Positions 1-10,055 of a DNA stretch of 10,055 nucleotides are shown piece by piece; the first letter of the stretch is position 1, and every line of letters starts with the position of its first letter. The notes beneath the pieces were generated by a model, which was given only the letters and a program-made list of their open reading frames with translations, ran no database searches and was not told the DNA's origin. This DNA comes from a virus. Its lineage: Duplodnaviria > Heunggongvirae > Uroviricota > Caudoviricetes. The stretch lies in IMG/VR virus record IMGVR_UViG_2706795442_000001, one strand, 5' to 3'. Made by a program: the position numbers and the translations under genes.

Positions 1-57
1 CACAATAGGACATCTTGTGCAACTTTGTGTACTTAACATATAAATTTTGTTTTCCAT
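1..57 (-). CDS. 5' part of a glutaredoxin/NrdH-like redoxin (runs off the window edge)
   Basis: Not in the ORF track. Manual translation from ATG at 57 gives MENKIYMLSTQSCTRCPIV, a CxxC-P motif about 12 residues from the N-terminus, typical of the thioredoxin fold. GGAG RBS at 67-70 lies right after the stop of the 327-aa ORF. Confidence 0.7.
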   Translation of the reverse strand, partial: MENKIYMLSTQSCTRCPIV

Positions 58-72
58 AATTAAAAAACTCCT

Positions 73-1056
73 TTATCTCCATCTTAATTCCATAGCTTTA
101 TGGTTTACTTTTTTGATTGCAGCTTCTATTGATTGTCTAACAGAAGATTCATCATTTCCTATTATATCAGCTATAGCAACATTTGTCAAGCCATTTCTAT
201 AAAATTTTAAACATTCTCTTTCTCTGTCTGTCATTTCAGTACGTTCTATAAGATTATCTAAATCATATAATATACATTGAAAATCATTTTGGAAATCCCC
301 ATTAAATTTAAATCTCAATAATCCGTCTACTCTATTAAAGTGTGGATTACTATAATCTAATGAATACCCCTTTAAATGATTATAATTTGCAAAATCAATT
401 ACATCTAAATTTGGCTGTGTCGATTCGCTAAAATATCTTAATGAATAGCCGTGAATTTTCATTAGACTATCTTTTGCTAATATCATATCTTTTTTAACTT
501 CGCCTTTGATTCTATCTACTTTAAACTTTTGACCTTCTTCTGATTTTCTTTTCAATACATTAAGATAAGTGTCATAATCTCTGAGAACTGAGCCTAGCCA
601 ATCCCCACGTTTTAAGTCTTTAGCTGTTATTTTTTGGTCTTTACTTTTTTTATAGTTACTCTGACCTGCCAAAAGAAAATCTATTACTTCTGGTTCTTGG
701 TCTTGATATAATTTTTCTTTACTAACTGCTTTTCTAAAAGCATCTTCATCATAATAAAACTTGTAATTCACGTCGTTATCTTCTCTTGTATCAGCAGAAT
801 TAAGTAAATATGTTGCATAATTCTCCAATACTTTACAAACATTATTATCCATAGAGAGATAATCATTTTGAGAAGCTACTGGATTATAGTAATCTGTAAA
901 ATATTCTTCAAAGAATGATGTCCCCTCTAATGTTTGATTAATACAATCTAATCTATCGTTATAATTAAGAAGACTTCTATCCATAACTTTATTTAATTTA
1001 ATAGCATTAGTTCCGTCTAATGTTGCTGTAAAATTTTGTTGTGTTGTAAAAGCCAC
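73..1056 (-). CDS. Phage protein with a C-terminal sigma70 region-4/LuxR-like helix-turn-helix; putative transcription regulator or sigma-like factor
   Basis: 327-aa ORF with GTG start and AGGAG upstream. C-terminus MTDRERECLKFYRNGLTNVAIADIIGNDESSVRQSIEAAIKKV fits the LTxRExE..L...G.T..EIA..lG.S...V pattern. The N-terminal 270 aa are not recognised. Confidence 0.7.
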   Translation of the reverse strand: MAFTTQQNFTATLDGTNAIKLNKVMDRSLLNYNDRLDCINQTLEGTSFFEEYFTDYYNPVASQNDYLSMDNNVCKVLENYATYLLNSADTREDNDVNYKFYYDEDAFRKAVSKEKLYQDQEPEVIDFLLAGQSNYKKSKDQKITAKDLKRGDWLGSVLRDYDTYLNVLKRKSEEGQKFKVDRIKGEVKKDMILAKDSLMKIHGYSLRYFSESTQPNLDVIDFANYNHLKGYSLDYSNPHFNRVDGLLRFKFNGDFQNDFQCILYDLDNLIERTEMTDRERECLKFYRNGLTNVAIADIIGNDESSVRQSIEAAIKKVNHKAMELRWR

Positions 1057-1085
1057 TATTTCTCAACTCCTATATTCTGTTTCAT
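1056..1085 (-). CDS. 9-aa leader mini-ORF (MKQNIGVEK)
   Basis: GGAGG RBS (1094-1098) 8 nt before ATG at 1085. Its TAG stop overlaps the GTG start of the 327-aa ORF by one base. Confidence 0.4.
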   Translation of the reverse strand: MKQNIGVEK

Positions 1086-1115
1086 AAATAATACCTCCAA
1101 TTATTTCGTATAATT

Positions 1116-1145
1116 ATTATAACATACGAGAACTATGCTTGTCAA
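1116..1145 (-). promoter_or_regulatory. sigmaA/sigma70-type promoter for the HTH regulator and redoxin
   Basis: Minus strand TTGACA (1145-1140), 18 nt, TATAAT (1121-1116), with extended -10 TG. Confidence 0.8.
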
Positions 1146-1237
1146 TCATTAATTTAATAAAATGTATCGTTTATGTGGTAAAAAACACCCCTTGAACCCC
1201 GTCATAGAGCCATTTTGTTTTTAGGTTAAAAATTAAT

Positions 1238-1254
1238 TGTTAAGAAAATGTTAA
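1238..1254 (+). promoter_or_regulatory. OmpR/PhoB-family direct repeat TGTTAA-N5-TGTTAA
   Basis: TGTTAAGAAAATGTTAA matches the WalR consensus TGTWAH-N5-TGTWAH and contains the SaeR consensus GTTAA-N6-GTTAA. On the minus strand it reads TTAACA-N5-TTAACA (PhoP-like). It is intergenic. Confidence 0.5.
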
Positions 1255-1259
1255 GATTG

Positions 1260-1772
1260 TCAGATATGTGTCCAAGTTTTTCTTTTTACTATATTCCAAA
1301 CCGTTGTAATAGAAATATTAAAATATATTGATAATTCTCTTAGAGTAAGTTCTCCTGTGTCATACATTTCTCTTAATTCTTTAACATCTTCATTTGTCAT
1401 CTTAGATTTTGATGTCGCTTCCCCTCTACTATAATTAAATTTTGAGAAATCAGTAAGACCTGTTTCTATAGAATGTTCAGTATTTTCTTTAGCTGTGCAC
1501 CATTCTAAATTATAAAATTTATTATTTGTTTTATTCCCGTCTTTATGGTTTACTTGAGGTTTATCATTAGGATTAGGGATAAATGCTTGAGCAACCAGCC
1601 TATGAACAAAAACTTTCTTTTTCATGTCATTATCATTAACTAATTCTATTTTTTCATACCCCTTACAAGAATAAAATCTTAAATCTTTTAGCCTTATAAC
1701 GTTTTTAACTCTCCCCTTATTTCTAACTAAATATTTAGAAAAACCTTCAACTATTTTCCATTTTTCTTCCAT
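1260..1772 (-). CDS. Free-standing NUMOD4-HNH homing endonuclease (I-HmuI-like) with a possible C-terminal HTH
   Basis: NUMOD4-like start MEEKWKIVEGFSKYLVRNKGRVKN; HNH core VHRLVAQAFIPNPNDKPQVNHKDGNKTNNKFYNLEWCT..EN..H; C-terminal HTH-like segment LRELSIYFNISITTVWNIVKRKTW. AAGGAG RBS. Confidence 0.92.
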   Translation of the reverse strand: MEEKWKIVEGFSKYLVRNKGRVKNVIRLKDLRFYSCKGYEKIELVNDNDMKKKVFVHRLVAQAFIPNPNDKPQVNHKDGNKTNNKFYNLEWCTAKENTEHSIETGLTDFSKFNYSRGEATSKSKMTNEDVKELREMYDTGELTLRELSIYFNISITTVWNIVKRKTWTHI

Positions 1773-1817
1773 TATGTTATCTCCTTTCTATATATTATAA
1801 TAAAAAATGATTAGATG

Positions 1818-2011
1818 CCCCCCATCTCTATTAAAAACCCAATATAATAAGTCGGTAAAAATATCAAACGCCCCCTTACGACATAGAAAATTGCTTTATA
1901 ATTCGTGGTAAAATTTACTAACCCCCTCCATGTTAAAAGAAACGCATTTATATTCTTCGGTAAAATTATCCCTATATATCCACAGAAATCGCTTTATAAA
2001 GCTGAGTAAAA
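1818..2011. repeat. Four degenerate tandem units of about 46-53 bp (CCCCC...TTTATA-N6-GGTAAAA)
   Basis: C-runs at 1818, 1871, 1922, 1970; (G/A)GTAAAA at 1854, 1907, 1959, 2005. Confidence 0.65.
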
Positions 2012-2259
2012 TCAGTATTCCAATACAGTAGCATATTTAAAGAATCTACCATGTTTAATAAATAAATTTCTTGTAAGCTATATCCATGTTCAAGACACCA
2101 ATCTTCAATATATTTTACAGTTTGAATACAAGCAGTGCTTTCATATTTGTTATTTGTTTCTTTATGTTTTACTACATACTATAACTCGGCATATATATTT
2201 TTGCTAAGAAAATATTTAATTTGGATTTTTCTAAAATATTCCTTTTTAAAATTATTCAT
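1972..2259 (-). pseudogene. 95-codon ORF interrupted by one in-frame TAG
   Basis: MNNFKKEYFRKIQIKYFLSKNIYAEL*YVVKHKETNNKYESTACIQTVKYIEDWCLEHGYSLQEIYLLNMVDSLNMLLYWNTDFTQLYKAISVDI*. TAG at 2181-2179; protein-like composition on both sides; no clear RBS. Confidence 0.5.
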
Positions 2260-2428
2260 ATTTCAATCAATTTCTAAGTTATTATGCATTTCCATAGTGT
2301 TTTTGTTATTATGATTTTACGAAAAGAATTATTATATTCAATCACTAAAACATATTCTCTAAAATCATATTTTCCAAATATTGTATATGCTGAAAAGTTT
2401 ATTTGTTTTTTAATTCATTTTCTATCAT
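2256..2428 (-). pseudogene. Possible decayed small gene (A-tract frameshift plus internal TAG)
   Basis: MIENEL from 2428, then a shift in an A6 tract to KKQINFSAYTIFGKYDFREYVLVIEYNNSFRKIIITKTLWKCIIT*KLIEI. It ends in a TGA that overlaps the ATG at 2259 (ATGA). Confidence 0.3.
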
Positions 2429-2451
2429 GTAATCAATTAATTACCCTATTA

Positions 2452-2898
2452 TTATATCCCTTTCCTCCATGCTAATAATATTAAATCATTAACAATTCCA
2501 ATGTCATATATTTTAAAAATATTATCTACTTTATCAGTTTGCAGTAATTTTTCTAACGTCATATTTTCAAATAATTGTTTGTTCCTATTTGTATATTCAA
2601 CTAATAAATCGTATTTTCGGTTTTGAAAAATACTCATGTCTACTTCTTTATAATATCTTGCTATGTTTATAAAAGGTTTTTGTAAATCACTTTTATTTTT
2701 TAATCCAGATATAGCTATGTCTCCGTTATTTTGTATTTTTATTTTAGTATCATTAAAGTTACTTATAATTGTTTTACTGAAAGGATTCAGTCTCTTATCC
2801 AAAATCATCTCCATTGTTTCAATAAGGTTTATTGTTGAGTTTGTACAAATGTGACTTGAAAAATCAAATTCATTTAACATATGTTTTCTGTTTTTCAT
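2452..2898 (-). CDS. Hypothetical protein (148 aa)
   Basis: Open frame, AAGGAG RBS, own promoter; family not recognised. Confidence 0.8.
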   Translation of the reverse strand: MKNRKHMLNEFDFSSHICTNSTINLIETMEMILDKRLNPFSKTIISNFNDTKIKIQNNGDIAISGLKNKSDLQKPFINIARYYKEVDMSIFQNRKYDLLVEYTNRNKQLFENMTLEKLLQTDKVDNIFKIYDIGIVNDLILLAWRKGI

Positions 2899-2934
2899 TC
2901 TTATTTCTCCTTTTTGTTTTTTAAATCTATTGTT

Positions 2935-2964
2935 AGTTTATCATTCAATTATAAAAATTGTCAA
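2935..2964 (-). promoter_or_regulatory. sigmaA-type promoter for the 148-aa gene
   Basis: Minus strand TTGACA (2964-2959), 18 nt, TAAACT (2940-2935), with extended -10 TG. Confidence 0.7.
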
Positions 2965-3218
2965 TTTTTTTCTTTAAAAATAAATATTTAACATATCTGC
3001 CAGTTTTTTCCAAAAATAAATTATCATGAAATTTATATATTCCCGCCGGGTTTTTTGATATTTTTTGTTATCATGAAAACTTTTTATTTTGCCTTAAAAA
3101 AGTTCCCCGGGGTTTTTAGTATGTCCCTTATCATAACTCTTTCTCATTTTTTACGAAAAAAAGTTGTCGAATTTTTTACGATTTGCCTACCGTCTAACGA
3201 CTGTCTTATAAAATAATT

Positions 3219-3310
3219 TTTTTATACAATAATAAATATATAATATAAAATTTTAATACAATATAATAAATATTTAATAAAATTTTTATACAATAATTTA
3301 TATATAACTT
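3219..3310. repeat. Three 32-bp-period AT-rich tandem units
   Basis: TTT(T/A)ATACAATA units with TACAAT at 3225, 3257 and 3289, in almost purely A/T sequence. Confidence 0.6.
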
Positions 3311-3472
3311 TTTATTTTTGATATATAACAAAATTATATAATCTATTAATTAAAAACTTTTTAGAAGTGTTCTGTTTTTTGTTCGTATTAAATTATCAAT
3401 GTTCTAATTTCTTTCTTTTAACTTGCCTATATCGTAACGCCGTTTTTTGATTTTGCGTTAAAAATAACCTAG

Positions 3473-3493
3473 TTTGTAACATTCTTGTAATAT
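3473..3493 (+). promoter_or_regulatory. WalR-type box, copy 1 of the 21-mer TTTGTAAYATTCTTGTAATAT
   Basis: TGTAAC (3475)-ATTCT-TGTAAT (3486) is an exact TGTWAH-N5-TGTWAH. Confidence 0.6.
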
Positions 3494-3550
3494 AAAACTA
3501 TTCAAACATGCGATATTAAAGCCTTTTATAGTAGATTGTAATTATTATTA

Positions 3551-3571
3551 TTTGTAATATTCTTGTAATAT
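3551..3571 (+). promoter_or_regulatory. WalR-type box, copy 2
   Basis: TGTAAT (3553)-ATTCT-TGTAAT (3564). Confidence 0.6.
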
Positions 3572-3730
3572 AGGCGTGTTTCTTCCATATAAAGACAAAA
3601 ATATTATTTCAAACTTGTATTTTTCCTTTTAATAGTAGAAACTATTTTAAAAAATAAATTTTAAAATTTTTTACGCTTACTCTCTCAAGGGATTTAGTCA
3701 TTTTTTAGTATGTAAATTTAAAATTAATAC

Positions 3731-3759
3731 TTGCAATTAGTTTTATAAGGGCGTATAGT
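3731..3759 (+). promoter_or_regulatory. sigmaA-type promoter
   Basis: TTGCAA, 17 nt, TATAGT, upstream of the ORF at 3809. Confidence 0.7.
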
Positions 3760-3808
3760 AAGAATTGTCAAAAGGGCAACAAACAAAAAAGAAAAAGGAT
3801 GATAAAAA

Positions 3809-4060
3809 ATGAAAATTACAAAAGAATACAATGAAGCATCAAGCACAGTAAACAATATGGATGTTTTTGATGTATACGTGAATGACTGGGGACTGCTACA
3901 GTATGGGTTTAAATATAATGAATTTACTGGGCTACATGATTTATACATTATGAACACAAAGAAAAAATTTACTGGTGTGCCACTTGAAAAAATGAATAAT
4001 ATTATTGAAAAAGAGTTAAATTATCAAATTAAACTATTTAAACAAGCGAAAAGAATTTAA
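3809..4060 (+). CDS. Hypothetical small early phage protein (83 aa)
   Basis: AAAGGATGATAAAAAATG RBS junction and its own promoter. Confidence 0.8.
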   Translation: MKITKEYNEASSTVNNMDVFDVYVNDWGLLQYGFKYNEFTGLHDLYIMNTKKKFTGVPLEKMNNIIEKELNYQIKLFKQAKRI

Positions 4061-4068
4061 AATAATTG

Positions 4069-4097
4069 TTGACTTTCAGAAATGAAAAGAGTAACAT
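4069..4097 (+). promoter_or_regulatory. sigmaA-type promoter
   Basis: TTGACT, 17 nt, TAACAT, followed by AGACAGTTA at 4101. Confidence 0.75.
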
Positions 4098-4136
4098 TAT
4101 AGACAGTTATAAATCACATAGAAAAGGATGATAAAA

Positions 4137-4682
4137 ATGAAAACAATTACACAAACATTTAATATTTATGAAATTACAGAATTAGAAGAAGAAGCAAAAC
4201 AAGAAGCAATTGAACAATCAAGAAATCAATTTCAAGAAATGGTGTCTGATTTTTACTATGATGAAATGCTATCAACTTTTAAAGAAGTAGCTAAAAACTT
4301 AAATATTGATATTGTTAGTTGGTCTATTGGATGCTTTAATCCTAACATATATATCAATCTTGATATTACCGATTATATGGAATTATCAAACACAGAAAAA
4401 AATAAACTAGTTGATAAAGTTAATCAATTTATTAAAAGTGATGATGATTGTCCGTTTACTGGTGTTTATACTGATTGTTATTTTAATGATTACTTTATTA
4501 AAAATAACATTAATAAAGTTACTTATAATAATCTTCATAAACACATAACAGAATCTTTTGACTGGGTATTATCTAAATATATCAATGATATTGAAAACAA
4601 TATATTAAATGATGATTTAATGATTGAGTATTCTCAAGATAATAATTTTATGTTTTTAGAAAATGGTAAAATTTATCAATGA
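4137..4682 (+). CDS. Conserved-looking acidic phage protein of unknown function (181 aa; start moved from 4128 to 4137)
   Basis: AAGGA RBS spacing favours ATG at 4137. The N-terminus (TFNIYEITELEEEAKQEAIE), central CPFTGVYTD and C-terminus (FMFLENGKIY) recall, from memory only, a widespread mobile-element family. No search was run. Confidence 0.85.
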   Translation: MKTITQTFNIYEITELEEEAKQEAIEQSRNQFQEMVSDFYYDEMLSTFKEVAKNLNIDIVSWSIGCFNPNIYINLDITDYMELSNTEKNKLVDKVNQFIKSDDDCPFTGVYTDCYFNDYFIKNNINKVTYNNLHKHITESFDWVLSKYINDIENNILNDDLMIEYSQDNNFMFLENGKIYQ

Positions 4683-4707
4683 AAATAACAAAGTGTAAAA
4701 TTTCCAC

Positions 4708-4735
4708 TTGAAATCACTTTTTAAAGTAGTACAAT
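4708..4735 (+). promoter_or_regulatory. sigmaA-type promoter
   Basis: TTGAAA, 16 nt, TACAAT, preceded directly by AACAAAGTGTAAAATTTCC. Confidence 0.65.
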
Positions 4736-4782
4736 AAATAATATAAGATAATCAAATAAACAAATTGAAAGAGGTTTTTAAA

Positions 4783-4984
4783 ATGAAAACAAAAAAAATA
4801 TACAATTAAACATAATAACACAGATGTTAGTAAATTATGGAATTTAGCAAAAAACGGCGTTTTTAGTTATCAGACAGTACGCAAGATATTCGACAATGAA
4901 AATGATGGATTCATTACATTTAATAGCAAATATTCATATGATAAATTCAAACAACATGAATTTACTACAAGCGCATATTATTAA
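4783..4984 (+). pseudogene. 66-aa gene frameshifted in an A8 tract (or phase-variable)
   Basis: Promoter, GAGGT RBS and ATG at 4783; stops after 8 codons as written. Removing one A from 4791-4798 gives MKTKKYTIKHNNTDVSKLWNLAKNGVFSYQTVRKIFDNENDGFITFNSKYSYDKFKQHEFTTSAYY, ending at TAA 4982-4984 just before the next promoter. Confidence 0.75.
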
Positions 4985-4992
4985 AATAATTC

Positions 4993-5020
4993 TTGATTTT
5001 GAAAATCAAAGTGATATAAT
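4993..5020 (+). promoter_or_regulatory. sigmaA-type promoter with a palindrome over -35
   Basis: TTGATT, 16 nt, TATAAT with extended TG. TTGATTTT-G-AAAATCAA (4993-5009) is a perfect inverted repeat. Confidence 0.7.
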
Positions 5021-5066
5021 AGATATTAAGAAATACAAAAAAATGAAATGAAAAGGATGATAAAAA

Positions 5067-5363
5067 ATGAACAACAAAAAATTTAATGAATTACAACAAT
5101 TAATTGAAGAAGTAAACGAAATTACAAACGGGGCATATGATAACATTATTAAAGAAGAAAAAGAAACTTTTTGGAATAGTTTGGAAATTAGGGACGAAAA
5201 ACCGGAACGTATAGCGAATATGATTCACTTTGGCAGTTATAATCCACTAGATGAATTTATTGGGTTTGATGGTTACGGAAATATCGAAAGTATGGACAAA
5301 CACACATACTATAATGAATTGAAAGACTATCAAACAGAATTATTAAAAGAAATTGAAGAATAA
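5067..5363 (+). CDS. Hypothetical acidic phage protein (98 aa) with an FG.YNP.D.F..FDGYGN motif
   Basis: AAAAGGATGATAAAAAATG junction; the motif resembles conserved small phage proteins (from memory). Confidence 0.85.
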   Translation: MNNKKFNELQQLIEEVNEITNGAYDNIIKEEKETFWNSLEIRDEKPERIANMIHFGSYNPLDEFIGFDGYGNIESMDKHTYYNELKDYQTELLKEIEE

Positions 5364-5379
5364 GAAAGGATGTTAAAAG

Positions 5380-5907
5380 ATGAACAAATCAAAAACATTA
5401 ATTTATATTGATAGCTTATTGCTATCTTATGAAATTAAACAAGAAAGTATAGGCGCTGATATTGATATAGTTGACGTGATAGGAACTACAGAAGTTAACA
5501 ACATTATATATTTAGCGTTAGAAGTAGAATATAACGACTATTGTTATTTAACTCATGTTGAGTTAGTCAACATGTGGGCTTATCCGAATGATGATGACAA
5601 GCAAGAAATCAAAGAAGAATTATTAAACAATATATTTAAAGATATTGCTTTTCAATCAAGTAGTATCAATGTTGGCGATGTAGTAAGATATACAGACGAT
5701 ATTTATATTAAGAATATAAAAAATGATTATTTCTTTTTATCTGATAATGAAACGCCTAAAATGGATGTAAATTATATAGTAAGTGATTTACATTATGACG
5801 GCATAGACGAACAGAACAATTTAATAGTATTATATCAATTAGAAAAAGATGACGAATATTTAGGCATTCTAACTAATGAATTTGAAATTGAGAAAGTGAG
5901 TGAATAA
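5380..5907 (+). CDS. Hypothetical acidic phage protein (175 aa)
   Basis: GAAAGGATG RBS; open frame; operonic spacing. Confidence 0.85.
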   Translation: MNKSKTLIYIDSLLLSYEIKQESIGADIDIVDVIGTTEVNNIIYLALEVEYNDYCYLTHVELVNMWAYPNDDDKQEIKEELLNNIFKDIAFQSSSINVGDVVRYTDDIYIKNIKNDYFFLSDNETPKMDVNYIVSDLHYDGIDEQNNLIVLYQLEKDDEYLGILTNEFEIEKVSE

Positions 5908-5909
5908 AA

Positions 5910-6272
5910 ATGAAAGAATTGATATTATCAAATATAACAAAATATGAAAATTTTAAAGAGTATTCAAAATATATGAATACAGATAAAGAAGAATTTAAAG
6001 AAAATGAAGCAAATGGGTTTATTGTAAATATTACGTGTGGAACATATAACGGCGCTACCGATGAATTTACGCCGTGGCGCATTACTGATGACAATATTAT
6101 TGATACTTTAGTGCAATCATTAAGTGATTTAGATTACTATAATATTATTGCTAATATGGTAGATGAAGATACTACCAATTGGAAAATTGAGAAATTTATT
6201 TATGAATTAGTTAGCATTGAAAAAATTTTTATAATAGAAGATACAAGAAATATTTATATTGATAGAAATTAA
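5910..6272 (+). CDS. Hypothetical phage protein (120 aa)
   Basis: GAAAGTGAGTG RBS embedded in the end of the previous gene; followed by a terminator. Confidence 0.85.
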   Translation: MKELILSNITKYENFKEYSKYMNTDKEEFKENEANGFIVNITCGTYNGATDEFTPWRITDDNIIDTLVQSLSDLDYYNIIANMVDEDTTNWKIEKFIYELVSIEKIFIIEDTRNIYIDRN

Positions 6273-6298
6273 AACGGGCTTTCATAGTCCGTTTTTTT
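6271..6298 (+). terminator. Rho-independent terminator
   Basis: ACGGGCT-TTCAT-AGTCCGT stem (one G-U pair), followed by a T-run and preceded by an A-run. Confidence 0.85.
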
Positions 6299-6447
6299 GT
6301 GTTTTTTAGGTCTAAAATAAAAGCGATTTCAAACCGTTGATATAATGGCAATCTGTCCATATAGCGACTTTATTAAGTTTTTAGGGGTATTGTAGCCTAA
6401 AAAACTAAAGTCCATAAATACCCCTTTAAAATAGATTTTAAGGCATG

Positions 6448-6476
6448 TTGACAATATTATAAACTTGTGTTATATA
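6448..6476 (+). promoter_or_regulatory. Strong sigmaA-type promoter (upstream of a tandem pair)
   Basis: TTGACA, 17 nt, TATATA with extended TG. Confidence 0.75.
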
Positions 6477-6501
6477 GTCAGTTTGTAATTTTACACATTA
6501 T

Positions 6502-6542
6502 TTTGTAACATTCTTGTAATATTCTTGTAGTTGATTTGTAAC
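6502..6542 (+). promoter_or_regulatory. WalR-type box, copy 3, extended to four 11-bp-phased hexamers
   Basis: TGTAAC 6504, TGTAAT 6515, TGTAGT 6526, TGTAAC 6537. The last two bracket the -35 TTGATT (6531-6536). Confidence 0.65.
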
Positions 6543-6559
6543 AGTCAAAGTGTTAAAGT
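6531..6559 (+). promoter_or_regulatory. sigmaA-type promoter (downstream of the tandem pair)
   Basis: TTGATT, 17 nt, TAAAGT with extended TG, then AGACAGTTA at 6562. Confidence 0.7.
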
Positions 6560-6600
6560 ATAGACAGTTAGAAAAAACAAGAAAAAAAGGATGATAAAAA

Positions 6601-6903
6601 ATGAAACTCAATAAAATGTTAAACAAAGCAAGAAACAACAAAACAAAAACAACACAAACAACATTAAAAAATAATGGCTTGAATATTAAAATTGAATACA
6701 GACCGAACGCCGAAGGGTTTAACAGTCAATATAAAAACAATACTTTTTATACCTATATTGATAATGAACTTGTTGGCGACTTATACCAACAAGAAAACAA
6801 TGTTCTAATGTGGTGTGATAATCACAATAAGTTAGTTTCTAATTTAACAGAAGCTAAACACATTGAGCATGTTTATAGTTTAGGATATATCGAAGAAGTG
6901 TAA
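6601..6903 (+). CDS. Hypothetical phage protein (100 aa)
   Basis: AAAAGGATGATAAAAAATG junction; tandem promoters upstream. Confidence 0.85.
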   Translation: MKLNKMLNKARNNKTKTTQTTLKNNGLNIKIEYRPNAEGFNSQYKNNTFYTYIDNELVGDLYQQENNVLMWCDNHNKLVSNLTEAKHIEHVYSLGYIEEV

Positions 6904-6931
6904 AATTTTACTTTTTATTTTTAAAAAGATG

Positions 6932-6959
6932 TTGAAATAAGTGCAAAATTTGATACAAT
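6932..6959 (+). promoter_or_regulatory. sigmaA-type promoter
   Basis: TTGAAA, 16 nt, TACAAT with extended TG, then AGACAGTTA at 6962. Confidence 0.7.
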
Positions 6960-6996
6960 AAAGACAGTTAAGAAAATAATAAAGGTGGTAACAAAA

Positions 6997-7083
6997 ATGA
7001 TTACATTATATATACTTGCTCATTGGCGTATGAGCAAAGAAAAGAAAAAACAAAGTGAGTTATATTTTGCTTATACTAGATAA
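6997..7083 (+). CDS. Small peptide (28 aa), MITLYILAHWRMSKEKKKQSELYFAYTR
   Basis: Below the ORF-track cutoff. First gene after the 6932 promoter with an AAGGTGG RBS; its stop abuts the next AAGGTGG. Confidence 0.6.
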   Translation: MITLYILAHWRMSKEKKKQSELYFAYTR

Positions 7084-7097
7084 GGTGGTTATAAAAA

Positions 7098-7340
7098 ATG
7101 AAATTAATAAACAGTAATAAAGAAATTGAAGCGATTAATAATAAAGAAAATGATTTTATTGTAAATGTTCGTTATAAACTCACAGATTATATTACAGATT
7201 GTATGCGTAACAATGAAGATGACCATATAGAAATTTTAAAGTGGTTGTCAACATTAGAAAAATGTTTAATATGTGAAACGGTTAAAGATTTAATTAACCT
7301 AATTAATATCTATGATTTACCTTTTAATATTATAAAGTAA
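7098..7340 (+). CDS. Hypothetical phage protein (80 aa)
   Basis: TAAGGTGG RBS; open frame. Confidence 0.8.
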   Translation: MKLINSNKEIEAINNKENDFIVNVRYKLTDYITDCMRNNEDDHIEILKWLSTLEKCLICETVKDLINLINIYDLPFNIIK

Positions 7341-7354
7341 GGTGGTTTTAAAAA

Positions 7355-7501
7355 ATGATTAAGTTTACACACAAAAACAAAAAATATAAAAGCACACAAA
7401 CAACAGACGCATTAATAACGTTGTTTGGTGGTACTGGATTAATTACATTGCTTGATTGGTTGGTATCAATTCAAGATAATATAAATATTTTTGTTAAATA
7501 A
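7355..7501 (+). CDS. Small putative membrane-associated protein (48 aa)
   Basis: Not in the track. TAAGGTGG RBS; MIKFTHKNKKYKSTQTTDALITLFGGTGLITLLDWLVSIQDNINIFVK has a basic N-terminus then a hydrophobic stretch. Confidence 0.7.
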   Translation: MIKFTHKNKKYKSTQTTDALITLFGGTGLITLLDWLVSIQDNINIFVK

Positions 7502-7540
7502 ACAAAGTGTAAAATTTCCTTAAAAAGTTTTAAAAAAGTA

Positions 7541-7569
7541 TTGAAATAATTTCCAATAGGCTTTAGAAT
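7541..7569 (+). promoter_or_regulatory. sigmaA-type promoter
   Basis: TTGAAA, 17 nt, TAGAAT; AACAAAGTGTAAAATTTCC at 7501-7519 upstream. Confidence 0.75.
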
Positions 7570-7613
7570 AATAAATGTAATAACAATAATAAAAACAAGA
7601 TAGGATGATGAAA

Positions 7614-7871
7614 ATGACTACAGAACTACAAGCAATTTACACGAATCAAAAAAGTTTTTACGGAAAAGCACAGGTTGAATATACGCCAGACAATCACAAA
7701 ATTTTATATAGCTATAATACGAAAGTTTGCGAACTAAACGCCGACAATCAGATAATAAAAATCGGCTATTATTCACAAACAACTAGCCGACACATTAATG
7801 ATTTTTTACAACAAAATGGACATAAGAAAATGAGTAAAAAAGAAATTGAAAAATTAGAAAGTGAGTGTTAA
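7614..7871 (+). CDS. Conserved-looking small phage protein (85 aa; start moved from 7605 to 7614) with SFYGKA...YSQTTSRH motifs
   Basis: AGGA RBS spacing favours ATG at 7614. The motifs recall a widespread phage family of unknown function (from memory). Confidence 0.85.
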   Translation: MTTELQAIYTNQKSFYGKAQVEYTPDNHKILYSYNTKVCELNADNQIIKIGYYSQTTSRHINDFLQQNGHKKMSKKEIEKLESEC

Positions 7872-7873
7872 AA

Positions 7874-8032
7874 ATGGAAAATGAAACATTAGAACAAATT
7901 AAAAATGACTATATTTTTCTAATATCAGAACATCCAAACGATTGGGGATTAAACGAAACGGCAACCGATGAAGAAATTAAAGAAATGGCGTTATCTTTAG
8001 CTATTGAAGAAAAAGAAAACAAAATAATATAA
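7874..8032 (+). CDS. Small acidic protein (52 aa)
   Basis: Not in the track. MENETLEQIKNDYIFLISEHPNDWGLNETATDEEIKEMALSLAIEEKENKII; GAAAGTGAGTG RBS; fills the gap between neighbours exactly. Confidence 0.75.
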   Translation: MENETLEQIKNDYIFLISEHPNDWGLNETATDEEIKEMALSLAIEEKENKII

Positions 8033-8048
8033 AGGGGGGGTGTAAATA

Positions 8049-8318
8049 ATGAATAATGAATTAAAAAGACATGTTAACAATGAATATAAAAAAATGATAA
8101 GTGATTGCTATAAACGTATAAAAAACGTTGGTGGCGTCATTACAAATGATTTTAAACAATGGGGCAACATAGATGAATGCGATGACATATATTACATTAT
8201 AAATCACTGTGCGTATAAGCTATATAAAAAAGGTGTTAAAGAAATAAGCATAACACCGAAATTTATTAAGTTGATTCTTAACAATGATAAAGCGAAATAT
8301 ATTAAAAAAGGATGTTAA
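8049..8318 (+). CDS. Hypothetical basic phage protein (89 aa)
   Basis: AAAGGGGGGG RBS; open frame. Confidence 0.8.
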   Translation: MNNELKRHVNNEYKKMISDCYKRIKNVGGVITNDFKQWGNIDECDDIYYIINHCAYKLYKKGVKEISITPKFIKLILNNDKAKYIKKGC

Positions 8319-8321
8319 AAT

Positions 8322-8621
8322 ATGGATAAAAATTTAGTAGATATTAATTTAGAATTAAGTAAAGGCTATGCAATCGACTTAAATATTTTAAGTTATAAAA
8401 TAACTATTGTGAAACATGATAATGAAACGCTAGGCGTTTTTTATAAACATGTTAAGATTGGGGAATTAAATTCCAATAACAGTATTTTTTATCGCTTCAC
8501 ATTTTACGGCGAAGATTTTGGGACACGTGATTTTATCTATGATAAAGTAACAAGCATTAAGCAAGTGCTAGGGATTATGTTGTATCATGATTTTGATATA
8601 ATAGATTATGATAATTATTAA
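8322..8621 (+). CDS. Hypothetical phage protein (99 aa)
   Basis: AAAGGATG RBS inside the end of the previous gene; followed by a terminator. Confidence 0.8.
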   Translation: MDKNLVDINLELSKGYAIDLNILSYKITIVKHDNETLGVFYKHVKIGELNSNNSIFYRFTFYGEDFGTRDFIYDKVTSIKQVLGIMLYHDFDIIDYDNY

Positions 8622-8640
8622 GAAGAAATAAATATATATT

Positions 8641-8671
8641 AAGTCTAGCTATTAAGTAGCTAGGCTTTTTT
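8641..8671 (+). terminator. Rho-independent terminator closing the small-gene array
   Basis: GTCTAGCTA-TTAAG-TAGCTAGGC stem followed by T6. Confidence 0.85.
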
Positions 8672-8818
8672 ATTATGCCTTATTTTAAGCGCTATTATAT
8701 TACGGGTATTATATACCTTTTGACTTATAACGTTTCTGTGTGGCTTTCTGTGTGGATTGTATAACGGGGGGTGGTTATATATTACATTGTTTACATGGTC
8801 GGTCTAATAATAAGGGTT

Positions 8819-8990
8819 TATATAATCGTCACTTATATTATAGGTTGCTATATATGAACGGTGCTATATAAAGGGTAGTATATTAAAGGCGTATATATAA
8901 CAGTGCTATATAATGGATATATAGGGCGTATATAAAGCGTTGTTATATAATAGGTGGTATATATCAAGGGTATATATAAAGGCGTATGTA
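8819..8990. repeat. Array of about 13 TATATA-core units spaced 11-16 bp with G-rich linkers
   Basis: Cores at 8819, 8834, 8849, 8865, 8879, 8892, 8907, 8918, 8929, 8944, 8958, 8971, 8985; approximate consensus GGCGTATATA(T)AAA. Confidence 0.65.
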
Positions 8991-9900
8991 TAAGCCTATG
9001 TGTAACATGTGTGTATATGTATCTATATATGTGTATGCTATATGTGTGTACATATGTATACAGTATATACAGTTGTGTATATATGTATATGTAATATATG
9101 TATGTGTTATGTATTGTGTGTATATGTGTAGTTGTATGTGTGTATGATAGTACAATGATAGTAGTATGATTATGTATAGTTATATATATAGTAATGTATA
9201 TGTATAGTTTTATGTGTATTCGTTGTGTGGTGTATCAGTATGTAGTATGTATCGTATGGACAGTGTGCACAGTGGTATATATATCATAGTGCATATATGT
9301 ATATGTACATATGTATGTAAGTATATATAGTTATGTATATAGATATGTATATGTATAGTTATGTTGATTGTGTTTGTATGTGTTGTGTGTATGTATGTTG
9401 TATTGATATATGTATGATTGTATATGATTAAGTATATAGTTATATGTATTGTGATTGTGTATGTATTAGATTGTTATACATGAATGTATGTAATGATATG
9501 TAATGATTATATATAACAATGATATATAACAATGATATGTAATGATTACATGTAATGATTAACACACATAGTATATCAATGTATTAGATTGTATTACATG
9601 ATTGTATATAGTATTGATATGTATTGATATGATACAAGCTATATCATACAACCTTATTACCTTATTACCTTATATATCCTTATAACGCATGTATGCGTAT
9701 GTGCGTGTTCTGTCTGTGTCTGTCTGTGTCTGTCTGTTGTGTGTTCGGTGTCATGTTCGTATATTGTATTATGTTTGATATATGTTGGATGATATAGTAT
9801 GATATTTATTTATATAATATATTTGTATTGCACAAGTGATATTATATAATTTTTTTATACAATATCAATCGCATATTATATAGTTTGTATACCTGGTATG
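8991..9900. repeat. Non-coding, strand-biased alternating TA/TG low-complexity tract with embedded short tandem repeats
   Basis: Plus strand is made mostly of TATG, TGTG and TATA, with C scarce. ATGTAATGAT at 9488, 9498, 9537, 9550; ATATAACAATGAT at 9511, 9524; CCTTATTA at 9652, 9660 (partial at 9668); TCTGTCTGTG at 9709, 9719 (variant at 9729). Confidence 0.9.
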
Positions 9901-10055
9901 TACAGACCTATAAAATATTTATAGAAATTTTACACCACGGGTGGTCTAATAAGAGGTCGGTATGGCTTCGGGTAGTCCTGGAAACGTTGGTGCTGTAGGG
10001 GTCCCCCTGTTTTTTATGTGAAAATTTGATTCTTTTTTAAAAGACAAGCGCCCCC

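What the first reader, a model, noticed from the sequence alone, without database searches (positions are those of the whole stretch)
3473..3571. Paired WalR-consensus boxes at the head of the early gene array
Seen: two copies of TTTGTAAYATTCTTGTAATAT 78 bp apart, each an exact TGTWAH-N5-TGTWAH, 160-260 bp upstream of the first array promoter. Established: this is the binding consensus of WalR (YycF/VicR), the cell-wall homeostasis regulator of Bacillota. A rough estimate at about 72% AT gives about 0.3 chance matches per 10 kb over both strands; four are present, all intergenic and on one strand, although three share a spacer and are not independent. Inference: the phage senses host wall or growth status, or titrates WalR as a decoy.
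Basis: partly seen in the sequence, partly recalled or inferred. Interest (0 to 1): 0.75.

Follow-up and report, generated by a model that had tools for sequence, protein, structure and literature searches.

The report
Host WalR-type boxes on staphylococcal phage
A lytic Staphylococcus epidermidis phage carries, at the head of its early genes, conserved DNA boxes that read like the docking site of WalR, the host's essential cell-wall regulator, so the phage may tie its first genes to the host's growth state; binding has not been tested.

Summary
The window comes from a Sextaecvirus, a roughly 92-97 kb lytic S. epidermidis siphophage. The 21-mer sits at 3473-3493 and 3551-3571, 78 bp apart, and a third exact copy lies at 6502-6522.

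Evidence that the boxes are functional:
- Against phages of S. hyicus and S. chromogenes, the boxes are 81-100% invariant while the flanks are 23-37% invariant.
- The two indels near them are about one helical turn each (11 and 10 bp), which points to a DNA-binding protein.

Evidence that the protein is WalR:
- The boxes fit the classic consensus, the S. aureus ChIP motif and the stricter TGTWAHA-N4-TGTWAHA form. The stricter form gives 3 hits against 0.06 expected, and these are the only exact hits in two whole phage genomes.
- Box 2 matches 16 of 17 bases of a predicted WalR site before the host autolysin gene ssaA2.
- No OmpR-type DNA-binding domain was found in five phage genomes.

Evidence that weakens the case:
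- There is no genome-wide enrichment.
- Five other staphylococcal lytic phages and S. equorum-type relatives show no such boxes.
- Box 2 is conserved beyond what WalR is known to need.
- There are no binding or transcript data.

I put host WalR at about 0.5, against a phage-encoded or other binder. The decoy idea is unsupported. This scan has earlier notes of WalR-type boxes on this window and on other phage DNA.

The parts
3473..3493 (+). Box 1: the 21-mer, with 17-mer core TGTAAC-ATTCT-TGTAAT at 3475-3491.
   Evidence: Exact match. It is invariant in all S. epidermidis-type relatives. PMBT8 has TGTAAT-ATTTC-TGTAAT and PT1-1 has TGTAAC-ATTCC-CGTAAT. In the four-phage alignment 17 of 21 columns are invariant, against 23-37% in the flanks.
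3551..3571 (+). Box 2: the 21-mer, with core TGTAAT-ATTCT-TGTAAT at 3553-3569. Its second hexamer, read as TTGTAA (3563-3568), could double as a -35 element.
   Evidence: Exact match. All 21 columns are invariant even against the S. hyicus and S. chromogenes phages. It matches 16 of 17 bases of the predicted S. epidermidis ssaA2 -252 site.
3575..3592 (+). Conserved block CGTGTTTCTTC(C/T)ATATAA, holding a -10-like hexamer (CATATA, 3586-3591) 17 bp after TTGTAA of box 2. It is a putative weak, activator-dependent promoter with a start near 3598.
   Evidence: Over 3575-3593, 17 of 19 columns are invariant. The block lies 22 bp after the second half-site here and 32 bp after it in PMBT8 and PT1-1, a 10-bp insertion. 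The layout '-10, then AAGACA' resembles the array promoters at 4069, 6531 and 6932. The promoter reading is an inference.
3731..3759 (+). First clear sigma-A-type array promoter, TTGCAA-17-TATAGT.
   Evidence: conserved in relatives.
3809..4060 (+). First early gene (83 aa, unknown function). It heads an operon that runs to the terminator at 6271-6295.
   Evidence: phrog_14210, unknown function. Homologues occur in S. equorum-type phages that have no boxes.
6448..6476 (+). Strong promoter TTGACA-17-TATATA with a TG extension. Its start, near 6481-6484, lies just upstream of the third box array.
   Evidence: Read directly from the sequence. The scanner did not list it because the second hexamer ends in A.
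6502..6542 (+). Third exact 21-mer (6502-6522), extended to four hexamers at an exact 11-bp period: 6504 TGTAAC, 6515 TGTAAT, 6526 TGTAGT, 6537 TGTAAC.
   Evidence: It is present in CF9, BE02, CF1, Ph11, Ph12, SEP9 and L099, and absent from BE22, PG-2021_88, PMBT8 and PT1-1.
6531..6559 (+). Second tandem promoter, TTGATT-17-TAAAGT with a TG extension, followed by ATAGACAGTTA. The exact box pair ends 10 bp upstream of its -35 element.
   Evidence: It is paralogous to the promoters at 4069 and 6932, which share '-10, then 3-4 nt, then GACAGTTA'.
6601..6903 (+). First gene of the second early operon (100 aa, unknown function). The operon ends at the terminator at 8641-8667.
3119..9987 (.). The 6.87-kb early region that holds all three boxes. 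It probably lies at a physical genome end or forms a long terminal repeat.
   Evidence: It is missing as one block from records of about 86-89 kb whose linear ends fall at its borders. ORF 7355-7501 has a counterpart annotated 'TreN-like' in relatives. This reading is an inference.
1238..1254 (+). Fourth match to the WalR pattern (TGTTAA-N5-TGTTAA). It is not part of the system.
   Evidence: It has no counterpart in the whole genomes of relatives and does not fit the extended consensus.

Best explanation
The boxes are operator sites for a head-to-tail dimer of an OmpR/PhoB-type response regulator, most likely the host's essential WalR (YycF). They mark the control regions of the phage's two early operons.

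At the first operon, WalR~P on box 2, helped by box 1 one or more helical turns upstream, would act on a weak promoter-like element at about 3563-3591. This element lies upstream of the constitutive promoter at 3731.

At the second operon, the box array sits downstream of the strong promoter at 6448 and just upstream of, and overlapping, the -35 of the promoter at 6531. Under the S. aureus positional rule, WalR~P would therefore damp the first promoter and favour the second.

The net effect is that early transcription is tuned to WalKR activity, which reports host growth and wall turnover.

Shown here: the sequence fit, the conservation, the helical phasing, and the position at both operon heads. 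Inferred: the binder's identity, the promoters and transcription starts, and the direction of regulation.
For: 1. Exact fit to TGTWAH-N5-TGTWAH at all three sites, and by inspection to the S. aureus ChIP-derived motif TGTHH-N6-WGTNDD.
2. Exact fit to the stricter high-affinity form TGTWAHA-N4-TGTWAHA from S. mutans VicR footprinting. The window has 3 hits against 0.06 expected. In the whole CF9 and SEP9 genomes these are the only exact hits.
3. The host protein fits. The S. epidermidis YycF helix-turn-helix is 100% identical to that of S. aureus. Only 28 exact-consensus sites were found within 400 bp upstream of start codons in the S. epidermidis RP62A genome. Among them, read on the TGT strand, are ssaA2 -252 (TGTTAT-ATTCT-TGTAAT; 16 of 17 bases and the same spacer as box 2), SERP_RS11965 (15 of 17 to box 1) and sbp (15 of 17). 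Both host ssaA genes carry two sites 106-129 bp apart, 140-270 bp before the start codon. The phage pair is 78 bp apart, 256 and 334 bp before its start codon.
4. Phylogenetic footprint: the boxes are 81-100% invariant and the flanks 23-37% invariant across phages of three host species.
5. The box 1 to box 2 distance is 78 bp against 67 bp (a difference of 11). The distance from box 2 to the conserved -10-like block is 22 bp against 32 bp (a difference of 10). Helical phase is therefore kept.
6. The changes seen in box 1 fall at half-site position 6 and spacer positions 4-5, with A7 kept. The one half-site change, CGTAAT, equals the second half-site of the strongly footprinted S. mutans gbpB site.
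7. No Trans_reg_C domain was found in five Sextaecvirus genomes, while 12 of 14 control genomes gave hits.
8. The half-sites end in T or C, as in the autolysin-gene sites. They do not end in A, as PhoP-type sites do at pstS, phnD and pitA.
9. The boxes sit at the heads of both terminator-delimited early operons and not at the internal promoters.
Against: - There are no binding, ChIP or transcript data. Every promoter and transcription start here is a prediction.
- The match to WalR was recognised after the fact. The three copies are one 21-mer family, so they count as about one independent event plus its conservation.
- Box 2 is invariant in its spacer and flanking bases as well (21 of 21), which is more than the WalR consensus requires.
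- The pattern is not enriched genome-wide. It is at background in phages K, SEP1, Twort, Andhra and P68.
- S. equorum-type relatives have no boxes within 3 kb of the homologous gene. Ph11 and Ph12 lack the pair, and BE22 lacks the third site. The boxes are therefore dispensable.
- The shared ATTCT spacer with ssaA2 has roughly a 0.07 chance of arising among 28 host sites (my estimate from base composition).
- The geometry relative to the -10-like block differs by one turn between lineages, so the sign of regulation is unclear.
Confidence: 0.5

Rival explanations
1. The 21-mer is the operator of a phage-encoded DNA-binding protein, or of an unidentified host one, that reads the whole sequence including the ATTCT spacer. 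An example would be an early-transcription shut-off or autoregulatory factor. On this reading the likeness to WalR boxes is coincidental.
For: Box 2 is invariant over all 21 positions across distant phages, and the third copy repeats the same 11-mer unit, TGTAAYATTCT. Phage-encoded regulators of early promoters are common (general knowledge). The position downstream of the strong promoter at 6448 suits a repressor. Sextaecviruses encode small proteins labelled transcriptional regulators, such as a DUF1381 / phrog_278 protein, as well as a sigma factor.
Against: No recognisable OmpR-type domain was found in five genomes. None of the ten array proteins tested matched any DNA-binding family. The 83-aa gene downstream also occurs in phages without boxes. 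In box 1 the spacer does vary (ATTTC, ATTCC) while the half-sites and A7 hold. A chance fit to a half-site as specific as TGTAAY plus A7, and 16 of 17 identity to a host autolysin-gene site, is unlikely. Phage proteins are absent when this DNA first enters the cell.
Confidence: 0.27
2. The boxes are structural DNA signals rather than regulator sites. They could be reiterated -35-like TTGTAA hexamers that recruit or park RNA polymerase. They could also be iteron-like repeats for replication, packaging or end functions near a genome terminus.
For: TTGTAA serves as a plausible -35 element in relatives (TTGTAA-16-TATAAT in PMBT8 and PT1-1) and lies 17 bp before a -10-like hexamer here. The pair lies about 355-450 bp inside the border of a region that behaves like a genome end. 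It sits next to the GC minimum (17.7%) and to three 32-bp AT-rich tandem repeats at 3207-3323.
Against: Box 1 has no -10 partner, and its flanks are not conserved. The third copy lies 3 kb away, between two promoters. No DnaA boxes lie in the region. Ph11 and Ph12 lack the pair altogether, which argues against an essential origin or packaging role. An exact 11-bp phase and one-turn indels are typical of a dimeric regulator.
Confidence: 0.12
3. Another host OmpR-family regulator binds the boxes, for instance PhoP, which recognises 11-bp-phased hexamers and often four in a row. The phage would then sense phosphate or some other signal.
For: The third site has four phased hexamers spanning about -62 to -24 of the promoter at 6531. 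This recalls Bacillus PhoP core sites (my own knowledge, not checked here). The WalR and PhoP consensus sequences overlap, and exact WalR-pattern hits precede pstS, phnD and pitA in S. epidermidis. Cyanophages carry host Pho boxes (PMC10976474).
Against: All exact phage half-sites end in T or C (TGTAAT, TGTAAC), whereas the Pho-regulon sites read TGTAAA or TGTTAA. The best host look-alikes are the ssaA2 and sbp sites, not Pho genes.
Confidence: 0.05
4. The repeats act in RNA, as protein-binding UUGUAAY repeats or as a structured leader, rather than in DNA.
For: The third array lies inside the predicted 5' leader of the transcript from the promoter at 6448.
Against: The leaders fold no better than shuffled sequence: z = -0.92 for 6484-6603, -0.19 for 3460-3600 and -0.59 for 3598-3712. 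Rfam gave no relevant match. No promoter is evident upstream of box 1. Indels of one helical turn point to geometry on double-stranded DNA.
Confidence: 0.03

Closest known systems
WalR (YycF/VicR) boxes of the host cell-wall regulon, such as the S. epidermidis ssaA1, ssaA2, sceD and LysM genes, the S. aureus ssaA, isaA and sle1 genes, and S. mutans gcrR and gbpB
   Same: Both have two direct TGTWAH hexamers with a 5-bp spacer and A at position 7. Both prefer the TGTAAT half-site. Paired sites lie 100-300 bp before the start codon. Box 2 matches the predicted ssaA2 site at 16 of 17 bases.
   Different: These boxes are on a lytic phage genome, before genes of unknown function. Three copies share one 21-mer. 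One site is extended to four phased hexamers between tandem promoters. Binding has not been shown.
Spo0A boxes at the early promoters and origins of Bacillus phages phi29 and Nf (PMC2731898)
   Same: A lytic phage carries binding sites for a host response regulator at its early control regions, so its lytic programme follows a host physiological state (abstract only).
   Different: The regulator belongs to a different family and has a different box. That system responds to sporulation, whereas this one would respond to growth and wall turnover. It is experimentally proven; this one is not.
Pho boxes (PhoB sites) before cyanophage pstS and phoA genes (PMC10976474)
   Same: Direct-repeat boxes of a host OmpR/PhoB-family regulator on a phage genome place phage genes under a host two-component system (abstract only).
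   Different: Those boxes precede host-derived metabolic genes and answer to phosphate. Here they head host-takeover-type early operons and match WalR rather than PhoB or PhoP.
Long-terminal-repeat early modules of Kayvirus, SPO1 and T5
   Same: Both are blocks of small genes of unknown function, each with host-type promoters, at a genome end. A relative's counterpart of one ORF is annotated TreN-like.
   Different: Whether the 6.87-kb block is actually repeated at both ends has not been shown, and no regulator boxes of this kind are known to me in those modules.

Membership tests
WalR/YycF/VicR binding site | Two direct-repeat hexamers TGT(A/T)A(A/T/C) separated by 5 bp. | tested here: met
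   Met at 3475-3491, 3553-3569 and 6504-6520. Both PMBT8 boxes and box 2 of PT1-1 also fit. Box 1 of PT1-1 has CGTAAT in its second half-site.
WalR/YycF/VicR binding site | S. aureus ChIP-derived 17-bp motif TGTHH-N6-WGTNDD. | tested here: met
   By inspection against the motif quoted in PMC10746227, both TGTAAC-ATTCT-TGTAAT and TGTAAT-ATTCT-TGTAAT fit.
WalR/YycF/VicR binding site | Adenine at the 7th position after each half-site (high-affinity form TGTWAHA-N4-TGTWAHA, S. mutans VicR). | tested here: met
   All three sites fit, with 3 hits against 0.06 expected. They are the only exact hits in the whole CF9 and SEP9 genomes. A7 is kept in the diverged box 1 of PMBT8 and PT1-1.
WalR/YycF/VicR binding site | The site lies at a promoter: upstream of -35 for activation, or within or downstream of the promoter for repression. 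| tested here: inconclusive
   The third site lies downstream of the promoter at 6448 and ends 10 bp upstream of the -35 of the promoter at 6531. Box 2 abuts a conserved -10-like block. All promoters are predictions and no transcription starts have been mapped.
WalR/YycF/VicR binding site | Bound by WalR~P in vitro or in vivo, and expression responds to WalKR activity. | not testable with these tools
   No protein-DNA assay is available here.
WalR/YycF/VicR binding site | The downstream genes belong to cell-wall metabolism (typical of the regulon, though not strictly required). | tested here: not met
   The downstream genes are small phage proteins with no known family.
Bacillus-type PhoP core binding site | Repeated TT(A/T/C)ACA hexamers, that is TGT(A/T/G)AA on the other strand, at an 11-bp period. 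| tested here: not met
   The period is met, with four hexamers at 6504-6542. The exact half-sites, however, end in T or C and not in A. The consensus is recalled from my own knowledge. The S. epidermidis Pho-gene sites read TGTAAA or TGTTAA.
Operator of a phage-encoded OmpR/PhoB-type regulator | The phage encodes a Trans_reg_C winged-helix domain. | tested here: not met
   PF00486 was not found in five Sextaecvirus genomes at E <= 1, while 12 of 14 control genomes gave hits. The protein annotated 'response regulator' in SEP9 (window 73-1056) is a sigma factor (phrog_5767, E = 2e-101, with a GerE / sigma region 4 helix-turn-helix).

The most novel reading that the evidence does not exclude
A strictly lytic staphylococcal phage uses copies of the host's own autolysin-gene WalR operator, near-identical to the ssaA2 site, on the first DNA to enter the cell. 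Its two host-takeover operons would then be licensed or re-routed by the essential WalKR growth and wall sensor. This would be a built-in check of whether the host is growing, and could explain poor phage development in stationary or biofilm cells.
Probability: 0.4. Interest if true: 0.75.

Novelty: new member of a known kind. Interest (0 to 1): 0.55.

Why it matters
Phage control regions that carry binding sites for host response regulators are known for Spo0A (phi29 and Nf) and PhoB (cyanophages). I found no report of this for WalR, the only essential two-component regulator of staphylococci.

If WalR binds, early gene expression in Sextaecviruses would depend on host wall turnover and growth. 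These phages are being collected for therapy of S. epidermidis biofilm and implant infections. Such dependence bears on how well the phage works against slow-growing biofilm cells and against walKR mutants, which arise under glycopeptide pressure.

The boxes would also give a compact natural reporter of WalR activity. The claim can be tested directly with standard assays.

Tried and rejected
- **Host genome.** No genome is held for this window. A phage handle cannot serve as a search centre. I used the published S. epidermidis site list instead.
- **17-mer in IMG/VR.** The scan returned 78 loci, of which only L037 is a relative. The others are single hits in unrelated contigs and look like chance.
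- **Other staphylococcal lytic phages** (K, phiIBB-SEP1, Twort, Andhra, P68). The WalR pattern is at background in all five.
- **Expression data.** The run search listed no infection RNA-seq run. The runs that hold the stretch are of unconfirmed type and may be DNA, and the two recorded as RNA are environmental metatranscriptomes holding only a small share of it.
- **RNA readings.** No structure stands out from shuffled sequence, and there is no relevant Rfam match and no tRNA.
- **DnaA boxes.** None lie in the early region.
- **Array proteins as binders.** The ten proteins tested have no DNA-binding family. Homologues of the 83-aa gene exist in phages without boxes. The 100-aa protein has almost no relatives, so I did not fold it.
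- **Literature.** Searches on SEP9 and Sextaecvirus turned up no paper whose title or abstract deals with these boxes or with phage promoters. The three papers I opened mention neither the boxes nor Sextaecvirus termini.
- **Decoy or titration.** I found nothing in its favour.

Full report
**What the window is**

The window matches Staphylococcus epidermidis siphophages of the genus Sextaecvirus (SEP9/6ec type, about 92-97 kb). The best match is CF9, at 94.9% identity over window 3000-7000.

Leftward genes occupy positions 1-2898. They include a phage sigma factor at 73-1056 (phrog_5767, E = 2e-101), which SEP9 annotates as a 'response regulator', and an HNH endonuclease.

From 3809 onward runs a rightward array of small genes of unknown function. 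The array forms two units, closed by terminators at 6271-6295 and 8641-8667. Host-type promoters lie at 3731, 4069, 4708, 4993, 6448, 6531, 6932 and 7541.

**The observation**

The 21-mer lies exactly at 3473-3493 and 3551-3571, 78 bp apart, and a third copy lies at 6502-6522; 0.01 copies are expected. TGTWAH-N5-TGTWAH gives four hits on the + strand against 0.47 expected.

The excess is due to this one family:
- Whole relatives carry 3-5 hits, against 2-6 for the reversed control.
- The fourth hit, at 1238, is not conserved.

At the third site the unit TGTAAYATTCT continues into four hexamers at an exact 11-bp period, at 6504, 6515, 6526 and 6537.

**Are the boxes functional?**

The 17-mer is invariant in every S. 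epidermidis-type relative that has the region, including one IMG/VR contig and one ENA contig. These phages are too similar to one another to be informative.

The useful comparison is with PMBT8 (host S. hyicus) and PT1-1 (host S. chromogenes), which keep only the pair. In a four-phage alignment:

| Region | Invariant columns |
|---|---|
| Flanks | 23-37% |
| Box 1 | 17 of 21 |
| Box 2 | 21 of 21 |
| Downstream block CGTGTTTCTTC(C/T)ATATAA | 17 of 19 |

The box 1 to box 2 distance is 78 bp in one lineage and 67 bp in the other. The distance from box 2 to the block is 22 bp against 32 bp. Both indels are therefore one helical turn. This argues for proteins aligned on one face of double-stranded DNA.

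RNA readings found no support. The leaders fold no better than shuffled sequence, and Rfam has no relevant match.

**Who binds?**

The boxes meet each sequence criterion for WalR that I could check:
- They fit the classic consensus.
- They fit the S. aureus ChIP motif TGTHH-N6-WGTNDD.
- They fit the stricter TGTWAHA-N4-TGTWAHA form defined by VicR footprinting and mutagenesis. The window has 3 hits against 0.06 expected, and in the whole CF9 and SEP9 genomes these are the only exact hits.

In the diverged box 1, the changes fall at half-site position 6 and at spacer positions 4-5, and A7 is kept. PT1-1's CGTAAT equals the second half-site of the strongly footprinted gbpB site.

Published work on the host adds further support. 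The S. epidermidis YycF helix-turn-helix is identical to that of S. aureus. Only 28 exact-consensus sites were found within 400 bp upstream of start codons in the S. epidermidis RP62A genome. Read on the TGT strand, they include:
- ssaA2 -252, TGTTAT-ATTCT-TGTAAT, which matches box 2 at 16 of 17 bases and has the same spacer;
- SERP_RS11965 and sbp, each matching at 15 of 17.

Both ssaA genes carry two sites 106-129 bp apart, far upstream of the start codon, much like the phage pair. By my rough estimate, the chance that one of 28 host sites shares the ATTCT spacer is about 0.07. This is suggestive, not decisive.

The Pho-regulon sites in the same list end in A (TGTAAA, TGTTAA), whereas the phage half-sites end in T or C. 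This argues against PhoP.

Five Sextaecvirus genomes hold no Trans_reg_C domain, and none of the ten array proteins tested matched any DNA-binding family.

**How it would work**

In S. aureus, a WalR site upstream of the -35 element activates, and a site within or downstream of the promoter represses.

- *Second operon.* The exact pair lies about 20-37 bp downstream of the start of the strong promoter at 6448 and ends 10 bp upstream of the -35 of the promoter at 6531. WalR~P should therefore damp the first promoter and favour the second.
- *First operon.* Box 2's TTGTAA lies 17 bp before a weak -10-like hexamer inside the conserved block. In the S. hyicus and S. chromogenes phages the box sits one turn further upstream, which is the usual geometry for WalR activation. 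This looks like a weak, activator-dependent promoter upstream of the constitutive one at 3731.

None of these transcription starts has been mapped.

**What weakens the reading**

- The match was found after the fact, and it rests on one repeated element.
- Box 2 is conserved in its spacer and flanks too, beyond what WalR is known to need. It may overlap a promoter signal, or the binder may read the whole 21-mer.
- Other staphylococcal lytic phages show no excess of the pattern.
- S. equorum-type relatives, found through the 83-aa gene, have quite different non-coding DNA without boxes.
- Ph11 and Ph12 lack the pair, and BE22 lacks the third site.
- Nothing supports the decoy idea.

I put host WalR at about 0.5, a phage-encoded or unknown binder at about 0.27, a structural or end-related DNA signal at about 0.12, and the remaining readings lower.

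**Context noticed**

Window 3119-9987 is missing as one block from records of about 86-89 kb produced by two laboratories, and the linear ends of those records fall at its borders. The genomes from one of the two laboratories (the S-CoN phages) were reordered with PhageTerm. A relative's counterpart of ORF 7355-7501 is annotated TreN-like. The early region therefore probably lies at a physical end of the genome, perhaps as a long terminal repeat. That would put the pair about 355-450 bp inside the first DNA to enter the cell, at a time when only host proteins are present.

**Novelty**

Host response-regulator boxes on phage genomes are known for Spo0A in phi29 and Nf and for PhoB in cyanophages. 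I found no report for WalR.

Earlier notes of this scan read 6448-6570 of this same window, and promoters of other phages, as WalR-type boxes. I used those notes only as leads. Two of them pointed me to the A7 refinement and its source paper, which I then checked myself.

Noticed in passing
window 3119-9987: The whole 6.87-kb early region is absent as one block from Sextaecvirus records of about 86-89 kb. These include S-CoN_Ph2, Ph3, Ph8, Ph10 and Ph16, and PG-2021_46. The linear ends of those records fall at its two borders (window about 3061-3124 and 9849-9992). The region probably lies at a physical genome end or forms a long terminal repeat that was dropped from those assemblies.
   Followed up: partly
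window 8850-9650: This zone has no annotated genes and is made of degenerate TG/TA-rich direct repeats (families of 21-82 nt) with strong positive GC skew (0.58-0.64). It lies after the last early terminator. It is conserved in relatives and is reminiscent of repeat zones at the inner end of terminal early regions. It also produced spurious miRNA matches in Rfam.
   Followed up: no
window 3207-3323: Three tandem 32-bp AT-rich repeats, each holding TTTTTATACAAT, lie in the lowest-GC stretch of the window (17.7%). They sit between the left border hairpins and the boxes. A related copy lies at 9840-9892, near the right border.
   Followed up: no
window 4098-4108, 6560-6570, 6960-6972: Three array promoters share the same start-region sequence, '-10, then 3-4 nt, then GACAGTTA'. 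At 6962 it reads ACAGTTAAG, which resembles an AgrA (LytTR) half-site as I recall it. It occurs as single copies only, so it is probably just a conserved initial transcribed sequence.
   Followed up: no
window 73-1056 (- strand): This 327-aa protein is annotated 'response regulator' in SEP9 and 'transcriptional regulator' in CF9. It is in fact a phage sigma factor (phrog_5767, with a GerE / sigma-70 region 4 helix-turn-helix) and is preceded by a perfect TTGACA-18-TATAAT promoter at 1145-1116.
   Followed up: partly
window 1260-1772 (- strand): An HNH/NUMOD4 homing-type endonuclease is inserted between the sigma-factor gene and the next leftward gene. Relatives have no gene there, or carry HNH genes at other nearby positions, so this is a mobile insertion.
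   Followed up: no
CF9 record 2347-2364 (- strand), and the same site in every Sextaecvirus genome searched: A WalR-pattern match, TGTTAA-ATCA(T/G)-TGTTAA, is conserved in all nine genomes. It lies far from the early region, and I did not check what is annotated there.
   Followed up: no
L012 5150-5290 and L013 4300-4450: The S. hyicus and S. chromogenes phages have a promoter, TTGTAA-16-TATAAT, after the box pair. It is followed by a conserved small ORF (28 aa in PMBT8) that is not annotated in PMBT8.
   Followed up: no

What the first reader, a model, noticed from the sequence alone, without database searches (positions are those of the whole stretch)
6448..6570. Tandem promoters separated by a four-hexamer 11-bp-phased WalR-type array: a candidate host-sensing switch
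Seen: a near-consensus promoter (TTGACA 6448), then TGTAAC/TGTAAT/TGTAGT/TGTAAC at 6504, 6515, 6526 and 6537, the last two bracketing the weaker -35 of a second promoter. Established: OmpR/PhoB-family dimers bind 11-bp direct repeats cooperatively, activating when at or above -35 and repressing when downstream of +1. Inference: one binding event could block the upstream promoter and activate (or occlude) the downstream one, tuning the 100-aa gene to host envelope state. I am not aware of this arrangement being described in a phage early region, but could not search. This is the best candidate for a new system in the window.
Basis: partly seen in the sequence, partly recalled or inferred. Interest (0 to 1): 0.82.

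Follow-up and report, generated by a model that had tools for sequence, protein, structure and literature searches.

The report
Host WalR boxes at phage promoters
A lytic Staphylococcus epidermidis phage carries, at two of its presumed early promoters, exact copies of the DNA box that the host's essential cell-wall regulator WalR recognises, so the phage probably ties its first genes to the host's growth and wall state; binding has not been tested.

Summary
Four TGTAAY-type hexamers sit at 6504, 6515, 6526 and 6537 with an 11-bp period, between promoter-like P1 (6448-6476) and P2 (6531-6559). The window is a Sextaecvirus, 98.5% identical to S. epidermidis phage BE02.

The array is one of three sites sharing the core TGTAAYATTCTTGTAATAT (3475, 3553, 6504). 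These are the only TGTAAY-N5-TGTAAY repeats in the 95-kb BE02 genome. The core is invariant across the genus while the flanks diverge.

The same 17-mer, with at most one mismatch, occurs 78 times in 113 Staphylococcaceae genomes, against 6 for a reversed control. Of 30 places examined, 28 are intergenic and 24 lie beside ltaS, LysM-CHAP/NlpC-P60, IsaA/SceD-like or FemAB genes, which are mostly WalR-regulon genes.

Five Sextaecvirus genomes encode no detectable OmpR-type DNA-binding domain. Bacillus (Thrax1, PBC2) and Lactococcus (WRP3) phages have analogous phased arrays in front of -10 boxes.

Best reading, about 0.6: these are host WalR sites controlling promoters of the presumed early genes. 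The direction of control and the proposed P1/P2 switch remain inference. P1's -10 lacks the key final T, the third hexamer breaks the consensus, and no host genome holds a four-hexamer array.

The closest precedents are Spo0A boxes in phi29/Nf and pho boxes in cyanophages. I rate it a new variant of a known kind.

The parts
6448..6476 (+). P1: -35 TTGACA (6448-6453), 17-nt spacer, TG (6468-6469), -10 TATATA (6471-6476). The predicted start is near 6483.
   Evidence: Read from the sequence. Invariant in 7 phages. The -10 lacks the final T, so the consensus scan did not list it.
6484..6496 (.). An extra TGTAAT half-site (6484-6489) overlapping AATTTTACAC (6487-6496). The latter is the reverse complement of the recurrent GTGTAAAATT motif. 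Together they form an imperfect inverted pair, TGTAA-N2-TTACA.
   Evidence: Conserved in 7 phages. Its function is open.
6504..6520 (+). Box A: TGTAAC-ATTCT-TGTAAT, a strict WalR-type direct repeat. It lies about -62 to -46 from the predicted P2 start and +21 to +37 from the predicted P1 start.
   Evidence: The same 17-mer sits at WalR-regulon promoters in Staphylaceae-family genomes.
6526..6542 (+). Box B: TGTAGT-TGATT-TGTAAC, in phase with box A and overlapping the P2 -35. Hexamer 3 departs from the consensus (G at position 5; TGTGGT in SEP9).
6531..6559 (+). P2: -35 TTGATT (6531-6536), 17-nt spacer, TG (6551-6552), -10 TAAAGT (6554-6559).
   Evidence: Read from the sequence. It has the same -10/leader module as the promoter-like sites at 4069 and 6932.
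6562..6570 (+). AGACAGTTA, a conserved start/leader motif shared by three promoter-like sites in the window. It lies just upstream of the point where the homologous gene in BE22 joins different upstream DNA.
6587..6903 (+). Ribosome-binding site (AAGGATG, 6587-6593) and the 100-aa ORF 6601-6903, which belongs to no known family.
3475..3491 (+). Array 1: TGTAAC-ATTCT-TGTAAT, with the same core as box A. It lies in the 900-bp divergent intergenic region.
3553..3593 (+). Array 2: TGTAAT-ATTCT-TGTAAT (3553-3569), then a conserved 18-nt block, then a -10-like TATAAA (3588-3593) with no usable -35. This looks like an activator-dependent promoter at the head of the rightward gene cluster.
   Evidence: The box and the -10 block are invariant in 8 phages. 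PMBT8 and PT1-1 carry a 10-nt insertion between them.
73..1056 (-). Phage sigma-factor-like protein of 327 aa, called 'response regulator' in some records. This is context, not the predicted binder.
   Evidence: phrog_5767, E 1e-101; weak GerE/sigma-70 region 4 matches. Homologues occur in phages that lack the arrays, and none was detected in phages that have them.

Best explanation
[quoted passage not shown] WalR is the essential OmpR/PhoB-family regulator of cell-wall homeostasis in Bacillota. The phage carries three such sites (3475, 3553, 6504-6542), all on the coding strand of its rightward cluster of small, presumably early genes.

Inferred mechanism:
- WalR~P dimers bind box A head-to-tail. 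Binding to the weaker in-phase box B would probably be cooperative.
- At P2 the four hexamers span about -62 to -24 and replace a good -35. This is the layout of PhoB/PhoP/WalR-activated promoters, so WalR~P most likely helps RNA polymerase at P2.
- The same would apply at the -35-less promoter behind array 2.
- The same bound protein lies at +21 to +59 of P1, a position that is repressive in S. aureus. It could therefore damp read-through from P1.
- The net effect would couple expression of these genes to WalKR activity, which is high in growing, wall-remodelling cells.

What is shown: the sequence, its conservation, its identity to boxes beside host WalR-regulon genes, and the lack of a detectable phage OmpR-type domain. 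What is inferred: binding itself, the sign of regulation, and the early timing of these genes.
For: 1. Box A and arrays 1 and 2 fit TGTWAH-N5-TGTWAH and TGTHH-N6-WGTNDD.
2. In the 95-kb BE02 genome, TGTAAY-N5-TGTAAY occurs only at these three places, all on the + strand of the rightward cluster.
3. The 19-nt core is invariant in 8 or more Sextaecvirus phages, including S. hyicus and S. chromogenes phages whose flanks have diverged. Spacing changes are 10 and 11 nt, close to one helical turn.
4. In 113 Staphylococcaceae genomes the 17-mer with at most one mismatch gives 78 hits against 6 for the reversed control. Of 30 places, 28 are intergenic: 13 beside ltaS, 5 beside LysM-NlpC/P60 or LysM-CHAP genes, 5 beside IsaA/SceD-like transglycosylases, 1 beside a FemAB gene.
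5. In other Bacilli the exact 19-mer sits beside NlpC/P60 genes.
6. S. epidermidis ssaA2 has a predicted YycF site one base away from the phage core. The YycF helix-turn-helix is 100% identical to that of S. aureus (PMC5405149).
7. No Trans_reg_C domain was found in 5 Sextaecvirus genomes at E<=1; the control matched in 12 of 14 genomes.
8. Bacillus phages Thrax1 and PBC2 and Lactococcus phage WRP3 share only 21-27% identical replication proteins with BE02. They nevertheless have the same design: 4-5 phased hexamers, varying only within the WalR degeneracy, placed before a -10. WRP3 has the same 11-nt gap from hexamer 4 to the -10.
9. The position rule comes from PMC10746227.
Against: - There is no binding or expression data. 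No raw RNA reads were available to map starts.
- The spacer ATTCT and the trailing AT are conserved beyond what the published consensus requires.
- Hexamer 3 (TGTAGT; TGTGGT in SEP9) violates the consensus.
- Four phased TGTAR hexamers occur in none of 113 host-family genomes, so the array is not a host design.
- The M. sciuri phage F1 has the hexamers at a 10-bp period, not 11 bp.
- BE22 and PG-2021_5 lack array 3, so it is dispensable.
- Enterococcus relatives show no enrichment of boxes.
- The phage groups that carry arrays are distant relatives, so a conserved phage-encoded binder below BLAST sensitivity is not excluded.
- P1's -10 lacks the final T.
Confidence: 0.6

Rival explanations
1. 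The hexamers are operators, or origin iterons, for a phage-encoded DNA-binding protein that is conserved in this group of phages. One example would be an early-gene shut-off repressor. Under this reading the match to WalR boxes is coincidental or is mimicry.
For: - Phased direct repeats are typical of phage operators and iterons.
- The spacer and flanks are more conserved than the WalR consensus needs.
- A four-hexamer array is absent from host genomes.
- Arrays 1 and 2 lie in a 900-bp non-coding region with AT-rich 32-bp repeats.
- The phage groups with arrays share a distant replication module.
- Many small proteins in the cluster have no known fold.
Against: - No OmpR-type domain was found in 5 phage genomes.
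- The sigma/GerE-like protein is present in Enterococcus phages without arrays and was not detected in WRP3 or Thrax1, which have them.
- Proteins shared by BE02, WRP3 and Thrax1 at E<1e-4 are enzymes, a Sak4-type AAA_24 ATPase, a recombinase, HNH-type endonucleases and a tail protein. None is a recognisable regulator.
- DnaA boxes are not enriched.
- A coincidental 17/17 identity to boxes at host ltaS and autolysin promoters, with variation confined to the WalR-degenerate positions, is unlikely.
Confidence: 0.2
2. The sites are read by another host OmpR/PhoB-family regulator, such as PhoP, or by WalR and PhoP interchangeably. In that case the signal sensed would be phosphate or another envelope stress.
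For: - The layout of four phased repeats replacing the -35 is, from my own knowledge, the classical PhoB/PhoP core-promoter design.
- The exact 19-mer also lies upstream of ppx in Oligella and Alcaligenaceae, which have no WalR.
- Predicted S. epidermidis YycF sites include pstS, pitR and phnD.
Against: - The hexamer TGTAAY is the WalR half-site, not the Bacillus PhoP TT(A/T/C)ACA (my own knowledge).
- Of 30 family loci, 24 flank cell-wall genes, not phosphate genes.
Confidence: 0.07
3. The array is a recent 11-bp tandem duplication, or A/T-rich upstream DNA with no specific reader. Any effect would come from DNA shape (an UP-element-like effect) or from a structure in the 5' leader RNA.
For: Tandem Repeats Finder sees 2.5 near-identical 11-bp units. 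The region is AT-rich. The module is optional in the genus.
Against: - The same core occurs at two other places 3 kb away.
- The core is invariant while the flanks diverge.
- Analogous arrays exist in Bacillus and Lactococcus phages.
- The leader RNA fold is not unusual (z = -1.35), and there is no Rfam match.
Confidence: 0.05

Closest known systems
WalR (YycF/VicR) boxes of the host cell-wall regulon (S. aureus ltaS, sle1, isaA, ssaA, SAUSA300_0602; S. epidermidis ssaA2, sceD, ltaS)
   Same: The same 17-bp direct repeat, TGTWAH-N5-TGTWAH. The phage 17-mer recurs, with at most one mismatch, beside ltaS, LysM-CHAP/NlpC-P60 and IsaA/SceD-like genes in the host family. The site positions relative to the -35 and -10 fall into the activating and repressing classes described for S. 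aureus (PMC10746227; PMC5405149).
   Different: The sites are in a virulent phage genome, upstream of small genes of unknown function. The four-hexamer in-phase array was not found in 113 host-family genomes. Binding is untested.
Spo0A boxes in the early promoters and origins of the lytic Bacillus phages phi29 and Nf (PMC2731898)
   Same: A lytic phage carries binding sites for a host response regulator at its early promoters, so host physiology decides whether early transcription proceeds.
   Different: The regulator is different (Spo0A, with a 7-bp 0A box, and a sporulation signal). In phi29 the effect is repression and spore entrapment. Here the regulator is the essential growth and wall sensor, and the layout suggests activation at P2.
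Pho boxes upstream of cyanophage pstS/phoA, driven by the host PhoBR system (PMC10976474 and my own knowledge)
   Same: Boxes for a host OmpR/PhoB-family regulator, direct repeats with an 11-bp period, sit in a phage genome and place phage genes under a host two-component system.
   Different: Those boxes control auxiliary metabolic genes acquired from the host, not the phage's presumed early gene cluster. The regulator and the signal are also different.
PhoB/PhoP-type activated core promoters (from my own knowledge)
   Same: Four phased repeats, enough for two dimers, span about -60 to -20 and replace a good -35 in front of a usable -10.
   Different: The hexamer sequence is the WalR half-site, not a Pho half-site.

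Membership tests
WalR (YycF/VicR) binding site | Two hexamers TGT(A/T)A(A/T/C) in direct repeat, separated by 5 nt | tested here: met
   Met at 6504-6520, 3475-3491 and 3553-3569. The pair 6526-6542 fails at one base: TGTAGT.
WalR (YycF/VicR) binding site | Fits the ChIP-seq-derived S. aureus motif TGTHH-N6-WGTNDD | tested here: met
   Box A and arrays 1 and 2 fit on direct reading against the motif quoted. Box B does not (G at the second H).
WalR (YycF/VicR) binding site | The same sequence occupies promoters of known WalR-regulon genes in the host lineage | tested here: met
   78 hits against 6 for the control in 113 genomes. Of 30 loci, 24 lie beside ltaS, LysM-CHAP/NlpC-P60, IsaA/SceD-like or FemAB genes. 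The predicted S. epidermidis ssaA2 site differs by one base.
WalR (YycF/VicR) binding site | Lies in a promoter region, at an activating or repressing position relative to the -35 and -10 | tested here: met
   Box A ends 10 nt upstream of the P2 -35 and lies downstream of the predicted P1 start. Array 2 ends 18 nt upstream of a conserved -10. The promoters are predicted, not mapped.
WalR (YycF/VicR) binding site | Bound by WalR~P in vitro or in vivo (EMSA, footprint, ChIP) | not testable with these tools
WalR (YycF/VicR) binding site | Promoter output changes when WalKR activity is raised or lowered | not testable with these tools
   The public runs holding this DNA are kept only as assembled contigs, which cannot show starts or levels.
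PhoB/PhoP-type activator-dependent core promoter | Four in-phase repeats from about -60 to -20, a weak or absent -35, and a usable -10 | tested here: met
   Hexamers span -62 to -24 from the predicted P2 start. The -35 TTGATT matches 4 of 6; the -10 TAAAGT is preceded by TG. Thrax1, PBC2 and WRP3 show the same design.
Phage-encoded OmpR/PhoB-type regulator with its own operator | The phage encodes a Trans_reg_C winged-helix domain | tested here: not met
   PF00486 gave no match at E<=1 in six-frame searches of 5 Sextaecvirus genomes. The control matched in 12 of 14 genomes.
Replication-origin iterons | Repeats lie beside an AT-rich unwinding region, DnaA boxes or an initiator gene that co-occurs with them | tested here: inconclusive
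   AT-rich 32-bp repeats lie about 170 bp upstream of array 1. DnaA boxes are not enriched. The shared AAA protein is a Sak4-type AAA_24, not an initiator. Array 3 sits directly on a promoter.
Host response-regulator boxes in lytic-phage early promoters (phi29/Nf Spo0A type) | Boxes for a host regulator at the early promoters of a virulent phage, with a shown effect on early transcription | tested here: inconclusive
   The boxes and promoter positions are met by sequence. The effect on transcription is untested, and the early timing is inferred from sigma-A-type promoters and a TreN-like gene.

The most novel reading that the evidence does not exclude
Several distantly related groups of large virulent siphoviruses of Bacillota have wired the first promoters of their presumed early gene clusters to the host's essential WalRK cell-wall homeostasis system. 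The groups are Sextaecvirus in staphylococci, Tsamsa-like phages in the Bacillus cereus group, and 949-like phages in Lactococcus. They use multi-hexamer in-phase WalR arrays that do not occur in host genomes. This would gate infection on active wall growth. Alternatively, once the genome is replicated, the arrays could soak up WalR~P and disturb autolysin and lipoteichoic-acid control.
Probability: 0.35. Interest if true: 0.82.

Novelty: new variant of a known kind. Interest (0 to 1): 0.66.

Why it matters
WalKR is the only essential two-component system of staphylococci, and it reports whether the wall is being built and remodelled. If a virulent phage reads WalR~P at its presumed early promoters, infection success would depend on host growth state. 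Stationary-phase, biofilm, VISA-type walKR mutant and antibiotic-treated cells could all differ. That bears on phage therapy against S. epidermidis biofilms.

It would also add a third, mechanistically distinct example of lytic phages listening to a host response regulator, after Spo0A with phi29 and PhoB with cyanophages. The recurrence in Bacillus and Lactococcus phages suggests a general strategy.

The sites are short, exact and easy to mutate, so the idea can be tested directly.

Tried and rejected
- **RNA evidence for transcription starts.** Public runs that hold this DNA are kept only as assembled contigs, which cannot show starts, so I did not lay reads.
- **Structured RNA.** The leader from the predicted P1 start folds no better than shuffles (z = -1.35), and the window has no Rfam match.
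- **The core as a sigma-A promoter in its own right.** No register gives a conserved -35/-10 pair at arrays 1-3 (reading).
- **The sigma/GerE-like ORF 73-1056 as the binder.** Its distribution runs opposite to that of the arrays.
- **Origin reading through DnaA boxes.** They are not enriched.
- **Function of the 100-aa gene.** No family was found in Pfam, PHROGs or the ESM Atlas.
- **The whole-collection scan for the 19-mer.** Besides the informative Bacilli hits, it returned many Clostridia contigs (beside SepF, PrgI and unnamed genes) and Oligella/Alcaligenaceae contigs (beside ppx). The Oligella/Alcaligenaceae hosts have no WalR, so these hits cannot be WalR sites. I did not count any of these hits as support.
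- **The box at 1238-1254.** It has no counterpart in five relatives scanned over the equivalent region, so I treat it as chance.
- **Own genome.** No whole genome is held for this window. BE02 served as a stand-in.

Full report
**What the window is.** The region 6000-7100 is 98.5% identical to Staphylococcus phage vB_SepS_BE02 and 98.1% identical to phage CF9. All ten matching records are Staphylococcus phages, and every record I opened is classified in Sextaecvirus. These are siphoviruses of about 92-97 kb that infect S. epidermidis. The finding lies inside a rightward cluster of small genes (3809-8621). That cluster is flanked by a 900-bp non-coding region (2900-3808) and a repeat-rich non-coding tract (8700-10000). 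To the left are leftward genes, including a phage sigma-factor-like protein (ORF 73-1056; phrog_5767, E 1e-101). That the small genes are early is inferred. The grounds are their sigma-A-type promoters and a TreN-like membrane protein gene at 7355-7501.

**Check of the observation.** Tandem Repeats Finder reports the unit TTGTAACATTC. TGTARY-N5-TGTARY has 5 matches in the window against 0.10 expected (0 of 200 shuffles). The strict WalR consensus has 4 matches against 0.47 expected (0 of 200).

P1 is TTGACA, 17 nt, TATATA, with an upstream TG. Its -10 lacks the conserved final T, so 'near-consensus' overstates it. P2 is TTGATT (6531-6536), 17 nt, TAAAGT (6554-6559), with an upstream TG. It is followed by AGACAGTTA, a motif that also follows the -10 of the promoter-like sites at 4069 and 6932. 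P2 therefore belongs to the phage's standard promoter and leader module, with the array occupying the -35 side.

**The array is one of three sites.** The core TGTAAYATTCTTGTAATAT also occurs at 3475 and 3553, on the same strand, in the intergenic region ahead of the first rightward gene. In the complete 95-kb BE02 genome, TGTAAY-N5-TGTAAY occurs only at these three places.

Array 2 is followed, after a conserved 18-nt block, by a -10-like TATAAA (3588-3593) with no usable -35. That is the look of an activator-dependent promoter.

**Conservation.**
- In BE02, CF9, CF1, SEP9, Ph11 and Ph12, the block from P1 to the AGACAGTTA leader is almost invariant. The sequence upstream of it varies.
- Arrays 1 and 2 are present in all S. 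epidermidis relatives examined.
- In the S. hyicus phage PMBT8 and the S. chromogenes phage PT1-1, the flanks are only about half identical. Box 2 (19 of 19) and the -10 block are still invariant.
- PMBT8 and PT1-1 have a 10-nt insertion between box 2 and the -10. In PMBT8 arrays 1 and 2 are 67 bp apart rather than 78 bp. Both differences are about one helical turn, which would fit face-of-helix constraints, but this is only two observations.
- The M. sciuri phage F1 has three hexamers at a 10-bp period, which does not fit WalR spacing.
- The P1-array-P2 module is portable and optional. In SEP9 it drives different genes. In BE22 the homologue of the 100-aa gene follows the previous ORF directly, without the module.

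**Who reads the boxes.** The published WalR motifs are TGTWAH-N5-TGTWAH and, from S. aureus ChIP-seq, TGTHH-N6-WGTNDD (PMC10746227; PMC5405149). Box A and arrays 1 and 2 fit both.

A scan of one genome per prokaryote species for the exact 19-mer gave 122 matches, of which 109 are intergenic by a crude ORF test. In Bacilli they lie beside these genes:
- NlpC/P60 or LysM-NlpC/P60 genes in Neobacillus, two Bacillus species and Lysinibacillus (grouped by BLAST with the genes scanned), and in Heyndrickxia and Acetilactobacillus.
- A sulfatase-domain LtaS gene in two Mammaliicoccus species and in S. coagulans.

In 113 Staphylococcaceae genomes the 17-mer with at most one mismatch occurs 78 times, against 6 for the reversed control, and most mismatches fall in the spacer. 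Of 30 places examined, 28 are intergenic. Thirteen flank ltaS, five flank LysM-NlpC/P60 or LysM-CHAP genes, five flank IsaA/SceD-like transglycosylases and one flanks a FemAB gene.

ltaS, sle1, isaA, ssaA and sceD are WalR-regulon genes in S. aureus. In S. epidermidis itself, a predicted YycF site upstream of ssaA2 differs from the phage core by one base. The YycF helix-turn-helix is 100% identical to that of S. aureus.

Six-frame searches of five Sextaecvirus genomes found no Trans_reg_C domain at E<=1, while the control matched in 12 of 14 genomes. The simplest reader of these boxes is therefore host WalR.

**Analogues in other phages.** A sensitive search with the 48-bp array found 42-45-bp matches in intergenic DNA of Bacillus phages (Thrax1, PBC2 and Tsamsa relatives) and of Lactococcus phage WRP3.
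- In Thrax1 and PBC2, a single box is followed about 130 bp later by four strict in-phase hexamers, directly before a -10. This lies at the head of a rightward small-gene cluster. Thrax1 has a fifth hexamer one base out of phase.
- In WRP3 the pattern is hexamer 1, hexamer 2, a degenerate position, then hexamer 4. An 11-nt gap and a -10 follow, the same gap as in this window.
- Three more boxes lie inside the WRP3 small-gene cluster. Two end 19-20 nt upstream of perfect TTGACA -35 hexamers. The third is followed by an in-phase extra hexamer that ends 10 nt before one.
- In each of these phages the boxes cluster in that region.
- BE02 shares only replication-type proteins with WRP3 and Thrax1, at 21-27% identity, and no recognisable regulator.
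- The hexamers vary only at the positions that are degenerate in the WalR consensus (TGTAAC, TGTAAT, TGTTAT).

A recognition sequence that stays fixed across hosts and deep phage divergence fits a conserved host protein better than a drifting phage protein. It does not exclude a phage protein. Enterococcus phages that share the sigma-like gene show no box enrichment.

**Mechanism and its limits.** In S. aureus, WalR sites upstream of the -35 go with activation, and sites between or downstream of the promoter elements go with repression. Strongly activated promoters there have poor -35 hexamers a few bases downstream of the box. Strongly repressed ones (SAUSA300_0602, sasD) carry TGTAAT repeats over or after the -10.

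By these rules box A is activating for P2 and repressing for P1. Box B overlaps the P2 -35 and could act either way.

Points against the switch, or against WalR:
- P1's -10 is defective.
- Hexamer 3 is off-consensus.
- No four-hexamer array occurs in 113 host-family genomes.
- The spacer is conserved more strictly than the published consensus requires.
- The module is dispensable in some relatives.
- No raw RNA reads were available.

**Comparison with what is known, and novelty.** Searches of the held literature found no report of WalR, YycF or VicR boxes in phage promoters. The closest precedents are Spo0A boxes in phi29 and Nf (PMC2731898) and pho boxes in cyanophages (PMC10976474). I rate this a new variant of a known kind. 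My confidence that WalR binds and regulates here is about 0.6. The specific two-promoter switch is less certain.

Noticed in passing
window 4101-4109, 6562-6570, 6962-6970 (and 3593-3597): AGACAGTTA follows the -10 of three promoter-like sites, and AGACA follows the array-2 -10. The same module occurs in phage PT1-1. In BE22, homology to the window's gene-6601 region begins at about 6568, within this motif, so it may act as a recombination junction for gene cassettes.
   Followed up: partly
window 4693, 6898, 7507 (+); 6487, 9926 (-): GTGTAAAATT recurs just after gene ends and 5-24 nt upstream of TTGAAA -35 hexamers. At 6899-6910 it is part of the perfect 12-bp palindrome GTAAAATTTTAC. It may be a separate operator for a dimeric protein. 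It contains a WalR-like half-site, TGTAAA.
   Followed up: partly
window 7605-7871: This 88-aa ORF is 46% identical to a gene in the small-gene cluster of Lactococcus phage WRP3 (record positions 19795-20034). That is far closer than the replication proteins of the two phages (21-27%), which suggests exchange of these gene cassettes between phages of different hosts.
   Followed up: partly
window 73-1056 (-): This phage sigma-factor-like protein (phrog_5767) is annotated variously as response regulator, transcriptional regulator or sigma factor. Homologues at 22-43% identity occur in Enterococcus, Geobacillus, Leuconostoc, Arcanobacterium and C. difficile phages.
   Followed up: partly
window 3676-3684: CTTACTCTC lies in the leader ahead of the first rightward gene. 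It is conserved in the M. sciuri phage F1 and also appears in the equivalent non-coding region of Bacillus phage Thrax1. Its function is unknown.
   Followed up: no
window 3207-3307 and 8990-9900: There are AT-rich 32-bp repeats (3.2 copies) upstream of array 1, and a long TA/TG purine-pyrimidine tract at the right end. Similar alternating tracts lie in the big intergenic regions of Thrax1, PBC2 and WRP3 next to their hexamer arrays.
   Followed up: no
window 1238-1254: TGTTAAGAAAATGTTAA fits the WalR consensus. No counterpart was found in CF9, CF1, SEP9, PG-2021_5 or BE22 when the equivalent regions were scanned, so it is probably chance.
   Followed up: partly
L175 (Geobacillus phage GR1) 2512-2528: A WalR-type box, TGTAATAAAAATGTAAT, lies about 100 bp upstream of a phage gene annotated as a cell wall-binding protein.
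   Followed up: no
L027, L038, L097, L113; L036; L018 and relatives: The exact 19-mer also lies about 110 bp upstream of ppx in Oligella and Alcaligenaceae, where it is probably a Pho box. It also lies 27 nt upstream of a 1201-aa ORF in Ruoffia, which I read as rpoB from its first residues without a family search, and upstream of sepF in several Clostridia assemblies.
   Followed up: partly
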